Source: Spirochaetia bacterium
Lineage (GTDB): Bacteria > Spirochaetota > Spirochaetia > UBA9216
Assembly (NCBI GenBank): GCA_963675665.1
Contig: OY776510.1
Span: 3,552,001-3,616,000, forward strand
Length of the DNA stretch: 64,000 nt
Direction of reading: 5' to 3'
Both the position numbers and the translations under genes were made by a program. The notes under the pieces are model-generated. The model searched no databases and had not been told where the DNA came from. It worked only from the letters and a program-made list of their open reading frames with translations. Shown one piece after another: positions 1 to 64,000 of this stretch; positions within the stretch are counted from its first letter, which is position 1, and each line of letters begins with the position of its first letter.

Positions 1-1951
1 CATATACTTTCGCAAGCTTTTCAGCGTACTCGCCCGGTTCCGCAATATTTTCAAGCTGATCAAGAATTTTCTGCGGAAAAATATGGGAAAAAAGAGCATC
101 TTCCCGATCTTTCAAAAGGTTCTTTCTCATTACTTCTACAGCATGCGAATAATTATGCAATGTTTCTCTCATTTTTGAATGCTGGTTTTCGATAATTTCC
201 TGAGCACGTTCAAGTTCCCGGCCGGCACGATGGTCGGCCAGCGGCTTATCGTCAGAAAACTTCAGAATCTTTTCCGGAATAAATTCCGCTATGCCGTATC
301 TTTGAAACAGTCGGTCTTCAAGACTTACAAGAAAAAGGCTTTCGCCCGGATCTCCCTGACGGCCCGCTCTGCCGCGCAACTGATTATCAATACGCCGGCT
401 TTCGTGCCTGTTAAGGCTGATAACAATTAAGCCGCCCAGGCTGGTAACAAAATCTTCATCAACACGTTCGGGCCCGCCCAGCAAAATATCAGTGCCGCGG
501 CCGGCCATATTTGTCGAAACAGTTACGGCGCCGGGCATCCCTGCATCGGCAATAATAACAGCTTCTTCGGCATCATTAACTGCATTAAGCACATTATGTT
601 TTATACCTTCCGCCAGAAGCATTTCAGATACATGTTCAGATTCATAAACCGAAGCCGTGCCTATCAAAACCGGGCGACCGACAATATTATATTGCTTAAC
701 CTTTTTTAGAAACTCGGTATATTTGGCTGCTTTTGTTTTATAAATAAGATCGGGATTATCTTTTCTTATTTTCTGCATATGCTCAGGAATAATAAATGTT
801 TGCATTCCATACTTTTTATAAAATTCTAACGCAGCAGATTCTGCTGTTGCAGTCATTCCTGAAATATTCGGGTAAAGTTTGACGAAATTTTCAATTGTTA
901 TGCTTCCGCATATTTCTCCGTTATTATTTATACTCAATCCTTCCTTGGCTTCCAATGCCCGCTGTATTCCGAAAGGCCATTCTCTTTTTTCAGCAACACG
1001 GCCGGTCAGTTCATCAACGAGCTCGATTTTATCTCTTCTGACGATATAGTCAATATTCCTGGAAAGAAGTTTTTCAGCATGCAATGCCACATTTACTCCT
1101 GCAACGGCATCCTGACCCTCAGGAGTTATTTCATCAACATCCAGTATATTGCAAATATGTTTTATTCCTTTTGATGTCAATGTACACTTTCGGCAAGTTC
1201 GATTAATTTGAAAATCTGTGCCGTCTTCAAGTTTATGGACTAATGACTCATAAAGAATGTGCCCGGCAAGTAAACCGTCTTTCTCTCTGGCAATAACAAG
1301 AGGAATTCGTGCTTCATCAATCAGAATGAAATCTGCTTCGTCTACAATGCAGTTTTCAAACCGTATATTAATTTTCAGTTTTTTGTTATACTGTATACAG
1401 TCGTTAAGATAATCAAAACCTGCCTGTTTGGCTGTAAGATATACAACATCAGCACGGTAGGCGGTTCTTTTCTCTTCAAGAGTCATTTTTTCATCAACAT
1501 AAGCGCAGTTTATTCCCAGTATGGAGTAAACTTCACCCATCCACATCGCATCACGTTTGGCAAGATATTCATTGGCTGTAAATATTGCAGTATGGGCTCC
1601 GTCTGCGGCATTAATAACAGCCGGAAAAACAGCAGCAATCGTTTTGCCTTCACCTGTTTCCATTTGTACAAGATTTTTTTCAAGCATTATTTTTCCGGCA
1701 ATTATCTGTTCAGAATAGGGTTGAATTCCGAGTGCCAGATTAACTGCTTTATTTATTGCAGCAAATTTTTCAGTCAAACTGCCGTTTGACATGTATTTTT
1801 TTATTACTTTTTTTGAGTTAGATGTAATTTTAATCGATTTTACTTTTTCCGCAAAATCAACATAATTCTGTAAATTAATATGTATGGGGATTCCCTTTGC
1901 ACGTTTGAGGGCATAATTCAACTGCTCTCCTGTGCTGTATCTGTTTTTCAT
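1..1951 (-). CDS. secA2: Accessory preprotein translocase ATPase, SecA paralog (SecA2-like); 3' end runs off the window
   Basis: Not in the ORF track because there is no stop in the window. Manual translation from ATG 1951 (SD GGAG upstream) gives MKNRYSTGEQLNYALKRAKGIPIHINLQNY..., Walker A METGEGKT (1640-1663), TANEYLAKRDA, IVDEADFILIDEARIPL (DEAD at 1331-1342), STNMAGRGTDILLGG and RHESRRIDNQLRGRAGRQGDPG; at least 650 codons. Confidence 0.93.
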   Translation of the reverse strand, partial: MKNRYSTGEQLNYALKRAKGIPIHINLQNYVDFAEKVKSIKITSNSKKVIKKYMSNGSLTEKFAAINKAVNLALGIQPYSEQIIAGKIMLEKNLVQMETGEGKTIAAVFPAVINAADGAHTAIFTANEYLAKRDAMWMGEVYSILGINCAYVDEKMTLEEKRTAYRADVVYLTAKQAGFDYLNDCIQYNKKLKINIRFENCIVDEADFILIDEARIPLVIAREKDGLLAGHILYESLVHKLEDGTDFQINRTCRKCTLTSKGIKHICNILDVDEITPEGQDAVAGVNVALHAEKLLSRNIDYIVRRDKIELVDELTGRVAEKREWPFGIQRALEAKEGLSINNNGEICGSITIENFVKLYPNISGMTATAESAALEFYKKYGMQTFIIPEHMQKIRKDNPDLIYKTKAAKYTEFLKKVKQYNIVGRPVLIGTASVYESEHVSEMLLAEGIKHNVLNAVNDAEEAVIIADAGMPGAVTVSTNMAGRGTDILLGGPERVDEDFVTSLGGLIVISLNRHESRRIDNQLRGRAGRQGDPGESLFLVSLEDRLFQRYGIAEFIPEKILKFSDDKPLADHRAGRELERAQEIIENQHSKMRETLHNYSHAVEVMRKNLLKDREDALFSHIFPQKILDQLENIAEPGEYAEKLAKVY

Positions 1952-2013
1952 TACTGCTCCCGGGCTTTAATTAATCTTTAGAGTCTTTATCAAGTCTTTT
2001 AACAGGAACAGTA
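1952..2013 (-). promoter_or_regulatory. Shine-Dalgarno-sequestering mRNA hairpin between the RAPP uORF and secA2
   Basis: mRNA 5'-UACUGUUCCUG-3' (2013-2003) pairs with 5'-CGGGAGCAGUA-3' (1962-1952): 11 contiguous pairs including 2 G-U, covering the GGAG SD. Confidence 0.75.
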
Positions 2014-2223
2014 TGGCGGGGCCCTTGTGTTTATATATATTGGAGATTCTTTCTTTCCGTAATAATTTTGGACAATTCCAGTTGCTGAAACAATCAATGC
2101 AAATAGAATGATGAAGATACCTGGTACCTCAGCATTAATACCGGAAACAGTTAACAGCATAATGACCAGAATTATTGCGGTAATAATTTTAATTATTTTT
2201 GAATGATGTATTCCGACCGGCAT
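1999..2223 (-). CDS. Putative translation-arrest (secretion monitor) leader peptide with signal peptide and C-terminal RAPP motif
   Basis: 74 aa; basic n-region, hydrophobic I13-V26, possible cleavage INA|E, second hydrophobic stretch 33-51, ends PIYINTRAPPYCSC; lies immediately upstream of secA2. Confidence 0.8.
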   Translation of the reverse strand: MPVGIHHSKIIKIITAIILVIMLLTVSGINAEVPGIFIILFALIVSATGIVQNYYGKKESPIYINTRAPPYCSC

Positions 2224-2259
2224 ATTATAAAATTAAACATTATATTCCGGGACCGTCAA
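2224..2259 (-). promoter_or_regulatory. Putative sigma70 promoter giving a leaderless transcript of the RAPP uORF-secA2 unit
   Basis: TTGACG (2259-2254)-N18-TAATTT-N6-ATG; no SD in front of the ATG. Confidence 0.5.
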
Positions 2260-2355
2260 GAAAAATATCCTTAAATTATGAATGAATATATGAAAGAATA
2301 AAAAATCGACGTATCGGGAAGTGATATGTTAAAATACATATAACGGAGGTAAAAG

Positions 2356-2742
2356 ATGAAAAAGCTTACGCAATATCTTGCATCAATCGGTGCTGATAAT
2401 TATTTTAACGAGATGCGCCTTTCGATAAACGAACTTTTTCTCAGCGATGATATTGAAATAAATCCTTACACCGAACATAACTGGGAACTTCGTAAAAATA
2501 AAGATGTTACAGTCGTAAATGCTATTCCGGACAGTGAAAAACAGGACAGGCTTTTCTGGGAAGAGTGGTACATATATCAAAATGAGGTTCATCACCACAT
2601 TCTTACAATCTGGAAACCGGCAACTTATAATGATATTTTCGACTGCCCCGAATCAGATGATATTCATCCAGAAGCCAGTTTCGGCAAACGCTGGTATGTT
2701 ATTGACGATCCTGACATGACGCCGCTGCTTCTGAGGAGATAA
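2356..2742 (+). CDS. Hypothetical protein (128 aa, Trp/His/acidic-rich)
   Basis: Strong SD GGAGG 6-7 nt upstream, clean ORF in an intergenic gap; no family recognised. Confidence 0.75.
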   Translation: MKKLTQYLASIGADNYFNEMRLSINELFLSDDIEINPYTEHNWELRKNKDVTVVNAIPDSEKQDRLFWEEWYIYQNEVHHHILTIWKPATYNDIFDCPESDDIHPEASFGKRWYVIDDPDMTPLLLRR

Positions 2743-2763
2743 GAAAACTGTCCGTTTGCCTGT

Positions 2764-3960
2764 TCAGGATTTGTTTCTAACAACAGAAATTACTGAAAAT
2801 GCAACTGTCAAAACAGCTGCAGCTGCGGCCATTATAATGAATGCAGTTCTGAATGAATAAATCTCTGCTGCTGCTCCTATCATTGGAAAAAGGATAACCA
2901 TTAATAAGCTGAATATCATACTTCGAAACGACAACACAGTAGCACGAATTTCAGAAGGTATCATTTTATTAAGGTAATCCGATATAACAATGAAAGTGAC
3001 GCCTTCTATAAAGCCTGTTATTATAAAAAACAATGATTTAAAAGGTGTCACAGCGACTCCCCATAAACAAACGGTAAGCATTGATAAAAGAAAAATAAAA
3101 AGCCGTTTTTCCCCGAATTTTTTTTCAATCCAGGCTGCCGAAATCGATGACATTGCAGACAATCCGGCGGAAACTGCATATACAATTCCTATATAACTTT
3201 CTGCTTTACCGTTGAGTTTGAAGTAATTCTGTATGTAAAAGAACAGGCTTGTCGTAAAAGTCAGTATTGTCTCGGAAAATATAATCAGAAACATTATTCT
3301 TGGTTTTGATTTGACAAGCTTCAGGCTGTCAAAAAGTATCACGCCGAATTCCCTGATTCCATTGGCGGTTTTTCCCGAATGATCTTCAGAGTTTTTATTA
3401 AGATATGGTTCATTAAAGGTCAGTCCGGTTAAAAATGATATTATTACTGAACATCCGGAAAAAATGAATACATAATCATATCCCAGGTTTGAAGCTGTAA
3501 GCCCTCCCAGTGCAAATGAGATTATCATTCCGGATTGAAATGCCACTTCGGTAAAGCCTGCAATACGTTTATACCGGCTTTCTTCTCCGAGATATTTCAA
3601 TGTATCATAGGAAAAAGCTTCTCCCGCGCCCGATTCAAGATTGTACCCGAATGCGCAAACTGAAAAACCAATTGCCTGTAGAACAAAATTGTCGGCCGCC
3701 CACATTATTATCAGGCTAATAAAAAACAGCAAACGCCCTCCGAGCCTGCAGTACTTTCTGCCTATAAGATCGGCAAGGGCTCCGGACGGTATTTCAAAGA
3801 GCATTGAACTTATATGAAAAATACTTTCAAGAATTCCTAGTTCAATTAATGAGAAGCCTTTCTGTGCAAGGTATATCATCCATAACCCGGATGTAAATTG
3901 TACGTTTGAAAAGAAAACAAAAAGATAATTTTTTGGAATATTACGCCTGTAGTCCACCAT
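2764..3960 (-). CDS. MFS transporter (about 12 TM)
   Basis: Motif A-like EIPSGALADLIGRK, many hydrophobic helices, IPSEIRATVLS; start moved to ATG 3960 (SD AGGTG) from track start 3990. Confidence 0.9.
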   Translation of the reverse strand: MVDYRRNIPKNYLFVFFSNVQFTSGLWMIYLAQKGFSLIELGILESIFHISSMLFEIPSGALADLIGRKYCRLGGRLLFFISLIIMWAADNFVLQAIGFSVCAFGYNLESGAGEAFSYDTLKYLGEESRYKRIAGFTEVAFQSGMIISFALGGLTASNLGYDYVFIFSGCSVIISFLTGLTFNEPYLNKNSEDHSGKTANGIREFGVILFDSLKLVKSKPRIMFLIIFSETILTFTTSLFFYIQNYFKLNGKAESYIGIVYAVSAGLSAMSSISAAWIEKKFGEKRLFIFLLSMLTVCLWGVAVTPFKSLFFIITGFIEGVTFIVISDYLNKMIPSEIRATVLSFRSMIFSLLMVILFPMIGAAAEIYSFRTAFIIMAAAAAVLTVAFSVISVVRNKS

Positions 3961-4177
3961 AAAGACACCTATAAAAAGAGATATTTCCATTTTTACAGAT
4001 TAAATGACTATTCAAGCGCCACCGCTTCTATTCAGCCCGATTTTAACCTGGCTAAGATTATATTAGACATTTCCCCGGCTTGTCTACAAAATAACCACTA
4101 ATCTGATTGAACATTTTACTTCCGAAACTGTATACTGATTTCTCAGCTTCCAGTATAAATATCTTTCAGGAGTTTTA

Positions 4178-5071
4178 ATGCGGCAGGTACACAGACAAAT
4201 CCAGTGGTTTCCGGGACATATGAATAAAACCCGAAGACTGATTGAGGAACATCTCAGCAGAATTGACATTGTCGTTGAAATTCTTGATGCGCGTATACCG
4301 CAGTCAAGCCGGAATCCCCTGCTTGAAGAAATTACAAAAGAAAAGCCTGTTCTTCTTGTTCTGAATAAATCGGATCTGGCAGATAAACAACTTACAGCCG
4401 CATGGATAGAATATTATAAAAATGAAGGCTATCACTCGATTGCTGTTACATCAACCGAAACAAAAACAGTTACCGGCATATTAGGCAGTTGCCGTCAGAT
4501 TGTTGAAAACAGTACAGAAAAAACCGGAGCCAAAATAAATATTCTTGTAGCGGGAATTCCTAACGTCGGTAAATCGACAATTATAAATGCGCTGAAAAAG
4601 CAAAAGAAAGCTTCCGTTCAGAATAAACCCGGACATACGAAAGACTTTCAGCGAATAGTAATATCGAATACAATGACGCTCATTGATACGCCGGGTATCC
4701 TATGGCATAAATTTGAACCCGAAACAGGCTACAGACTTGCAGTTATGGGTTCAATCAGGGATTCCATTCTTGATATGTTCAATATTGCATCTGCAGCGCT
4801 TATTATGCTTAAAAATGCATACCCGCAATACCTTGCAGAAAGGTTTAACCTTGAAACTGATTCAATGCCGGATACTGAAGAAGAACTTATTGCATTGATA
4901 GGGCGCAGCCGCGGAATGCTTCAGAAGGGAGGAGTTGTCGATTTTGAAAGGGCATGTAATGTAATTGTCAGGGAAATACGCGACGGCAAAATGGGTAATA
5001 TGACTTTTGAATCCCCGGATATCTCGGATAAAAGGTTTTCAGCAAAAATATTTGAAAATCTGCAGCTTTAA
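4178..5071 (+). CDS. rbgA: Ribosome biogenesis GTPase RbgA/YlqF
   Basis: IQWFPGHM N-terminus, DARIP, NKSD, GIPNVGKST, DTPG; circularly permuted GTPase. Confidence 0.96.
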   Translation: MRQVHRQIQWFPGHMNKTRRLIEEHLSRIDIVVEILDARIPQSSRNPLLEEITKEKPVLLVLNKSDLADKQLTAAWIEYYKNEGYHSIAVTSTETKTVTGILGSCRQIVENSTEKTGAKINILVAGIPNVGKSTIINALKKQKKASVQNKPGHTKDFQRIVISNTMTLIDTPGILWHKFEPETGYRLAVMGSIRDSILDMFNIASAALIMLKNAYPQYLAERFNLETDSMPDTEEELIALIGRSRGMLQKGGVVDFERACNVIVREIRDGKMGNMTFESPDISDKRFSAKIFENLQL

Positions 5072-5077
5072 AAATAA

Positions 5078-5821
5078 TTAAATCTCCGGATATGTTATAT
5101 CTACGGAAGAATCAAATTTATATACAACATCTTTTCGCTCGACCCTGATTTTTATCTTTGAAGCAAGTTCTTGATCATTTTTCAGATTGCTTAGCAACTC
5201 CCTTGTAGGATTAATTGCAACAGGATTTCCAGTCATTCTGAACATTGAAATATCACCGTTAGTATCTCCGTAGGAAAAACTTTTTCGAAGGTCAATTTTA
5301 TACATTTCGGCAAAACAGTTTATTGCTTTCATCTTGCTGTCCGCGTCCCACATTGCTCCGACTTCTCCAGTATACCTTCCTTTTTTATCAACATAGTATT
5401 TTGTTCCAATGCTGTCGGTTATATCATAAAGTTCGGCCATTCGTCGCACAAGATAATCAGGACTGCCTGAGACAAAGAACACAAGGTGTCCCGATGCTTT
5501 GTGAAACTCTATCTTGTCGCGCGTATACATATAAACCTTATCGCCCTTCAGCCTGATTACCTGGTCAGTGACAAAATCCATTTTGGACTTTTCAAGGCCT
5601 TTAAGTGATCTAAGATATATTTTTGATAGTTCCATAAGATAATCATCATAATTACCGCGCCGTTTCTTCCAGTTCTGGTAAGTGTGTTTTACATTCGTAT
5701 GCCATAAAGCTTCATCAAGAACGTCATATTTTAACAGTTTTTTAAAATGTTCAATCATCAATGAATCACGGTATAAAGTACCGTCAATATCAAAAAAAGC
5801 ACCAATTTTATCTGATTCCAT
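5078..5821 (-). CDS. HAD-superfamily subfamily IB hydrolase
   Basis: FFDIDGTL motif I, VSGS motif II, YGDTNGD motif IV. Confidence 0.9.
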   Translation of the reverse strand: MESDKIGAFFDIDGTLYRDSLMIEHFKKLLKYDVLDEALWHTNVKHTYQNWKKRRGNYDDYLMELSKIYLRSLKGLEKSKMDFVTDQVIRLKGDKVYMYTRDKIEFHKASGHLVFFVSGSPDYLVRRMAELYDITDSIGTKYYVDKKGRYTGEVGAMWDADSKMKAINCFAEMYKIDLRKSFSYGDTNGDISMFRMTGNPVAINPTRELLSNLKNDQELASKIKIRVERKDVVYKFDSSVDITYPEI

Positions 5822-5935
5822 AGCGTTCAGGATTGCATGTTATTTTTCAGCTGTCAACTCCCGGCAGCTGGATGTTTAAACATACCGATATCGGTTTAAA
5901 TGTTGCTTTTTTCTCTGCAGCGGATTACTATCGCC

Positions 5936-7195
5936 ATGATGAATAATTTTGACCTAATCATTATCGGTGCCGGTCCTGCAGGTCTTTTTTCCGCAATACA
6001 ATGCGCATCAAAAGGGCTTTCGGTATGTATTTTTGAATCCGGTAAAAGCGCCGGGAAAAAACTTCTTTTGACGGGACAGGGAAAATGCAATATTACAAAT
6101 TCACTACCGCCTGCTGATTTTATTAATCATTACGGATCAAAACTCAGATTCGTAAGAAATTGCATTTACTCCTTTTCCAACAATGATCTAATCAACTTTT
6201 TTCTAAGCGGCGGGCTTAAACTTGTAGATCGTGGCGACGGTAAAATATTTCCGGAATCTGAATCATCTGTCGATGTGCTCAACCATCTTCTTAGCCTGTG
6301 CAGAAAATATGACGTTCAATTCCGTTTTAATAGCAGGGTTTCGAGTGCTGACCACGATGGAAACCGTTTCACCACAACCTCCAGCAAAAGCAACGCTTCG
6401 GCAGGAGCATTGCTTATAGCCACTGGCGGTTTTACCTTTCCATCTACGGGCTCAGACGGAAGCGGATGCAAACTTGCAGAAAATTTCGGGCATAACATTG
6501 TTCCGCTGAAACCGGCCCTTGCCGGGATTGAAACAAACATAATTGCGGCCGAAAAGTTAAGCTACTGTGCTGGTATCAGTGTTGAATGCAGTTATACTCT
6601 GGTCAGAAACGCCAAACATCTTAACAAATACAGCGGAAGGCTTCTTTTTACACATAACGGATTATCCGGACCCGTAATTATCGACAACAGCCGTGATTTT
6701 TCGCCTGAAGACATTTTAAAAATCAATCTGATGCACGATATGTCTTTTGAAGATTTAAATACAGCCCTGATTGAATACAGCCGCAGTAACGGTAAAAGCA
6801 GCTTAAAAACTTTTTTTACAAAAACAGGTCTTCCTGATCGTCTTGTAAAAACCGTATTCATAATTTCCGGCGAAGCATCAAGTACTGACCTCAAATCGGC
6901 TGAAACATCCGCATTCTTGCGTAAAAAACTTTCGTCATTCTTTACCGGAATGGAAATTCCCGTTCTAAATGTTGAAGGGTGCAATAAGGCAATGTGTACG
7001 GCCGGAGGAGTGGATACTGCTGAAATCAACCCCGGAACCATGGAATCAAGAATAAAAGAAGGCCTTTATTTTGCAGGCGAAGTTATAGATGTTGATGGGG
7101 ACAGCGGCGGATTTAATCTTCAGTTTGCCTTTTCTTCTGCAAATTCCGCCGCTGAAGCTGTTTTAAAGAAGTACAAAATAAATATAAATGCTTGA
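5936..7195 (+). CDS. HI0933/BaiN/YhiN-family FAD-dependent oxidoreductase
   Basis: IIIGAGPAG, GKKLLLTGQGKCNITN, ATGG..P.TGSDG.G, LLFTHNGLSGP, TAGGV, GLYFAGEVIDVDGDSGGFNLQ; likely start 5936 or 5939. Confidence 0.93.
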   Translation: MMNNFDLIIIGAGPAGLFSAIQCASKGLSVCIFESGKSAGKKLLLTGQGKCNITNSLPPADFINHYGSKLRFVRNCIYSFSNNDLINFFLSGGLKLVDRGDGKIFPESESSVDVLNHLLSLCRKYDVQFRFNSRVSSADHDGNRFTTTSSKSNASAGALLIATGGFTFPSTGSDGSGCKLAENFGHNIVPLKPALAGIETNIIAAEKLSYCAGISVECSYTLVRNAKHLNKYSGRLLFTHNGLSGPVIIDNSRDFSPEDILKINLMHDMSFEDLNTALIEYSRSNGKSSLKTFFTKTGLPDRLVKTVFIISGEASSTDLKSAETSAFLRKKLSSFFTGMEIPVLNVEGCNKAMCTAGGVDTAEINPGTMESRIKEGLYFAGEVIDVDGDSGGFNLQFAFSSANSAAEAVLKKYKININA

Positions 7196-8440
7196 TGTTA
7201 TTAAAGTTATAACAGTTATAAAAGCACTGTATTTGGTAAAATCAAGAAAACTTATTTTAAATCCGCTTTTTCCGGCAATTCCTGCGCCGACAACATTTGC
7301 CGATGCTCCAATCAGGGTCCCGTTTCCGCCTAGACATGAACCAAGTGCAAGAGACCACCACACAGGTTGAACAGCTGCCTGACCCATAACCGCTTCCATA
7401 TGTTCGACCAAAGGAACCATTGTAGCAACATAAGGGATATTATCCACTATAGCAGACATAATCCCCGACAGCCAGATAATAAGTTCCGAAGTAAGAGCAA
7501 TATTTCCTTCGGTGAATGAAAGTAGAGCAGTAGACAGCATCTCAATTATTCCAAGCTCAACAAGCCCGCCTACCAGAATAAACAGTCCGATAAAGAAAAA
7601 AATTGTACCCCATTCAACCTCATGAAAAAAATGATCAACTTCTTCAGAGCCGGCAAGAAGCATAAGCAAAGCTGCTCCGAAAAGCGATATTGTAGCTGGT
7701 TTCAGGCCCAGATGATCATGAAGCAGAAAACCGATAATTACCAGGCTTATTACTATAAGACTTTTAACCAGAAGAGGCTTGTCTTTAATGGACTGGCTTT
7801 CATCAAATTCCATAATTCTCGCACGTCTTTCGATACTTACCTTCAACTGCTTTCTGAATAGAAAATATATAATAAAGCAGAGCAGTATAAAATTAATCAA
7901 AACTATAGGACCGAGTGTTTTAAGGAAATCCAGAAAGCCCAAATCAGCGGCCGAACCTATCATTATATTCGGAGGGTCTCCTATAAGGGTTGCAGTCCCG
8001 CCTATGTTGGACGCAATTGCACAGCTTATAACGAAAGGGACAGGAGAGACGCCGAGCTCTACCGCAACAAGTATGATCACCGGCGTCAGGATCATTACTG
8101 TAGTTACGTTATCAAGAATGGCCGAAAACAATGCGCTGATGAATGAAAAAAGTATTAATATTCTTACAGGCTCACCGTTAACCGCTTTCGCAGTCTTTAT
8201 TGCGGTATACTGGAATATACCGGAGTTCTTTGTAATACCTACAATCACCATCATTCCTATCAGAAGGAAAATTACGTTCCAGTCTATTTCTTCAAATGCC
8301 GCATCCTGTCCTATAATCCCCAGAATTATAAAGATTACCGCGCCAAGAAGCGAAACAATTGTTTTATTTATTTTTTCAAGCGTTATCAGCACAAAGCATA
8401 TTATGAATATGGATAAGCCTATTATCATAGTTAAAGTCAT
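7163..8440 (-). CDS. ArsB/NhaD (ion transporter superfamily, SLC13/P-protein-like) permease
   Basis: SAILDNVTT, ASNIGGTATLIGDPPN, SAIVDNIP, LGGNGTLIGASAN; start moved to ATG 8440 (SD GGAGG). Confidence 0.92.
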   Translation of the reverse strand: MTLTMIIGLSIFIICFVLITLEKINKTIVSLLGAVIFIILGIIGQDAAFEEIDWNVIFLLIGMMVIVGITKNSGIFQYTAIKTAKAVNGEPVRILILFSFISALFSAILDNVTTVMILTPVIILVAVELGVSPVPFVISCAIASNIGGTATLIGDPPNIMIGSAADLGFLDFLKTLGPIVLINFILLCFIIYFLFRKQLKVSIERRARIMEFDESQSIKDKPLLVKSLIVISLVIIGFLLHDHLGLKPATISLFGAALLMLLAGSEEVDHFFHEVEWGTIFFFIGLFILVGGLVELGIIEMLSTALLSFTEGNIALTSELIIWLSGIMSAIVDNIPYVATMVPLVEHMEAVMGQAAVQPVWWSLALGSCLGGNGTLIGASANVVGAGIAGKSGFKISFLDFTKYSAFITVITLITSSIYIYFVLL

Positions 8441-8441
8441 T

Positions 8442-9335
8442 TTACCTCCGCAAAACCTTGTAAAGAATGTCCATAACATTAAGTATTCCTACAAGTTTGC
8501 CGTCCTTAATTACCGGGAGATGTCTGAAATTTCCCTGCGTCATTTTCATTACTGCTTCAACTACCGAAGATTCCGGCGAAAGGCTTACCAGCGATTTTTT
8601 CATTATATTCCTTACCGGAATAGATTCTTCTTCGATTAACAGTTTCTCAAGCGGAGCAAAGCTCTTCATGAAACTTAGATTGCCTATCGACACTGCATAG
8701 TCCGGAATTCCGACGGAAATAAGATCATTTACCCGTACTTCTCCAAGAAATTCACCGTTTCCTGATATTACCGGAAGATAACTTGTCTTGTTTGTGTAAA
8801 ACAGGTCTGTCAGTTCTTTGAGATTCATGTCAGGTTCGGCTATACCGTATTCTGTATGCATCAAATCTTCAACGGTTAGCTCTTTCTTCACATATATTCC
8901 TTCAAGAATGTTATGAACTTCTTCAGAGTTTTTTGAAGCCTTGATATTATTAAAGATAGTGCTGTCCTGCGAAAGCTTTGCTAGGGTTGCAAGCACCTGT
9001 AGATAAAGATTTGAAACTGCAAGTGACGTTATCATTACAACAAAGCAGCTTACCTGTGTTTCTTCTACTTCAACAGGGTTTTCCGGGATACATAAAACTA
9101 TTGATAAATCACCGTAATCTTTTATTCTGGCGTGGGGAATTGCCATTCCGTTTTTAAAAACTGTACCGCCCAACTGGTCCCTGGATTTGATTTCTTCAAT
9201 CACTGAGCTTTTCGGAAAGGGAATTTTCTTCTTTTCATACAGGCTGTCTACAGCCAGCTTGATTGCTTCTTCACGGCTGTTGATTTTTGTCTTTACAAGA
9301 ATTGATTCCTTTTCGATTAATGAAGATAGTTTCAT
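8442..9335 (-). CDS. PTS EIIA (Ntr/fructose type) domain fused to a CBS pair
   Basis: N-terminal GMAIPHAR phospho-His motif; C-terminal tandem CBS (LTVEDLM...YLPVI, VRNIM...RHLPVIKDGKLVGIL); SD AAGGAG. Confidence 0.92.
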   Translation of the reverse strand: MKLSSLIEKESILVKTKINSREEAIKLAVDSLYEKKKIPFPKSSVIEEIKSRDQLGGTVFKNGMAIPHARIKDYGDLSIVLCIPENPVEVEETQVSCFVVMITSLAVSNLYLQVLATLAKLSQDSTIFNNIKASKNSEEVHNILEGIYVKKELTVEDLMHTEYGIAEPDMNLKELTDLFYTNKTSYLPVISGNGEFLGEVRVNDLISVGIPDYAVSIGNLSFMKSFAPLEKLLIEEESIPVRNIMKKSLVSLSPESSVVEAVMKMTQGNFRHLPVIKDGKLVGILNVMDILYKVLRR

Positions 9336-9352
9336 ATTAACTCCTTAAAGAA

Positions 9353-9381
9353 AGAATATACAGACAAATAAGGATTGTCAA
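9353..9381 (-). promoter_or_regulatory. Sigma70 promoter of the EIIA-CBS/transporter operon
   Basis: TTGACA-N17-TATTCT upstream of the SD. Confidence 0.65.
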
Positions 9382-9498
9382 TGCTTTATACGTACATATA
9401 TAGACTATGGTAGACATGTAAGGACATTTGTTTTGTTGTGGTTTAATTGATTAATAATTATCTTTCATTTTGGTAATATTTTTAGTATGCTATAGACT

Positions 9499-10626
9499 GT
9501 GGACGATAAAAATGTAATCTACAGACCAACAGCAGCAAAATTGCTTAACACTATATTTAATTATTTAACCCGGATAGCAAAAGAACGCCAAATTGACAAC
9601 ATTCTTCGCCTTATCGCTGATTTCGGACGCGATGTTGTTTCGGCAGACCGTTGTACGGTTTGGCTTCTTGATGAAAGAAAAGATATCCTGTGGACCAGGG
9701 TAGCTCACGGTGTCGACCGTATAGAAATTGCAAGGGACAAGGGAATTGCCGGCGAAGTAGCAACCACGGGTGAACCTTTAATTATCAATGATCCTTATTC
9801 CGATCCACGTTTCGATAAAGATATTGACAAGCAAACCGGTTATCATACTTACGGAATTATTGCACTGCCGATTCGCGACAGCCACGGTAAAATGATAGGC
9901 GTTGTCCAGGTTCTTAACAGTCTGACTCCGCTAAAAAAATTCACTGAAAAAGACCAGCAACATCTTGTACTTGCCGCGAGTTATGCAGGCAACCAGCTTG
10001 AAGCAGTACTGCTTCAGGAAGAAATGGATAATACACAAAAAGAAATAATCTTCACCCTTGCTGAAACCGGTGAAATGCGCTCCAAAGAAACAGGAAACCA
10101 TGTAAAGAGAGTCGCTGAACATTCAAGACTGCTCGGGCTTTTATACGGTCTGAACGATACCGATGCTCTTCTGTTAAAAACAGCTTCTCCGCTGCATGAT
10201 ATCGGCAAAATTGCAATACCTGATTCAATCCTTCTTAAAAACGGACCGCTTACGGAGCAGGAACGCAATAAAATGAAGGGGCATACAACTCTCGGATTCG
10301 AAATGCTGAAACATTCCGATCGCATAGTTTTTAAAACTGCAGCGGATATTGCGCTTAACCACCATGAAAAATGGGACGGAAGCGGTTATCCAAACGGCCT
10401 TCGTAAAGATGAAATCAGTCTTTACGGACGTATAACAGCTATAGCTGATGTTTTTGATGCGCTAGCAAGTCCCCGTGTTTACAAGAAACCGTGGGATCAG
10501 CAGAAGATTATCAAGCATTTCAACGAAGAACAGGGCAAACATTTTGATCCGGACCTTGCCAGACTTTTTGTTGAAAATTTCGATCAATTCTGGAGGATAA
10601 GCGTCAGACTGAAAGATCAACACTGA
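9499..10626 (+). CDS. GAF domain plus HD-GYP cyclic-dinucleotide phosphodiesterase
   Basis: GAF (GIAGEVATTGEPLIIND); ETGNHVKRV, LHDIGKI, HHEKWDGSGYP, ADVFDAL, RVYK. Confidence 0.94.
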   Translation: MDDKNVIYRPTAAKLLNTIFNYLTRIAKERQIDNILRLIADFGRDVVSADRCTVWLLDERKDILWTRVAHGVDRIEIARDKGIAGEVATTGEPLIINDPYSDPRFDKDIDKQTGYHTYGIIALPIRDSHGKMIGVVQVLNSLTPLKKFTEKDQQHLVLAASYAGNQLEAVLLQEEMDNTQKEIIFTLAETGEMRSKETGNHVKRVAEHSRLLGLLYGLNDTDALLLKTASPLHDIGKIAIPDSILLKNGPLTEQERNKMKGHTTLGFEMLKHSDRIVFKTAADIALNHHEKWDGSGYPNGLRKDEISLYGRITAIADVFDALASPRVYKKPWDQQKIIKHFNEEQGKHFDPDLARLFVENFDQFWRISVRLKDQH

Positions 10627-10632
10627 TCGCTT

Positions 10633-12027
10633 TTATTCTGCAATTGCAGCGGCGCCCTTAAGAGTAAAATAATTTCTGAAAAAATCAATCGATTCCTTAT
10701 ACTCGTCAATCAGATGGATATTAAGGTTTATTTTTTCTGTGATGAGATCAATCTCGCTGCCGGATCCCGCCTGAAACAGGGTATTCTTCATCTCTATTTG
10801 CTGCCTGTCGTTCTCCTGAAGAAGCCTGCTGTATTCAATGTTATGCCTGTTCAGTTCCAGTCTGAGAATTGATTCATTTATCATGCTGCTTATTGCTTCA
10901 AGGCCCAATTCATAATCATAATAGGTTTTCTGCTGTTCTTCAATGTCGCGTTCAATTTGAATTCGTTGTTTTCCGCCTTCGTAAATCTTTGTCTGAAGCG
11001 CAACTGTCGCAGTCAACCCGAGACTGTCCTGACCATACCAGTCCTTTTCAACGAAAGGAAACCTCGGACCTGAATACCCAAGTTCAAGGTGAAGTCCTAT
11101 ATCCGGTTTGAAATTCGCAGCGCCGCGGCTGATTTCTATTTTCAATTCACTGATATCCCTCAATTCTTTTAACATTTTCAATTCGGGGCTGAACTTCAGC
11201 GCAGAATCAATATAGTAATCGCTCTGCCTGATTATAATTTCTTCCATTGATTTTAAATTACTGAAATCCAGGTCATCCGCATCAAGGTCTTTTTTTCCTG
11301 ATAATTTTGAAATTGCCAGGATCGCCTGTTCTTTTTGTTCTCTTAACTCTGTTTCGGCTATTTCAAGTTCTTTAATCCTGATACGGGCATTCAGAAGATC
11401 GGTATATAAAAGAAAACCGTTTTTAAATGATTCGTCTGCTATATCAACAAGCCTTTGAGCATCGGTTATCTGTTCGGAAATACAATTTTCAATCAAGAAA
11501 ATATAATAAAGAACATGTGCATAAACAAATATTCCGGTCCTTATTTCATTTCGCTTGCTTTCCTGAATTAATTCGCTTGTTTCAAATACCTTACTGTAAA
11601 GCAGAACTGCATTCCTTAGTTTCCCCCAGGTATATACGGGCTGGTCAATCAGGAACTTGAATTCATAATGAGTATTCTCCATACCCTCATACAGAATCAT
11701 ATCTTCAGCAGGAAGAAGAATACTTGTTCCTCCGATATCATATGAACCGAATTCGCCGGCTTTTAACTTTATTGGCTCTATCATGGGTTTGGAAAGCCAG
11801 GACAGACTTGTCTGAAAATCAACTTCCGGAAGCCTTGAAGCTTTTGCATTTCTCAAATCCATTTCAGCCTGCCTTCCTTCAATCGCAAGCTTTTGAAGAT
11901 CCAGATTATTCTCAGTTGCACATTTAACCAGATCATCAGGACTTATCTTCTGTGCAACAAGCGCACCGGGAAAAAGAGAAATATAACAAGTAATACAGAC
12001 AGTCAGAATAATTCTGTTAACGTTCAA
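10633..12027 (-). CDS. TolC-family outer membrane efflux protein
   Basis: Signal peptide, two OEP repeats (NNLDLQ...SRLPEVDF; FSPELK...FKPDIGL), QPVYTWGK; TTG start abuts the upstream stop. Confidence 0.88.
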   Translation of the reverse strand: MNVNRIILTVCITCYISLFPGALVAQKISPDDLVKCATENNLDLQKLAIEGRQAEMDLRNAKASRLPEVDFQTSLSWLSKPMIEPIKLKAGEFGSYDIGGTSILLPAEDMILYEGMENTHYEFKFLIDQPVYTWGKLRNAVLLYSKVFETSELIQESKRNEIRTGIFVYAHVLYYIFLIENCISEQITDAQRLVDIADESFKNGFLLYTDLLNARIRIKELEIAETELREQKEQAILAISKLSGKKDLDADDLDFSNLKSMEEIIIRQSDYYIDSALKFSPELKMLKELRDISELKIEISRGAANFKPDIGLHLELGYSGPRFPFVEKDWYGQDSLGLTATVALQTKIYEGGKQRIQIERDIEEQQKTYYDYELGLEAISSMINESILRLELNRHNIEYSRLLQENDRQQIEMKNTLFQAGSGSEIDLITEKINLNIHLIDEYKESIDFFRNYFTLKGAAAIAE

Positions 12028-12028
12028 T

Positions 12029-13807
12029 CTACTGCTCCAGGCTCAGGTAATTCGCAGCACCTGCGGTAAGATAATATTTATCATCTATGTCTGAAAGATC
12101 TGATGATAAAGTTCTGGCCGCCCGCTCAGCAGTTGTCGGAATGTATATATAAAATGAAACCCTGCTCTGGTTTCCTGAATATCCTGAATCTTTCCATTCC
12201 AGCCCGCCGAAACTGAAGTGTCCCTTCTCAATGGTGTCCTGAGTGACAAACATACTCTCGGTTGTCTCGGTAAAATCGGGCGAATCAGTCGCAAGCGGCT
12301 GCCCGGTTTCCATCGGGGTTAGAGGGTCGGCATCATCATCGACCGGATCATAAAACAGCCACACTTCAACTCCGTTCACCAGCTCTGTTCTTCCGGTGTT
12401 CCAGATTTCACCGGACAGGGTTTCATTGAACTCCGTCTGTTTTATAACCATACTTCCGAGATTGTTCTCCAGATCGGCTTTGACAACACTCTGAGGATCA
12501 TAGTAAGCGTCGTCTTCATCATCATCAATTGTACTGTTTCCATCACGGTCCCATCCGCCGTCTGTCAATTTGCTGTCGATTGTACTTCCTGTAAGAAATT
12601 TATCTTTAATAAAAACCAGTCTTACCCGGGTTGTCTTCCTGTTGTCGGAAGAGGAGGGCTTGCGCTCAAAATTTATGCTGCTGCTATACTCTCCCGATGC
12701 ATTGGTAGTAACAGTGTATGACGGATTTTCAGGCCATATTACAAATTCCGAATCAGGCGCTTCGATACTCTCAGAATCGTCAGATATATAACTCCAGTCT
12801 TCGGCAACCCAGATCCTTACGCTTACATTCATTTCTCCTTCATTTGTTGATGAATTCAATACTGTCCCTGATACAGTTGCCGTATTCAGTTCATCAGCAA
12901 GGCTTATTTCACCAAGCTCGGTATATGTATCAGCTTCAATCTCGTCACTCTGGAAAAAACCTTCGTTCTCATCCGAGTCTACGGTACCGTTGCCGTCTAT
13001 GTCCCAACCTCCGTCCGTTATATCGGCATCTGCATCATTTTCAGCAATATAACTGCCGGCTGCAAAGGTAAGCCTGACAATAACCGTTTCTTTATTGTTA
13101 GAAACGGAGGGTAACATTCTGTACGATATCTGTTGGTTCCATTCGCCGAGAGCATCCGTTAAAACAATATAATCTGCTTCGTCATTCCATTGAAATTTTG
13201 ATTCGTCGGTATCTATATTTCCGGATGAGTCATAAATCCAGGAAACCGGCACCCAAATACGCACATTAACATTCTGCAGCGGTTCGCCTGTTTCTGTATC
13301 TACAACAGATCCCGATATTTCAGCCGAATTGAAAATCCTGCTGAGTTTAAATACCGGTATTCTGTTCGTTACATCAGATATAACATACACAGGGTAGGGA
13401 GTTTTGCACATTCCGTATTCTGAATGATAAAACAACAGATATATTTCTTTTCGGTCGCCTGATTTACCGTAATCCGGAAAAAGTTCATTCCATATCAGAC
13501 CGTTAAAAGTATAATTGCCCTGTTCATCGGTTATTGTTTTTAAAAAATATTTCGGCTCTCCGTCAGCAGGATTATCCGGATACACGTTTTCATCGGCTGT
13601 CCATGCGTCGAAGTCTATATCACGTTCTTCAATATCGGTATACAGATACACTTCAGCATCGGATATACCGTAAAATTCGGTACCGTTTTCATATTCTTCC
13701 TCATCCGCAAGAGTTCCGGTTATTGAACCGGTGAATACAACTGAACATGATAAAATAACTGCTGATAAAACAGTAATAAAAAAAGGTAAAATCTTTCTCA
13801 TAGCCAT
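12029..13807 (-). CDS. Acidic lipoprotein with about four carboxypeptidase-regulatory-like (prealbumin-fold) repeats
   Basis: Lipobox-like VILSC; repeated starts ITGTLAD, ISGSVVD, VSGTVLN, LSGEIWN with TD/TN-x-x-G-x-Y/W; two TDGGWDxDGNxTxDxDE motifs. Confidence 0.8.
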   Translation of the reverse strand: MAMRKILPFFITVLSAVILSCSVVFTGSITGTLADEEEYENGTEFYGISDAEVYLYTDIEERDIDFDAWTADENVYPDNPADGEPKYFLKTITDEQGNYTFNGLIWNELFPDYGKSGDRKEIYLLFYHSEYGMCKTPYPVYVISDVTNRIPVFKLSRIFNSAEISGSVVDTETGEPLQNVNVRIWVPVSWIYDSSGNIDTDESKFQWNDEADYIVLTDALGEWNQQISYRMLPSVSNNKETVIVRLTFAAGSYIAENDADADITDGGWDIDGNGTVDSDENEGFFQSDEIEADTYTELGEISLADELNTATVSGTVLNSSTNEGEMNVSVRIWVAEDWSYISDDSESIEAPDSEFVIWPENPSYTVTTNASGEYSSSINFERKPSSSDNRKTTRVRLVFIKDKFLTGSTIDSKLTDGGWDRDGNSTIDDDEDDAYYDPQSVVKADLENNLGSMVIKQTEFNETLSGEIWNTGRTELVNGVEVWLFYDPVDDDADPLTPMETGQPLATDSPDFTETTESMFVTQDTIEKGHFSFGGLEWKDSGYSGNQSRVSFYIYIPTTAERAARTLSSDLSDIDDKYYLTAGAANYLSLEQ

Positions 13808-13813
13808 CTCTTT

Positions 13814-13836
13814 CTAAAAGGAACGTTCATTCTTTA
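13814..13836 (-). promoter_or_regulatory. Putative TetR operator (copy 1), downstream of a TTGATT-N17-TAAATT promoter
   Basis: TAAAGAATGAACGTTCCTTTTAG, imperfect palindrome, 21/23 identical to 14532-14554. Confidence 0.75.
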
Positions 13837-13878
13837 TTAATTTAACTCTTTTTTATTGAAAAATCAATACAGCTTTAT

Positions 13879-14481
13879 TTATTTTAACATTCTGTCGAGC
13901 AGGCTTTTTAAAACAATTTCGTTCATTATCATCTTGATATCCTGCATTCTCATCAGACCGCCTTTTGATCCTGATGCAAGCCGCATTGCGTTGCTTATGC
14001 CGGATATTATTATGGTTACAAGAGCATAGAATTCTTTCTTGGATAAATTCATCATTTTATAAAGGCTTTCCTCGTCGTTATTGCCGATATATTTTTGCGA
14101 AATAATTTCCGCTATGCGTGAATAGAAGCCCTGCAGTTTTTTCTGAAATCCGAGCTCATTGGTTAAGATAGTTACGACTTTTATATTCTTGTAAATAACA
14201 TCAAGAATTGTAGTAACAAGTTTTTCGGCAATTTCCTCAGGGGGCATTTCTGCAGTTATGTCCTTGAACAGTTCAATTGTAAAAGCATCAAGGCCGTTCT
14301 CAAGCAATGCATCAAATATTTCTTCCTTGTTTGAGAAATACAGGTATATTGTTCCTACGGACAAGCCGGAATCCGAAACGATATCCTGAATGGATGTCGC
14401 ATGAAATCCTTTACCGGAGAAAAGACGCGTAGCTGTTTCAATTATTAACTGACGTTTTTGTTCATCCCTTTGCCTTGCCAT
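13879..14481 (-). CDS. TetR/AcrR-family transcriptional regulator
   Basis: LFSGKGFHATSIQDIVSDSGLSVGTIYLYFSNKEEIF helix-turn-helix. Confidence 0.95.
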   Translation of the reverse strand: MARQRDEQKRQLIIETATRLFSGKGFHATSIQDIVSDSGLSVGTIYLYFSNKEEIFDALLENGLDAFTIELFKDITAEMPPEEIAEKLVTTILDVIYKNIKVVTILTNELGFQKKLQGFYSRIAEIISQKYIGNNDEESLYKMMNLSKKEFYALVTIIISGISNAMRLASGSKGGLMRMQDIKMIMNEIVLKSLLDRMLK

Positions 14482-14531
14482 AAATTAATTATTACAGATA
14501 TATTGATTTTTATCAAGAAAAAAACTATATT

Positions 14532-14554
14532 TAAAGAATGAGCGTTCTTTTTAG
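14532..14554 (+). promoter_or_regulatory. Putative TetR operator (copy 2), overlapping the MFP start codon
   Basis: TAAAGAATGAGCGTTCTTTTTAG directly after TTGATT(14503)-N17-TATATT(14526). Confidence 0.75.
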
Positions 14555-15602
14555 TAAAAAAACAATTTCAACGTTTGCCGCTGTAGCATTTTCAATCATA
14601 ATACTTGCGGTGTTTCTTGGAACAACGGAAAGCAACAGTATAACAACAGACAAACCAGATGAAATCAAATACACTCCTGTTAAGGTAATTAGAGCTGAAA
14701 AAGGTTCGCTCGATCGGACCCTGAGACTTAACGGGTACATTCAGTCCGATGATATTGTTACAATCATACCCTTTGTTTCTGGAACACTTGAAGAACTTCT
14801 TGTAGACGTAGGCGAGACTGTCAGTGAAAACCAGGTTATTGCCCGTATAGACTCCAGAGTATTTGATCTTCAGCTGAAACAGGCTGAAGCTGCTTACCTC
14901 GGCGCAAAATCCTCTTATGAACGACTTGAACTTCTGTACGCATCAAACGCCGCAACCCGGCAAAATTATGATCAGGCTAAAACACAGTATGAAGCTTATA
15001 AATCACAATATGAACTGGCCCGACTGCAGTTGAGCTATACAGAAATAGAATCACCGATTAACGGTACAGTACTTGCGATACATGCAAATCAGGGTTCAAT
15101 TGCAGCACCCGAGCTTCCCGTACTGACCGTCGGGGATCTTACGAACCTTATTGTGAAACTTAGCATCCCCGACAGATATTACGAACTTTTTCGAACCTCA
15201 CCGGATATGCGGATAAAAATATTCAGACCGGGAAACGAAGCGTCGGCAGCAGAGGCGTCAATCAAGAATATCTCGCCCATTATATCACCGGAAACAAGAA
15301 ATTTTGAAGTCGTCTGTACAATTGACGGCGACAAATCAGTCTTCAGGCCGGGCATGTTTGTCTACTGCCTTTTCAATGTAGATCATGCAGAAGATGTTTT
15401 CTATCTTCCCCATAAAGCCCTTGGGCCTTCGGGCACGCTTTGGTATATCAACCCGCAGTCTTCAACAGCGGAAAGAATTGATTTTGCAGGATATTTCAGT
15501 AACAACAATTTTTTTGCCATTCCGGAGGAGTTGGCCCATTATGATTTTATTATTGAAGGTCAAAGCTTTCTTACCCCCGGGGAACGAGTCAGGATTAAAT
15601 AG
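14538..15602 (+). CDS. RND efflux periplasmic adaptor (membrane fusion protein)
   Basis: N-terminal TM, lipoyl half-motifs (VSGTLEELLVDVGETV; IESPINGTV), helical hairpin, FRPGMF. Confidence 0.93.
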   Translation: MSVLFSKKTISTFAAVAFSIIILAVFLGTTESNSITTDKPDEIKYTPVKVIRAEKGSLDRTLRLNGYIQSDDIVTIIPFVSGTLEELLVDVGETVSENQVIARIDSRVFDLQLKQAEAAYLGAKSSYERLELLYASNAATRQNYDQAKTQYEAYKSQYELARLQLSYTEIESPINGTVLAIHANQGSIAAPELPVLTVGDLTNLIVKLSIPDRYYELFRTSPDMRIKIFRPGNEASAAEASIKNISPIISPETRNFEVVCTIDGDKSVFRPGMFVYCLFNVDHAEDVFYLPHKALGPSGTLWYINPQSSTAERIDFAGYFSNNNFFAIPEELAHYDFIIEGQSFLTPGERVRIK

Positions 15603-15612
15603 GCTTGACTGA

Positions 15613-18600
15613 ATGAAGCTTTCCGATTATTCAATCAAGCACCCGGCTGTTATTACCATTCTACTTGTTATGATCTCAGTTTTCGGAGTAATAGCAATAC
15701 GGAATACAAACCAGGAAGCTTTTCCTCCAATGGGACTTCCGGGAGCTTCTGTATTGACCGTATATCCCGGAATAGGTTCCGAGTTCATGGAAATTGAGGT
15801 TACCAGGCCTATTGAAGATGCGCTGTCCGGTGTATCCGGTTTAAAAGGACTCAGCTCTTCTTCAAAAGATTCAGTTTCAGTCGTGTCGGTAGAATTCCGG
15901 GACGGTGAAGATGCATATTCCAAACTTCCCGAAATAAGGGAAAAACTCAACTCTGTATCGGATACTTTGCCGGAAGGTATTTCAGGAAATCCCGAAATCT
16001 TCATCCATGATGCGGGCTCCTTTCTTCCTATTTACACGTTAATGATCAAGAGCAGCCTGCCGGATGAAGTTTTTTCTTCATTCATTGAAGAAGATTTCAA
16101 ATCCGGAATTACAAGAATTGACGGTGTTTCAAACGTTAACATATACGGTGGAAAAGGCCGGGAACTCGAAATAAAAATTCATCTTGATGAACTTGAAACC
16201 AGAGGTCTTGCCGTACTTGATATATTCACCATGCTTCAATACTACAACATATCTCTTCCTGCCGGCACTGTAGGTTATCTCGGAAGAAACATTAATATCA
16301 GAACATCCGGTGAATTCACCAGCATAGATGAAATTGAGAACCTTGTTATAGGAAATAAGGGCTCATCTCTTATTTACCTTAAAGACGTTGCGGATATCGG
16401 GTTTACAGAGAAACAGCCTGATTCCTATATAAGATCTGAAGGCGAAGATGCAATTCTGATTGATATCATGAAACGGGAACAAGGTAATACAATTGATATC
16501 ATAAACGCTGTTGATAAGCTTATAAACGATACAAATCAACGATTTCCCGGCAAACTTGAATTTCATGTTGTTACAGATCAGAAGGAAAGAACCGAACTTA
16601 CAATCAATACAGTCATACAGACGGCGCTTACCGGAATCATTCTTGCAATCCTGGTCATATATATCTTCCTGCATGATTTTCGAAGCACCATTATTATCGG
16701 GCTTTCTCTGCCCATATCAATTTTAATTACTTTTATCGGAATGTACCTTACCGGAACTACCATAAATATGTTGAGCCTTTCGGGAATAACCGTTGCAATC
16801 GGAATGATAGTAGACAGTTCGATAGTAGTTCTCGAAAATACCAGCAGGCATTCCTCCGAAGGCAAAACCCCGGAAACGGCCGCCTCGCTCGGGGCAGGAG
16901 AGGTCGGCGGCGCAGTCCTTGCTTCTGCGACAACTTCCATATGTGTTTTTCTGCCGATGGCTTTTCTATCCGGTGTAATCGGAATTATTATGAAGGGGCT
17001 TTCTTTGTCTATCGTATTTGCCCTTGGTTCTTCCGCTCTTGTTTCGGTTATAATTGTACCTTATCTTTCAGCTATCTTTCTAAAAAAAGAACCGAAACAC
17101 ATCAGGGGGCTCAGTACATTTCATAACCTTATAGAAAAAGCTCTTCAGGCCCTCACCAATTCATACCGGAAGTTGTTGTCCAAAGTTTTACGCAGACCTG
17201 CCGTTATAATTCTTACGGCAATAATTGTTCTTGCACTGACAGTAGTTCTGGTTTCCCGTCTGGGAATCAGTTTCCTTCCGCCCACCGATACCGGAGAAAT
17301 AGAATTTGATATTAGAACTCCCCAGTTTTACAGTCTTGAAGAATCACGGGGCAAGGCGGATGAAATAGACGCCATGTGCCGCGAACTTGTTCCCGAACTG
17401 GCAACTTCTGTATTTCAGGTAAACAACGACGGAACTATTACAGGTAAAATTCGACTTGTTAAGTCCGGAGAACGCGAACGTTCTGTTCAGGATATAATAA
17501 AGATTCTGCAAACTACTCTTAATAATGAAATCACAGATACGGAAACGATAGTAGTCAACGGCGGTTTTGATTCACTGCTGGGCATGGCAACCGGGGGGCA
17601 GGGATTTAAAATAAGACTTTACGGCAGCAATCTTGATGATATTATGAAGGAAGCTGAAAAAATCAACAGTTTTCTTGAATCCGACCGTGAAGTTATAAAA
17701 ACACAAATGAGCATGCGTTACGGGAAAGAGGAAATAGTATCCAACCTGATGCTTGACTACATGGGAAATCTGGGCATTACTCCCTATGAGGCTGCAATAA
17801 CTTCAAAGATTTTCTTCAGCGGGCTTGAAGCCGGCACCTTCAGGTTTGAGAATAAAAACTACAGCATGAAGCTTACTTCCGACATAGCAGGTCAGGAAAT
17901 AAACGAGGATACCATCAGTCTTATTAATATCAAAACTGCATCCGGTAAACCTGTCAGTATGACCAGCCTGACAGAGCTTGAAAGAAAACCTGCTGTTTCA
18001 GTGATTAATAAGCAGAACAAGACCATTTCGCTTACAGTCACAGCCCATCTGAACACTCTTGATCAAATTGAAATTACATCGAGAGTAGATGACTTCATGA
18101 AAACCCGGGAACTGCCTTATGGGCTGTCATGGGAAATAGGAGGGACATCAAGCCTTGTCAGCGAATCCTTCTCCTCATTATTTCTTATTCTCGGAATTGC
18201 TGTATTTCTTGTTTATTCGGTAATGGTAATACAGTTTGAAAAATTCGTTCAACCTGTAATAATTATGCTGTCAATTCCGTTTTGCCTGATAGGAGTAGTA
18301 TTGGGCCTGATTATATTCGGATCAATAATATCAATTATCCCCATGCTGGGTGTTATATCCCTGGCCGGAATAGTAGTTAACAACGGTATTGTACTGATAG
18401 ATTATATCAACCTGATAAGAAAAAGGGATAAACTGGAACTTTCTGAAGCGGTAATTACAGGTTGCACAGCCAGACTCAAACCGATAATGATGACTACTCT
18501 TACTACTTTTTTCGGGGTCCTCCCAATGGCATTCGCCGGAGGAAACGGTTCTGAAATATACGCACCCCTCGGACAGGCAATAGCAGGAGGGCTTATTACT

Positions 18601-18720
18601 TCAACCTGTCTGACTCTTTTTCTTATACCTGCGGTTTATAAAATTATTGAAGAAAAAGCGCTCAGTAAGTCTCCGGCGTCATCGCCTCAAAAGCAGCCCG
18701 AACTTCATAAAGACGGTTAA
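15613..18720 (+). CDS. RND efflux permease (AcrB/SwrC-like)
   Basis: 1035 aa; SIKHP, VTRPIEDAL, GMIVDSSIVVLEN, GIVVNNGIVLID, RLKPIMMTTLTT. Confidence 0.96.
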   Translation: MKLSDYSIKHPAVITILLVMISVFGVIAIRNTNQEAFPPMGLPGASVLTVYPGIGSEFMEIEVTRPIEDALSGVSGLKGLSSSSKDSVSVVSVEFRDGEDAYSKLPEIREKLNSVSDTLPEGISGNPEIFIHDAGSFLPIYTLMIKSSLPDEVFSSFIEEDFKSGITRIDGVSNVNIYGGKGRELEIKIHLDELETRGLAVLDIFTMLQYYNISLPAGTVGYLGRNINIRTSGEFTSIDEIENLVIGNKGSSLIYLKDVADIGFTEKQPDSYIRSEGEDAILIDIMKREQGNTIDIINAVDKLINDTNQRFPGKLEFHVVTDQKERTELTINTVIQTALTGIILAILVIYIFLHDFRSTIIIGLSLPISILITFIGMYLTGTTINMLSLSGITVAIGMIVDSSIVVLENTSRHSSEGKTPETAASLGAGEVGGAVLASATTSICVFLPMAFLSGVIGIIMKGLSLSIVFALGSSALVSVIIVPYLSAIFLKKEPKHIRGLSTFHNLIEKALQALTNSYRKLLSKVLRRPAVIILTAIIVLALTVVLVSRLGISFLPPTDTGEIEFDIRTPQFYSLEESRGKADEIDAMCRELVPELATSVFQVNNDGTITGKIRLVKSGERERSVQDIIKILQTTLNNEITDTETIVVNGGFDSLLGMATGGQGFKIRLYGSNLDDIMKEAEKINSFLESDREVIKTQMSMRYGKEEIVSNLMLDYMGNLGITPYEAAITSKIFFSGLEAGTFRFENKNYSMKLTSDIAGQEINEDTISLINIKTASGKPVSMTSLTELERKPAVSVINKQNKTISLTVTAHLNTLDQIEITSRVDDFMKTRELPYGLSWEIGGTSSLVSESFSSLFLILGIAVFLVYSVMVIQFEKFVQPVIIMLSIPFCLIGVVLGLIIFGSIISIIPMLGVISLAGIVVNNGIVLIDYINLIRKRDKLELSEAVITGCTARLKPIMMTTLTTFFGVLPMAFAGGNGSEIYAPLGQAIAGGLITSTCLTLFLIPAVYKIIEEKALSKSPASSPQKQPELHKDG

Positions 18721-19267
18721 GATCACTGTTTATGAATTCATTATAATCAAGCTCTCCGCTTTTAATTCTGTGCAATTCGTCTTCCCAGAATTCGAGCCCT
18801 TCTATATATATATATTTCAGGTTTTCAAGCTTATCAACCTGTTTGAGAACTTCATCCCAGTAATAAAGCGCATCCTTATAATATATTTCAGCCATCTGAA
18901 GACTTTTCAGGTTTTCCTGCTTAAAAGGATAATTGAAAAAATAAGCATCGAATTTATCGAATTTAACAGCAAGCAGTCTGTATTGTTCGATAAGCTTTAA
19001 ATTTACATGCATTATGAACAGCTCGCGATAGCGTTCCCATTCTGCTTCATCCCTTATAACAGCAAGCGCATTTAACGGATTTACAAAAGGACGTTTAAGG
19101 GCAGTCTCCAGGTAATAAATGTTTTCGGCGCTGTCTTCCGGATACTGGATATAGTGTGAATGATAAAGTTTGTAAAATTGTTCAGCATAAATAATTTTAT
19201 AACAGAAAGCAGAATCTGCAGAGAATATCAGTAAAATAAATAATAAAGCGAATAATCCTTTTTTCAC
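18662..19267 (-). CDS. Hypothetical exported protein (201 aa), downstream of tmk
   Basis: Signal peptide MKKGLFALLFILLIFSADSAFC; 7 nt after the tmk stop, same strand. Confidence 0.8.
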   Translation of the reverse strand: MKKGLFALLFILLIFSADSAFCYKIIYAEQFYKLYHSHYIQYPEDSAENIYYLETALKRPFVNPLNALAVIRDEAEWERYRELFIMHVNLKLIEQYRLLAVKFDKFDAYFFNYPFKQENLKSLQMAEIYYKDALYYWDEVLKQVDKLENLKYIYIEGLEFWEDELHRIKSGELDYNEFINSDLNRLYEVRAAFEAMTPETY

Positions 19268-19274
19268 ATTTTAA

Positions 19275-19892
19275 TTATCGGCCGATACTCTTCAATATTT
19301 CACTGCAGATTTCAGTCGGGGTCTTGTGCCCGTCAATACGCAGAAGCTTCATCCCGCTGTCGGGATATGCTGCCAGCCCTCGCTCATAATTCTCAACTAT
19401 CTTAAATTGTATATCCGCACCGTCAAATAACTCTTCAAGATCACGCTTGCTCATCCTTTGTCTGCATATTTCCGGGGTGGTATCTATGTAAACAAGATAT
19501 TCAGGCAGAGGGTAGTTGTTAATTGAGCGAACGAATTCAAAACCGCAATCCATGGATTGATAGGCAAGCGAAGAAAAAAGATAACGATCCGAGATTACAA
19601 GTTCACCGATGTTAATGTGTTTTATTATACCGTCTTCTTTATTATACAGATGTTCATGCCTGTCGGCAGAAAAAAGCATTGCCAGAGTTTCCGGCTCGAC
19701 GGTAATCTCTTTTTCAAGCACACGCCTGATAAGCTTTCCTGAAGGCAGCGGGCTTGGTTCGCATGTTTTAAAAACTGCAGTCCCTCTTTTTTCAAGCGCT
19801 TCACCGAGCATATTAAGCTGAGTTGTTGTTCCGCTTCCGTCCAGACCTTCCAAAACAATAAAATTTTTCAGTACTTCAGGGTTTTCCGTCAT
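19275..19892 (-). CDS. tmk: Thymidylate kinase
   Basis: FIVLEGLDGSGTTTQ P-loop, LFSADR, VISDRYLFSSLAYQ; likely start ATG 19892. Confidence 0.95.
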   Translation of the reverse strand: MTENPEVLKNFIVLEGLDGSGTTTQLNMLGEALEKRGTAVFKTCEPSPLPSGKLIRRVLEKEITVEPETLAMLFSADRHEHLYNKEDGIIKHINIGELVISDRYLFSSLAYQSMDCGFEFVRSINNYPLPEYLVYIDTTPEICRQRMSKRDLEELFDGADIQFKIVENYERGLAAYPDSGMKLLRIDGHKTPTEICSEILKSIGR

Positions 19893-19994
19893 AGTATATC
19901 CGATAATAAAATATTGACGTTTTTTCGGCAATATCAATACTGTTTTTAAAACAGATTAACTGACTTTATATTATTTTTGGTGTAAATTCGAAAG

Positions 19995-22900
19995 ATGGTT
20001 CTGAAAACCGACAGCCGTATGCCATTGCTGCTTCAGCTGTCAATTATAACAATATTAATCTGTACGCTACTTGTTGTGCTTTTCCCGGTCAGAACCAGAA
20101 TCAGCGCCTATATAACAGATCAGAAACAGCTGGCAATTGAATATCTTGAAAAAAAGATAAAACATAATATCAGCTACGACAGCATTGCGCCTTCAATTCT
20201 TCATGCTTTTGAAATAAGGGGATTCCGCATTTCTTCGGAAGAAAACCCTGAAGAATATATTTTTGAAGTGGAAAAACTCAGGCTACGTTTTAATTTGTTC
20301 AATTTCAGGCTGTCCAATCCGTTAAACGCTTTTGAAGGCCTGCTTATAGTAAACTCCAAAATTGAATACGACAGCAGTAAAAACCTGGAACTAATTAATG
20401 TTGCTGAATCTTTACTTTCCCCGGGCAAAAACTCCGGAACATCCGAAACGGGCAGAACAGAGCAACTGCTTCCACCGGATTTTACCATACGAGGCCGAAA
20501 TCTTTCCGTATCCGTAAAAACCGAACAGTTTTCCCTTGAACTTTCGAAAATTTTTCTTACACTCGGGACATCGTCCGAAGGCGATCTTGTTTTTGCCGTT
20601 AAAACCGATACTTCCGCAAAACTTTTATCTCTGCCCTCAACAATGCCGCTCGACAGTTTTGAACTTAAATCCGACATGTCCATAAGCGGCAGAATGGATA
20701 CTGCTTTCAATTGGGCTGATCTTGATATCCAGATGAAAAAACTTCAGACAGATGTTTTTTCAATCAACAGGATAAAATTTAATTTCAGATACGAAAAACC
20801 GGGAAAACTTGTCGTCACCAAAACAGGCGACAGTATTCCGGCAGACATGATTCTTACAGCTAATTTTACTGACGGATTATATAATGCGGAGCTTGTTACA
20901 CAGGACTTTGTTTTCAGCAGATATTTCGATACATACGGCTTTCCGGATAATTACAAACTTGTTACCGACGCGGTAATAAGCGGCCGGGCTTCCGCAAGTA
21001 TTAATTCAAAACTTAATGAATTTATGTACTCAGGCAACCTTTCTGTTGGAAATATTACCGGGTTGACCGAAAAACCGGCCGGTATTGAAGCTGTTTTCTC
21101 CGGAACTAACCGGAAACTTGATATAGAGAATTCAAAATTTTTCTGTGATTTGGGCAATGCTTCTTTTCAGGGACAAATTCTTATAGAGAAACTACCGGAA
21201 ATAAACGGTAAATTGACAGTACCCGGCATCAGTTATAACGGTATGAAGTTATCATCAACTCTTGTTGTAAAAACCGAAAAAAACGGAAAATATAAAATAA
21301 CCTCGGATAATACGGAATTTAACGGAATTGTTCTTTCGGCACTCGATCTCGAGCTTCTTCCTTATGAAGAAAATATGGAATACAGCCTGAACACTGATAT
21401 TCTCAACCCCGATTTGACGCCTGAGCACATTTATTCGGAAGGCATCATCCAGTTCGGAAAAGAAATTTACCTGCAGCTCGTTTTTTCTGCAGAGTCTCTT
21501 CTGCTCAAACCTGTAATAGAAGCTCTACCTTTGAACATAGTAATTCCCGAAATACTGAACGGCCTCGAGCTGTCATCTGAAATATACCTGTCGGGAACAG
21601 CCGAACAACTTTCGTTTGCGTCTCCCTTTATCAGAATAAATGATCGCTATAATGACAAACGTTCGCTGACGTTCTCCATTTCAGGAAATAATTCCGGGTT
21701 TCGTCTAAGCGATCTTAATCTTGTTTGGGATGAAAACAGGCTCAGCGGCAGGATATCCACCGATTTAACCGAGACAAACACTTTGGTGCTGCAGTCCAGC
21801 CTGAATCTTAATAAAACGCCGATAAATCTTTCAGGTGTTCTGGATACCGACGGCAGCCTTGCCCTGTACGGGGATTATGATATCAAGCTTAACTGGTACA
21901 GTATCCCCGGAGGCGGAAACAGTATTCTTTTCAATACAAAACGTCTGCCGATTGTTTCAGCAGCTGGTGAAACAGCATTTCTAAGCATCAATGCCACCGG
22001 TATTTTTAATTCGATTGATCAATGGAAACTATTTCTGAAGAACCTTGAAGTAGAAGATATAAAAACCGGATTTGGTCCGGGAAACCTTAAGTTGTCTGCA
22101 CTTTTGGGTGAAAATGGAGGAAATATTTACAACATTCACTACAGTGATTCCGGTAGCGAACTGAACGGAAAAGGCAGCCTGCTGCTTACAGGAATCCTGC
22201 CTCGTCCAGAGGGCAGACTTCAACTGTATGCTAAATCACCTTCGTCTGCCGAAGAATACAATCTTATGATAGGGTTTATTAATGAAAACCTGGACGGGTA
22301 TCTGAATTTCAACAGTTTCCCTTTATCAAGAATTTCCGAAGATTTTCCCCTGAAAGGCGATGTTTTCGGAAGTTTCTCCATAGCCGGAACCGTTGCGTCG
22401 CCACAGATGAGGGTGCAGCTGAATACCGGCAATACTTTCTTTAACAGCGAAAAGTTAAGTATGGAAACCGTACTCAGTTACGAGAATCTTAAACTGAAAC
22501 TGGAACAGCTTTCTGCAGTATACGGCGCCTATCAGATCAGTGATGTCGACGGTCTTCTGGATCTTGAAAACGGTTTTCATCAACTCTCGGCAAGACTGAC
22601 CTCCGAAAGCAAGCTGCTTGGACTGAATGCAGCTCTATACGGAGAAGCTGAAACTGTAAAAATAGACTCATTTTTTAAACTTCCTGAAATTTTCAAATCT
22701 GATTTGAATGCCGATTTGGCCTTTGAGAAACTCTTTTTAAATCTTGAAGCCAAAGATCCGTGGAAATTCCGAATTGTTAAACGTGATAAACTGTTAAATA
22801 TCACCGGAGGCACTCAAGGTGAAATATCGGGAAACTATTTCCAGGACGGGTATTTCACTCTTGATGCGGTAACACCTTTCCCCGTAACGATTTCAGCCTC

Positions 22901-24344
22901 GGGTACAATTAAAAACGGATTAATAAACGCGGCGGTAAAGGATATCAAATATACTTTCGATAATCTGGAAATTCCTTTTTTCTATTTTTACGGGGGAGAA
23001 ATCAATGGAAATTTAAGAATACAGGGGCCTTTAAACGATCCTGATTTCTACGGCCAGCTGGATTGCAGCAATATGGTTTTCAGACCGCCGATTATACAGG
23101 ACATTACCGAACCATTTGATACATCTTTCTTTTTAAGCGGAAAAACTCTTGACCTGCCGGCAACCATGACTGATACAAATAACGGCAAAATATCCATAAA
23201 TCTTACAGCCAATATGGAAAGATGGCTTCCCAGAATATATGATATCAATATTAATGTACCGGTCAATGACTCAGTTTCAGCCGAGTTCTACAAAAAACCT
23301 ATTTATATACGCGGATTCTGCACCGGTCAGATCCATATTTACGGAGATCTTACCCGAATGAATGTAGACGGTCATATAAACGGCACTGAAGCTGTTTTTA
23401 TGGTTAATTATGATCTTGACATAAAATCAATAGGCAGTCCGACTGAATTTACTTCTGGAGAAATGCATTTCAGCTTCGGTGAAAACAATCAGTTTTTCTG
23501 GCCCAGTCAGGAGTTTCCGATTGTGAAAGGCTTTCTCAGCGGTGCCAGCGATTTAACAATGCGTTACGATACAAGCGGCATCGGTGTTGTTCTTGACGGA
23601 GATCTTATACTCAACGGCGGTGAAATATTCTATTTCAAAAAGAATTTTTACATAAAAGAGGGCGAAATAATATTTAACAATAATACTGCCCGGAACCTGG
23701 ATCCCTTGCTCAGCACAAGAGCTGAAATCCGGGACATTAATTCAGAAGGTGAAATGAGCAAAATATATCTTATTGTAGATCAGTCGCCGTTGTCGGCGTT
23801 TTCTCCGCGTTTTGAATCCGAACCTTCCATGTCCACCGCCGAAATAATGGCGATTCTGGGAGGTAATATTCTCGACACCTTCGAATCAGGCGACTCGTCA
23901 ATAAGAAACGCAGTGCTTTTGGGTACCGATTTATTTACACAATTCGCAGTACTGAAAGGTATCGAAGAAAATCTCAAGAACACTTTGGGGCTGGATCTCC
24001 TCTCAATTCGTTCTTCGTTTCTCAGCAATTTACTGGCAAATACGTTATTGTCAAATTCTGATGATTTAAACGGAGACAATTTCAGTAAATATCTTGACAA
24101 TACCACCTTATTCTTGGGAAAGTATTTCACAGATGATATATTCTTACAGGGTATGTTTCAGTTTGATCTTTATAATGATACAGGTTATTCTGAAAACCCG
24201 GAATTAAATTTCGACAGCGAAATTAAGCTTGAATGGGAAAGCCCGATTGCCGACGTAGAACTGAGTTTTTATCCTGATTTTCAGGATCCTGTAGCAGGAC
24301 TCAATCGAACAAGCGTAGGCTTATCATGGCGGTTCTCTTACTAA
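19995..24344 (+). CDS. tamB: Translocation/assembly module TamB (DUF490-type) protein
   Basis: 1449 aa, N-terminal TM anchor, beta-rich, C-terminal GGEIFYF...LDP...AEIRD...LFLGKYFTDD; directly upstream of bamA as in other spirochaetes. Confidence 0.87.
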   Translation: MVLKTDSRMPLLLQLSIITILICTLLVVLFPVRTRISAYITDQKQLAIEYLEKKIKHNISYDSIAPSILHAFEIRGFRISSEENPEEYIFEVEKLRLRFNLFNFRLSNPLNAFEGLLIVNSKIEYDSSKNLELINVAESLLSPGKNSGTSETGRTEQLLPPDFTIRGRNLSVSVKTEQFSLELSKIFLTLGTSSEGDLVFAVKTDTSAKLLSLPSTMPLDSFELKSDMSISGRMDTAFNWADLDIQMKKLQTDVFSINRIKFNFRYEKPGKLVVTKTGDSIPADMILTANFTDGLYNAELVTQDFVFSRYFDTYGFPDNYKLVTDAVISGRASASINSKLNEFMYSGNLSVGNITGLTEKPAGIEAVFSGTNRKLDIENSKFFCDLGNASFQGQILIEKLPEINGKLTVPGISYNGMKLSSTLVVKTEKNGKYKITSDNTEFNGIVLSALDLELLPYEENMEYSLNTDILNPDLTPEHIYSEGIIQFGKEIYLQLVFSAESLLLKPVIEALPLNIVIPEILNGLELSSEIYLSGTAEQLSFASPFIRINDRYNDKRSLTFSISGNNSGFRLSDLNLVWDENRLSGRISTDLTETNTLVLQSSLNLNKTPINLSGVLDTDGSLALYGDYDIKLNWYSIPGGGNSILFNTKRLPIVSAAGETAFLSINATGIFNSIDQWKLFLKNLEVEDIKTGFGPGNLKLSALLGENGGNIYNIHYSDSGSELNGKGSLLLTGILPRPEGRLQLYAKSPSSAEEYNLMIGFINENLDGYLNFNSFPLSRISEDFPLKGDVFGSFSIAGTVASPQMRVQLNTGNTFFNSEKLSMETVLSYENLKLKLEQLSAVYGAYQISDVDGLLDLENGFHQLSARLTSESKLLGLNAALYGEAETVKIDSFFKLPEIFKSDLNADLAFEKLFLNLEAKDPWKFRIVKRDKLLNITGGTQGEISGNYFQDGYFTLDAVTPFPVTISASGTIKNGLINAAVKDIKYTFDNLEIPFFYFYGGEINGNLRIQGPLNDPDFYGQLDCSNMVFRPPIIQDITEPFDTSFFLSGKTLDLPATMTDTNNGKISINLTANMERWLPRIYDININVPVNDSVSAEFYKKPIYIRGFCTGQIHIYGDLTRMNVDGHINGTEAVFMVNYDLDIKSIGSPTEFTSGEMHFSFGENNQFFWPSQEFPIVKGFLSGASDLTMRYDTSGIGVVLDGDLILNGGEIFYFKKNFYIKEGEIIFNNNTARNLDPLLSTRAEIRDINSEGEMSKIYLIVDQSPLSAFSPRFESEPSMSTAEIMAILGGNILDTFESGDSSIRNAVLLGTDLFTQFAVLKGIEENLKNTLGLDLLSIRSSFLSNLLANTLLSNSDDLNGDNFSKYLDNTTLFLGKYFTDDIFLQGMFQFDLYNDTGYSENPELNFDSEIKLEWESPIADVELSFYPDFQDPVAGLNRTSVGLSWRFSY

Positions 24345-24365
24345 AAAGTGCTCAAAGGAGAAAGC

Positions 24366-27038
24366 ATGCGAAAAATCGCACTTACTGCAATTATTCTTGT
24401 CTTTATTTCAGCGGCTGCATACACCCAGTCTGCGGAATGGTACATAGACAAACCCATACACGAGATACGGTTTACCGGGCTCAATAACATTGACGAATCC
24501 GAGCTAAGCGGAATAACTGAACAGTTTATTAATAAAAAATTTACTGATACCCTGTTCTGGGATCTTCAAAGCAAATTATACGCACTTAATTATTTTGAAA
24601 GTTTTGATGCCAACGCATTTCCTGTTGACGACAACCGCGACAGGGTAATCATAGAATTCTCCGTTACGGAAAGGCCCCTCATAAAATCCATTATCATCAG
24701 GGGCAATAAACGAATTACCAAAACTAAAATCCTGGAGGTAACCATCCTGAAAAAGGATGATATCCTGAATAATGCCAAAGTCAGAATAGATGAAACCGCA
24801 ATTGCCGAACTTTATATCGAAGAAGGGTACCCTGATGTAAAGGTTGAGAGCAGTGTGGAAGATTCTTCAGACACAGGATATGTAGACCTCTTTTTCAATA
24901 TAACCGAAGGAACCCAAACCCGCATCGATATCATATCTTTTTCGGGCAATTCATTTGCTTCAGACAGCACTCTTAAAGGTCAGCTAGAATCAAAACAGCA
25001 ATCTTTATTTTCCAAAGGAATTTTTCAGCAGGGCCTTATTGAAAAAGACAAGGCTGCCATAGAAAAATACTATTTTGACTCCGGTTATATAGACATGAAA
25101 GTTGTCGATGTTGTCATAAACGATGTTGAGAAGGAAAAAGAAGACGATCGGAATTATATAGAAATTATTTTCTACATTGAAGAAGGCGAACAGTGGACAT
25201 TCGGAGGATTCTCTTTCGAGGGAAACATCCTGTTCAGCACTGAAGAACTTTTATCGGTAACGACCCTTAAATCCGGCTCAAAAATCAATAAATCCAGGCT
25301 TGAAGCTGATTTTATGAAAATCGGCGACATGTACTATAACGACGGTTATATTTACAACGCTATAAGCACGGAAGAAATCCGCGATGAACAAACAAATGAA
25401 ATTTCTTTTAAAATGGTAATAGACGAAAAAAGCCGCGCTCATATAGAAAACATAATCATTACCGGAAATGAAAAAACCAAAGATTATGTAATTCTACGTG
25501 AAATACCGCTTGAAGTCGGCGATGTCTTCAGTAAATCAGCTATTATGCAGGGCCTTAATAATCTTTATAATACCCGTTACTTCTCATCTGTTGTCCCGGA
25601 CATGCCGTACGGCTCTGAATTAGGCCTGATGGATCTGGTAATTAATGTTGAAGAACAGAATACAACTGATATTCAGTTCGGCCTGACGTTTACTGCCGCC
25701 GCAGGTTCAATTCCTATTATAGGATTCCTTAAATGGAACGATTCAAACTTTCTCGGGGAAGGGCGAAATATCAGTATCGGTACTGAACTATCACCGACAT
25801 CGCAGGAACTCTCTTTGGGATTCAGCGATAACTGGCTTTTCGAACAGAGAATATCAGCCGGACTGGATTTTTCAATAAGCCATGATCAATATACCGAAGT
25901 CCCGCAGGATATAATGCTTCCTATATTCAACCTTGATCCTGATGATTATGAACAGGTCGTACCTGATCCTTACGACGGACACTGGGTGTGGGCTGACGAC
26001 ACTACTGACGATTACGGCTCCCATACTGCAGGAGATGCTGTAGATACCGATAATTACAGCGATGCAACGCTGGCAACCATGTCTGATGACGGCGACATTG
26101 AAACTGATTATGACTATGCAATGAATAACGGTGAATCGATAGATTCCGACTATCTCATGGATTATGAATCATATACGGTATCATTGGCAGGCAGCGGCGG
26201 ATACACCTTTATCACCCCTGTCGGCAAAGTGTCTCTCGGTACCGGTCTCAGCACATCACTTTCAAAAATTAATTACAATTCATCGCTCTACCGTCCGTAC
26301 GACAAGGATATCCGTGACGCTCTGGGTACAATCAGCCTGACGGACAAGCTATGGCTTACTGCAAGCTGGGACACCAGGGACCTCTACTATTCCCCGACAA
26401 AAGGTTTCATTTTAAAAGAAACTTTTACTTACACCGGAGGATTTCTTTTCGGCAGCAAACATTACATGAAAACAACAACGGACGCCGACGCCTATTTCAA
26501 ACTGTTTGATTTACCTGTAACAGAAGACTGGAATTTCTCAACCGTTTTAGGCCTGCATGGACAGTACTCAATGATTCTTCCGCAGTTCGGTTACTTTGAT
26601 ACGGATTATGACGGCAGCAGAGATACCTGGAAATGGAGCACGGTAGCAACCAGATCTGATCTTCTTTATTACGACGGAATATTTGTTGCAAGAGGCTGGG
26701 GCACAAATTATGACAACAAGGCATTGCTTGATCTGGTAATTGATTTTACAACACCTATCGCTCCCGGAATGCTTTCCTGGAACAGCTTTCTAAGCGGATC
26801 ATCCGTATGGACCGAACCTGAAGATGTTCTCGATATGAGTTTGAGTGACTTTTATTTCAGCCTTGGAACCGGACTGCAGATTGATATACCGAGTTTTCCA
26901 ATTTCATTCTTTCTCGTTAAGCGTGCAAAATTTGTCGACGGTGCAATTGAATGGCAGGCTGGTGATTATTTCGGCAACACCGATACTGAAACTTCAGGAA
27001 TTGACTTTGTTATAACTTTTGATCTTGATTATTTCTAA
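24366..27038 (+). CDS. bamA: Outer membrane protein assembly factor BamA
   Basis: Signal peptide, five POTRA domains (GNEKTKDYVILRE), barrel NFLGEG, ARGW lid motif, terminal Phe; SD AAGGAG before ATG 24366. Confidence 0.95.
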   Translation: MRKIALTAIILVFISAAAYTQSAEWYIDKPIHEIRFTGLNNIDESELSGITEQFINKKFTDTLFWDLQSKLYALNYFESFDANAFPVDDNRDRVIIEFSVTERPLIKSIIIRGNKRITKTKILEVTILKKDDILNNAKVRIDETAIAELYIEEGYPDVKVESSVEDSSDTGYVDLFFNITEGTQTRIDIISFSGNSFASDSTLKGQLESKQQSLFSKGIFQQGLIEKDKAAIEKYYFDSGYIDMKVVDVVINDVEKEKEDDRNYIEIIFYIEEGEQWTFGGFSFEGNILFSTEELLSVTTLKSGSKINKSRLEADFMKIGDMYYNDGYIYNAISTEEIRDEQTNEISFKMVIDEKSRAHIENIIITGNEKTKDYVILREIPLEVGDVFSKSAIMQGLNNLYNTRYFSSVVPDMPYGSELGLMDLVINVEEQNTTDIQFGLTFTAAAGSIPIIGFLKWNDSNFLGEGRNISIGTELSPTSQELSLGFSDNWLFEQRISAGLDFSISHDQYTEVPQDIMLPIFNLDPDDYEQVVPDPYDGHWVWADDTTDDYGSHTAGDAVDTDNYSDATLATMSDDGDIETDYDYAMNNGESIDSDYLMDYESYTVSLAGSGGYTFITPVGKVSLGTGLSTSLSKINYNSSLYRPYDKDIRDALGTISLTDKLWLTASWDTRDLYYSPTKGFILKETFTYTGGFLFGSKHYMKTTTDADAYFKLFDLPVTEDWNFSTVLGLHGQYSMILPQFGYFDTDYDGSRDTWKWSTVATRSDLLYYDGIFVARGWGTNYDNKALLDLVIDFTTPIAPGMLSWNSFLSGSSVWTEPEDVLDMSLSDFYFSLGTGLQIDIPSFPISFFLVKRAKFVDGAIEWQAGDYFGNTDTETSGIDFVITFDLDYF

Positions 27039-27116
27039 AATCTAACCGGCATCCCTGCCTGTTAGGCTTTATACTAAACCTCCATCCTTGGAGAGAATTA
27101 TTCTTAGGAGAGAAAA

Positions 27117-27653
27117 TTGATTAAACGATTGTTTTTTACATTATGCATAGCAATAATTGCTGTATTCAGTCTCAGCGCCGAACAACTGTCCAAAATAGGA
27201 ATAGTTAATTTTTCAAGAATAGTCGAAGACTATTTTGCTGAATCATCCGCATGGCGCGAAATAGATACCATGCGAGAAAAATATAATGACGGACGTGATG
27301 AGATTCTTGAAGAAATTAATGATCTCAAAATGGAAAAACTTCAGGCTGAAAACAGTAATAATCAAATAAAGGCCCTTCGTATTGATGATGAAATTTACAA
27401 TAAACAGGAATACTTAAAGGAATTTCATTCCATTTGGCAGAACCGAATCAATACAAAAATCCAGGGGGTATATCAGTCATCTACTTTTACGGCTGAAATA
27501 CTTGACGCTATTACATACATTGCCGAATCTGAAGGTTATTCCATGATAATGCGCACACAGGATCCGGACATTCTCTGGTATAACCACGAAATAGATGTTA
27601 CCAATCTTGTTTTGGAACGCCTCAGGTGGCAGGCTGCCAGAGAATCAGATTGA
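27117..27653 (+). CDS. skp: OmpH/Skp periplasmic chaperone
   Basis: Signal peptide, KIGIVNFSRI, IAESEGYSMI, IDVTNLVL; follows bamA. Confidence 0.9.
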   Translation: MIKRLFFTLCIAIIAVFSLSAEQLSKIGIVNFSRIVEDYFAESSAWREIDTMREKYNDGRDEILEEINDLKMEKLQAENSNNQIKALRIDDEIYNKQEYLKEFHSIWQNRINTKIQGVYQSSTFTAEILDAITYIAESEGYSMIMRTQDPDILWYNHEIDVTNLVLERLRWQAARESD

Positions 27654-27656
27654 TTC

Positions 27657-30245
27657 ATGTCAGCAGATACGCCGATGATGCGCCAGTACAAGCGCATCAA
27701 ACAGTCACATACTGATTCAATACTGTTTTTTCGGCTGGGAGACTTTTATGAGATGTTTCTTTCCGATGCGAAGGAAGCATCTTCAATTTTAAATCTTACA
27801 CTTACTAAACGACACAATATTCCGATGTGCGGCATTCCATATCATGCCGCGCACAGTTACATTTCCAGGCTTTTAAAAGCCGGTAAAAAAATCGCCATTT
27901 GTGAACAGACCCGTATGCCGGAAAACGGCAAAGGAATTGCCGAACGCGAGGTTGTTGAAATAATTACTCCGGGGACTGTTGTAGATGAAGATTTTCTTGA
28001 AAAAGACAAGAATAATTATCTTCTTGCCGCCGGTGTAATCAGGAACAAACTTTCTATATCCTATACGGATCTTTCAACCGGAGAATTCTTCACTTCTTCC
28101 TTTGATGCAGAACGAACGGTTGATATTCTTAAACGGGAATTACTGAGGCTGTCTCCCGGCGAACTTCTAATCCAGCAGTCTCTTCTGGAAGATAATAACG
28201 ATGTTGCCCGGCTTCTTGACGAGCATAATAACCTGCTTGTCAACAGGTATCCCGACTGGGCGTTTGATATTACAAACTCATCGGAACTGCTTAAAAAACA
28301 ATTCAAACTTCATTCACTTAAGGGTTTCGGAATAAGCGATGACGACCCTGCTGTATTTTCATGCGGTATTATTCTTGAATATATTGCCGATACCTCAAAA
28401 AGCCTCCTTCCTCACATACGAAAATTAAACATATTAAACGACAGGGATTTCCTGCTTCTTGATGAATCAAGCCTGCGTAATCTTGAAATTACCGGAAACC
28501 TTCAGGACGGAAGCAAAAGGTATTCACTGCTGGAAGTCCTGGATAATACCCGTACAGCCATGGGCGCAAGAAAACTAAAAAGCTGGCTTCTTCATCCTCT
28601 TGTAAATGTTGATGAAATTGAATTGAGACAGAAAAGAGTAGGCGCACTTTATCATAACCAAATACTGCTTTCCGGAATAAATGAAAAACTTTCCGGAATT
28701 CTTGACATCGAACGGCTGACTTCAAGAATCGCCATGGAAAAAGCCCACGCGAAGGATCTTCTTGCAATCAGGAATTCCCTTAGGTCGTCTTTGAAACTCA
28801 ATACCCTGCTGGCCGAGTGGAAATCTGAGGAAGGCCCGGGAACGCTGCCGCCGGAAATACAGAAAACAGCTGAAGAGATTCTTGAATTACTTAAAAACGC
28901 AATCGATGAGGATCCGTCAACACTTCTTACTGAAGGCAGGATGATAAAATCAGGTTTCAGCAGCGAACTTGACGAACTCAAGGATCTTAGAAAACACAGC
29001 AAGAAAATTCTTACCGAGTATCTTGAAAAAGAGAAAGAAGATTCCGGAATTTCCTCAATGAAGATCAGATACAATAAAATAATCGGTTATTTTATTGAAG
29101 TCACAAAAACTAATCTTGATCATGTTCCGTCTCATTTTATCAGACGGCAATCGCTGGTTTCTGCCGAAAGATTTACAACCGATCGGCTTATTGAACTCGA
29201 AACCAATCTGAATTCGGCCTCCGATAAAGCGGTTGAACTGGAAAAGAAACTCTTTCTGGAAATTCGTGATTATGTAAAAAATGAAATCGAAACATTATTG
29301 GGTCTTTCTTCATATATCGCGGAAATTGACTGCCTGTCATCTCTTGCCGGTGCCGCTACAAAATACGGATACATAAAACCTGTTGTAAAAGCTTCCGGAT
29401 CAGTAGAAATTATTAACGGACGCCATCCTGTGGTAGAAGCCAATATGCCGTTCGGAGAATTTGTCCCGAACAGTTTAACATTCAAATCGGATAATGTCAG
29501 CTTTGCTCTTATAACCGGTCCCAATATGGCCGGAAAATCAACATACCTGAGACAAAATGCGCTGATAATTCTTATGGCGCAGATCGGGTCGTTCATCCCG
29601 GCCGAAAGCGCCGAAATAGGTATTGTAGACCGTATTTTCTGCAGGGTTGGAGCTTCCGACAACCTGGCACGCGGAGAATCTACCTTTATGGTGGAGATGA
29701 ATGAAACTGCAAATATTCTAAACTCTGCAACCGAAAAAAGTCTTGTAATAATGGATGAAGTGGGTCGCGGAACAGGTACAAACGACGGGCTTGCAATTGC
29801 ATGGGCTGTTTCCGAGTATCTGCTTAACCGTATAAAGGCAAAAACCCTGTTTGCAACCCATTACCATGAACTCACGCTTTTTGAGCATCCCGATTTAATT
29901 AATCTTTCTCTTGACGTACGTGAAAGCGGAGGCGAAATTGTCTTTCTTAAACGAATAAAAAGCGGCCCTGCTGATGCCTCTTACGGAATACATGTTGCCG
30001 GACTTGCCGGACTTCCTGAAGAAGTGATTTTACGTGCATCGGTAATTCAGAATGAACTTGAAAACCGAGAACAAAATCGTGATATAAGCTTAAATACGGA
30101 TAACTTTCCGAAGGAAACAAAACCTTCCGAACTGTTTTCAGCCGAAGATATGCTTTTAAGCGAACTCTCAGGCTTTAATCTTGATAACTGCACTCCTTTG
30201 GAAGCCCTAAACAAAATCAGCGAGTGGCAAAAAAAGTACAGATAA
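27657..30245 (+). CDS. mutS: DNA mismatch repair protein MutS
   Basis: TPMMRQY, FFRLGDFYEMF, ITGPNMAGKSTY, GESTFMVEM, DEVGRGT, ATHYHEL. Confidence 0.98.
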   Translation: MSADTPMMRQYKRIKQSHTDSILFFRLGDFYEMFLSDAKEASSILNLTLTKRHNIPMCGIPYHAAHSYISRLLKAGKKIAICEQTRMPENGKGIAEREVVEIITPGTVVDEDFLEKDKNNYLLAAGVIRNKLSISYTDLSTGEFFTSSFDAERTVDILKRELLRLSPGELLIQQSLLEDNNDVARLLDEHNNLLVNRYPDWAFDITNSSELLKKQFKLHSLKGFGISDDDPAVFSCGIILEYIADTSKSLLPHIRKLNILNDRDFLLLDESSLRNLEITGNLQDGSKRYSLLEVLDNTRTAMGARKLKSWLLHPLVNVDEIELRQKRVGALYHNQILLSGINEKLSGILDIERLTSRIAMEKAHAKDLLAIRNSLRSSLKLNTLLAEWKSEEGPGTLPPEIQKTAEEILELLKNAIDEDPSTLLTEGRMIKSGFSSELDELKDLRKHSKKILTEYLEKEKEDSGISSMKIRYNKIIGYFIEVTKTNLDHVPSHFIRRQSLVSAERFTTDRLIELETNLNSASDKAVELEKKLFLEIRDYVKNEIETLLGLSSYIAEIDCLSSLAGAATKYGYIKPVVKASGSVEIINGRHPVVEANMPFGEFVPNSLTFKSDNVSFALITGPNMAGKSTYLRQNALIILMAQIGSFIPAESAEIGIVDRIFCRVGASDNLARGESTFMVEMNETANILNSATEKSLVIMDEVGRGTGTNDGLAIAWAVSEYLLNRIKAKTLFATHYHELTLFEHPDLINLSLDVRESGGEIVFLKRIKSGPADASYGIHVAGLAGLPEEVILRASVIQNELENREQNRDISLNTDNFPKETKPSELFSAEDMLLSELSGFNLDNCTPLEALNKISEWQKKYR

Positions 30246-30319
30246 TCCGCTTTTTCCCGTGATTTCTTTAACTTACATTTTTAAAATCAGAATAAAAATA
30301 TCCGGTTATACAATATTTA

Positions 30320-31066
30320 ATGAATCTTACTGATATCCTGAACATAGCTGTAAAATCGGCAGATTTCTTTCTGCCCGATCACTGTGCAGTTTGCGACTGT
30401 TCTCTTGTTTTAAAAAGGCATTCGAATTATCAGAAAATTCCGCTTTGTGCCGATTGCATGATATCTGCTGAAAATGACATTTTCAGCAGACAGAACCCCT
30501 CAATCAGGCGATGCAGGCTCTGCGGCTATCCACTCACATCCGAATCAGAATTTTGCCTGCGCTGCAGAAACAGGGAGTGGAATTTTAACAGTTCAACAAG
30601 TCTTTTTCTTTATTCCGGCATTGCAAAAACCATGATATCTGCATATAAATTCGGGAACAGAAAAAAACTTGCTGTTTTTTTTGCGCGCCTGATTGATGTT
30701 TACTTCCGGGAGAACTGCGATGAACATATAATCGTTCCGGTTCCTTACAGACCATCTGCACGAAGAAAACGCGGCTGGGACCAGATTGATGTTATCTGTC
30801 GCATTCTTGGAAAGGAATACGGTCTTCATGTTTCAAAATGCCTTGCGCGGATGAACGGCCGGGCCCAGAAAACAATGTCGTATTCTGAAAGACTGTCGAA
30901 TCTGAAAAACAGGATCAGCCTTATTGAGAACAAAACCGTTCCCCGGTCTGTTCTTCTTATTGACGACGTTTTTACAACCGGAGCAACAATGGACAGTTGC
31001 GCCGAAATACTCCGAAAAAACGGTGCCTGCGACATACGTTGCCTGTCCCTGGCACTTGACCTTTAA
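30320..31066 (+). CDS. comF: ComF family protein (zinc ribbons plus PRTase-like domain)
   Basis: Four CxxC pairs, IVPVP, RGWDQ, VLLIDDVFTTGAT. Confidence 0.9.
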   Translation: MNLTDILNIAVKSADFFLPDHCAVCDCSLVLKRHSNYQKIPLCADCMISAENDIFSRQNPSIRRCRLCGYPLTSESEFCLRCRNREWNFNSSTSLFLYSGIAKTMISAYKFGNRKKLAVFFARLIDVYFRENCDEHIIVPVPYRPSARRKRGWDQIDVICRILGKEYGLHVSKCLARMNGRAQKTMSYSERLSNLKNRISLIENKTVPRSVLLIDDVFTTGATMDSCAEILRKNGACDIRCLSLALDL

Positions 31067-31113
31067 TGATGAAGAATATAGAATAATTACTGACAGCTGA
31101 TGAAAGATTACCT

Positions 31114-31141
31114 GAAGAAGTCGACCACGACTTCTTTTTTT
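31114..31141 (+). terminator. Intrinsic terminator/attenuator in the rimP-nusA-infB leader
   Basis: GAAGAAGTCG-ACCA-CGACTTCTTT hairpin followed by a T run, 21 nt before rimP. Confidence 0.75.
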
Positions 31142-31162
31142 GTAGGCTGATCTTTTTAAAGG

Positions 31163-31609
31163 ATGGAGTATTTGAAATACAGTGGATATGATGAAAACGA
31201 ACTGTTCACTATAATAAACCCTGTCTGTCAGGGATTCAACGCTGAAATAGTTCAGTTGAACAGTACCGTTATAAGAACTACTATGCAGGTCCGAATTGTT
31301 CTGTATAAAAAAGGCGGAATTAATATCAATACCTGCAGCGAAATATCCAGAGCTGTTTTGCCCCGAATAGAAATCTGGGCGGATAACAGGGATGTTAATC
31401 TCGAAGTTTCTTCTCCAGGTATAGGCAGAACGCTTAAAGATGCTTACGAGTTTAATATCTTTAAGGACGAGTCAATTAATATTCTTATTGATAACGAATG
31501 GCTGAACGGTAAAATAATTTCTTCAGATAAAAACACCGTCACCATTCAGAGCGGCCAGGACAGTATTGAATATAATTTTGAAAATATTCAAAAGGCCAAA
31601 TTAAATTAA
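31163..31609 (+). CDS. rimP: Ribosome maturation factor RimP
   Basis: GININTCSEISR, LEVSSPGIGRTL; precedes nusA. Confidence 0.93.
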   Translation: MEYLKYSGYDENELFTIINPVCQGFNAEIVQLNSTVIRTTMQVRIVLYKKGGININTCSEISRAVLPRIEIWADNRDVNLEVSSPGIGRTLKDAYEFNIFKDESINILIDNEWLNGKIISSDKNTVTIQSGQDSIEYNFENIQKAKLN

Positions 31610-31627
31610 AGAAACGGAGGAAAACGA

Positions 31628-33169
31628 ATGTCGTCAGGCATAGCTGAAGCTATAAAGCAATTAGTACAAGATAAAGGAATTTCCGAAGATCTTGTAATTA
31701 AAACTATAGAAGATTTCCTTTTGGCAGCATATAAAAGAACTTTCGGTACAGTAGACAATGCGGTTGTAAAGTTCTCGGATGACGGAAATGAAGTTGATCT
31801 TTTTGCACAGAAAATAATAGTCGAAGATGTTTACGATCCTGTGGCTGAAATTGCGCTGGAAGATGCTCTTAAACTTAACGAAGAATGTGAAATAGGCGAT
31901 GAACTTCTTATTCCAATTGATCCAATGGATTTTGATCGGGTTGCCGTGCAGAGCGCAAAACAAAAAGCTAAACAGACATTGCGTGAAATCCAGAAAGATA
32001 CACTTTTCTCGGAGTTTAATGAAAAACTCGGGGAAATGATTATCGGGTATTACCAGCGTGAAAAAAACGGAAATATCTATGTAGATCTCGGTAAAACCGA
32101 AGGAATACTTCCCAAACGGTTTCAGTCACCAAGAGAGGTTTACAGACCTAACGACAGAATAAAAGCTCTTATTTATGAAATCAATAAAACTCCTTCGGGG
32201 CTTCAGATAGTTCTTTCACGTACACATACCGATTTTGTCAAAAGGGTATTTGAACTTGAAGTACCTGAAATCTATGATAAAACAGTAGAGATCTTCAAAC
32301 TTGTACGTGAACCCGGTTATCGAACAAAGATTGCGGTTTATTCAAACCGTGATGATGTTGATCCTGTAGGCGCATGCGTAGGAATGAAGGGTGTTCGAAT
32401 TCAGGCGATTGTACGTGAACTCGAAGGGGAAAAAATCGATATCCTTAAATATGATGTTGATCCCCGCGTATTTATTAAAAATGCTCTTTCTCCTGCTGAA
32501 GTAAACGATATTATCGTGCTTGACGAAGCAAAACGTCAGGCCCTTGCTATTGTTTCCGAAAGTCAGCTTTCTCTGGCAATCGGCAAACAGGGGTTGAACG
32601 TCAGGCTGGCCAACAGACTTGCAGACTGGAATATCGACGTAAAAACCGAGGAACAGTTTGATGAAATGGACATTGCCATTGACACACGCCGGGCGGTATC
32701 TGAACTTTTCGGAGACATCGATGATTCTGAAGAAATTACATCCATTTCCGAACTGCCGGGCATTACCGACAGAATTGTTGAAATCCTTAACGGTCATGAT
32801 ATTGAACTTATTGAAGACCTTGTTGCTCTTGCAGACACAGAACTCAACAGTTATAACGATCTTACAACCGATGATGTTGAACAGTTGAAATCTATAATCG
32901 CAGACAATGTTGACATTATTGAAGAAGAAGAAGATTATAATGAAGAAGACTTCGGCCCCGAAGAATATGACGAAGGGGATGATGAATCATCTTCAAATGA
33001 TGATCAGGATGATGAATTTCCTGAAGAAACAGAAGAAGATATTGTTGATAGTAATGACGAAGAAGGCTACGAATGTCCGGAATGCGGTCATCCTATCACA
33101 CTTGATATGACCGCATGTCCTAACTGCGGCGTTGGTATCAGCTTTGAGATTGAAGATGAAGATGAATAA
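31628..33169 (+). CDS. nusA: Transcription termination factor NusA
   Basis: S1 and KH domains, REPGYRTKIAV, DPVGACVG, LSLAIGKQGLNVRLA; acidic tail with a 2xCxxC zinc ribbon. Confidence 0.98.
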   Translation: MSSGIAEAIKQLVQDKGISEDLVIKTIEDFLLAAYKRTFGTVDNAVVKFSDDGNEVDLFAQKIIVEDVYDPVAEIALEDALKLNEECEIGDELLIPIDPMDFDRVAVQSAKQKAKQTLREIQKDTLFSEFNEKLGEMIIGYYQREKNGNIYVDLGKTEGILPKRFQSPREVYRPNDRIKALIYEINKTPSGLQIVLSRTHTDFVKRVFELEVPEIYDKTVEIFKLVREPGYRTKIAVYSNRDDVDPVGACVGMKGVRIQAIVRELEGEKIDILKYDVDPRVFIKNALSPAEVNDIIVLDEAKRQALAIVSESQLSLAIGKQGLNVRLANRLADWNIDVKTEEQFDEMDIAIDTRRAVSELFGDIDDSEEITSISELPGITDRIVEILNGHDIELIEDLVALADTELNSYNDLTTDDVEQLKSIIADNVDIIEEEEDYNEEDFGPEEYDEGDDESSSNDDQDDEFPEETEEDIVDSNDEEGYECPECGHPITLDMTACPNCGVGISFEIEDEDE

Positions 33170-33190
33170 AATATAATTTGAAGGGAATAT

Positions 33191-36013
33191 ATGTCAGAAG
33201 AACTTGAGAAGAAGAATTTGCCTAAAGCTACACTCATTAAACACAAAAAACCGGCAACTGACTCAGATGCATCAAAAGCAGAGAAAAAGAAAGTAGTTGT
33301 TGTCAAGAAAAAGAAGAAACCTGTCGTAAAGGCTGTACATACCGATAATTCAAAATCGGATAATAACAAGCAAAGTGTTAAAAATGCCCCAGGCAGCGGG
33401 ACTTCAAAAACTGCTGCAGGCAAATCCGCCAAGGGTGAAAGACCCCTGGGCGGATCCAGAAAAGGCAGATCTCAAGATGACATATACAAAGCCGGAGGAG
33501 CTCCCGAATCAAGTGCGGATAATGAAGTAAAAACAGAACCGCGTAATGAAGCTGTATCACGTGAGTCTTCTTCTCCGGTAAATGAAATGCCTGGCAGAAG
33601 CCGAAGCGAAGGTGATTACAAACGGGATAACAACCGCCAGGGCGGAAGCTATCAGGGCCGTTCATATGACAATCGCAGACCACAGGGCGACAACCGTCAG
33701 ACAGACAACCGCCAGAGCGGAGGCTATCAGGGCCGTTCATATGACAACCGCAGACCCCAGGGCGACACCCGTCAGGGCGGCGGCTATCAGGGCCGTTCAT
33801 ATGACAACCGCAGACCACAGGGTGACAACCGTCAGACAGACAACCGCCAGAGCGGAGGCTATCAGGGCCGTTCATATGACAACCGCAGACCACAGGGCGA
33901 CACCCGTCAGTCAGACAACCGCCAGGGCGGCGGCTATCAGGGCCGTTCATATGACAACCGCAGAAGCAGCGGTCCCGGCAGCAGACCAGGAGGTCCGGGT
34001 GGAAGACCTGGCCCCGGCAGCAGACCAGGAGGTCCGGGCGGAAGACCTGGTCCCGGCGGCAGACCCGGAGGTCCGGGCAGACCGGGCCAGGGCGGAAAAC
34101 CGACCGGAAACATGCCTGCTCCCGGCGGAGAAAACAAAAAATCAGCCGGAAGAAAGGTATTTAAAACCAAGAAGAAGGCTGACTATAAAAAGAAAAATGA
34201 TTTTGAGCTGGAAAAAGATTTTCAGATCAAGAAAAAAACCATACAGCGAGCAAACCCCGTTCCTTCAGAAATCGAGATGATGGAAGTTATTACGGTCTCC
34301 GACCTTGCAAGAAAAATGAATCTAAAAGCTTCCGAGCTCATAGCAAAACTTATGAGCATGGGCATGATGGTGACGATTAACCAGCAGATAGACGCGGAAA
34401 CTGCCGAACTACTTGCTTCCGAGTATAAATGCAAGGTTAAAATAGTATCTCTTTATGATGAAACAATCATAGAAAGTGAAAAAGATAATGAAGAAGATCT
34501 GAAACCACGGCCCCCTATTGTTACTGTAATGGGGCATGTCGACCATGGTAAAACAAAACTTCTTGATGCTATCCGTAAAACTGATATTGTCGCAGACGAA
34601 CACGGCGGTATTACCCAGCATATAGGAGCATCAAAGGTTGATCTCGAACAGGGTTCTATTGTCTTTCTTGACACTCCGGGTCATGAAGCATTTACTTTAA
34701 TGAGGGCACGCGGCGCAGAAGTAACCGATATTGTTGTACTTGTCGTTGCCGCAAATGACGGTGTAATGCCTCAAACTGTTGAAGCAATCAATCACGCCAA
34801 ACAGGCCAAAGTCCCTATTATTATTGCCGTCAACAAATGCGATCTGCCCGACGCCAACATTGACAGGGTAAAACAGCAGTTATCTGAATATGAACTCATG
34901 CCGGAAGACTGGGGCGGAACTACTCTTTTTAATGAGATTTCCGCACTTAAAGGTACCGGGATCAGCGAACTTCTTGATAATATTTTGCTTCAGGCCGAGC
35001 TTCTTGAGCTTAAAGCCAATGTGGACTGCCGTGCGGAAGGCACAGTTATTGAATCCAGGGTTGATCAGGGGCGCGGTATTGTTTCTTCGGTCATCATAGA
35101 AAGGGGAACCCTGCGAATCGGAGACAGTTTTGTAGCAGGGGTTTTTCCAGGCAAGGTAAGAGCTCTTTTTGACGACAAGGGATATAAAATTACAGAAGCC
35201 GGACCGGCTACCCCCGTTGAGATTCTCGGATTTACCGGTATACCTAATGCCGGAGCTCCATTCCAGGTTACTGAAAATGAAAAAACAGCCAGAATGGTCG
35301 GAGAAAAGCGTCAGGAACTTGAAAAACAGGGCAGAGCCGATAATCTTACTAAGGTCACCCTTGATAACCTGTATGATTCCATACAGGAAGGTGAAATACA
35401 GGAACTGAAGGTCATTATAAAGGGTGACGTTCACGGTTCCGTTGAAGCTCTGCAGACTTCATTAAAGAAACTCAGTACTGCAGAAATAAAACTGACCCCG
35501 ATACATGCAGCTGCAGGAGCCATAGTCGAAAATGATGTTACGCTCGCATCTGCATCCAATGCAATAATTATTGGGTTTCATGTAAGACCTACACCAAAAG
35601 CACTGGCACTTGCTGAGCAGGAAAAAGTCGACATCAGAAAATATAATATCATCTATGATGCCGTTGCAGACATAAAAGCAGCGATGGAAGGTATGCTTGC
35701 CCCTGAACTTTCAGAAGAGACTCTCGGAACTGTTGAAGTTCGCGAAGTTTTCAAAGTACCAAAAATCGGTCTTATTGCCGGTTGTTACGTTAAAAGCGGA
35801 AAGGTCAGAAGAAACGAGAGCGCGCATATTATCCGCGACGGCGTGATACTCCATTCCGGAAAAATAACCTCGCTCAAGAGGTTTAAGGATGATGTCCGTG
35901 AAGTAGATTCCGGTTATGAATGCGGAATCGGTATTGAAAATTATCTTGACGTTCAGGTTGGTGATGAATTTGAGGTTTATGTTATTAAAGAAACCGCCAG
36001 AAACCTGGATTGA
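33191..36013 (+). CDS. infB: Translation initiation factor IF-2
   Basis: RPPIVTVMGHVDHGKT, GITQHIGA, DTPGHEAF, NKCD, SLKRFKDDV. Confidence 0.99.
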   Translation: MSEELEKKNLPKATLIKHKKPATDSDASKAEKKKVVVVKKKKKPVVKAVHTDNSKSDNNKQSVKNAPGSGTSKTAAGKSAKGERPLGGSRKGRSQDDIYKAGGAPESSADNEVKTEPRNEAVSRESSSPVNEMPGRSRSEGDYKRDNNRQGGSYQGRSYDNRRPQGDNRQTDNRQSGGYQGRSYDNRRPQGDTRQGGGYQGRSYDNRRPQGDNRQTDNRQSGGYQGRSYDNRRPQGDTRQSDNRQGGGYQGRSYDNRRSSGPGSRPGGPGGRPGPGSRPGGPGGRPGPGGRPGGPGRPGQGGKPTGNMPAPGGENKKSAGRKVFKTKKKADYKKKNDFELEKDFQIKKKTIQRANPVPSEIEMMEVITVSDLARKMNLKASELIAKLMSMGMMVTINQQIDAETAELLASEYKCKVKIVSLYDETIIESEKDNEEDLKPRPPIVTVMGHVDHGKTKLLDAIRKTDIVADEHGGITQHIGASKVDLEQGSIVFLDTPGHEAFTLMRARGAEVTDIVVLVVAANDGVMPQTVEAINHAKQAKVPIIIAVNKCDLPDANIDRVKQQLSEYELMPEDWGGTTLFNEISALKGTGISELLDNILLQAELLELKANVDCRAEGTVIESRVDQGRGIVSSVIIERGTLRIGDSFVAGVFPGKVRALFDDKGYKITEAGPATPVEILGFTGIPNAGAPFQVTENEKTARMVGEKRQELEKQGRADNLTKVTLDNLYDSIQEGEIQELKVIIKGDVHGSVEALQTSLKKLSTAEIKLTPIHAAAGAIVENDVTLASASNAIIIGFHVRPTPKALALAEQEKVDIRKYNIIYDAVADIKAAMEGMLAPELSEETLGTVEVREVFKVPKIGLIAGCYVKSGKVRRNESAHIIRDGVILHSGKITSLKRFKDDVREVDSGYECGIGIENYLDVQVGDEFEVYVIKETARNLD
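33631..33965 (+). repeat. In-frame tandem repeat in infB, 5 units of 60-75 bp (GGYQGRSYDNRRPQGD...)
   Basis: Core ctatcagggccgttcatatgacaa at 33649, 33724, 33784, 33859, 33934 (spacings 75, 60, 75, 75). Confidence 0.95.
33971..34081 (+). repeat. In-frame 39-bp tandem repeat in infB (GPGSRPGGPGGRP, about 3 copies)
   Basis: Units begin at 33971, 34010 and 34049. Confidence 0.9.
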
Positions 36014-36034
36014 TAATAGAATCAGGAATAACTA

Positions 36035-36415
36035 ATGTCCGAATTCAGAATTCAGCGCATTGAAAATATGGTGCGCGATATAATAAGTGAAATGATCATA
36101 AAGGGGGTTATTAAAGACCCCCGGATCAGCAGTCTCGTGTCCATTTCCATGGTCGAGGTGTCAAAAGATCTCTCTTATGCGAAAGTACATATCTCGGGTT
36201 TTGAGAACGAAAAAAAAATAAAATCAAGCGTCGACGGGTTGAACAGCGCGGCCGGTTTTATTCAGAAAAATCTGGGAAAAAGAATGCATACCAGAACAAC
36301 TCCGAAATTAAACTTTGTTTTTGACAGCTCAATCCGTGACGGTTTTGAGATGACAAAAAAACTTGAGTCTATGCATATTGAACCGGAGGAAGCCGATAAC
36401 GACCTTGACAACTGA
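36035..36415 (+). CDS. rbfA: Ribosome-binding factor A
   Basis: IKDPRI, VEVSKDLSYAKV, LNSAAGFI, TPKLNFVFDSSI. Confidence 0.96.
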   Translation: MSEFRIQRIENMVRDIISEMIIKGVIKDPRISSLVSISMVEVSKDLSYAKVHISGFENEKKIKSSVDGLNSAAGFIQKNLGKRMHTRTTPKLNFVFDSSIRDGFEMTKKLESMHIEPEEADNDLDN

Positions 36416-37307
36416 TACAAACGGCATTCTGCTTCTCAATAAGCCTTCAGGTATAACTTCGTTTAAAGCTCTCGGAAATATCAAAAAGCAGCTTCGGATT
36501 TTCAGCAATAATAAAATCAAAGTCGGACATACTGGAACGCTTGACAGTTTTGCAGAGGGCCTTCTTGTTGTACTTACGGGCAAGTTTACCCGGTTCAATC
36601 CGGTATTTACTGCTTTTGATAAATCTTATGAAGCCGAGATCATATTCGGAACCGAAACTGATACCCTTGACCCTGGCGGAAAAGAAATAAAAACTGGTCC
36701 GGTACCGGATTACGAAACGATAATCTCATCTAAAATACAATTTTCCGGTACAATTTATCAGAGGCCGCCTGTTTTTTCGGCTGTTCATATAAACGGAGAA
36801 CGGGCTTATAAAAAGGCCGTCAAAGGTGAAATGCCAGAACTGCCCGAGCGTAAAATTACAATAAACAACTTTGACATCCTCGACTGGAAACCGCCAGTTC
36901 TTCGCTGCAGAATCGATTGCTCAAAAGGAACCTACATCCGGTCAATTGCCCGTGATCTCGGAAACCTTTGCGGAAGCTGTGCAAGGTTGGAGAAGCTGAA
37001 ACGTTTAAAAGTCGGCCCTTTTTCAGTTGACGACAGCATTTCACCTGATGAATTTAATCCGGAACTGCACTTGATGTCAGGTTTAAAAGTCTTTAATCTT
37101 CTTGATTCATATCTGCCCGGCAGCTTTATTCCGCTAATGGTTAAAGAAGAATTTGTTCCGCTGATACGTAACGGCGCAGCCATCAGGGACAATTTCTTTA
37201 CCGAACGTCCTGAAAAAAACGGTCTTTATGTTCTGAACAACAACAGCGAGTTTATAGCTTATATAAAAATTGAATCAGGTATATACAGCTATATATTTGT
37301 AGGTTAG
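36405..37307 (+). CDS. truB: tRNA pseudouridine(55) synthase
   Basis: GILLLNKPSGITS, KVGHTGTLD, TDTLDPGG, CSKGTYIRSIARD; likely TTG start 36405 overlapping rbfA. Confidence 0.96.
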   Translation: MTTDTNGILLLNKPSGITSFKALGNIKKQLRIFSNNKIKVGHTGTLDSFAEGLLVVLTGKFTRFNPVFTAFDKSYEAEIIFGTETDTLDPGGKEIKTGPVPDYETIISSKIQFSGTIYQRPPVFSAVHINGERAYKKAVKGEMPELPERKITINNFDILDWKPPVLRCRIDCSKGTYIRSIARDLGNLCGSCARLEKLKRLKVGPFSVDDSISPDEFNPELHLMSGLKVFNLLDSYLPGSFIPLMVKEEFVPLIRNGAAIRDNFFTERPEKNGLYVLNNNSEFIAYIKIESGIYSYIFVG

Positions 37308-37310
37308 CAA

Positions 37311-38102
37311 ATGAAAATTATTGACTGGGATACTTTTGCGGAATACGGGATTGATTCTGAAGCACCGGTTTCTTTTACAACCGGTGTTTTTGACGGCCTA
37401 CACAGGGGGCATCACCAGCTAATTAATTGTTTGCTTTCCCAAAAGGAGAACACCGCTGTACTGGCAACTTTTACTTCAAATCCTTTCAGACTTTTGCGTC
37501 CCGAAAATTATAAAGGAGATATTTCTTCTCTGGATCAGAAGCTTTGGCTGTTAGGAGCTGCGGGTATCGACATCGTTATTCTCATTGACTTTTCTCTGGA
37601 ATTCAGTAAACTGTCAGGGAGAGATTTTTTCTGTTATATAAGAAAACATCTTAACATGGACCATCTGGTACTTGGAAAGGATCATAAGCTTGGCAACAGG
37701 GGTGATACATCGGCACAACGTGCCAAAGAAATGCTGGAACCCGACGGTGTAGCCGTCGATATTGTTCCGCCTCTTTTTGAAGGCGGAAAACCGGTCAGCA
37801 GTACCAGGATCAGGGCAGCAATAGAAGAAGGCAACTTGTGTGCCGCAGAAATTCTGCTCGGCCGGAAACATGTTCTCGATCTTTCAGGCATTGAGTACAT
37901 TTCGGAAGATTATTCTCCCTATCTAAGGAGAAATGATATAAATCAGGTTATACCGTTCAATGGCAGATATGCTGTTATGCTTGAGAATGGTTTCAAGACC
38001 TTTGCCACAAAAATAAACATTAATGAAGACAGCATAGTGTTTGAGAAAAAGCCTGATTTTCAGGCAGAGACACTAACTTTTAATTGTAATTTGCAGGAGT
38101 AA
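37311..38102 (+). CDS. ribF: FAD synthetase (FMN adenylyltransferase) with a degenerate riboflavin kinase half
   Basis: [17 protein letters not shown]; C-terminal half short and lacking GFPTAN. Confidence 0.88.
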
Positions 38103-38107
38103 ACAGA

Positions 38108-38374
38108 ATGTTAGCAAAAGAAGCAAAACAGGAAATCATTACAGAATTTGGTCTTAATGATAAAGATACAGGCTCTACCGAGGTTCAGATAGCCTTATTA
38201 ACGGCTCGTATTCAGGATCTTACAGAGCATTTTAAATTTCATAAAAAGGATCACAGCTCAAGACGTGGTCTTCTCAAACTTGTAGGACAGAGAAGAACCC
38301 TTCTTAAATATCTAAAGAAAAAGGATCTTGATTCATACAGAGCTATTCTCAAGAAACTGAATCTCAGAAAGTAA
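38108..38374 (+). CDS. rpsO: 30S ribosomal protein S15
   Basis: [32 protein letters not shown]. Confidence 0.99.
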
Positions 38375-38392
38375 ATAATACAGGGAAAATAT

Positions 38393-40492
38393 ATGATAAA
38401 TACAGTAAGTCTGGAAATTGAAGGGAAGGTACTGGTTCTTGAAACCGGAAAAATGGCAAAACAGGCAAACGGAGCAGTGTTTGCGACCTATGGAGGTTCG
38501 TCTGTTCTCGCAACAGCCTGTTGCGGCGATAAACCGGTTGAAGGCCTTGATTACGTTCCGCTGCAGGTCGAGTATAATGAAAAATATTATGCTGCCGGTA
38601 AAATTCCGGGCGGATTTTTAAAAAGGGAAGGCAGACCTAAAGATAAGGAGATTCTTGTCTCAAGACTTATCGACAGGCCCATGCGACCCTTGTTTCACAA
38701 GTCTTTCGGCCGTGAAATACAGGTAATTCCGACAGTCATTTCTTCCGATCAGGAAAACACCCCCGACGTAATAGCAATGATAGCATCATTCGCCGCCGTC
38801 AGCATCTCCGACATCCCCTTTGAGGGCCCTGTCGGCGCAGTACGAGTCTGCTATATCGATGGCGAATACGTAGTCAACCCGACTTTTCAGCAGATTGAAT
38901 CTTCGGCCCTTGAAATTGTAGTCGCCGGCTCCGAAGAAGGAATCACAATGGTTGAAGGCGGAGCCAGGGAAGTTTCTGAAGAAATACTTCTTACCGCAAT
39001 TGACAAAGCAAAAAAAATCATAGACGCAATGTGTCTTGTTCAGCGCGAACTTGTTGATAAATGCGGAAAAGAAAAACTTCCGTTAACCGACAGCAGCCTT
39101 GTTCTTGAGAACAGGGACGAAATATACAACGATGTTTATCCGAAGCTTGAAGAAGCCTGTTTCGTTAAAGGCAAACATATACGTCATAAAGCCATAAAGG
39201 ACGTTATTTCTTCAGCAAAAGACAAATATTGCGGCGAGATGTCCGATGAGCAGCTTAAACTGTTCGACGCTCTCATGGAAGAGATTGAGTATGTCATAGT
39301 CAGAAAGTCCATTCTTGAAAACAAGCTTAGAACCGACGGCCGTGGGCCCGAAGACATCAGGGCAATTACATGTGAAATTGGAATACTTTCAAGAACGCAC
39401 GGAAGCGCTCTCTTCACCCGCGGTGAAACCCAGTCCCTAGGTGTAACAACTCTCGGAACAGTCTTTGATGAGCAGATGATTGACGATATCGACAGCGAAA
39501 AACGATATTCCAACTTCATGCTTCATTATAACTTTCCTCCGTTTTCAGTAGGCGAATGCGGACGGCTTAGCACCGGAAGACGTGAGATTGGTCACGGACA
39601 CCTTGCTCAGCGTGCTTTGGCGGCAATGCTTCCTTCCAAAGAAGAATTTCCGTATACAATCAGGGTTGTTTCAGAAATTCTTGAGTCCAACGGTTCTTCA
39701 TCAATGGCTACAGTCTGTTCCGGAACACTTTCGCTGTTAAATGCAGGCGTACCTATTAAGAAACCGGTTGCCGGTATAGCTATGGGTCTTATAACTGATA
39801 ACGAAAACACCGTTGTTCTTTCCGATATTCTCGGGGAAGAAGATCACCTCGGCGACATGGACTTCAAGGTCTGTGGAACCGAAGAAGGTATCACCGCGTT
39901 TCAGATGGACATCAAAATTTCCGGCGTCAGTTCTGAAATCATGAAAACAGCTCTGGAACAGGCCAGAAAAGGACGTTTGCATATACTCGGAATAATGAAT
40001 GAAACAATCAGCAAACCTAGCGTCAGCGTTTCCGAATTTGCCCCGCGAATCGTAACAATAACTATTCCTGAAGACAAAATCGGTGCTGTAATAGGACAGG
40101 GCGGAAAGACAATAAAAACCCTTTCTGAACGTTTCGATGTTAATATCAACATTGAACAGGACGGGTCAACTACTGTCTACGGAAAAAACAAAGCTTCGGC
40201 CGATGAAGCGCTTGCTGCAATCAAGGGCCTTGTTGAAGACCCCGAAGTCGGTACAATATATACAGGAACAGTAAAACGTATCGTGGATTTCGGTGCATTC
40301 GTTGAATTCCTTCCGGGCAAAGAAGGGCTTTGTCACATTTCACGGCTTTCACGCAAAAGGATCAATAAAGTTGATGATGTTCTCAAAATGAACCAGGAAA
40401 TTCCTGTAAAGATTATTGAAATCGACAGAATGGGAAGAATCAACCTCAGCTACATCGAAGCTGTTGAGGATCTTGAAAAAGAAAAGAAATAA
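38393..40492 (+). CDS. pnp: Polyribonucleotide nucleotidyltransferase
   Basis: [40 protein letters not shown] and S1 domains. Confidence 0.99.
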
Positions 40493-40518
40493 GCTGTTTT
40501 TACTATAAAATAATTTAC

Positions 40519-40553
40519 GCCCGGTGTATTATATTTACACCGGGTATTTTTTT
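40519..40553 (+). terminator. Rho-independent terminator after pnp
   Basis: GCCCGGTGTA-TTATATT-TACACCGGGT followed by ATTTTTTT. Confidence 0.85.
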
Positions 40554-40575
40554 AAAAAAGGAGCTATAATCTCAA

Positions 40576-41019
40576 ATGCAGAAAATATTGGTACATTATA
40601 AAAGTAATTCCGACCTTGAACCGGTTTATTCTTCCGAATCAGCAAGCGGAGCGGATCTTAAAGCTGACATTTCCGAAGAAATCATAATAAAAACCGGCAA
40701 AACGGAAATTGTTCCGACCGGAATATTTCTTGAAATACCGCCGGGATACGAAGGTCAGGTAAGACCCCGGTCCGGCCTGGCCGCACGTTCGGGGATCACC
40801 GTTTTGAATACTCCCGGAACAATTGACGCCGACTATCGTGGCGAGGTTAAGGTTATTCTTATCAACCTGGGAAACGAAGATTTTGTGATCAATCGCGGAG
40901 ACAGAATTGCCCAGCTTGTATTCTGCCCGGTTGTAAGAGCACAGTTTGAAAAATCGATTGAATTAAGCGATTCGCTTAGGGGCAGCGGAGGGTTCGGTTC
41001 TACAGGAATCAGCGGCTGA
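40576..41019 (+). CDS. dut: dUTP diphosphatase (trimeric)
   Basis: SGADL, VRPRSGLA, PGTIDADYRGE, DRIAQLV, RGSGGFGSTG. Confidence 0.97.
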   Translation: MQKILVHYKSNSDLEPVYSSESASGADLKADISEEIIIKTGKTEIVPTGIFLEIPPGYEGQVRPRSGLAARSGITVLNTPGTIDADYRGEVKVILINLGNEDFVINRGDRIAQLVFCPVVRAQFEKSIELSDSLRGSGGFGSTGISG

Positions 41020-41026
41020 AATCAAA

Positions 41027-42295
41027 GTGACGCGCAGATTTACAGAAATATATAAATATACGGCAGGAGAGTTTCTCTTTTCTTTTCTGGTTGCCTTCCT
41101 GTTCTTCTTTTTCATTTTTTTTGTGAATCAGATTCTTCTCATCGCCGAAGAAATTCTTTCCAAGAATATAAGGATAATGGCTGTTCTTAAACTTCTGTTT
41201 TACTCTTTACCGTCGATAGTTTCATTTGCATTTCCCTTCGGAGCGCTTGTAGGCGCACTGATGGCCATCGGCAGACTCTCTTCCGACAATGAAGTTCTTG
41301 CCATGCAGGCCTGCGGTATTCCTCATTTCAGAATTTTTCTGCCTCTTGCTGTTCTGGGTATAATTTTTTCCGCCGGCAGTTTCATCATCAATGATATTTT
41401 TCTGCCTCTTGGAACTATAAAGTTCGGACAGTTATACCGTGAAATACTCTATTCAAATCCCGAACTTGAACTATCTCCATATTCCATCAAACGATATCAG
41501 AGCAGCACGATAATTACCGGCAATATTGATAATAACATTATTTCCGATCTGATAATCATTGATAAAACCACTGAAAAAGACAAACGTATAATTCTTGCGG
41601 ATTCTGCTTCACTCAATAAGCTCGAGGAACAAAGCGGCGTTATTTCACTTGATCTTGACAACGTATTTATCCAGACTTTTAACAAGCAGAAAAAAAATGA
41701 TTTCAATTATCTTTCATCTGAAACAATGACCTATAATATACTTCTCAGAGACATCTCTTTTTCAATGAGATCGCCCGGACCACGGGAAATGAGTTCGGTT
41801 GATGTTAAAACAGAAATCGATAACAAGCAGGCTATTTTAGACCAGAAAAATACTTCAAACTTAAAAAAAGCCGATCAGGCGGCTTTTAACATAATGTCGG
41901 AATATTATTATCAGAGTACATTGCCCGTTTCTTCAAGAGATTATTCTTTTATTCTTTCAAGTTATGAGGATTATATCAACCGGCTCGAAAAACAGTCCGG
42001 AGACCGATCGCTTCAGATTTATCTTGTAGAATACTGGAAAAAATTCTCACTGCCTTTTTCCTGTTTTGTTTTCGTGCTGTTTGCTTTTCCTGTAGGATTA
42101 TTCACGAAACGCAGCGGAAGATCCGTCGGTTTCGGAGTAGGGCTTCTGGTTGCTGTTGCTTACTGGGGCCTGCTTTTTGCAGGGCAGACTTTCGGAATAC
42201 AGAATAACTCTTCTGCAGCTCTTGCAATGTGGATGCCCGATATTATAATAGCCGCAGCGGCTTTGATTTCAGCATTAATAAGGTTCAGGCAGTAA
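41027..42295 (+). CDS. lptF: LptF/LptG family permease
   Basis: GRLSSDNEVLAMQACG; 3 TM, periplasmic domain, 3 TM. Confidence 0.85.
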   Translation: MTRRFTEIYKYTAGEFLFSFLVAFLFFFFIFFVNQILLIAEEILSKNIRIMAVLKLLFYSLPSIVSFAFPFGALVGALMAIGRLSSDNEVLAMQACGIPHFRIFLPLAVLGIIFSAGSFIINDIFLPLGTIKFGQLYREILYSNPELELSPYSIKRYQSSTIITGNIDNNIISDLIIIDKTTEKDKRIILADSASLNKLEEQSGVISLDLDNVFIQTFNKQKKNDFNYLSSETMTYNILLRDISFSMRSPGPREMSSVDVKTEIDNKQAILDQKNTSNLKKADQAAFNIMSEYYYQSTLPVSSRDYSFILSSYEDYINRLEKQSGDRSLQIYLVEYWKKFSLPFSCFVFVLFAFPVGLFTKRSGRSVGFGVGLLVAVAYWGLLFAGQTFGIQNNSSAALAMWMPDIIIAAAALISALIRFRQ

Positions 42296-42298
42296 AAT

Positions 42299-43387
42299 AT
42301 GTTTAAGACAATCGACCGAATGATAGTAAAACAGTTTCTCCCTACTTTTCTTATGGCCGTTCTGTTTTTTGTCCTGATACTCGAAATGGTAGATCTCTTC
42401 GCTAATCTATGGCGTTATATTCAGAATGAAGTTACAATTTTTCAGATGATGCAGGTATTTTTGTATTATATCCCAAAATGTATAAGTTTCTCTCTCCCGA
42501 TGGCCCTGCTGTTCGCCGTATCCTATACGCTTGGAAATTATTACGCGAACAACGAATTAATCGCAATTTTCGGATCCGGAATTTCCTTATTCCGTTTTGT
42601 CAGTTCACTTGTATTATTCGGGCTGCTAATCAGTTTCGGTTCGTTTCTTTTTGAGGAACAAGTTGTAATTGATACCTACAAGATTAAAAATGAGCTTTCC
42701 AACCAGCTCCTCAGGCAGAGTCAAAGTCTGAATAACAACAATCCGACGGTGATTGATCAGAACGGCAGAATAATTTACAGTGCTGATTTCTATAACGATC
42801 GTGATATAACCCTTTCCAATATCATCGTTATCGAAAAAAACTCCGATACTACACTTAAACAGACGCTTAATGCGGAATGGGCGGAATGGAATGCTGAAAA
42901 ATATCTCTGGGAATTTCACCGTTGCCGCCGATATTTCTATAATAGTGACAGCGGTTTTTATGATTTGGAATACTATGATTTATATTCAAATCCTGATTTG
43001 AATACCGATCCTTTTACTTTCAGAAAAGTCGTACGAAATGTCGACGAAATGAAGATTTTAGATGCAAAACAATGGATTTCCGCCCTCAGGAAAGCAGGGC
43101 TTCCGTATGCCGAATCGCTGACTGCTTATTATAAACGTTTCTCGTTTGCTTTTACACCTTTTATTGTCTGCCTCCTGTCAAGCGCAGTAGGGGGAAGATT
43201 CCGAAAAAATATTCTTTTAATGAGCCTGCTTACAAGCCTTGTTATTTCAGTTGTTTACTATGTTATGCAGATGGTATTTACCATCCTTGCCAATCTGGGT
43301 TATATTTCTCCGGCAGCGGGGGCATGGATACCTTTCCTGTTCTTCAGTATAGTCGGTTACTTTCTTTACAGACTTGCCCACGCTTAA
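42299..43387 (+). CDS. lptG: LptF/LptG family permease
   Basis: NNELIAIFGSGIS, ISPAAGAWIP; paired with the upstream paralog. Confidence 0.85.
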   Translation: MFKTIDRMIVKQFLPTFLMAVLFFVLILEMVDLFANLWRYIQNEVTIFQMMQVFLYYIPKCISFSLPMALLFAVSYTLGNYYANNELIAIFGSGISLFRFVSSLVLFGLLISFGSFLFEEQVVIDTYKIKNELSNQLLRQSQSLNNNNPTVIDQNGRIIYSADFYNDRDITLSNIIVIEKNSDTTLKQTLNAEWAEWNAEKYLWEFHRCRRYFYNSDSGFYDLEYYDLYSNPDLNTDPFTFRKVVRNVDEMKILDAKQWISALRKAGLPYAESLTAYYKRFSFAFTPFIVCLLSSAVGGRFRKNILLMSLLTSLVISVVYYVMQMVFTILANLGYISPAAGAWIPFLFFSIVGYFLYRLAHA

Positions 43388-43401
43388 TCAAGGAGCTGAT
43401 T

Positions 43402-44544
43402 TTGATATTTAACATAACGGGAAAAGACAACGAAACATCCGCCCGAAACGGTATTCTTGAATTGCCTCATGGTAATCTCGATACCCCTGTATTTATGCCG
43501 GTAGGGACAAATGCAACAGTAAAGGGTCTTCACCATGAAAGTATTGATAAAATCGGATTTAAACTCATACTTGCAAATACCTATCATCTGTATCTTCGTC
43601 CAGGCGTTGAGCTTATAGATGAATTTGAAGGAATTCATAAATTCAGCAACTGGAAACATAATATTTTGACGGACAGCGGCGGATTTCAGGTTTTTTCGCT
43701 TGCCCCGTTTCGAAAAATAAAGGAAGAGGGCGTTTATTTCCGCTCTCATATTGACGGCTCATACCATACCCTGACTCCGGAAAAAGTTGTACAGCTTCAG
43801 AAAGCTTTCCGAAGCGATATTATGATGCAGCTTGACGTCTGTACACCGCCAGAAATTACCTACAGAAAAGCCCTTGAGGCTCTTGAGCTGACTACCAGAT
43901 GGGCACAACGAAGCCGTACTGAATGGTTAAAGGAAACTCCCGGTTACGAGGGTTCTCTCTTCGGCATCGTTCAGGGCAATTTTTACAAAGATCTTCGCAA
44001 ACGCAGCGCGGAAGAAATAATCAGCCTTGATTTGCCGGGTATAGCCATAGGAGGACTTTCAGTAGGCGAAGAATACTCTCAGTTTACCGATTTCCTCGCG
44101 TTCACCGCGCAGTTGCTGCCTGAAAATAAACCGCGCTATCTGATGGGTATAGGCACTCCGGAATACATCCTTGATGCGGTGGAAAACGGTATAGATCTCT
44201 TCGACTGTGTTCTTCCAACCCGAATCGCGCGGAACAGCACCGTATTTACCCCGGAAGGCACCATATCACTTAAAAAAGCAAAATTTTCGTCATCTCATGA
44301 TCCTATAGTGAAAGGCTGCGGTTGTCACGCCTGTCGCAATTATTCACGCGCTTATCTAAGACATCTTTTCAAGGCTGGTGAAATGCTCGGACCCATGCTC
44401 GCTTCGGAACATAACCTTTATTTTCTACATAACATGATGAAGGAAATCCGTGAAAGTATAAAAGAAGGAAATTTCAGGAAATATAAAAATAATTTTCTGA
44501 AACAATACAATTCAGCCGGTTCCACCGGAAAGGCCGGGATTTAA
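43402..44544 (+). CDS. tgt: tRNA-guanine transglycosylase
   Basis: TPVFMPVGT, NTYHL, LTDSGGFQ, GIVQG, FDCVLPTR, CxCxxC..H zinc site; start TTG 43402 after SD AAGGAG. Confidence 0.97.
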   Translation: MIFNITGKDNETSARNGILELPHGNLDTPVFMPVGTNATVKGLHHESIDKIGFKLILANTYHLYLRPGVELIDEFEGIHKFSNWKHNILTDSGGFQVFSLAPFRKIKEEGVYFRSHIDGSYHTLTPEKVVQLQKAFRSDIMMQLDVCTPPEITYRKALEALELTTRWAQRSRTEWLKETPGYEGSLFGIVQGNFYKDLRKRSAEEIISLDLPGIAIGGLSVGEEYSQFTDFLAFTAQLLPENKPRYLMGIGTPEYILDAVENGIDLFDCVLPTRIARNSTVFTPEGTISLKKAKFSSSHDPIVKGCGCHACRNYSRAYLRHLFKAGEMLGPMLASEHNLYFLHNMMKEIRESIKEGNFRKYKNNFLKQYNSAGSTGKAGI

Positions 44545-44546
44545 AA

Positions 44547-46100
44547 GTGGGAGAAAAGAATACTGCAAAATCCACAGTAATAGTTATGATGTGTACCCTG
44601 ATTTCCCGTATTCTGGGCTTTGTCAGAATTGCTGTAATATCAGCTGTATTCGGAGCCGGGGGCAAGGCAGATGTAATAAACCTTACATTTTCAATTCCGA
44701 ATAATCTGCGCAAACTTTCAGCAGAGGGAGCTCTATCATCAGCATTTATACCTGTATTATCAAAATCGATAGCCAAAACTGGTGCAAAAAACGAACCGGT
44801 AAAAATCGTAAGAAATCTTATAGCGTTTCAATTACTGCTGCTGATTCCATTGTGCCTTGTCTGTATTATCTTTTCGGAACCCCTTATACGGATTGTTCTT
44901 TCAGAATTTACTTCCCCGTGGCAGCTTGAAATGTCTTCTGATTTGTTTAAATGGTTTATAAACTACCTTTTATTCATCAGCATAAGCGCAGTTATAATGG
45001 GCGCTCTGAACTCTTCAGGTCATTTCCTTATTCCTGCAGTTACTCCCATTCTTTTTTCAGTCTGTGTAATAAGTTCGATTCTTTTTCTACACAAAAGTCT
45101 CGGGGTATTTTCAATGGCTGTAGGCGTTTTAGCCGGCGGGACCGCCCAGATTTTATTTCAGGTTCCGGTTTTCCGTAAATACGGTTTTGATCTTAAACCT
45201 GATTTCTCATTCAGGAATGAACATTTCAAAACCATTATCAAACTGTGGCTTCCGGTTCTCGCAACAAGCTCAATTCTTACTATAACACAGACGATAGCTT
45301 TCAGATTTGCTTCAGGTCTGGCTGAAGGCAGTACTTCAGCGCTGACCTATGCAATAGTATACTGGCAGTTTCCTTACGGTATTTTTTCCGCTTCCATATC
45401 CACTGTTCTTTTTCCGCGGATGGCACGCCAAATCGGCCTTAATGATACCGGAGGGCTGCGTGACACCATACAATACGGAATACGGTATCTTGCCGTGCTT
45501 CTTGTTCCTTCCGCAATTTTTCTATCACTGTTCGGTCATGAGATAATAAGCGTTACCATTCAGAGAGGCCAGTTTACTGCCGAAAATACGAATATGACTG
45601 CCAATGTTTTATCAGCATACAGCCTTGGTCTCTTCAGTACAGGAGCCTATAATTTCCTGCAGAGATACTACTACTCGGCGGGAAACTATCGTATACCTTT
45701 TATTGTCACATCTTTTGTTGCCGTCCTTGATATAGTACTGTCCGTCTGGCTGAAACAAACGTTTCTGGGCGTAAGCGGACTTGCAATAGCCAATACGGCA
45801 GCGTTTACGGCAGGCCTGATTTTTTTATTACTGCTTGTCCGAAAAGAACTCGGCTTTTTCGGTGGACGGAAAATCATTGTAACTTTTATAAAAATAGCCG
45901 TTTCAATGATACCTTTTATTGTATTTCTTTTAATTCTGCGAAATTTCACCGGAAACTGGTGGCAAAACGGAAGCAGCATCTCAAACCTTATTCTTCTTGC
46001 TGTCGGATTTGCCGTAAGCTGCATTCTTATACTTTCCATGTATAAAATACTTAAAATTGAGATGATTGATGATATATTCAAAAAAAGAGGCGCCCGGTAA
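44547..46100 (+). CDS. murJ: Lipid II flippase MurJ
   Basis: SRILGFVR, IPNNLRKLSAEGALSSAFIPV, about 14 TM. Confidence 0.95.
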   Translation: MGEKNTAKSTVIVMMCTLISRILGFVRIAVISAVFGAGGKADVINLTFSIPNNLRKLSAEGALSSAFIPVLSKSIAKTGAKNEPVKIVRNLIAFQLLLLIPLCLVCIIFSEPLIRIVLSEFTSPWQLEMSSDLFKWFINYLLFISISAVIMGALNSSGHFLIPAVTPILFSVCVISSILFLHKSLGVFSMAVGVLAGGTAQILFQVPVFRKYGFDLKPDFSFRNEHFKTIIKLWLPVLATSSILTITQTIAFRFASGLAEGSTSALTYAIVYWQFPYGIFSASISTVLFPRMARQIGLNDTGGLRDTIQYGIRYLAVLLVPSAIFLSLFGHEIISVTIQRGQFTAENTNMTANVLSAYSLGLFSTGAYNFLQRYYYSAGNYRIPFIVTSFVAVLDIVLSVWLKQTFLGVSGLAIANTAAFTAGLIFLLLLVRKELGFFGGRKIIVTFIKIAVSMIPFIVFLLILRNFTGNWWQNGSSISNLILLAVGFAVSCILILSMYKILKIEMIDDIFKKRGAR

Positions 46101-47438
46101 ATGAAAATCATTAATTTTATTTTTATTTTTATAATTTCTTTTTCCGGGCTGTTTCCCTTAATCGCCGAAGAATCTGAGGATATTCAATCGCTTACGAAAG
46201 AACGCGAAGACATTCTTCGTTACGGAATTGATTCAGAAGTTATTGCCTTGATTAATACTCTTGAAGATGAAGAAGATGTTAATCTTGCGGATATAATTGC
46301 GGAAGTATATGATAATTCCCTCAATTCTTCAGTTCTTGATGCTGCTGTTAATTATTTCATCAAGATAGAATATTCAGATGCTTATGAATCGGCGGAAAAC
46401 AGGATCAAAAACTGGGAAGACATTGATTACAGCACTCTTACATCCTCCCTGCGTTATATCTCAACATTTTACCGCGACGATACCGAAACACTTATACTTC
46501 CGCTTGTTGACCACGACAGTAAAATACTTGCGTCGTCCGCATTAACCGCACTCGGTAAATGCGGAACTGAAAAATCAGCTGACACTCTTTTGGATTATCT
46601 GGATGACGATGATTATCCCGAAGAACTGAAACCCACCATCATAAAATCACTTGGAGAAATGAAATCCGAAAAAGCTATTTATATTCTGCTGGATATTCTT
46701 GAAGATGTTGATGAAGAAAAATCCTGGCGCTGGAATGCATGCGAGGCGCTCGGTAAAATTGCTGATAAAGAGACTCTTCCTGTTATCACAAAGGCGCTTC
46801 AGGACAACGATACGTACCTTCGGGCCTACGCTGTTAAAGCTCTTACGGCATTTGATGACGAAAGCGTTGAAGATACGCTGATACAATCTCTTCGTGATTC
46901 ATTCTGGAGGGTAAGGGTAAGCGCTGCTGAAGCCCTTGGCGAACGCGAAAGTAAAAAGTCAGTTGACATTCTTATTTACAAAGCCAAAAAAGATCCTGAA
47001 AATAATGTTAAACTTGCCGCTGTTGATGCTCTTGGAAAAATCGGAGGGCAGACTTCCATGGATTTCCTAAGAGATCTATACAAAAAAAATACAACTCCTC
47101 AATCGATCAGAACAAAGGCTGCTGAAATAATTATTGAAAATGATATTAATGATTCAATCGACTTCATCACTACTGTTCTCGCCGAAGAATGGGAAAAGGA
47201 TAATTCTGCTGTTCTGGGTTATACCTGTAAATTCCTCAGTAAAGCCGAACACGGCAGGCTTGAATCCCTGTTTGAACAGATGCTGAACCATAAAGACGTC
47301 GCCGTAAAAATTTACGGCATACGAGGAATCAGTTTAAATAAATTCACTTCACTTAAGGAACGAATTGAGGAGTTAACCAAAGAAGGTGTTAACAGCGCAG
47401 TCAGAAAAGCAGCGCTGTCGGCTTTAGAAGAACTCTGA
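46101..47438 (+). CDS. Exported HEAT-repeat protein
   Basis: Signal peptide, repeats of type VRVSAAEALG, VKLAAVDALG, LRAYAVKAL. Confidence 0.88.
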   Translation: MKIINFIFIFIISFSGLFPLIAEESEDIQSLTKEREDILRYGIDSEVIALINTLEDEEDVNLADIIAEVYDNSLNSSVLDAAVNYFIKIEYSDAYESAENRIKNWEDIDYSTLTSSLRYISTFYRDDTETLILPLVDHDSKILASSALTALGKCGTEKSADTLLDYLDDDDYPEELKPTIIKSLGEMKSEKAIYILLDILEDVDEEKSWRWNACEALGKIADKETLPVITKALQDNDTYLRAYAVKALTAFDDESVEDTLIQSLRDSFWRVRVSAAEALGERESKKSVDILIYKAKKDPENNVKLAAVDALGKIGGQTSMDFLRDLYKKNTTPQSIRTKAAEIIIENDINDSIDFITTVLAEEWEKDNSAVLGYTCKFLSKAEHGRLESLFEQMLNHKDVAVKIYGIRGISLNKFTSLKERIEELTKEGVNSAVRKAALSALEEL

Positions 47439-47454
47439 CTAATGCTTAATGCTC

Positions 47455-49170
47455 TTAGTAGTCGAAATCTGGAGACCCCGGATGTTTGGTCATTGTCAGA
47501 AGTCTGTTCAGTCTTTCAAGTTCTGAAATCCACTGTCTGAATTCAATATAAAAAAGTTTACCCTCAGGAGTGACTATCTTTATCTTTTTATAAAGACATT
47601 CATGAAGCGGCTCTTTAAGTTCGGGAAAGTATTCTTTCTCAACAGGATAAAAAATAAAATTTTTACCTGTACATTCAATCTCAGCCAAAACATGAGGAAC
47701 CTTAATAAAGAAAATACGAAATGCAGCCGATGCCGAACTTCCAATTACACGACGTTTTTTCAGTCCCAGCCATTTCACATTAATAATTCCCAGCTTGGTA
47801 TTCTGCCCGAATACATGCATTTGAACCGGTCTGTTCTTTTTATTGATGTAATAGGAATTAGCAGCAGCTGAGCTTCCGGATGTTATAAAAATCTCTTCAG
47901 GTTCATGACGTTTTGTCAATTTCTGTTCATCTGTGTCATTAGGTTTCTTTATTCCTTCGACAACTTCTTTTTCATCCTCAGTAACAGAAGCGGCTGCCGG
48001 AATAAGAATTCCTTCAACCGGTCGTCCGGACAAAGATTTCTTTATTATCAGTATTATTATTACGGCGACAGCTATTCCAATCAGCAATGCAATCACCCTC
48101 CAGTCGGTTACATACTTTAAAACCTTGTCAATTCCGCCTTTGGGTTGAAAATTATATCTTAAAACCAGTGTTTTGGGCTCGGTATCTATTCCGCCGACCA
48201 GTTTCAGCATAACCTCAGCCTGCTGCTCTCCGGTAACCTGATCTTCCGGAAGTTCCAGTTCGATAACAAGCACATCCGTCTCTTCTGGCCCTATATATAT
48301 CGATTCCTTGTTCCTGAGAAGATCAGTCTGCTGCTCAATAACTGCAGAAAGGCTGAACAAAAGAGCTTCATTTGATCTGTTCCTTATTGTTATCGGAACT
48401 TCCAGAGTACCGTTTGTTTCGCCCAGATGCCCTGGAATACTGATTTCAGGAATTCCCAAAACGATACCGGCCATATCGTTTTCATTTTTATCAAAAACGT
48501 TCGGTTCACTTCCGAGTGATTCGCTTACCGTATCAAGAACATTCACCGGTTCGGACTGTGTTTCGGTATAATCTCCGGAAGGTTCATCTGTTGCCTGTTT
48601 ATCGTCAACAAAATCATCCGCATCAGTTTCGTTTATTTCATCTTCCGATATCTCAACGATTGAAACATCCCATCCTTCACGATGGATGCTGTCGGATGCT
48701 TTTTTAACTTCCTCCCTGGTTTTTTCATCTCCGGAGTATAAATATGGACTGCCCGGCGGCGGATCATGAATACCGTCCGTCAGTATTACAATTTTCTTTT
48801 TATTGCTTAAAGGTAAATCAAGAGTATATTTATATAAAAATCTCAAAGCCAAAACGAGATCCGTGTAATTTCCCATCGGCTGCAATAAAGAAGAGTAGGC
48901 GAGTATCCCCTCGATATCTTCTTCATTTTTTATCTCTCTGGAAATTTCAACTTCAGGAAAATCGGCAAATGTTATCAGATTAAAGGTATCGCCGGGTCTC
49001 AGATGTTCTGATATTATCTTTTTCAGAAGTGAATCCTGGATCTGTTCATAATAGGGAAGTACACTAACGGAATTATCCAGAAGGACAATCATATCAACCC
49101 TTTCGGCACCGAAAACCGGTGTCGAAAGTATCATTACCAGGAAAAAAAACAGAATTATACTTTTTTTCAT
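47455..49170 (-). CDS. vWA-domain single-pass membrane protein
   Basis: Signal peptide, MIDAS DNSVS...T...ILTDG, Ig-like middle, TM, cytoplasmic tail. Confidence 0.85.
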   Translation of the reverse strand: MKKSIILFFFLVMILSTPVFGAERVDMIVLLDNSVSVLPYYEQIQDSLLKKIISEHLRPGDTFNLITFADFPEVEISREIKNEEDIEGILAYSSLLQPMGNYTDLVLALRFLYKYTLDLPLSNKKKIVILTDGIHDPPPGSPYLYSGDEKTREEVKKASDSIHREGWDVSIVEISEDEINETDADDFVDDKQATDEPSGDYTETQSEPVNVLDTVSESLGSEPNVFDKNENDMAGIVLGIPEISIPGHLGETNGTLEVPITIRNRSNEALLFSLSAVIEQQTDLLRNKESIYIGPEETDVLVIELELPEDQVTGEQQAEVMLKLVGGIDTEPKTLVLRYNFQPKGGIDKVLKYVTDWRVIALLIGIAVAVIIILIIKKSLSGRPVEGILIPAAASVTEDEKEVVEGIKKPNDTDEQKLTKRHEPEEIFITSGSSAAANSYYINKKNRPVQMHVFGQNTKLGIINVKWLGLKKRRVIGSSASAAFRIFFIKVPHVLAEIECTGKNFIFYPVEKEYFPELKEPLHECLYKKIKIVTPEGKLFYIEFRQWISELERLNRLLTMTKHPGSPDFDY

Positions 49171-49189
49171 TACAACTCCGATTATAAAT

Positions 49190-51883
49190 CTAAAAATCTG
49201 CTATTTTAAGCTCCTCAATGGAATAGTCGTACTCTCGTTCGTTAATGGTAAATTTCAAATTCTCTCCTATGGAATGTCCGAGAAGCTTTCCGGCAAAAGG
49301 AGATTGGTAAGAAATTATATTCTTTGCCGGATTTGATTCCCAAGGCCCCATAATTGTAAATTTTTCTTCCTTACCGCTGATATTATTTTTAAGTGAAACT
49401 GTAATTCCGAATGCAATCTTGTCTTCCCGTACGGTAGCTCTGTTTACAACCTGGGCTTTTTCAATTTCATCCTGAAGCTTGCCTACGCTAATTTGAAGCA
49501 GTTCCTGTTTTTCTTTGCCGGCTTTATATTCTGCATTCTCACTTAAATCGCCCAATTCGATTGCAGCCCCAATCTCTTTTGAATTCTTCGGTATTTCAAC
49601 CTCAATAATATGCTTAAGCTCTTTCTGCTTCAGTGATAATGCCGTTTCGGATACCAATAGACCGCGTACTGCAGGTTTCACATCCATTTTTGAGGTTTCT
49701 TCATCATAAAATTTAAAATTACTGAACCTGCTTCTTATAAGCTCCTTGAAAGGCTGCTTAATCTTGACGTCGAGGTCCTTAACATCTGAAATCAAAGTAT
49801 AGATTCTGTTTACTGAATCCTCATCGCCCTTTGCAAGATATTTTTCAATATGGCCGTCTTTCACCAAAAAGGTCTGTACCTGCTTGTTCAGTCTCCGGTT
49901 ATCGCTTACATCACGTTTATCAGAAATTTCCCTGTATGTAATGTCCAGAAGGTGAATCATGTTTATCAGGATCTTTTCAAAGTTAACATTATGTTTCTCG
50001 CACCATTTCTCGGTGATATAATTTTTTACAAGCCATATAAATGCTTCACGATATTCTCGGTATCTGTCTGAAATACTTATAAAAAGCTCTTCAACTTTTT
50101 CACGGTAGTTTGAAGATATCAGCTCATCGATAATCGATGTCGACATTGCCTTCGGAAAAAGTTTAACATAAATTTCAGGCCAGTCTTCCTTCTGTTTGAG
50201 TGCTATTAGAAACTGCTTTCTGATATCACTGTTATCAAGATTTACATATACCGATTCAAGATCTTCAACGCTTTGAATCATTTCAAGAAAATTCAGACTG
50301 AAATCTGTTGAATTAAGAAATGGATACTGATCAATCAGCTTTTTAATTACAAAAAAACTTGCAACAACCTGTTCATTTGCAACTGTGTATGATTTCAGAA
50401 GGTTTGCAAAATACATGAACATTTCATTAAAAAACTCAGACTCCGGATCGCTTACCTTAACAAAATCATCAAGCGCTTTTATTTTGTTGAAAAAATTCTT
50501 TTCTGCCTTGAATTTGTTGTATATTTTTTCTTCCTTGGATATCGGTTTATCTCTTACCATAAAAACGTCTATTTTGTCAGGATGATTTCCGAATGCAGGA
50601 TCTTCCTTAAGAATATTTCTGGCCTGGGTACTCCAGCTTGACCATTCTCCTGCTGTAAGAATACCGGGAACAAGAGCAGCTTTAATCTGTTTCATGTTAG
50701 CAGCATTGTCAAAACTTTTAATAACAATTTTCAGAGTCCAGTTAACATCGCCTTTAATTTTCTTTTTAAGAACTTCTTTCTTTTTTCGTACTTTCAGAAC
50801 ATTTATATGATCGCTGGCAAGACTTGTCAGGGCATTTACGGCCATTTTCAACGACATTTTATGATTTCGTTTCTTAACGAAATCAATTATTATTTCATCG
50901 CCGCTTATTTTCCGGATTTTACCGATCCCCCAGGCCTTATGACTTACAAAACTGCCGACATCAAAAGAAATATGCTTCTCAAAATCAGCAATCGCATCAT
51001 GAACATTTCTCCAGCTCTGATTCAGGTTGGACAGCCTTATGTATTCATCCAGCTGGCTGTGAAAACTGTATTTTGCTTTATAACTGTCGGTAATTTCTTT
51101 TCTTGCCCAGGCATTTTTGGAATCATATACAAGAATGTCTTTCAGAATATCGATACAACGGTTCCAGTTTTCTTTGGATTTATAATAAGCGTATAAATCC
51201 TCCAGAAGCTGTGAAGCCCTTTCCGTGCTTATTATGGTGCTGACTTTTCGATCAACGTGATTGAAAAAATCAATCTCTTCAGGACTGTATTCTATAAGTT
51301 TGGCCCAGATATCCTTAACACTGCTGAAAAGCTTTTTATTAATAAACCGGTGTATGGCTTTTTTATACAGCTCTACTGCACTTTCAATGTCTCCCTCATT
51401 TTCAGCCTTTTCGGCCAGAACCTTCACAATCTCCGCTTCGTCATAGTCGACCTTAATCAGGCGTTCCCAGACTTCCAGCTTTTTTTCTTCTTCGTTTTCA
51501 TGCTCATAGCAGTCTGCGAGGGTTCTCAACGCATACTTGTTCTCACCGAAATCGAGAATACTGTTGCACAGAAATTCAACAATGCTCCATTTATGGTTAT
51601 CAGCAAATATGGTTATCAGAACAACCAGGTTGGTATCATCTATAAGCTGTCTTCTTAGTCCTAGTATTCCCGAGATATAAAGTGCGGCAATGCTGTTTTT
51701 TGTATGTGTAAGATGCTCATCACACAGTTCTTTCACCTCAGCCTGCACTTCGTCCTCATATGACAATTTGATTAGAGCATCGAGTTCCTTAAAATTATTT
51801 ATTGAATAGTTGTTGAGCGTAGCTCTGGTCCATTTTTCTTCGTTTAGAATTTCAGTAACTGTTTTCACGCAATCTGCGGACAT
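49190..51883 (-). CDS. greA: Transcription elongation factor GreA with a large N-terminal extension (spirochaete type)
   Basis: C-terminal GDLSENAEY and ISYQSP; about 730-aa helical N-terminal region. Confidence 0.94.
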   Translation of the reverse strand: MSADCVKTVTEILNEEKWTRATLNNYSINNFKELDALIKLSYEDEVQAEVKELCDEHLTHTKNSIAALYISGILGLRRQLIDDTNLVVLITIFADNHKWSIVEFLCNSILDFGENKYALRTLADCYEHENEEEKKLEVWERLIKVDYDEAEIVKVLAEKAENEGDIESAVELYKKAIHRFINKKLFSSVKDIWAKLIEYSPEEIDFFNHVDRKVSTIISTERASQLLEDLYAYYKSKENWNRCIDILKDILVYDSKNAWARKEITDSYKAKYSFHSQLDEYIRLSNLNQSWRNVHDAIADFEKHISFDVGSFVSHKAWGIGKIRKISGDEIIIDFVKKRNHKMSLKMAVNALTSLASDHINVLKVRKKKEVLKKKIKGDVNWTLKIVIKSFDNAANMKQIKAALVPGILTAGEWSSWSTQARNILKEDPAFGNHPDKIDVFMVRDKPISKEEKIYNKFKAEKNFFNKIKALDDFVKVSDPESEFFNEMFMYFANLLKSYTVANEQVVASFFVIKKLIDQYPFLNSTDFSLNFLEMIQSVEDLESVYVNLDNSDIRKQFLIALKQKEDWPEIYVKLFPKAMSTSIIDELISSNYREKVEELFISISDRYREYREAFIWLVKNYITEKWCEKHNVNFEKILINMIHLLDITYREISDKRDVSDNRRLNKQVQTFLVKDGHIEKYLAKGDEDSVNRIYTLISDVKDLDVKIKQPFKELIRSRFSNFKFYDEETSKMDVKPAVRGLLVSETALSLKQKELKHIIEVEIPKNSKEIGAAIELGDLSENAEYKAGKEKQELLQISVGKLQDEIEKAQVVNRATVREDKIAFGITVSLKNNISGKEEKFTIMGPWESNPAKNIISYQSPFAGKLLGHSIGENLKFTINEREYDYSIEELKIADF

Positions 51884-51895
51884 TATTCACTCCTG

Positions 51896-52828
51896 CTAGT
51901 TGATATACTCCATAAAGATCTCATTATTGAGTCTTTTCATTTTTCGCAAGACATCTTCGATCTTTGCGCGTTCTTCATTTACGCATACGTAATGATCGAT
52001 CAGTCTGAAATAATAATTAAGAAGTCTGGGCATTGTCTCGGGGCCCACATCTTCTTTCTTTTCTAGCCTGCTTTCATAAGAGAAAATCGACTGCTTCAAC
52101 TTCCCCAGCTCAAGCGGCTTCAATTCCCGTTTAACATTAAGCACACCATAGACTACACCGTAAACGGGCAGCCATTCTTTTGCCATATTACCGGTTATTT
52201 TTAACTCTTTCAGCTGTGATAAAAGCCTTTCGATAATCATCGATTCCAGAAAAGCCAATTCTATTTTAACCGGATCAATAAAGAATGCTTCCCTGAAAAA
52301 TATTTTCGCGGTTTTCACTTCATTGATCAGCGCATAGCAGTCAGCCAGTTCTGCAATGACCGTGGAATTCCCTTTTTGCTGCCTGAAGGTTCTCTCAAGA
52401 AAGCTTAAAGCGTTTTCATAATCCCCGATACTCTTATAACACCTGCCGATTCTGAACAGAATTTCCGCATCATTGCCTCCGGAATCATAAAACACCTTTT
52501 CATAAGACTTTAACGCTTCTCCAAAACACCATTGTCTTATGGTATTCAGACATTTCTCATCTGTTTCGCTGAAGCTGCTGAAAAAAGCAGAAAAATTAAT
52601 CCACTCTTTTAAAAGGAATTCTCCCCTTGCAAAATGCTCCGTGAGCTGCTCCAGTTTCTCTTCTTTTCCTTTCCAGAAATTCGCACATTTAAGAGCACAT
52701 ATAATCTTTCCATCCTCAAAATCGATCGAGAGGGCTTTATCTAAAATATCTGCTGACTCTCCAAACAAGCCCTTACGGAAACAATCATATGCTTCATCGA
52801 GGAGAGATGTCTTCATAGCATTGTTCAT
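51896..52828 (-). CDS. TPR-repeat protein upstream of greA
   Basis: ILFRIGRCYKSIGDYENA, ELADCYA, FFREAFFIDP. Confidence 0.85.
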   Translation of the reverse strand: MNNAMKTSLLDEAYDCFRKGLFGESADILDKALSIDFEDGKIICALKCANFWKGKEEKLEQLTEHFARGEFLLKEWINFSAFFSSFSETDEKCLNTIRQWCFGEALKSYEKVFYDSGGNDAEILFRIGRCYKSIGDYENALSFLERTFRQQKGNSTVIAELADCYALINEVKTAKIFFREAFFIDPVKIELAFLESMIIERLLSQLKELKITGNMAKEWLPVYGVVYGVLNVKRELKPLELGKLKQSIFSYESRLEKKEDVGPETMPRLLNYYFRLIDHYVCVNEERAKIEDVLRKMKRLNNEIFMEYIN

Positions 52829-52839
52829 GTGCGTCTTTC

Positions 52840-52867
52840 ATTATATCATGTGAGTATTTTTAGTCAA
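52840..52867 (-). promoter_or_regulatory. Sigma70 promoter of the TPR-greA-vWA operon
   Basis: TTGACT-N16-TATAAT with extended -10 TG. Confidence 0.7.
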
Positions 52868-52955
52868 TCGCATGAATGAAATAACGCTAAATCCACATAT
52901 GTTGTGTATTTCTTTTAATTCTGATAACCTTTATTGTGAAGGAGAAAATTAAGAG

Positions 52956-53600
52956 ATGAAAATTGCACCCTCAGTACTTTCAGCGGATTTTGTTAACATG
53001 GAGAAGGGTATCAGGCTTGTTGAATCAGCTTCATGTGAGTGGATTCATCTTGATGTTATGGACGGAAGCTTTGTCCCTCCGATTACTTTTGGACATCAGA
53101 TGATTAAATCAATACGAAATATTACTGATTTAATTCTTGATGCTCACCTGATGATTAATTCGCCTGAACGACAGATTGATTATCTTTCTGAAGCCGGCGC
53201 AGACTACATTACTGTTCATTATGAGAATACTATTCATACTCACAGAATTTTACAGCAGATAAAAAGCAAAGGCATGAAAGCAGGTATATCTATTGTACCT
53301 TCTACACCGGTATCCGTTCTCAGTGAATTACTTCCCTTTACCGACCTCGTCCTGGTGATGACTGTTAACCCCGGCTTCGGCGGTCAGAGCCTTATACCCG
53401 AATGTATACAAAAAATAAACCTGCTTAATGAAATAAGAGAATACAAAGGTTATTCTTACCTTATTTCCGCCGACGGAGGCATAAACAGGGAAACTGCTCC
53501 TCTTGTCCGAAAGGCCGGACTTGATATAGCTGTTGCCGGAAGTGCTTTTTTTAATGCTGAAGATCCTGTAGAAGAAGTCAGGATTCTGTCCGGCGATTAA
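52956..53600 (+). CDS. rpe: Ribulose-phosphate 3-epimerase
   Basis: IAPSVLSADF, IHLDVMDG, DAHLMI, MTVNPGFGGQ, DGGIN. Confidence 0.98.
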   Translation: MKIAPSVLSADFVNMEKGIRLVESASCEWIHLDVMDGSFVPPITFGHQMIKSIRNITDLILDAHLMINSPERQIDYLSEAGADYITVHYENTIHTHRILQQIKSKGMKAGISIVPSTPVSVLSELLPFTDLVLVMTVNPGFGGQSLIPECIQKINLLNEIREYKGYSYLISADGGINRETAPLVRKAGLDIAVAGSAFFNAEDPVEEVRILSGD

Positions 53601-53674
53601 TAAAGCCTTCATTTTAGTAAAGTGCCTAAATTTATTAAGCATAGAGGTCGAAATTTATAACAGGAGTGTAGACC

Positions 53675-54730
53675 TTGAAACCTAGCAAAAAAAAGATCAT
53701 TTCATTAACCGTATTCCTGGTTTTAACGGCGTTTTCGGCTTATGCCCAGACTGGAAACCAGTTTCTTGATAAGGGAATCTCGAGTTTCGGAAAGGGTAAG
53801 TACAATGAGAGCCTTTCTTCATTCCGCGATGTAGTGATTGATTCCAATTTTAAAGATTATCATCCTGACGCATACTTCTGGATTGCCAAATCATATATTG
53901 CCCTAAGACAGCTTGATAACGCTGAAGAAAATCTTGAGTTTTTCATTTTAAATTATCCTGACCATAAATATTACCAGGAAGCGCTTTATCAAAAAGGGCG
54001 ATTAATGTTTCTACAGGAAGATTATGAAAACTGCATACAGGAATGCCATCATTTTCTTGAGTTGTACCCTGAATCCGTTTATGCTGCGAACGCCTATTAC
54101 TGGACAGCTGAATCACTTTATAACCTGGGCCGTCTTGATGAAGCTGAAAGCCTTTTTTCTCATATTGTATATAATTTTCCTGCAAGCTATAAGGTTGAAT
54201 CTGCTAATTACCGCCTGGGATTAATTGAGCAGAAATATCGTGAAGAATCGCTTGTAGAATTATTGAAACTTACCCATGAAGAATATTTAAAATCAATAGA
54301 AGAATTTCAGGTTCGTGAAAAGACATATGAAAATGCTCTTGACTCTTATCAGAAAAAACTATCGCTCCTTGATTCCGGATCATCAAAAGATTCCGCAGGC
54401 CAGACTCTTTCTCTTGAGCTTCTTGACCTTCAAACTAGTTTAAGGAACCGGGATAATGAAATTATGGCGCTTAAACGCAAAATTGCCGAACTTGAATACA
54501 GATTGTCAAATGCTGAAACCAAGGCTGCGGAAGCCGAATCCAAAATTATTGAAGTCAATCCTGAAGAAACACAAAAAACTGAAGAAGAAACAGCAGATAA
54601 AGATAAACCGGCAGAACCGGCATCCGTACTCAGTACGGAAGACAAGATTAAACTTCTTGAAATCAAATCAAGGGCGCTTGAGGTAAAAAGTTTTTATCTG
54701 AAATATCTCGGCAGTGTGGGGACTAATTAA
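53675..54730 (+). CDS. Periplasmic TPR plus coiled-coil protein (BamD/CpoB-like)
   Basis: Signal peptide ending AYA, TPRs (AYFWIAKSY, ALYQKG, AYYWTAESLY), C-terminal coiled coil. Confidence 0.8.
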   Translation: MKPSKKKIISLTVFLVLTAFSAYAQTGNQFLDKGISSFGKGKYNESLSSFRDVVIDSNFKDYHPDAYFWIAKSYIALRQLDNAEENLEFFILNYPDHKYYQEALYQKGRLMFLQEDYENCIQECHHFLELYPESVYAANAYYWTAESLYNLGRLDEAESLFSHIVYNFPASYKVESANYRLGLIEQKYREESLVELLKLTHEEYLKSIEEFQVREKTYENALDSYQKKLSLLDSGSSKDSAGQTLSLELLDLQTSLRNRDNEIMALKRKIAELEYRLSNAETKAAEAESKIIEVNPEETQKTEEETADKDKPAEPASVLSTEDKIKLLEIKSRALEVKSFYLKYLGSVGTN

Positions 54731-55797
54731 TGAAAAAAATATTAATTCTTTTAATCATATTTTTATCTTTTGTTTTTGATATCAGTGCTCTTGAACTGAA
54801 AGAAGGTCGGATAAAGCTTGTTCTCCATGAAAAAAACGGAAGATTCTCAGTTTTTTATCAGGATAAACTGGTTTCTGATGAATATACTTCTCTTCTGCTT
54901 GAACAGGATCCACGAACTAGCGGGATAGTTCTTTTGGTCAATAATCGTACTCAGAGGCTTGGAGATACTTTTGAATTTGAACAAACCATTTCTGAAACCC
55001 GTTCAGGCGCTGAATTTAACTGGATTTCCAAAAATCTTGATATCACTGAGGCATTTTCTTTTGTCACATCTCCCGGCAACAGTATAGCCGACGGTATAAA
55101 AATTGAAATTACAATCAATAACATCTCTGATGAAGCGCTTTCTGTAGGTTTAAAATATCTTTTTGATACCTGGATTGGTGAAGATAACGATGATAAAGTA
55201 CATTTTTATACTTCTGACGATGTAGAAATATCCTCTGAGACAATTCTTAAAGGCATTCTTCCAAATTACTGGATATCTTCCAAAGGATTTGCAGCCGATA
55301 CAGGACTTTTAATGATGCTTGATAACAAGGTTGTTACACCTCCGGATAAAGTAATCTTTGCAAACTGGAAACGTCTCGATGAGAGCGGCTGGACTCTCAA
55401 CATTAAAGACGGCCGTAATTTCAATCTACTTCCTTATTCCATTAATGATTCCGCAGTTAGTCATTACTATGAACCTATCCGCATACCCGGCGGCGGAAGC
55501 AGAAATATAACTCTTGTTTTGGGCAATATATCAAAAAGCGGTTTTTCTGCAACAATAAAATCCGAAGACAAATCAACACTTGACGATCTTTATAACAGGG
55601 TCTCAACAGAAAGTATAAGCGGTACGCTTGAAACCGAGGAAAGTTCGGTTAAGAATGAACTGACGCTTACTGAAGATTTGATTACTCATATCGACAGATT
55701 AATTGAAAGCAAAGAGCCTCTTTCAGATGATGAACTCGAAACTCTTAATATTATGATAGAAAAGCTGGAGGCTACAAAGTCCAAGTTTGAAGATTAG
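54730..55797 (+). CDS. Hypothetical exported protein
   Basis: Signal peptide, beta-rich domain (YLFDTWIGE, VIFANWKRL, INDSAV), helical tail; start overlaps the upstream stop. Confidence 0.8.
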   Translation: MKKILILLIIFLSFVFDISALELKEGRIKLVLHEKNGRFSVFYQDKLVSDEYTSLLLEQDPRTSGIVLLVNNRTQRLGDTFEFEQTISETRSGAEFNWISKNLDITEAFSFVTSPGNSIADGIKIEITINNISDEALSVGLKYLFDTWIGEDNDDKVHFYTSDDVEISSETILKGILPNYWISSKGFAADTGLLMMLDNKVVTPPDKVIFANWKRLDESGWTLNIKDGRNFNLLPYSINDSAVSHYYEPIRIPGGGSRNITLVLGNISKSGFSATIKSEDKSTLDDLYNRVSTESISGTLETEESSVKNELTLTEDLITHIDRLIESKEPLSDDELETLNIMIEKLEATKSKFED

Positions 55798-55799
55798 GT

Positions 55800-56906
55800 A
55801 TGTCCGATACAATTAAAGATGCTTACACACTATTTATCAGGAAAAAATACACGGATGTCATAAATCTGCTTGAACCGCAGGTTTTCAGATTTCGTGAAAA
55901 CTTTCATTTTTTTTATCTTCTTGGAATGTCATGCCTTTTTCAGGGAGATTACGGGGGAGCTTTTTCATATCTCAGGAGGGCTGTTGATTTAAGGGAAAAT
56001 GATGTAAAGACTCTTCTCGGAATAGCTGCGGTATATCTTAAACGCGGTGATACAGGCAATGCACTGAGGATATGGCTTGATGTTACCGAGATCGAACCTG
56101 GAAATATTTTTGCCCAGCGAGGCCTTAATTATCTAAAGAAGAATAATGATCCTGATGTCTTCAATTCGCTTGATGCTCAGGATAAAATCTTAAGATTTCT
56201 GCCTTCTTCCGAAAAAAGGAAGAAAAGTCCCGTTATTTTTCTCACTTCAGCTGCAATAATAATCTGCTTAACGGCCGTTGTTTTTATTATTCCCGTTTCA
56301 AGAAACTTCATTGCAGAAAAAATATCGCTTCCAGGTATTTTTTCTGCGGGTAAAACTTCATCAAGACCTGAAATACCCGAAATTTCACTGGATGTCCGCA
56401 AGGACTTCATAGACCTTGATGGTAATTTTTCATATGTTCTGACTGAAAAAGAAATAGAAAAGAAAATGAAATTAATTCAGGATTATCTCTATGATTTCAG
56501 GGATAATCTTGCTCAAAAAGAAATCAACCTGATTCTTCTTTCAAATGCATCAGAATATGTAAAAGACAGGGCACGTCTTTTATCCAAATATATCCAACAG
56601 CCTGAACTGACTACTTTTAAAGATAATTTTGATTTTTCCGATATTTCTTCGGAACCTCTGTTATACGATGGATGTTTTGTTTTATGGAAAGGTAAAGCTG
56701 TTAACATCTCCGAGACACCGCAATCGATAAATTTCGATTTTCTTGTCGGCTATCATGAGGAAAAAGTTCTTGAAGGAAGTGTTCCGGTTTTTTTTGATTT
56801 TGCCATTACCGTCATACCCGATCAGCCGATTGAACTTTTAGGTAAATTATTATTTGATGAAAACCGGAAATTAAGCCTCAAGGGTATTTCGATTCACAGA
56901 CTGTAA
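55800..56906 (+). CDS. TPR-containing membrane protein
   Basis: N-terminal TPRs, central TM, C-terminal OB-fold-like WKGKAVN. Confidence 0.8.
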   Translation: MSDTIKDAYTLFIRKKYTDVINLLEPQVFRFRENFHFFYLLGMSCLFQGDYGGAFSYLRRAVDLRENDVKTLLGIAAVYLKRGDTGNALRIWLDVTEIEPGNIFAQRGLNYLKKNNDPDVFNSLDAQDKILRFLPSSEKRKKSPVIFLTSAAIIICLTAVVFIIPVSRNFIAEKISLPGIFSAGKTSSRPEIPEISLDVRKDFIDLDGNFSYVLTEKEIEKKMKLIQDYLYDFRDNLAQKEINLILLSNASEYVKDRARLLSKYIQQPELTTFKDNFDFSDISSEPLLYDGCFVLWKGKAVNISETPQSINFDFLVGYHEEKVLEGSVPVFFDFAITVIPDQPIELLGKLLFDENRKLSLKGISIHRL

Positions 56907-56946
56907 AAACTTCAGTATTGTATTAAATCCTCTTTTCTTTATTCTC

Positions 56947-56976
56947 TTGACTTCATTCCGTGCTGACGGATATTAT
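56947..56976 (+). promoter_or_regulatory. Putative sigma70 promoter of recA with a palindrome in the spacer
   Basis: TTGACT-N18-TATTAT; TCCGT-gctg-ACGGA at 56957-56970. Confidence 0.55.
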
Positions 56977-57077
56977 ATTACCTGATTATCAGAATATCGC
57001 TTATTCCTGAAGCACCGTGAAAAAACTACGGTATTGGGAGGGTGAGGGATGCTTTGACATTCCAGGGAGTAATATAA

Positions 57078-58217
57078 ATGGCGAAAAAATCCAATCTGCC
57101 CGAGACAAAAGTCATAACCGACGATGCCGAGAAAGACAAGGCCCTTGAAGCAGCACGTCTTCAGATAGAAAAGCAGTTCGGGAAAGGTTCATTAATGAAG
57201 CTTGGAACTTCCGCTTCTCTTAATATAGAATCAATTCCTTCAGGTTCTATTCTTCTTGATGAAGCGCTTGGAGTGGGCGGTTATCCCAAAGGGCGAATAA
57301 TAGAAATGTACGGTCCTGAATCCTCCGGAAAAACCACGCTTGCTCTGCATGCCATTGCAGAATCCCAGAAAGCCGGCGGTATTGCCGCCTTTATTGATGC
57401 AGAACACGCGCTTGATCCCACTTATGCAAAAGCTTTGGGTGTAAACACCGACGAATTATGGGTATCTCAGCCCGACACAGGCGAACAGGCCCTTGAAATA
57501 GCAGAATCTCTTGTCCGCTCCGGGGCTGTTGATATTATAGTAATCGACTCGGTAGCAGCTCTTACTCCCCAGGCTGAAATTGAGGGAGATATGGGTGATT
57601 CCCATATGGGTCTTCAGGCAAGACTTATGAGCCAGGCGCTTCGTAAACTGACCGGTACAATATCAAAATCAGGCTGTTGCCTTATTTTTATAAATCAGAT
57701 TCGAATGAAAATCGGAGTCATGTTCGGCAACCCTGAAACTACAACAGGCGGAAACGCTCTAAAATTCTATTCATCATTAAGAATCGAAATAAGAAGAATT
57801 GAAACACTTACACAGGGAGCCGACAACGCAATAGGAAACCGCGTTCGTGTAAAAGTTGTCAAAAACAAGGTTGCTCCACCGTTTAAAAAGGTTGAACTGG
57901 AAATAATGTTCGGTAAAGGCATTTCTGTTACCGGAAGCCTTCTTGATGCAGCTGTTAAATACGAACTTATCGAAAAGAGCGGAAGCTGGTATTCATATGG
58001 AGAAGAAAGAATCGGTCAGGGCCGTGAAAACGCCAAACTTTTTCTTGAAAATAACCCGGAAACATTTTCCGATTTAGATAATAAACTCAGAACCATTATG
58101 TTTGCCAAGCCCAATGCTGAAGATGATAAGCCGGTAAAAGAAGCGGAAATTCCCAAAAAAGAGACTGCACCCGTGGGAAAACCCGTTTCCGACGAATCAC
58201 CAGGCGATTTGTTCTAG
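57078..58217 (+). CDS. recA: Recombinase RecA
   Basis: [38 protein letters not shown]. Confidence 0.99.
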
Positions 58218-58220
58218 ATT

Positions 58221-58763
58221 GTGCCGATACTCAATGCCTTTACAGCCGCCGGACCGGTTGATGTTTATCTCGGTTTCGGGGCTAATACAGGCAACCCGGA
58301 AAATACTATTACTGAAGCCTTTGAAATCATTTCCAAAAATCTGCTTTCTTCGGCAAGGCTTTCCCAGCTTTATATAACAGCCCCGCAGGATGTTATAAAT
58401 CAGCCTGATTTCATAAATGCCGCATGCTGCGGCATTTATTCCGGAAAGATTTTTCAGCTTCTCGAGAGCCTGCACCGCATAGAAAAAGACCTCGGGCGAA
58501 ACCGCAGCATTGAACTTCGGCGCGGGCCCAGATCAATCGACATAGATATACTTCTTTTCGGTGATTTTATAATTGAATCCGGCAAAGAATCTGATGGTGA
58601 AGGCCAATGGATCAAAATTCCCCATGAAAGGCTTTTTCAACGAATATTTGCCCTCGAGCCTGTTCTTGAACTGAATCCGGATCTTTCCGATCCGGTTTCA
58701 GGAAAACCCTTAAAAGAATTTGCCGCCAGGCTTGAAAATCAAAAAATACGCCTGATGAAATAA
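58221..58763 (+). CDS. folK: 6-hydroxymethyl-7,8-dihydropterin pyrophosphokinase
   Basis: YLGFGANTG, QPDFINA, GPRSIDIDILL, IPHER. Confidence 0.94.
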   Translation: MPILNAFTAAGPVDVYLGFGANTGNPENTITEAFEIISKNLLSSARLSQLYITAPQDVINQPDFINAACCGIYSGKIFQLLESLHRIEKDLGRNRSIELRRGPRSIDIDILLFGDFIIESGKESDGEGQWIKIPHERLFQRIFALEPVLELNPDLSDPVSGKPLKEFAARLENQKIRLMK

Positions 58764-58829
58764 CCGTTTTTTTAATTTTACCTTCAGCAAGTATTTATTA
58801 ATTCATAACTCTCGGATATATTAGGTTTC

Positions 58830-59600
58830 ATGGGGGAAATACAGGAAAACGAACTTCAGAATAAATTCAAGATTAATAATTTTGAAGGACCTCTTGACGT
58901 TCTGTTGTTTCTTATAAAAAAATCCGAAATAAATATATATGATATCCCGATTGCCCAGATAACGGAACAGTATATCGATTTTCTCGATTATGCAGTTTCA
59001 GTTAATCTTGACAACCTCACAGAGTTTTATGTAATGGCTTCTACGCTTTTATATATAAAAAGCAGAATGCTTTTGCCTGTTGAAATAGATATCTATGATG
59101 AACTTGAAGATCCCCGCAAAGAACTTGTTGACAGGCTTATCGAATACCAGAAGTTTAAAAAACTTTCAGATTTAATGACGGAACAGGAAAAAGAGTCTGA
59201 ATGGCGTATCGAACGTACCAAAAAACAGCGAACTCTTCCATTTCCGGACGATGACGGTCTTTGGGAACAGATTGATATATGGGATCTTTTCCAGACTTTC
59301 TCCAATATAATTACTTCTCTTTCATCAGAAAGAATTATTGATATGTATGAAGAAGTAAGCATCAATGAGAAAGTCGCCCTGATGTATGAACTTCTGGAAA
59401 ACAAGCAGGAGTTTTATTTTACCGAACTTATAACACGAACAAACTCCATGATGGATGTTGTGTGTGCTTTTCTTGCTTTGCTTGAAAGCGTTAAACAGAA
59501 AAGAATATTCATCCTGCAGAACAAACTCTTCGGAGATATTTTGATACGCCGGCGTGAAGAACAAAATCACGAGGAGGTTTCCGATGGATATGAAGAATGA
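58830..59600 (+). CDS. scpA: Segregation and condensation protein A
   Basis: FEGPLDVLLFLI, LLYIKSRMLLP, FLALLE. Confidence 0.96.
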   Translation: MGEIQENELQNKFKINNFEGPLDVLLFLIKKSEINIYDIPIAQITEQYIDFLDYAVSVNLDNLTEFYVMASTLLYIKSRMLLPVEIDIYDELEDPRKELVDRLIEYQKFKKLSDLMTEQEKESEWRIERTKKQRTLPFPDDDGLWEQIDIWDLFQTFSNIITSLSSERIIDMYEEVSINEKVALMYELLENKQEFYFTELITRTNSMMDVVCAFLALLESVKQKRIFILQNKLFGDILIRRREEQNHEEVSDGYEE

Positions 59601-60123
59601 ATGCGAGCTGATAGAAGCCGTACTATTTCTTGAATCAGATCCTGTTGAACTTAAATCGCTTATGAAGATAACAGACCTTCCCGCAGAAGCCATAGAAAAT
59701 GCCCTCAATATACTTGGCAAAAAATACGGTGAACCCGGCAGCGGACTTGAACTTATCCAGTTTGCCGGAGGATACACGCTCTCACCCAAAGCCCATCTCT
59801 GGGACTTTCTTAAAGAAAGATACGGTCAGAAAAACGATAAACGCCTTTCCCGGGCCGCTATGGAAACTTTGTCCATAATTGCTTACTCTCAGCCCATTAC
59901 AAAAGCTGAAATCGAAAACATCAGGGGGGTTTCCGCTGATAATATGATAAGGATTCTTGTTGAGCGATCATTAATCAAAACAGTTGGTAAAAAAGATATT
60001 CCGGGCAAACCTGTTCTTTACGGAACAACCAAGGATTTCCTCAAGATTTTCGGACTGAACAGTATCTCGGATCTTCCGAAACTTGATGATGTCCAGCAGG
60101 TGAGGTTTGAACTCAATGGGTGA
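59584..60123 (+). CDS. scpB: SMC-Scp complex subunit ScpB
   Basis: LSRAAMETLSIIAYSQPITKAEIENIRGV, YGTTKDFL; ATG 59584 after SD GAGGAGG. Confidence 0.96.
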   Translation: MDMKNECELIEAVLFLESDPVELKSLMKITDLPAEAIENALNILGKKYGEPGSGLELIQFAGGYTLSPKAHLWDFLKERYGQKNDKRLSRAAMETLSIIAYSQPITKAEIENIRGVSADNMIRILVERSLIKTVGKKDIPGKPVLYGTTKDFLKIFGLNSISDLPKLDDVQQVRFELNG

Positions 60124-60856
60124 TACCGATAAGGGCAAACCTGCCCAGGAAGGTGTACGCCTGCAGGTATTTCTTGCAAAAGCCGGAATAGGATCACGCA
60201 GAAAATGCGAGGAATATATTTCGGAGGGTCGGATAACTGTAAACGGCGAAACTGTATTTCAACAGGGAATCAGAATAACCGATCAGAAGGTTTCCTTTGA
60301 TGGTAGGGCTGTCTATCCTGCCAAAAAAATGGTTTATATAGCTCTTAACAAGCCTGTACGCTATCTTTGCACGTCATCCGACCCCGAAGGCCGGCCTACC
60401 GCAATAGAACTCGTCAGAAAGGCCTGGCCGGGCCGTATCTATAATGTGGGCAGACTTGATTTCATGTCCTCAGGACTCATTCTTTTTACCAATGACGGCG
60501 AATTTACCAAGGCTGTCACTCATCCTTCATCAGGAATATTAAAAACATATCTTGTTGAAACCCGGGAAGACATTTCCTCGGACATGCTTGATGAATGGAA
60601 AAAGGGTGTAACTGTCGACGGAGTTAAATACAAGATTGAAGAATATGATATTAAAACGCAAAAAAAGGTGAGTCTTACACTTCGCGAAGGCAGGAACCGT
60701 GAAATACGCAATCTTTTCAATTCCAAACGCTTTAAAATCAAAAAACTTCATCGTACCAGAATCGGTAATATCACTATTCGTGGCCTTAAAAGCGGCGAAT
60801 ATCGTTTTCTGACCGAAACCGAAGTAAAAAAACTTCTGAAAAGCGGAGCTGAATAG
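60116..60856 (+). CDS. rluB: rRNA pseudouridine synthase, RluB/RsuA family
   Basis: S4 domain RLQVFLAKAGIGSRR, VGRLD, EGRNREIR; follows scpB. Confidence 0.9.
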   Translation: MGDTDKGKPAQEGVRLQVFLAKAGIGSRRKCEEYISEGRITVNGETVFQQGIRITDQKVSFDGRAVYPAKKMVYIALNKPVRYLCTSSDPEGRPTAIELVRKAWPGRIYNVGRLDFMSSGLILFTNDGEFTKAVTHPSSGILKTYLVETREDISSDMLDEWKKGVTVDGVKYKIEEYDIKTQKKVSLTLREGRNREIRNLFNSKRFKIKKLHRTRIGNITIRGLKSGEYRFLTETEVKKLLKSGAE

Positions 60857-60857
60857 A

Positions 60858-61511
60858 ATGATTATTGCCCTGGACGGACCCGCCGGCGTCGGGAAAAGTA
60901 CTATAGCTGCCAGAATCGCGGAAAAAACCGGTTTTTTTTATCTTAATTCCGGTAATTTTTACCGTGCAGTTACTTTTTCTTCCGTGAAAGACGGCATTGA
61001 TCTGAATGATGATATTGCCGTTACCGAACATTGCAGAAAACTTGAAATATCCATAAATAACGGACGAGTACATCTTAACGGTGAGGATGTTGAAGACAAA
61101 CTCCATACCGACGAAGTAGATTCTTTTGTAGCGCAAATTTCAGCTATCGTCGATGTCCGTACAGTCGTTACAGCCGCTCTCAGAAAAACTGCAGAAAGTA
61201 TCAGCATCGTAGCTGAAGGTCGCGACATTACAACTGTCGTTTTTCCTGATGCCGAATTCAAGTTTTTTATGGATGCTTCCATCGAGGTTCGTGCCATGCG
61301 CCGGTTTAATCAGGGGACAAGTAACAAGACTTACAATGAGCTTGTCGAAAGCATAAAGAAACGTGATGAGATAGATTTAAATAAGCCGGTAGGCAGCCTC
61401 AAATTAGCTGATGATGCGATTTATTTGGATACATCGCACTTGACCATAGATGAAGTTTGTGAGAAAGTATTAGATAAAATTCAGGAACGAAAAACAGGTT
61501 TTAGGAGATAG
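60858..61511 (+). CDS. cmk: Cytidylate kinase
   Basis: IALDGPAGVGKST, SGNFYR, EGRDITTVVFPDA. Confidence 0.97.
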   Translation: MIIALDGPAGVGKSTIAARIAEKTGFFYLNSGNFYRAVTFSSVKDGIDLNDDIAVTEHCRKLEISINNGRVHLNGEDVEDKLHTDEVDSFVAQISAIVDVRTVVTAALRKTAESISIVAEGRDITTVVFPDAEFKFFMDASIEVRAMRRFNQGTSNKTYNELVESIKKRDEIDLNKPVGSLKLADDAIYLDTSHLTIDEVCEKVLDKIQERKTGFRR

Positions 61512-63227
61512 TTGCCGATTATGACAGACAAAGATGTTACTGCCGACAATAACAATTTAGCCCTTCAGGAAGAATATCTGAAGAATTTTGAAGATATTGA
61601 AGAGGGGGCTCTGATTGAGGGTGATATAATTGAAATAACCCCTGATCAGGTTTTTATAGATGTAGGCTATAAATCTGAAGGTAAAATCTCCCTTGATGAG
61701 TTTGAAGAGACACCGAAAATTGGTGACAAGGTCAGTGTTATACTGATTAAGAAAGAAGGTAGAGGCGGACAGGTTGTCGTTTCTAAAAAGAAAGCGGATT
61801 CAAGGGTATTCTGGAAAAACTTAAAAGAAGCTTCCGAGCAGAAAACACCTATAGACGGAACAGTATGCAAGGTTATTAAGGGAGGCTTCGAAGTAGATTT
61901 GGGATTTGATGTAAAGGCCTTCAATCCAATTTCCAAGATTGATGTAACCAGGGTCGAAACCCCCGATGAATATCTTAATCTTAAATCAAAATTTATAATT
62001 GACAAATTCAGTACTTCTGCAAAAGCCAGAATTGTAGTTTCAAGAAGACAGTACCTTGAAACGGCAGCTGAAGAAGCAAAGAAAAAATTCTTTGAAAATA
62101 CCCAGATTGGTGATGACATCGAAGGAACTGTAAAAAGTTTCACTTCATTCGGCGCATTCATTGATCTCGGAGGATTCGACGGGCTTCTTCATATCAACGA
62201 CATGAGCTGGGGACATGTAACCAAGCCGAAAGATTATGTTAAAAAAGGACAGGTTATTCAGCTAAAAGTCATAAAGATTGATCCTGAAGACAAGAAAATA
62301 AACCTTTCGCTCAAGCATTTTTCAGATAACCCATGGAATACCTTTGAAAACAGATACCATATTGATGATATAGTTAAAGGCAAGGTCACCAAACTTACTG
62401 ATTTCGGTGCTTTTATCGAAATTGAAGAAGGTATTGAAGGTCTTGCCCATATATCGGAACTTTCATGGACCAAGAGAGTAAATCATCCCAGGGAGGTTCT
62501 TTCTATCGGTGATGAGGTTGAAGTAAAAATTCTTGCATTCAACCTGGACGAAGGTCGTATTTCACTTGGCCTTAAACAGGTGCTTCCGAATCCCTGGGAT
62601 TCTCTTGATGAGAAATATCCTGTAGGCATGACCTTAAAAAAAACCATAAAGAAAGTAACCAATTCTGGTGCTTTTGTTGAACTTGAAGAGGGTATTGATG
62701 CCTTTCTCCATATTGATGATTACTCCTGGACAAGAAAAATCAAGAATGCCTCTTCCGTATTAAAGGAAGGCGAGGAAATTGACGCTGTTGTAATTGCAAT
62801 CGAACCGGATACAAAGCGTGTCAGACTTGGAGTCAAGCAGCTTTCGGATGATCCATGGGACGCCCTTAAGAAATCTTATCCCAAAGGCAGCCTGATTGAA
62901 GGTGAAATAACCAACGTTACCGATTTCGGTGTTTTTGTTAAGGTTCCGGGCGGAATTGAAGGCCTCATTAATAAATTCAATCTCGCTGAAACCGGACCGG
63001 ACAGAGTTGATGATGACGAACTTTTAAAGAAATTTAACGTTGGTGACAAGGTAAAAGCTCTTGTTACAGAAATAAGGGCTGATACGCAGCGTCTTTCCCT
63101 TTCCATACGTGAGTACCAGAGAAGCATTCAGCGTCAGGAATTGTCGAAATACATTCATGACAGTGAAGAGGAAGGGAACTTCACTTTAGGCGATATGCTT
63201 AAAGATAAAATCAACCTGGACGAATAG
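61512..63227 (+). CDS. rpsA: 30S ribosomal protein S1
   Basis: Six S1 repeats (FGAFIDLGGFDGLLHI, FGAFIEIEEGIEGLAHISELSW); TTG start after SD AGGAG. Confidence 0.98.
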   Translation: MPIMTDKDVTADNNNLALQEEYLKNFEDIEEGALIEGDIIEITPDQVFIDVGYKSEGKISLDEFEETPKIGDKVSVILIKKEGRGGQVVVSKKKADSRVFWKNLKEASEQKTPIDGTVCKVIKGGFEVDLGFDVKAFNPISKIDVTRVETPDEYLNLKSKFIIDKFSTSAKARIVVSRRQYLETAAEEAKKKFFENTQIGDDIEGTVKSFTSFGAFIDLGGFDGLLHINDMSWGHVTKPKDYVKKGQVIQLKVIKIDPEDKKINLSLKHFSDNPWNTFENRYHIDDIVKGKVTKLTDFGAFIEIEEGIEGLAHISELSWTKRVNHPREVLSIGDEVEVKILAFNLDEGRISLGLKQVLPNPWDSLDEKYPVGMTLKKTIKKVTNSGAFVELEEGIDAFLHIDDYSWTRKIKNASSVLKEGEEIDAVVIAIEPDTKRVRLGVKQLSDDPWDALKKSYPKGSLIEGEITNVTDFGVFVKVPGGIEGLINKFNLAETGPDRVDDDELLKKFNVGDKVKALVTEIRADTQRLSLSIREYQRSIQRQELSKYIHDSEEEGNFTLGDMLKDKINLDE

Positions 63228-63234
63228 AAATCTT

Positions 63235-63268
63235 ACGGGAAACAGTCCTTACGGGCTTTTTCCCGTTT
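63235..63268 (+). terminator. Stem-loop after rpsA (possible terminator or stabiliser)
   Basis: ACGGGAAAcAGTCC-TTAC-GGGCTtTTTCCCGT, short T tail. Confidence 0.6.
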
Positions 63269-63283
63269 GCAGCGGAGTTTTCA

Positions 63284-64000
63284 ATGCAGGCTGCGCCTAT
63301 TGATGTTGAGCGCCTTGAAACACTAATCGAGATTAATACTCTAATTAACTCTAATTATACAGATGACAGGGCGCTGCTTACACATATTCTTGAATCAGCA
63401 TCCAGGCTGACTTTCGGAGAGTCTTCATCACTTCTCCTTTTAAATCATGAGACCAACAGACTGTATTTCGAGATATCGCTTGGCCCTAAAGGTCCTGATG
63501 TACAAAAGTTTTCACTTAAAATGGGCGAGGGCATAGCCGGCTGGGTTGCAAAGCATAATACGGGTCTTATTGTAAATGATGTTGACAAGGATGATCGTCA
63601 TCAGAAAATTATCGACTCCAAAACCGGTTATGCAACCAGTTCCATTCTGGCCGCACCAATGCGCATTAAGGACCGCTGTGTTGGCGTAATTGAAATAATA
63701 AACCGAAAAGACAAAAAAAACTTCACCAATGATGATCTGATATGGCTTGAACGTTTTGCTGTTCAGGCTGCTCTTGCCATACAAAATGCAAAATCCTATC
63801 AGCAGCTTCGAAACGAACTTTTTATACTGCAGGATAAAATAAATGAAGATAAAGGGTACCATCCTTTTGTAAGCGGCAGTAAGCTTATAGGTGAAAAACT
63901 TAAACTGGCGGAAAAGATCGCAGCAACTGACTCTTCTGTTCTTATTCTGGGTGAAAGCGGTGTTGGCAAGGAACTTTTCGCTGAACAGATTCACCTTAAA
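63284..64000 (+). CDS. GAF domain sigma54-dependent transcriptional activator (NifA/FhlA-like); runs off the right edge
   Basis: Not in the ORF track. Manual translation from ATG 63284 (SD GGAG): MQAAPIDVERLETL...GEGIAGWVA...SILAAPM (GAF) then DSSVLILGESGVGKELFAEQIH (Walker A). Confidence 0.93.
   Translation, partial: MQAAPIDVERLETLIEINTLINSNYTDDRALLTHILESASRLTFGESSSLLLLNHETNRLYFEISLGPKGPDVQKFSLKMGEGIAGWVAKHNTGLIVNDVDKDDRHQKIIDSKTGYATSSILAAPMRIKDRCVGVIEIINRKDKKNFTNDDLIWLERFAVQAALAIQNAKSYQQLRNELFILQDKINEDKGYHPFVSGSKLIGEKLKLAEKIAATDSSVLILGESGVGKELFAEQIHLK

Follow-up and report, generated by a model that had tools for sequence, protein, structure and literature searches.

The 74-aa upstream ORF (uORF) at positions 1999..2223 on the minus strand of the window, which is the whole 64,000-nucleotide stretch of spirochaete DNA analyzed here, is likely (probability roughly 0.8) a RAPP-class regulatory arrest peptide controlling translation of the downstream tail-anchored SecA paralog. 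The reading of this candidate as an arrest-peptide monitor of the SecM/MifM type, i.e., as a monitoring substrate, is well supported by the sequence comparisons described below. Arrest-peptide monitors are rare cases of a nascent chain reporting the state of a cellular machine, and those known so far are themselves substrates of the pathway under their control. The locus adds a compact example of an arrest peptide with a clear and testable RNA switch, and the uORF could be used as a reporter to find the conditions that induce the SecA paralog.

The translation of the uORF in the ORF list is MPVGIHHSKIIKIITAIILVIMLLTVSGINAEVPGIFIILFALIVSATGIVQNYYGKKESPIYINTRAPPYCSC. Its C-terminal part reads KKESPIYINTRAPP, the very end of the peptide is ...KKESPIYINTRAPPYCSC, and there is no Trp residue. 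The R67-A68-P69-P70 motif (2014..2025, minus strand) is encoded by AGG GCC CCG CCA (R67, AGG, 2025..2023; A68, GCC, 2022..2020; P69, CCG, 2019..2017; P70, CCA, 2016..2014) and is followed by Y-C-S-C and a stop codon (2001..1999). Position 1951 holds the next same-strand ATG, which leaves 47 nt between the uORF and the SecA paralog. The coordinates re-read here agree with the preliminary description, in which a 74-aa ORF (2223-1999) was placed 47 nt before the SecA ATG with RAPP four residues from its C-terminus. A Pfam search assigned the uORF to no family, a protein atlas search gave no usable match for it, and positions 1800-2500 had no Rfam match, so no known riboswitch or leader is located there. 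The frequency of such peptides was assessed in the six-frame ORFs of 40-200 aa of the whole genome (5.15 Mb, 43.3% GC). R[AGS]PP occurs within the last 16 residues of 10 of these 24,867 ORFs; three of the ten contain a hydrophobic stretch, and the uORF is one of the three. Another hydrophobic ORF with an R[AGS]PP end was taken as a chance occurrence because no same-strand gene lies behind it.

The 5' 650 codons of the SecA paralog occupy positions 1..1951 (minus strand), where the frame runs off the window; the full protein of 784 aa (L001 1096..3450) ends outside it. The paralog contains the Pfam domains SecA_DEAD (1.4e-73), P-loop_SecA (5.6e-61), and SecA_PP_bind (1.7e-22), and it has the defining features of the SecA superfamily: a DEAD-like NBD1 with Walker A, a preprotein cross-linking domain, NBD2, and GRxGRQGDPG. 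GEGKT, DEAD..IDEAR, and GRAGRQGDPG are invariant in an alignment of six paralogs. The second SecA of the genome is a canonical protein of 943 aa with a zinc-finger end and 38% identity to the window protein, which bears out the original designation of the latter as a paralog. The paralog itself lacks a zinc finger and ends in a hydrophobic C-terminal tail. Such a tail, preceded by an STWTY..D.PF motif, is present in 69 of the 77 paralog loci surveyed.

The best NCBIfam model for the paralog is TIGR04221 (601.5), with ordinary SecA close behind (591.8 and 585.3), and the scores of all NCBIfam SecA2 models are below the cut-off (TIGR04221, 601.5/725; TIGR03714, 489.3/930; TIGR04397, 523.2/1085; NF012136, 406.1/1100). 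In the PDB, 4uaq_A matches best (420.7 bits, a single stretch of residues 62-749), compared with 412 and 404.6 bits for ordinary SecA, and a protein atlas search with the C-terminal part returned only generic SecA wing/scaffold clusters. The term "accessory SecA2", as first applied to this gene, therefore holds only as a description: there is a second SecA in the genome, but it scores under every NCBIfam SecA2 cut-off. An accessory SecA2-SecY2 system was considered and rejected, as the genome gives a single SecY match and none of the 13 spirochaete loci has a conserved neighboring gene. The paralog appears to be a member of a distinct SecA2-like family that is putatively tail-anchored. This regulated gene may matter more. 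It represents an uncharacterized SecA family, with a hydrophobic anchor at the C-terminus, that occurs patchily in several diderm phyla beside a normal SecA and with one SecY.

For the survey of upstream regions, the best 80 of 500 relatives of the SecA paralog were collected and 77 paralog loci were scored. An ORF with two hydrophobic segments and an R[AGS]PP end lies directly upstream of the paralog in 37 of these 77 loci, distributed over several phyla, whereas 34 of 6,401 control frames of the same loci have this design. Loci that are related to one another do not count as independent samples here. The uORF is found at the same place in 13 of the 15 spirochaete loci. A signal plus a RAPP-like end upstream of homologs had been proposed as a check on the monitor idea, and these counts favor it. 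The motif is located 1-11 residues from the end of the R[AGS]PP uORFs. All four orthologous loci of relatives with upstream DNA contain an ORF of 67-94 aa with two hydrophobic stretches, and these ORFs end in RGPP or RSPP plus 2-5 residues. In the phylogenetic tree, the spirochaete clade of the window comprises 13 rows with a support of 100, and the uORF is present in 12/12 rows with upstream DNA. The SecA paralogs of the spirochaete uORF loci share 42-54% identity with that of the window (five aligned).

Only R-x-P-P and the overall architecture are kept among the uORFs, and the residues N-terminal of the motif vary by locus. This pattern matches the context-tolerant stalling described in passages of PMC12992588, according to which RAPP and RGPP stall in many N-terminal contexts and RSPP is partly permissive. 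The uORF is absent from 40 of the 77 paralog loci, so this control is dispensable for the SecA family; no alternative conserved C-terminal motif was seen in the 29 uORF-less loci inspected. No comparable uORF precedes the canonical secA in this genome. All-against-all BLAST of the flanking frames of the 13 spirochaete loci identified the SecA gene and its shadow frames as the only conserved frames. The window locus is flanked by a ribonucleotide reductase and an MFS transporter.

Hydropathy analysis places hydrophobic segment 1 at residues 9-29 (2137..2199, minus strand), preceded by H6, H7, K9, and K12, and hydrophobic segment 2 at residues 31-51 (2071..2133, minus strand), followed by K57, K58, and R67. 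Segment 2 corresponds to the second hydrophobic stretch mentioned in the preliminary description. The end of segment 1 is 40 residues before Pro69, the predicted P-site residue, and this distance is 35-48 in family members where two segments are resolved, in line with the earlier estimate that the signal is approximately 40 residues from the peptidyl-transferase center at arrest. The distance from the end of segment 2 to Pro69 is 18 residues (13-32 in the family), and the P-site residue is number 64-76 in most members. Segment 2 would still be inside the exit tunnel at the predicted arrest. The simple monitor model has no need of this second segment.

Across the family, basic residues precede hydrophobic segment 1 and follow hydrophobic segment 2, an arrangement that, judged by hydropathy, points to a hairpin with N-in/C-in topology. 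Such a design suggests a monitor of membrane insertion rather than of secretion. The preliminary description had proposed a Sec-type signal peptide with cleavage at INA/E in a compact secretion monitor acting on an accessory SecA. The N-terminal hydrophobic segment is conserved, but a cleaved signal peptide is not a conserved trait; likewise, the comparative tests agree with a RAPP monitor, but its design favors membrane insertion as the monitored process.

The same architecture could also belong to a stable two-pass membrane protein that serves as a partner or receptor subunit of the tail-anchored SecA, with R-x-P-P acting as a protein-level motif without arrest and the anti-Shine-Dalgarno pairing reflecting ordinary translational coupling. 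Both hydrophobic segments are conserved though a monitor needs one, in several phyla the ORF and the paralog are inherited together, with no other conserved neighbor, and the charge topology (a basic N-terminal end and a basic stretch after segment 2) would suit a stable hairpin protein. We nevertheless regard a partner subunit as improbable. Besides hydrophobicity, the only conserved feature is R-[AGS]-P-P, which is the stalling core published in the passages available from PMC12992588, and this motif keeps a constrained distance to the N-terminal segment. Two features described below, the preference for CCU as the first Pro codon and the Shine-Dalgarno pairing, belong to the RNA level and are centered on the stall site. 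A partner subunit and an arrest monitor are not mutually exclusive.

The putative promoter of the uORF-secA paralog transcript, as read from the sequence, consists of a -35 hexamer TTGACG (2254..2259, minus strand) and a weak -10 hexamer TTAATT (2231..2236, minus strand), which is preceded by TG as in an extended -10 element. The -10 candidate sits 7 nt before the uORF ATG, with a 17-nt spacer to the putative -35, and its position 2 is not A. A strict sigma-70 consensus scan found no minus-strand promoter, and the TTGACG/TTAATT pair comes from a looser cross-locus comparison. The layout compared was a -35 of TTGnnn, a spacer of 16-18 nt, and a -10 of TAnnnT that ends 5-9 nt upstream of the uORF start. 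Strictly applied, this layout is present in seven of the 13 spirochaete loci; 1000 shuffles gave 0.17 loci on average and never more than 2. GGAG, GAGG, and AGGA are absent 4-17 nt before the uORF start in 11 of the 13 loci, and the window uORF start has no Shine-Dalgarno sequence. From the position of the putative -10 element and the missing Shine-Dalgarno sequence, the uORF seems to be leaderless or nearly so. If confirmed, a leaderless start would mean that monitors of this type can do without their own ribosome-binding site.

The four codons after RAPP (Y71-C74) contain the 5' arm of a computed 11-bp hairpin (2003..2013, minus strand; UACUGUUCCUG), a putative anti-Shine-Dalgarno element. 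Its 3' arm (1952..1962, minus strand; CGGGAGCAGUA) covers the Shine-Dalgarno sequence GGGAG of the paralog up to the start codon. The computed energy of the isolated hairpin is -13.5 kcal/mol, and the mean probability of the 3' arm being unpaired is 0.025 in the free mRNA versus 0.44 when 2031..2004 is held single-stranded. A stalled-ribosome footprint was modeled as -12..+15 from the first base of the P-site codon. The 5' arm corresponds to +6..+16 and thus lies within or at the 3' edge of this footprint. A hairpin that sequesters the Shine-Dalgarno sequence, with its 5' arm right after RAPP, fits a switch of the SecM type; this feature goes beyond the observations of the preliminary description and supports its core inference.

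At the window locus, 10.0 pairs are expected between the footprint and the Shine-Dalgarno/AUG region versus 2.1 in shuffles, and 0/100 shuffles reach this value. Across the 33 scored loci, 14 have a value reached by <=5/100 shuffles, and by the same strict test only 4 of the 13 spirochaete loci do so; pairing is almost nil in four of the 33 (L034, L042, L063, and L064). In minimum-energy folds, the Shine-Dalgarno sequence is paired with sequence 0-25 nt after RxPP in all five spirochaete loci folded, and the pairing letters differ among them. The pairing arm of L034 and L038 starts only past the stop codon. The first Pro codon of the motif is CCU in 20 of the 37 uORFs versus 101 of the 968 Pro codons of the adjacent paralog genes, and CCU-CC is complementary to GGAGG.

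This arrangement could also be explained by a plain leader peptide, in which any translation opens the hairpin, Pro-Pro only slows the ribosome, and the output reflects general translation or EF-P status rather than membrane insertion. The hairpin arm is in the last codons and would be opened by every passing or terminating ribosome, and the stop codon is only 1-11 codons past the motif. Di-proline also causes generic pausing. A generic poly-proline pause, however, needs neither an invariant Arg nor an A/G/S middle residue, and a plain leader gives no role to the conserved hydrophobic N-terminal segment at its fixed distance. RAPP-type stalling also resists EF-P according to passages of PMC12992588, and we give a plain leader as small a chance as the partner subunit. 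An untranslated chance ORF with a coincidental RAPP in an AT-rich spacer would agree with the missing protein-family and atlas matches and with the lack of a Shine-Dalgarno sequence before the ATG, but it is close to refuted by the rarity of the end motif (10/24,867 comparable genome ORFs) and by the persistence of the reading frame, with both hydrophobic stretches and the motif, in 13 spirochaete loci and other phyla.

We propose the following mechanism for the arrest-peptide monitor. The uORF and the paralog would be carried on one transcript, probably starting at or next to the uORF ATG if the uORF is leaderless. In the free mRNA, the 11-bp hairpin is computed to shut the Shine-Dalgarno sequence of the paralog. 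The P site of the stalled ribosome would hold peptidyl-...R67-A68-P69-tRNA and its A site Pro70-tRNA, a placement suggested by the motif and the published structures of ApdA, ApdP, and SecM; the P/A-site assignment follows the cryo-EM work on ApdA/ApdP in the passages available from PMC10951233. By computation, the stalled footprint would cover the 5' arm of the hairpin and leave the Shine-Dalgarno sequence free for the duration of the stall. At that point, segment 1 would be approximately 40 residues from the peptidyl-transferase center and just out of the tunnel, with segment 2 inside. By analogy with SecM and MifM, membrane insertion of segment 1 may pull the chain and release the stall. 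Slow membrane targeting or insertion would then prolong the stall and yield more of the membrane-tethered SecA paralog. Candidates for the sensed route are SRP/SecYEG, YidC, or the paralog itself. Given that known monitors are substrates of the regulated pathway, the short-spacer design with two TM segments predicts that the SecA paralog functions in membrane insertion, not secretion.

A broader proposal is that the uORF and the paralog form an old, horizontally moving two-gene cassette of Spirochaetota, Acidobacteriota, and Aminicenantes, in which a leaderless MifM-like hairpin monitor senses failed membrane-protein insertion, not secretion, and induces a permanently tethered SecA as a back-up, inducible by stress, with which diderm bacteria would maintain membrane-protein biogenesis or clear translocons. 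This extension is tentative, and we consider it rather unlikely to hold in full. If it is true, SecA2-type proteins outside Gram-positive bacteria would gain a first functional handle, and arrest-peptide control would be seen for the first time at an accessory SecA.

The uORF had been suggested to represent an undescribed family, but its type is already known, and its lineage is listed in print but never studied. RQH, a class of RAPP-like uORFs upstream of secA, was defined by Fujiwara et al. 2024 (Nat Commun 15:2711; PMC10987492). In the passages available from that paper, the class is specified as a small unannotated uORF of sec or yidC genes with an N-terminal signal or TM, a conserved C-terminal R/Q/H-A/G-P-P, and a spacer of >30 residues. 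The window uORF shows all four sequence features, the signal/TM feature by hydropathy only, so the class covers it. The same passages report ribosome stalling and induction of the downstream gene for the RQH class elsewhere in bacteria. They also report that its arrest strength differs between E. coli and B. subtilis ribosomes, so the motif alone is no guarantee of arrest on a spirochaete ribosome. Supplementary file 9 of PMC10987492 has one Spirochaetota entry of the same design, uA_RQH_Treponematales (74 aa, RAPP at 70, orphan TRUE, 801-aa downstream ORF), as well as two orphans from Vicinamibacterales (topology type2b), both with a downstream product named "accessory Sec system translocase SecA2". 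An orphan there has fewer than three members per order, and the Treponematales and Vicinamibacterales entries were outside the tested set. Spirochaetes and paralogs have no mention in its main text, and the one word match to "seca2" is not visible as SecA2 in the passages available.

The spacers of secA and secDF uORFs are reported as long and variable in passages of PMC10987492, whereas that of the window family is short and narrow (35-48). Both the leaderless layout and the tie to a single tail-anchored SecA family in several phyla stem from the present analysis. In the literature searched, we found no discussion of a distinct tail-anchored SecA2-like target for RAPP uORFs, of a short and narrow spacer, of a TM-hairpin rather than a cleaved-signal design, or of a leaderless uORF. 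Searches on SecA2 arrest peptides, spirochaete arrest peptides, tail or transmembrane SecA, and leaderless monitoring substrates retrieved no paper on the lineage of the window. According to passages of PMC12992588, the RAPP-type core is among the most avoided tetrapeptides of bacterial proteomes.

Secondary SecA_DEAD proteins with type I secretion neighbors and a reduced wing/scaffold domain have been described in diderm bacteria in the passages available from Kamneva et al. 2015 (PLoS One, PMC4452313). The window paralog is likewise a second SecA-like ATPase in diderm bacteria and is comparable in its reduced wing/scaffold domain, but it has no conserved neighbor. Like the actinobacterial SecA2 (Mycobacterium tuberculosis, PDB 4UAQ), it is a second, shorter SecA beside a housekeeping one with a single SecY; unlike it, the paralog has STWTY..D.PF and a hydrophobic tail, and its match scores are barely above those of ordinary SecA.

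In E. coli SecM, the stalled ribosome opens a stem-loop that sequesters the Shine-Dalgarno sequence, and the stall is relieved when the nascent chain is exported, as stated in passages of PMC10987492. The window locus resembles SecM-secA in having a uORF directly upstream of a secA-type gene and a stem-loop that sequesters the Shine-Dalgarno sequence. The uORF differs in that FxxxxWIxxxxGIRAGP is missing and its spacer is 40 residues, compared with SecM medians of 71 or 131.5 in the same passages. SecM is secreted and controls the housekeeping SecA, whereas the uORF has two hydrophobic segments and precedes a second SecA. The R-A-P-P core is shared with ApdA/ApdP (Sakiyama et al. 2021; Morici et al. 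2024). Published tables class these two peptides with the uORFs of secDF, in contrast to the SecA paralog downstream of the window uORF.

MifM of B. subtilis is a membrane-insertion monitor with an N-terminal TM, and a hairpin that sequesters the Shine-Dalgarno sequence controls a second insertion factor, YidC2. MifM has one N-out TM segment and a multi-site arrest sequence. The window locus is similar to mifM-yidC2 in its short, narrow spacer (the MifM median is 54 in passages of PMC10987492) and in the second copy of a machinery gene downstream. It is distinguished from MifM by its two hydrophobic segments, its R-A-P-P motif, and a SecA rather than a YidC2 target.

The 74-aa upstream ORF (uORF; positions 2223..1999, minus strand) carries R-A-P-P at codons 67-70 (AGG GCC CCG CCA, 2025..2014, minus strand), followed by Y-C-S-C and a TAA stop. 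The ATG of the SecA paralog is at position 1951 on the same strand, 47 bases past the uORF, and the window and genome sequences bear out every coordinate of this arrangement in the preliminary description. The paralog frame exits the window. Its 650 in-window residues contain the SecA DEAD-like, P-loop and preprotein cross-linking domains (Pfam), and the whole genome gives a full length of 784 aa (full-gene locus L001, 1096..3450, minus strand, starting at window position 1951). The genome is a single contig of 5.15 Mb with two SecA genes and only one SecY found. The other SecA is canonical (943 aa, 38% identity to the paralog, usual zinc-finger end), and no comparable uORF lies upstream of its gene. 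A 128-aa ORF without a Pfam family (2356-2742, plus strand) diverges from the uORF at a distance of 132 nt and is flanked by genes for an MFS transporter (2764-3990, minus strand) and a YlqF/RsgA-type GTPase (4178-5071, plus strand). The best explanation of the locus, with a probability of about 80%, is the mechanism proposed at the outset, a RAPP arrest-peptide monitor controlling the SecA paralog, in which we infer all functional steps.

Chance occurrence was assessed on ORFs of 40-200 aa in six frames of the whole genome (43.3% GC). R[AGS]PP lies within the last 16 residues of 10 of 24,867 ORFs, and only three of these, including the uORF, also have a hydrophobic stretch. The other two are outside the window, at 1657222-1657443 (minus strand) and 5124838-5125200 (plus strand) of the genome contig G000:C1. 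The former was rejected as a second such leader, as it has no same-strand downstream gene and looks like a shadow frame.

A canonical-type SecA match was present in all of 40 related genomes, five of which additionally encode a paralog ortholog (46-55% identity). Upstream DNA is available at four of these five loci, and each has an ORF of 67-94 aa that contains two hydrophobic stretches and ends in RGPP or RSPP plus 2-5 residues. For a wider survey, the paralog-specific C-terminal part was compared with 185,579 species genomes, yielding 500 relatives; the 80 best were carried forward. Removal of L036 and L059 (upstream cut) and of L054 and L081 (SecA frame not detected), and addition of the window, left 77 loci; five named loci duplicating genome-handle sequences were each counted once. 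An R[AGS]PP-ending frame lies directly upstream of the paralog in 37 of these 77 loci, compared with such an ending in 34 of 6,401 other 40-150-aa frames in the same loci; several loci are near-copies of one another, so the counts overstate independence. Within this set (best 80 of 500 relatives plus the window), 13 of 14 spirochaete-labelled loci have the uORF. Sampling 400 more genomes from the phylum returned two paralog-like genes, both without the uORF and one a repeat of the uORF-less named locus, which brings the spirochaete total to 13 of 15.

A FastTree phylogeny was built from 76 paralogs together with 8 canonical SecAs of spirochaetes, and a branch with a support of 100 sets the paralogs apart. 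The spirochaete clade of the window (13 rows, support 100) has the uORF in all 12 rows with upstream DNA. The uORF is also found in a Vicinamibacteria clade (16/17 rows) and in Aminicenantes, and is absent from the Myxococcota, Bacteroidota, Bacillota and Planctomycetota rows and from a large acidobacterial clade of the tree. At least five gains or losses are required. Inspection of 29 of the 40 uORF-less loci revealed no other conserved motif. Two rows titled Bifidobacterium or Bifidobacteriaceae (L095 and L103) fall within the Vicinamibacteria clade; a binning or labelling fault is the more likely cause, rather than gene transfer.

The ATPase motifs are retained in the paralog alignment. Compared with the genome's own SecA, the paralog has neither the canonical N-terminal sequence nor the zinc finger. 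In place of the latter, its C-terminus has a conserved STWTY..D.PF followed by a hydrophobic stretch of about 20 residues and basic residues. Such a tail occurs in 69 of the 77 loci (best 80 of 500 relatives plus the window), and three of the eight exceptions are incomplete frames. Judging from these sequences, the family looks like a tail-anchored SecA. Its contig labels include Spirochaetota, Acidobacteriota, Aminicenantes, Planctomycetota, Myxococcota, Bacteroidota, Bacillota and Ignavibacteriota. In loci L074, L086, L101 (Planctomycetota-labelled) and L069, the TWTY motif or the uORF is kept, and the tail is basic and amphipathic-looking, not hydrophobic. No conserved neighbour gene was found among the 13 spirochaete loci compared.

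Only the architecture and R-x-P-P are conserved across the uORFs. A short, basic N-terminus precedes hydrophobic segment 1 (residues 9-29 here), and a turn a few residues long connects this to segment 2 (31-51 here), which is followed by a basic linker, R[AGS]PP and 1-11 residues to the end. The residue in the P site (Pro69 here) is at position 64-76 in most uORFs. In members with two resolved segments, it lies 35-48 residues from the end of segment 1 (40 here) and 13-32 from the end of segment 2 (18 here). At the stall, segment 1 would be just out of the exit tunnel and segment 2 inside, in agreement with the earlier estimate that the first segment is exposed about 40 residues from the PTC. 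The charges are distributed as expected for an N-in/C-in hairpin. Conservation upstream of homologs extends to the R[AGS]PP frame; the cleavage site of the proposed signal peptide (INA|E type) is not shared among them.

Folding suggests how a stall could act on the Shine-Dalgarno (SD) sequence. Codons Y71 to C74 (UACUGUUCCUG, 2013..2003, minus strand) form an 11-bp stem with CGGGAGCAGUA (1962..1952, minus strand), which comprises the SD GGGAG and the stretch reaching to the AUG (isolated hairpin, -13.5 kcal/mol). In the computed fold of free mRNA, the SD arm has a mean probability of 0.025 of being unpaired; this becomes 0.44 if the 28-base footprint of a ribosome with Pro69 in its P site is constrained to stay single-stranded. 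The 146-nt stretch as a whole has a z-score of nil, so the signal is a matter of pairing partners and not of overall fold stability. In minimum-energy folds of five spirochaete loci, the SD always pairs with sequence 0-25 nt past the RxPP codons, and these pairing sequences are unrelated in letters. A stricter test took the expected number of pairs joining the footprint (-12..+15) to the SD/AUG window and compared it with that in 100 dinucleotide-shuffled versions of the upstream part. The window locus has 10.0 expected pairs versus 2.1 in shuffles, a score reached by none of the 100. Four loci without a clear start codon were left unscored; 14 of the 33 scored loci had a score reached by at most 5/100 shuffles, and pairing was nearly absent from four. 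Among spirochaete loci, just 4 of 13 attained the 5/100 level, partly because the arm starts past the stop codon in some. CCU serves as the first Pro codon of R-x-P-P in 20 of 37 uORFs, compared with 101 of 968 Pro codons (about 10%) in the neighbouring, mostly GC-rich paralog genes. CCU-CC is the complement of GGAGG, and the stall codons often themselves make the anti-SD CCUCC.

The uORF is probably leaderless, judging from its start region. No SD-like word precedes the start in 11 of 13 spirochaete uORFs. Seven of the 13 have a -35 (TTGnnn), a 16-18-nt spacer and a TAnnnT-like -10 ending 5-9 nt before the start; 1000 shuffles average 0.17 such cases and yield at most 2. In the window, layout comparison places a putative -35 TTGACG at 2259..2254 (minus strand) and, after 17 nt, a putative TG-n-TTAATT (-10 hexamer 2236..2231, minus strand) 7 nt from the ATG at 2223; a consensus promoter scan missed this weak -10. 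In the spirochaete locus L096, the frame is open for 321 aa upstream of RAPP, into the apparent end of another gene, and its true start is likely an internal ATG marked by a promoter-like TATACT 7 nt before.

The uORF is a real finding that adds a member to a published class and does not found a class of its own; its function is proposed by analogy. Fujiwara et al. (2024; PMC10987492) screened more than 30,000 genomes for uORFs of secA, secDF and yidC and defined the RQH family of RAPP-like peptides, with arrest shown for representatives and secDF2 induction for one. Their file 9 has one Spirochaetota entry (uA_RQH_Treponematales, 74 aa, RAPP at 70, 801-aa downstream ORF, orphan TRUE) and two Vicinamibacterales orphans with two-segment topology and a downstream product named accessory SecA2. 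The suggestion of an undescribed family is therefore withdrawn. The main text mentions neither spirochaetes nor paralogs, and its single 'seca2' match does not show as SecA2 in the passages seen. Sakiyama et al. (2021) mention no spirochaete or SecA2, and searches of the open-access and bioRxiv literature found no paper dealing with this lineage, with a SecA2 under arrest-peptide control or with a SecA anchored by its tail. According to a 2025 EMBO J study (PMC12992588), RAPP and RGPP stall in many upstream contexts, RSPP is partly permissive, and RAPP, RGPP and RSPP-type motifs are avoided in proteomes.

The paralog is under the cut-off of all NCBIfam SecA and SecA2 models. Mycobacterial SecA2 is marginally the top model, and among PDB chains the M. 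tuberculosis SecA2 structure likewise ranks first by a small margin. Secondary SecAs with links to type I secretion genes (PMC4452313) apparently belong to another family. According to PMC10987492, spacers tend to be long and variable in secA and secDF uORFs and short and narrow in YidC monitors; MifM has a median spacer of 54, compared with 35-48 in the present family and 40 in the window. The proposed secretion monitor stands as a probable monitor, with the geometry of one for membrane insertion. Within our searches, four features are new relative to print: an anti-SD design that has the stall site at its centre, the probably leaderless uORF, the geometry of a membrane-insertion monitor, and the association of uORFs of this design with a single distinct family of tail-anchored SecA across phyla.

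Follow-up and report, generated by a model that had tools for sequence, protein, structure and literature searches.

In the SecM-secA system of E. coli, a stem-loop sequesters the Shine-Dalgarno sequence (SD) of secA and is disrupted by the stalled ribosome (PMC10987492, PMC7897499). RAPP, RGPP and RSPP have been described as arrest or arrest-permissive motifs (PMC10987492, PMC12992588), RSPP being reported as arrest-permissive in the latter study, and in vitro stalling is known for RAPP-like upstream open reading frames (uORFs) that precede secA or secDF (PMC10987492, PMC12992588). In stalls of the RAPP class, two Pro codons occupy the P and A sites (PMC12992588). Relief of an SD-masking stem-loop by arrest has been demonstrated for uDF_RQH_Enterobacterales (PMC10987492); structure prediction showed no hairpins sequestering the downstream SD for ApdA, ApdP and ApcA (Sakiyama et al. 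2021, PMC7897499). The locus described here is of a kind already known from SecM-secA and the RAPP-like "RQH" uORFs. It lies in the first positions of the window—the whole stretch of DNA analyzed, 64,000 nucleotides from a Spirochaetia bacterium—and consists of a small uORF followed by a second SecA gene, referred to below as secA2.

The uORF and the SecA paralog

The uORF is located directly upstream of secA2 in the same orientation, 47 nt before the ATG at 1951. The features of the locus are as follows.

1999..2223, minus strand: uORF of 74 codons plus stop (MPVGIHH...TRAPPYCSC, stop codon 2001-1999), from the list of open reading frames
2068..2205, minus strand: hydrophobic hairpin, residues about 7-52, two TM-like segments with the turn SGINAEVPG between them (Kyte-Doolittle scan)
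2014..2025, minus strand: putative arrest motif R67-A68-P69-P70 (AGG GCC CCG CCA), read from the sequence and conserved as R[AGS]PP in 13 of 13 orthologous uORFs
2005..2031, minus strand: modelled footprint of the stalled ribosome, beginning 12 nt upstream of the P-site codon and ending at +15 (first base of that codon = +1)
2003..2013, minus strand: 5' strand of the helix, UACUGUUCCUG, codons Tyr71-Cys72-Ser73 and two bases of Cys74, P site +7..+17
1963..2002, minus strand: helix loop of 40 nt, comprising the last base of Cys74, the uORF stop and the intergenic spacer
1952..1962, minus strand: 3' strand of the helix, CGGGAGCAGUA, secA2 SD GGGAG (1961-1957) and the spacer to the start codon
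1..1951, minus strand: 5' part of secA2, 650 codons from the ATG at 1951-1949, with SecA_DEAD, PPXD, P-loop and a partial wing/scaffold domain

By the geometry described in PMC12992588, the P site of the predicted stall would hold CCG (2019-2017) and the A site CCA (2016-2014), followed by the tail YCSC, encoded by UAC UGU UCC UGU at 2013-2002 of the minus strand. The end of the hydrophobic stretch is 17 residues ahead of Pro69, the predicted P-site residue, and that of its first segment, judged by eye, about 40. Among the loci where both segments are resolved, the distance from the second segment to the stall is 13-22 residues, shorter than the spacer of >30 residues between signal and arrest site adopted as a criterion in the published search for monitoring substrates (PMC10987492). 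A co-oriented small uORF, an N-terminal TM segment and a conserved C-terminal motif mark the RAPP-like (RQH) class, and all three are found here, which on sequence grounds makes the uORF product a candidate monitoring-substrate arrest peptide.

The uORF resembles the RQH uORFs of Fujiwara et al. (2024, PMC10987492) in being a small, unannotated uORF of a sec gene and in encoding a TM signal and, at the C-terminus, an R/Q/H-[AG]-P-P-like motif. It shares with SecM an N-terminal localization signal, a position directly upstream of a secA gene, and, a few codons ahead of the stop, a motif of the R-A-x-P type that would put Pro in the A site. By contrast, it has no sequence similarity to SecM and no match in Pfam or NCBIfam, and it would work like SecM without being a member of its family; it has 74 residues and RAPP where SecM has 170 and FxxxxWIxxxxGIRAGP, and a two-TM hairpin in place of a cleavable signal peptide. 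A clear SD hairpin is predicted here, unlike at ApdA, ApdP and ApcA, and those precede secDF or yidC, whereas this uORF precedes a secA paralog. As in B. subtilis MifM-yidC2 and Vibrio VemP-secD2F2, a back-up paralog and not the housekeeping copy would be under the monitoring substrate (PMC10987492). The MifM and VemP arrest sequences are unrelated to the RAPP uORF, and their targets are YidC2 and SecDF2 where the target here is a SecA. MifM is anchored in the membrane by its one TM segment and stalls at multiple sites, which differs from the two-TM hairpin of the present uORF.

The supplement of PMC10987492 holds one Spirochaetota row, an orphan from Treponematales UBA12059, in which a uORF ending NPRAPPA precedes an 801-aa SecA-like gene. 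The N-terminus of the 801-aa protein resembles the SecA2 type described here, and GCUCC in the Ala-Pro codons of its uORF matches, by eye, GGAGC at the SD. The main text of that paper makes no mention of spirochaetes and names no group of this kind, and an apparent "secA2" in it is "secA" followed by a superscript 24. In the parts consulted we found no description of the association with a SecA paralog, of RSPP variants in this setting or of recurrent pairing between stall site and SD.

The genome holds two SecA genes: a canonical secA (947-aa frame) elsewhere, and this paralog, with 784 aa from the ATG in a 789-aa open frame. The extra paralog as target distinguishes the locus from SecM-secA; the canonical gene has no R[AGS]PP uORF in the 600 nt upstream. 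A second SecA ATPase besides the essential one is also the hallmark of the accessory SecA2 systems of mycobacteria and Gram-positive bacteria. Unlike the curated accessory SecA2 proteins, however, the 650-aa part inside the window, which served as the query, scores below all the SecA2 cut-offs (535.7 versus 725 for TIGR04221, 483.5 versus 930 for TIGR03714), and with the SecA models the same part reaches 567 against a cut-off of 862. No secY2 or asp accessory secretion genes are adjacent: the gene downstream encodes a ribonucleotide reductase, and an MFS transporter gene is also among the neighbors. For these reasons the name SecA2 is descriptive only.

Pairing of the post-RAPP codons with the ribosome-binding site

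The codons after RAPP, UACUGUUCCUG (2013-2003), pair with CGGGAGCAGUA (1962-1952) on the minus strand through 11 contiguous pairs, nine Watson-Crick and two G-U. They are U2013-A1952, A2012-U1953, C2011-G1954, U2010-A1955, G2009-C1956, U2008-G1957, U2007-A1958, C2006-G1959, C2005-G1960, U2004-G1961 and G2003-C1962. This agrees with an earlier sequence-only reading, which had claimed just such a helix with the secA2 SD inside it. The SD, GGGAG at 1961-1957, is separated by 5 nt from the ATG at 1951-1949, and the 16S rRNA of the genome, located via Rfam, ends in ...CACCUCCUUUCU and thus carries the matching anti-SD CCUCC. Folding of 1930-2040 (111 nt), which the same reading had proposed as a check, recovers the helix in both the minimum free energy (MFE) and the centroid structure, as does a fold of 201 nt; the ensemble probability of its bases being unpaired is near 0. 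Predicted pairing inside the 40-nt loop (1963..2002) is weak. The supposed extension of the helix by CAU/AUG across a bulged A1951 amounts to two pairs only (A2014-U1950 and C2015-G1949) and is absent from the MFE structure. In folds and ensemble the pairing reaches the base before the start codon, and the helix is predicted to sequester the secA2 SD in the low-energy structure.

Searches for other RNA elements were negative: no Rfam family matched 1800-2500 with an E of 1 or less, and a promoter and terminator scan returned nothing on the minus strand. An intrinsic terminator or attenuator was considered and rejected—no terminator-like site occurs on the minus strand in 1850-2800, and the helix is followed by AUGAAAAAC, with no U run.

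The effect of a stalled ribosome was modelled with a footprint whose limits have a general basis in toeprints at +16/17. Those limits, together with equilibrium folding, are the assumptions behind all opening-cost figures given here. With Pro69 in the P site and the footprint reaching +15, nine of the 11 bases of the 5' strand (+7..+17) would be covered, so that the partner strand of the SD falls within the modelled footprint. The cost of opening the ribosome-binding site (RBS) then decreases from 8.5 to 5.0 kcal/mol, in line with the earlier proposal that a ribosome paused at RAP-P covers this strand and frees the SD. The decrease is limited to ribosome positions -3..+9 around the stall site, where the cost is about 5.0 kcal/mol; at -30..-9 it amounts to 7.7-9.0 kcal/mol. 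Across 314 other same-strand gene junctions of the genome, the mean opening cost is 5.4 kcal/mol and 8.5 is reached in 32; the equivalent change averages 0.02 +/- 1.08 kcal/mol, and a drop of at least 3.5 kcal/mol occurs in four.

Orthologous loci in Spirochaetia

Searched against 101 related genomes, the uORF peptide matched only itself, the best other matches (E 0.018) falling in unrelated long ORFs; orthologs were therefore sought through SecA2. Of 401 genomes sampled from the class, 14 have a SecA2-type match; the N-terminus of one marks it as a canonical SecA, and another runs off the end of its contig. This leaves 12 usable loci; a metagenome locus (L077), obtained with a 3-sequence alignment, brings the number to 13. 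A metagenome scan with a single protein found no locus, and a profile of the SecA2 N-terminus matched only the window's own genome among 401 phylum-level genomes. A scan of genome contigs gave a single true ortholog, L064, whose DNA is that of L069; four distant SecA genes also came up and were left out.

All 13 loci have a hydrophobic two-TM uORF (hydropathy scan) ending in R[AGS]PP and two to five variable residues. The tails—YCSC, SRFL, VLR, RA, LTPAI, QR, VFS, RF, LHA, LC, LNS, IL and AL—have no shared sequence, and Cys is found in two (YCSC and LC). Residues outside R[AGS]PP are not alignable among the orthologous uORFs. Since tails and spacers cannot be aligned across genera, we used per-locus folds and null models in place of column-by-column covariation. 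With a modelled ribosome at the motif, opening the RBS becomes cheaper by 2.6 kcal/mol or more in 11 loci (median 5.6), and such a drop is seen in only one when the ribosome is placed 21-30 nt upstream of the motif (median 0.1). The MFE partners of the RBS lie at -4..+19 in 10 loci. In several orthologs the anti-SD strand is formed by the Pro-Pro codons themselves and not by the tail, and CCU is enriched among the Pro-Pro codons (11 of 26, 4.4 expected). There are exceptions: the predicted RBS partner in L036 and L072 is at +14..+32, mostly outside the footprint, L038 is mixed, and the predicted de-repression is small in L072 and L074 (0.2 and 1.4 kcal/mol). Motif and complementarity thus recur computationally in the orthologs, and the predicted arrangement of stall site and SD is kept apart from L036, L072 and, in part, L038 and L074. 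That complementarity between stall site and RBS is retained with different sequences supports the arrest-peptide model independently, as the sequence-only reading had supposed of the helix.

Changes at a smaller scale are seen in a close relative (run X4), about 95% identical, which differs at 31 of 701 nt. Through G1961A a G-U pair becomes A-U, C1963A adds a pair between U2002 and A, and G2009A breaks one central G-C pair and replaces Cys72 with Tyr, giving the tail YYSC. The helix is still in the MFE structure, at an opening cost of 7.9 versus 8.2; with two changes in 22 nt it is no more conserved than its flanks (31 in 701).

A candidate SecM-like switch and its alternatives

We consider a SecM-like translational switch for the second SecA gene the probable reading of the locus, at a probability of roughly 0.7. 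The 74-codon uORF would encode a small two-TM hairpin peptide ending in the arrest motif RAPP. On mRNA that is untranslated or freely translated, 2013-2003 would pair with 1962-1952 and keep secA2 initiation low. A uORF ribosome that stalls on Pro69 (P site) and Pro70 (A site) would occupy the 5' strand and make the SD and AUG as accessible as those of the genome's average gene, allowing secA2 to be translated. At the arrest, the first TM segment would already be out of the exit tunnel and the second still inside, and release would presumably come about as the nascent hairpin is targeted to, or inserted into, the membrane. If so, SecA2 synthesis would rise whenever the targeting or insertion pathway is saturated or impaired. 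That the ribosome stalls, that pulling force releases it and that secA2 is induced is proposed by analogy with known systems.

In the same model, a ribosome completing the uORF opens the helix too, and arrest is not strictly needed for some coupling.

Plain translational coupling is the alternative that fares best, though we regard it as unlikely: the helix would make secA2 initiation depend on translation of the uORF, and each ribosome reaching the stop at 2001-1999 would open it, with R-x-P-P causing at most a brief pause resolved by EF-P. Ribosome positions up to +9 open the RBS equally to position 0, the anti-SD strand in L036 and L038 lies just past the stop, within reach of a terminating but not of a stalled ribosome, and a non-arresting mutant of uDF_RQH_Enterobacterales was still expressed above a premature stop (PMC10987492). 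Against it, R[AGS]PP is kept in 13 of 13 uORFs whose other residues cannot be aligned, and these motifs reportedly rank with the tetrapeptides that bacterial proteomes avoid most and are refractory to EF-P (PMC12992588). Nor would coupling alone need the conserved hydrophobic hairpin.

Chance complementarity, in which a purine-rich SD is matched fortuitously by C/U-rich codons after Pro-Pro and the helix regulates nothing, is less probable still. Pro codons are intrinsically anti-SD-like, the folding energy of whole fragments is no better than that of shuffles (z -1.09 and +0.29), synonymous recodings of the Pro-Pro and tail codons at this locus alone give p=0.086, and a partner anywhere at -110..-21 that matches or beats this duplex exists for 86 of 2551 SD-bearing starts of long ORFs (3.4%). 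At the position preset by the stall site, however, the picture is different: a duplex of -17.2 kcal/mol at the same distance is found at two of the 2551 starts, one of which is secA2 itself. Within the locus, that value for the stall region with the RBS compares with a mean of -6.6 for other windows (p=0.006, n=3634), and the tail alone against the RBS gives p=0.003. The signal also recurs in orthologs with different sequences. Combined by Fisher's method, the loci give p 4e-8 with other windows of each locus as the null, 5e-7 for the tail only (1e-5 without this locus), 9e-5 with synonymous recodings and 2.5e-5 with the Pro-Pro codons held fixed (5e-4 without this locus), values that overstate significance because the loci are related. 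The rarity of an equally large drop in opening cost among the control junctions (4 of 314) likewise argues against chance.

It is very improbable that YCSC is a functional peptide feature for metal or redox chemistry, or that SecA2 has in the uORF product a stable small membrane partner, with RNA pairing secondary: Cys-x-Cys-like tails can bind metals, metal-responsive RAPP peptides have been discussed (copper and CruR, PMC12992588) and the two-TM hairpin is conserved across the family, but Cys is confined to two of 13 tails, the tails range from two to five residues, the close relative has Tyr at Cys72, the uORF matches no protein family, and the ribonucleotide reductase and MFS transporter neighbors are not metal-related. 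The lack of shared sequence among the 13 tails and the YYSC of the relative support the earlier suggestion that the tail is shaped by RNA pairing.

Beyond the SecM-like switch itself, Spirochaetia may possess a hitherto undescribed monitoring circuit dedicated to an accessory SecA paralog, with arrest motif and RNA switch built as one compact module; we put this forward tentatively, at somewhat less than even odds. The Pro-Pro codons and the two to five free tail codons would then serve as the anti-SD strand, with arrest by the peptide and occlusion by the RNA co-evolving in a space of about 20 nt. If true, it would be the first known case of a SecA2-type gene governed by an arrest peptide, and the arrangement could be a general design rule of RAPP-type leaders.

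RAPP-type arrest peptides are widespread, and in very few of them is it established how a stall acts on the gene that follows. Together with its 12 relatives, this locus offers a compact testable case, with stall site, anti-SD strand and SD within 75 nt and tail residues that can apparently adapt to the demands of the RNA; the entire switch could be tested in a reporter construct of roughly 300 nt. For the spirochaetes, the proposed switch would link arrest-peptide control to an uncharacterized SecA paralog and hint at when that paralog is needed.

The anti-SD helix and the predicted stalled ribosome

The 74-codon minus-strand uORF, a candidate arrest peptide, ends a short distance ahead of secA2, the second SecA gene of the genome. 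The elements of the junction are as follows.

Features of the uORF-secA2 junction (window positions)
2223-1999, minus strand: uORF of 74 codons, encoding MPVGIHHSKIIKIITAIILVIMLLTVSGINAEVPGIFIILFALIVSATGIVQNYYGKKESPIYINTRAPPYCSC and then a stop
2025-2014, minus strand: RAPP codons, read from the sequence
2013-2002, minus strand: YCSC codons, read from the sequence
2013-2003, minus strand: 5' strand of the helix, UACUGUUCCUG, complement of CGGGAGCAGUA
1962-1952, minus strand: 3' strand of the helix, CGGGAGCAGUA, complement of UACUGUUCCUG
1961-1957, minus strand: secA2 SD GGGAG, with a 5-nt spacer to the ATG
1951, minus strand: secA2 ATG, 47 nt after the uORF; the SecA-like gene extends past the window end

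The sequence-only reading described an unbroken run of 11 pairs, including two G-U, between 2013-2003 and 1962-1952, and the sequence bears this out exactly. In RNAfold predictions the 11-bp helix belongs to the MFE as well as the centroid structure, for 111-nt and 201-nt contexts alike, and ensemble folding gives its paired bases a near-zero probability of being unpaired. The proposed CAU/AUG extension over a bulged A1951 could supply two extra pairs, but is absent from the predicted optimum. The 16S rRNA of the genome ends in ...CACCUCCUUUCU, which makes GGGAG plausible as an SD. Folding also predicts that UCUCC at 2046-2042, in Glu-Ser-Pro codons of the uORF, pairs over a long range with GGAGA inside secA2 (1930-1926, minus strand), enclosing the whole switch. 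No Rfam family matches the region.

In RAPP peptides the two Pro codons sit in the P and A sites, according to PMC12992588. With this stall geometry the 5' strand of the helix falls at +7..+17, counted from the first P-site base. We modelled a ribosome footprint that begins 12 nt 5' of the P-site codon and extends through +15, and calculated the cost of opening the RBS, taken as -14..+3. The predicted cost is 8.5 kcal/mol for free mRNA and 7.7-9.0 kcal/mol when the ribosome sits 9-30 nt upstream, and drops to about 5.0 kcal/mol when it is at -3..+9. The last value differs little from the average over 314 other same-strand junctions in this genome (5.4 +/- 2.7), 32 of which attain 8.5; a drop of at least 3.5 at the equivalent position occurs in 4.

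Chance expectation and a natural variant

The folding energy of the whole fragment is ordinary (z of -1.09 and +0.29 in two fold contexts), and the case for the helix therefore rests on specific pairing. Stall region and RBS are predicted to form a duplex of -17.2 kcal/mol, against a mean of -6.6 for other windows in the locus (p=0.006, n=3634); the tail alone gives p=0.003 under the other-window null. In a crude gene list of this genome (2551 ORFs, each 200 aa or longer and having an SD-like start), just two starts reach -17.2 kcal/mol at the same upstream distance, secA2 being one, while 86 equal its duplex energy if any partner in -110..-21 is permitted. The placement fixed beforehand by the stall site matters. 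When the PP and tail codons are recoded synonymously as the null, p is 0.086 for this locus alone.

A contig of run X4 extends across the region and shows 31 differences over 701 nt, three of them within or adjoining the helix (minus strand): G1961A turns a U-G pair into U-A, C1963A creates a U2002-A pair, and G2009A removes a G-C pair and, in the peptide, replaces Cys72 by Tyr. The MFE still contains the helix, and the modelled opening cost is nearly unchanged (7.9 free, 5.1 stalled). The helix is no better conserved than its flanks in this comparison, and the variant fits selection on overall SD occlusion, not on each pair. The replacement of Cys72, read from the encoded peptide, argues against a putative Cys-based tail motif.

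Orthologous loci

The uORF peptide finds no relatives as a sequence query against 101 related genomes, so orthologs were sought via the SecA2 N-terminus, which has matches at E <= 1e-42 in 14 genomes out of a class-level sample of 401. We left out one canonical SecA and one match cut off by a contig end, and added a SecA2-type locus from a metagenome, for a total of 13 usable loci. In all 13, a uORF encodes a hydrophobic stretch of two segments and closes with RAPP, RGPP or RSPP plus 2-5 residues (tails YCSC, SRFL, VLR, RA, LTPAI, QR, VFS, RF, LHA, LC, LNS, IL and AL). The distribution of the system is patchy: only one of five other genomes of the same genus has a secA2 paralog, and the N-terminus profile has no matches among 400 further genomes drawn from the phylum.

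With a modelled ribosome at R-x-P/P, the RBS becomes at least 2.6 kcal/mol cheaper to open in 11 of the 13 loci (median 5.6); with one placed 21-30 nt upstream, this holds in a single locus (median 0.1; paired Wilcoxon p=0.0002 over 13 loci that are related to each other). The MFE partners of the RBS lie at -4..+19 in 10 loci. L034, L035, L039, L070, L074 and L077 use their tail codons as the anti-SD strand, and L069, L071, L073 and L075 use the Pro-Pro codons. Three loci depart from this pattern: L036 (+20..+28, directly past the stop), L072 (+14..+32) and L038 (mixed). Predicted de-repression is small in L072 and L074. Combined over the 13 loci, complementarity has low p values against other windows (4e-8), with PP codons fixed (2.5e-5), for tails alone (5e-7) and against synonymous recodings (9e-5), and p stays <=5e-4 once the present locus is removed; the relatedness of the loci inflates this significance. 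Between loci of the same genus both strands are altered together: CCUCCG faces CGGAGG in L071, and CCCUCU faces AGAGGG in L073. The observation of an anti-SD helix at the predicted stall site is confirmed from sequence and folding, and its interpretation, that stalling would free the secA2 SD, is supported at the computational level by the opening-cost model and the orthologs.

The Pro codons of the R-x-P-P motifs (window 2019-2014) are CCU in 11 of 26 cases over the 13 uORFs, versus 4.4 expected from Pro usage in the adjacent secA2 genes. CCU falls inside the predicted SD pairing in only about four loci, and its excess is explained only in part.

The uORF start codons of the window, L035, L036, L039, L069 and L070 have no SD. 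In the same loci TATAAT-like boxes lie 0-15 nt before the uORF ATG (window 2224-2260, minus strand, ...TATAATGTTTAATTTTATAATATG), pointing to an mRNA that is leaderless or has a very short leader; a consensus promoter scan found nothing on the minus strand. Twelve bases are absent upstream of the uORF in each of the relatives in runs X4 (at 2277) and X5 (at 2284), within 2277-2295, presumably the promoter region.

The secA2 gene and a proposed monitoring circuit

The two SecA genes of the genome are the canonical one (947-aa frame) and secA2 (789-aa frame). The secA2 product contains DEAD, PPXD, P-loop and part of the wing/scaffold domain, and, as a partial protein query, scores under the curated cut-offs of SecA and SecA2 models alike. 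The next gene on the same strand encodes a ribonucleotide reductase large subunit (751 aa; 8267-10522 of the genome locus L079), and no secY2 or accessory secretion genes are found near secA2. Given the scores and this neighbour in place of secY2, 'SecA2' is merely a descriptive label. SecA2-type proteins have in common an N-terminal motif of roughly YAL-x-RA-x-GI-x-IETDL-x-PY (window 1951-1772 aligned with 11 loci), unlike the N-terminus of the genome's own canonical SecA and of L076, another canonical SecA. The 600 nt upstream of canonical secA contain no R[AGS]PP uORF. A redoxin gene lies near secA2 on the opposite strand of L079, and a 128-aa ORF (2356-2742, plus strand), divergent from the uORF-secA2 unit, belongs to no Pfam or NCBIfam family.

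Published work on RAPP-like peptides leads us to infer uORF stalling, its release and secA2 induction, in a monitoring circuit resembling that of SecM. While being made, the hairpin peptide would stall its own ribosome at RAP-P, and this ribosome would hold the anti-SD strand, allowing secA2 translation. Once the nascent chain is targeted to the membrane or inserted there, the arrest would be released and the helix could re-form; either event may supply the pulling force. In the arrested chain 17 residues would lie between the end of the hydrophobic stretch and the P site, and about 40 between the end of the first segment and the P site, so that TM1 would be outside the tunnel and TM2 inside. 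Circuits of this kind are already established in SecM-secA, MifM-yidC2 and VemP-secDF2, and the RQH family likewise has RAPP-like uORFs upstream of secA or secDF (PMC10987492). A supplementary table of that paper has one Spirochaetota row, in which a uORF ending in NPRAPPA precedes a SecA-like gene of 801 aa whose N-terminus is of the secA2 type, and at least one family member is thus already catalogued; the main text of the paper makes no mention of spirochaetes. An arrest-relieved SD stem-loop is demonstrated there for uDF_RQH_Enterobacterales; for ApcA, ApdA and ApdP an SD-sequestering stem-loop was reported as not predictable (PMC7897499). We found no description of a SecA2 arrest peptide, or of spirochete translation arrest at secA, in full-text searches of the literature. 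The family-wide pattern of predicted stall site and SD makes this locus a good experimental model.
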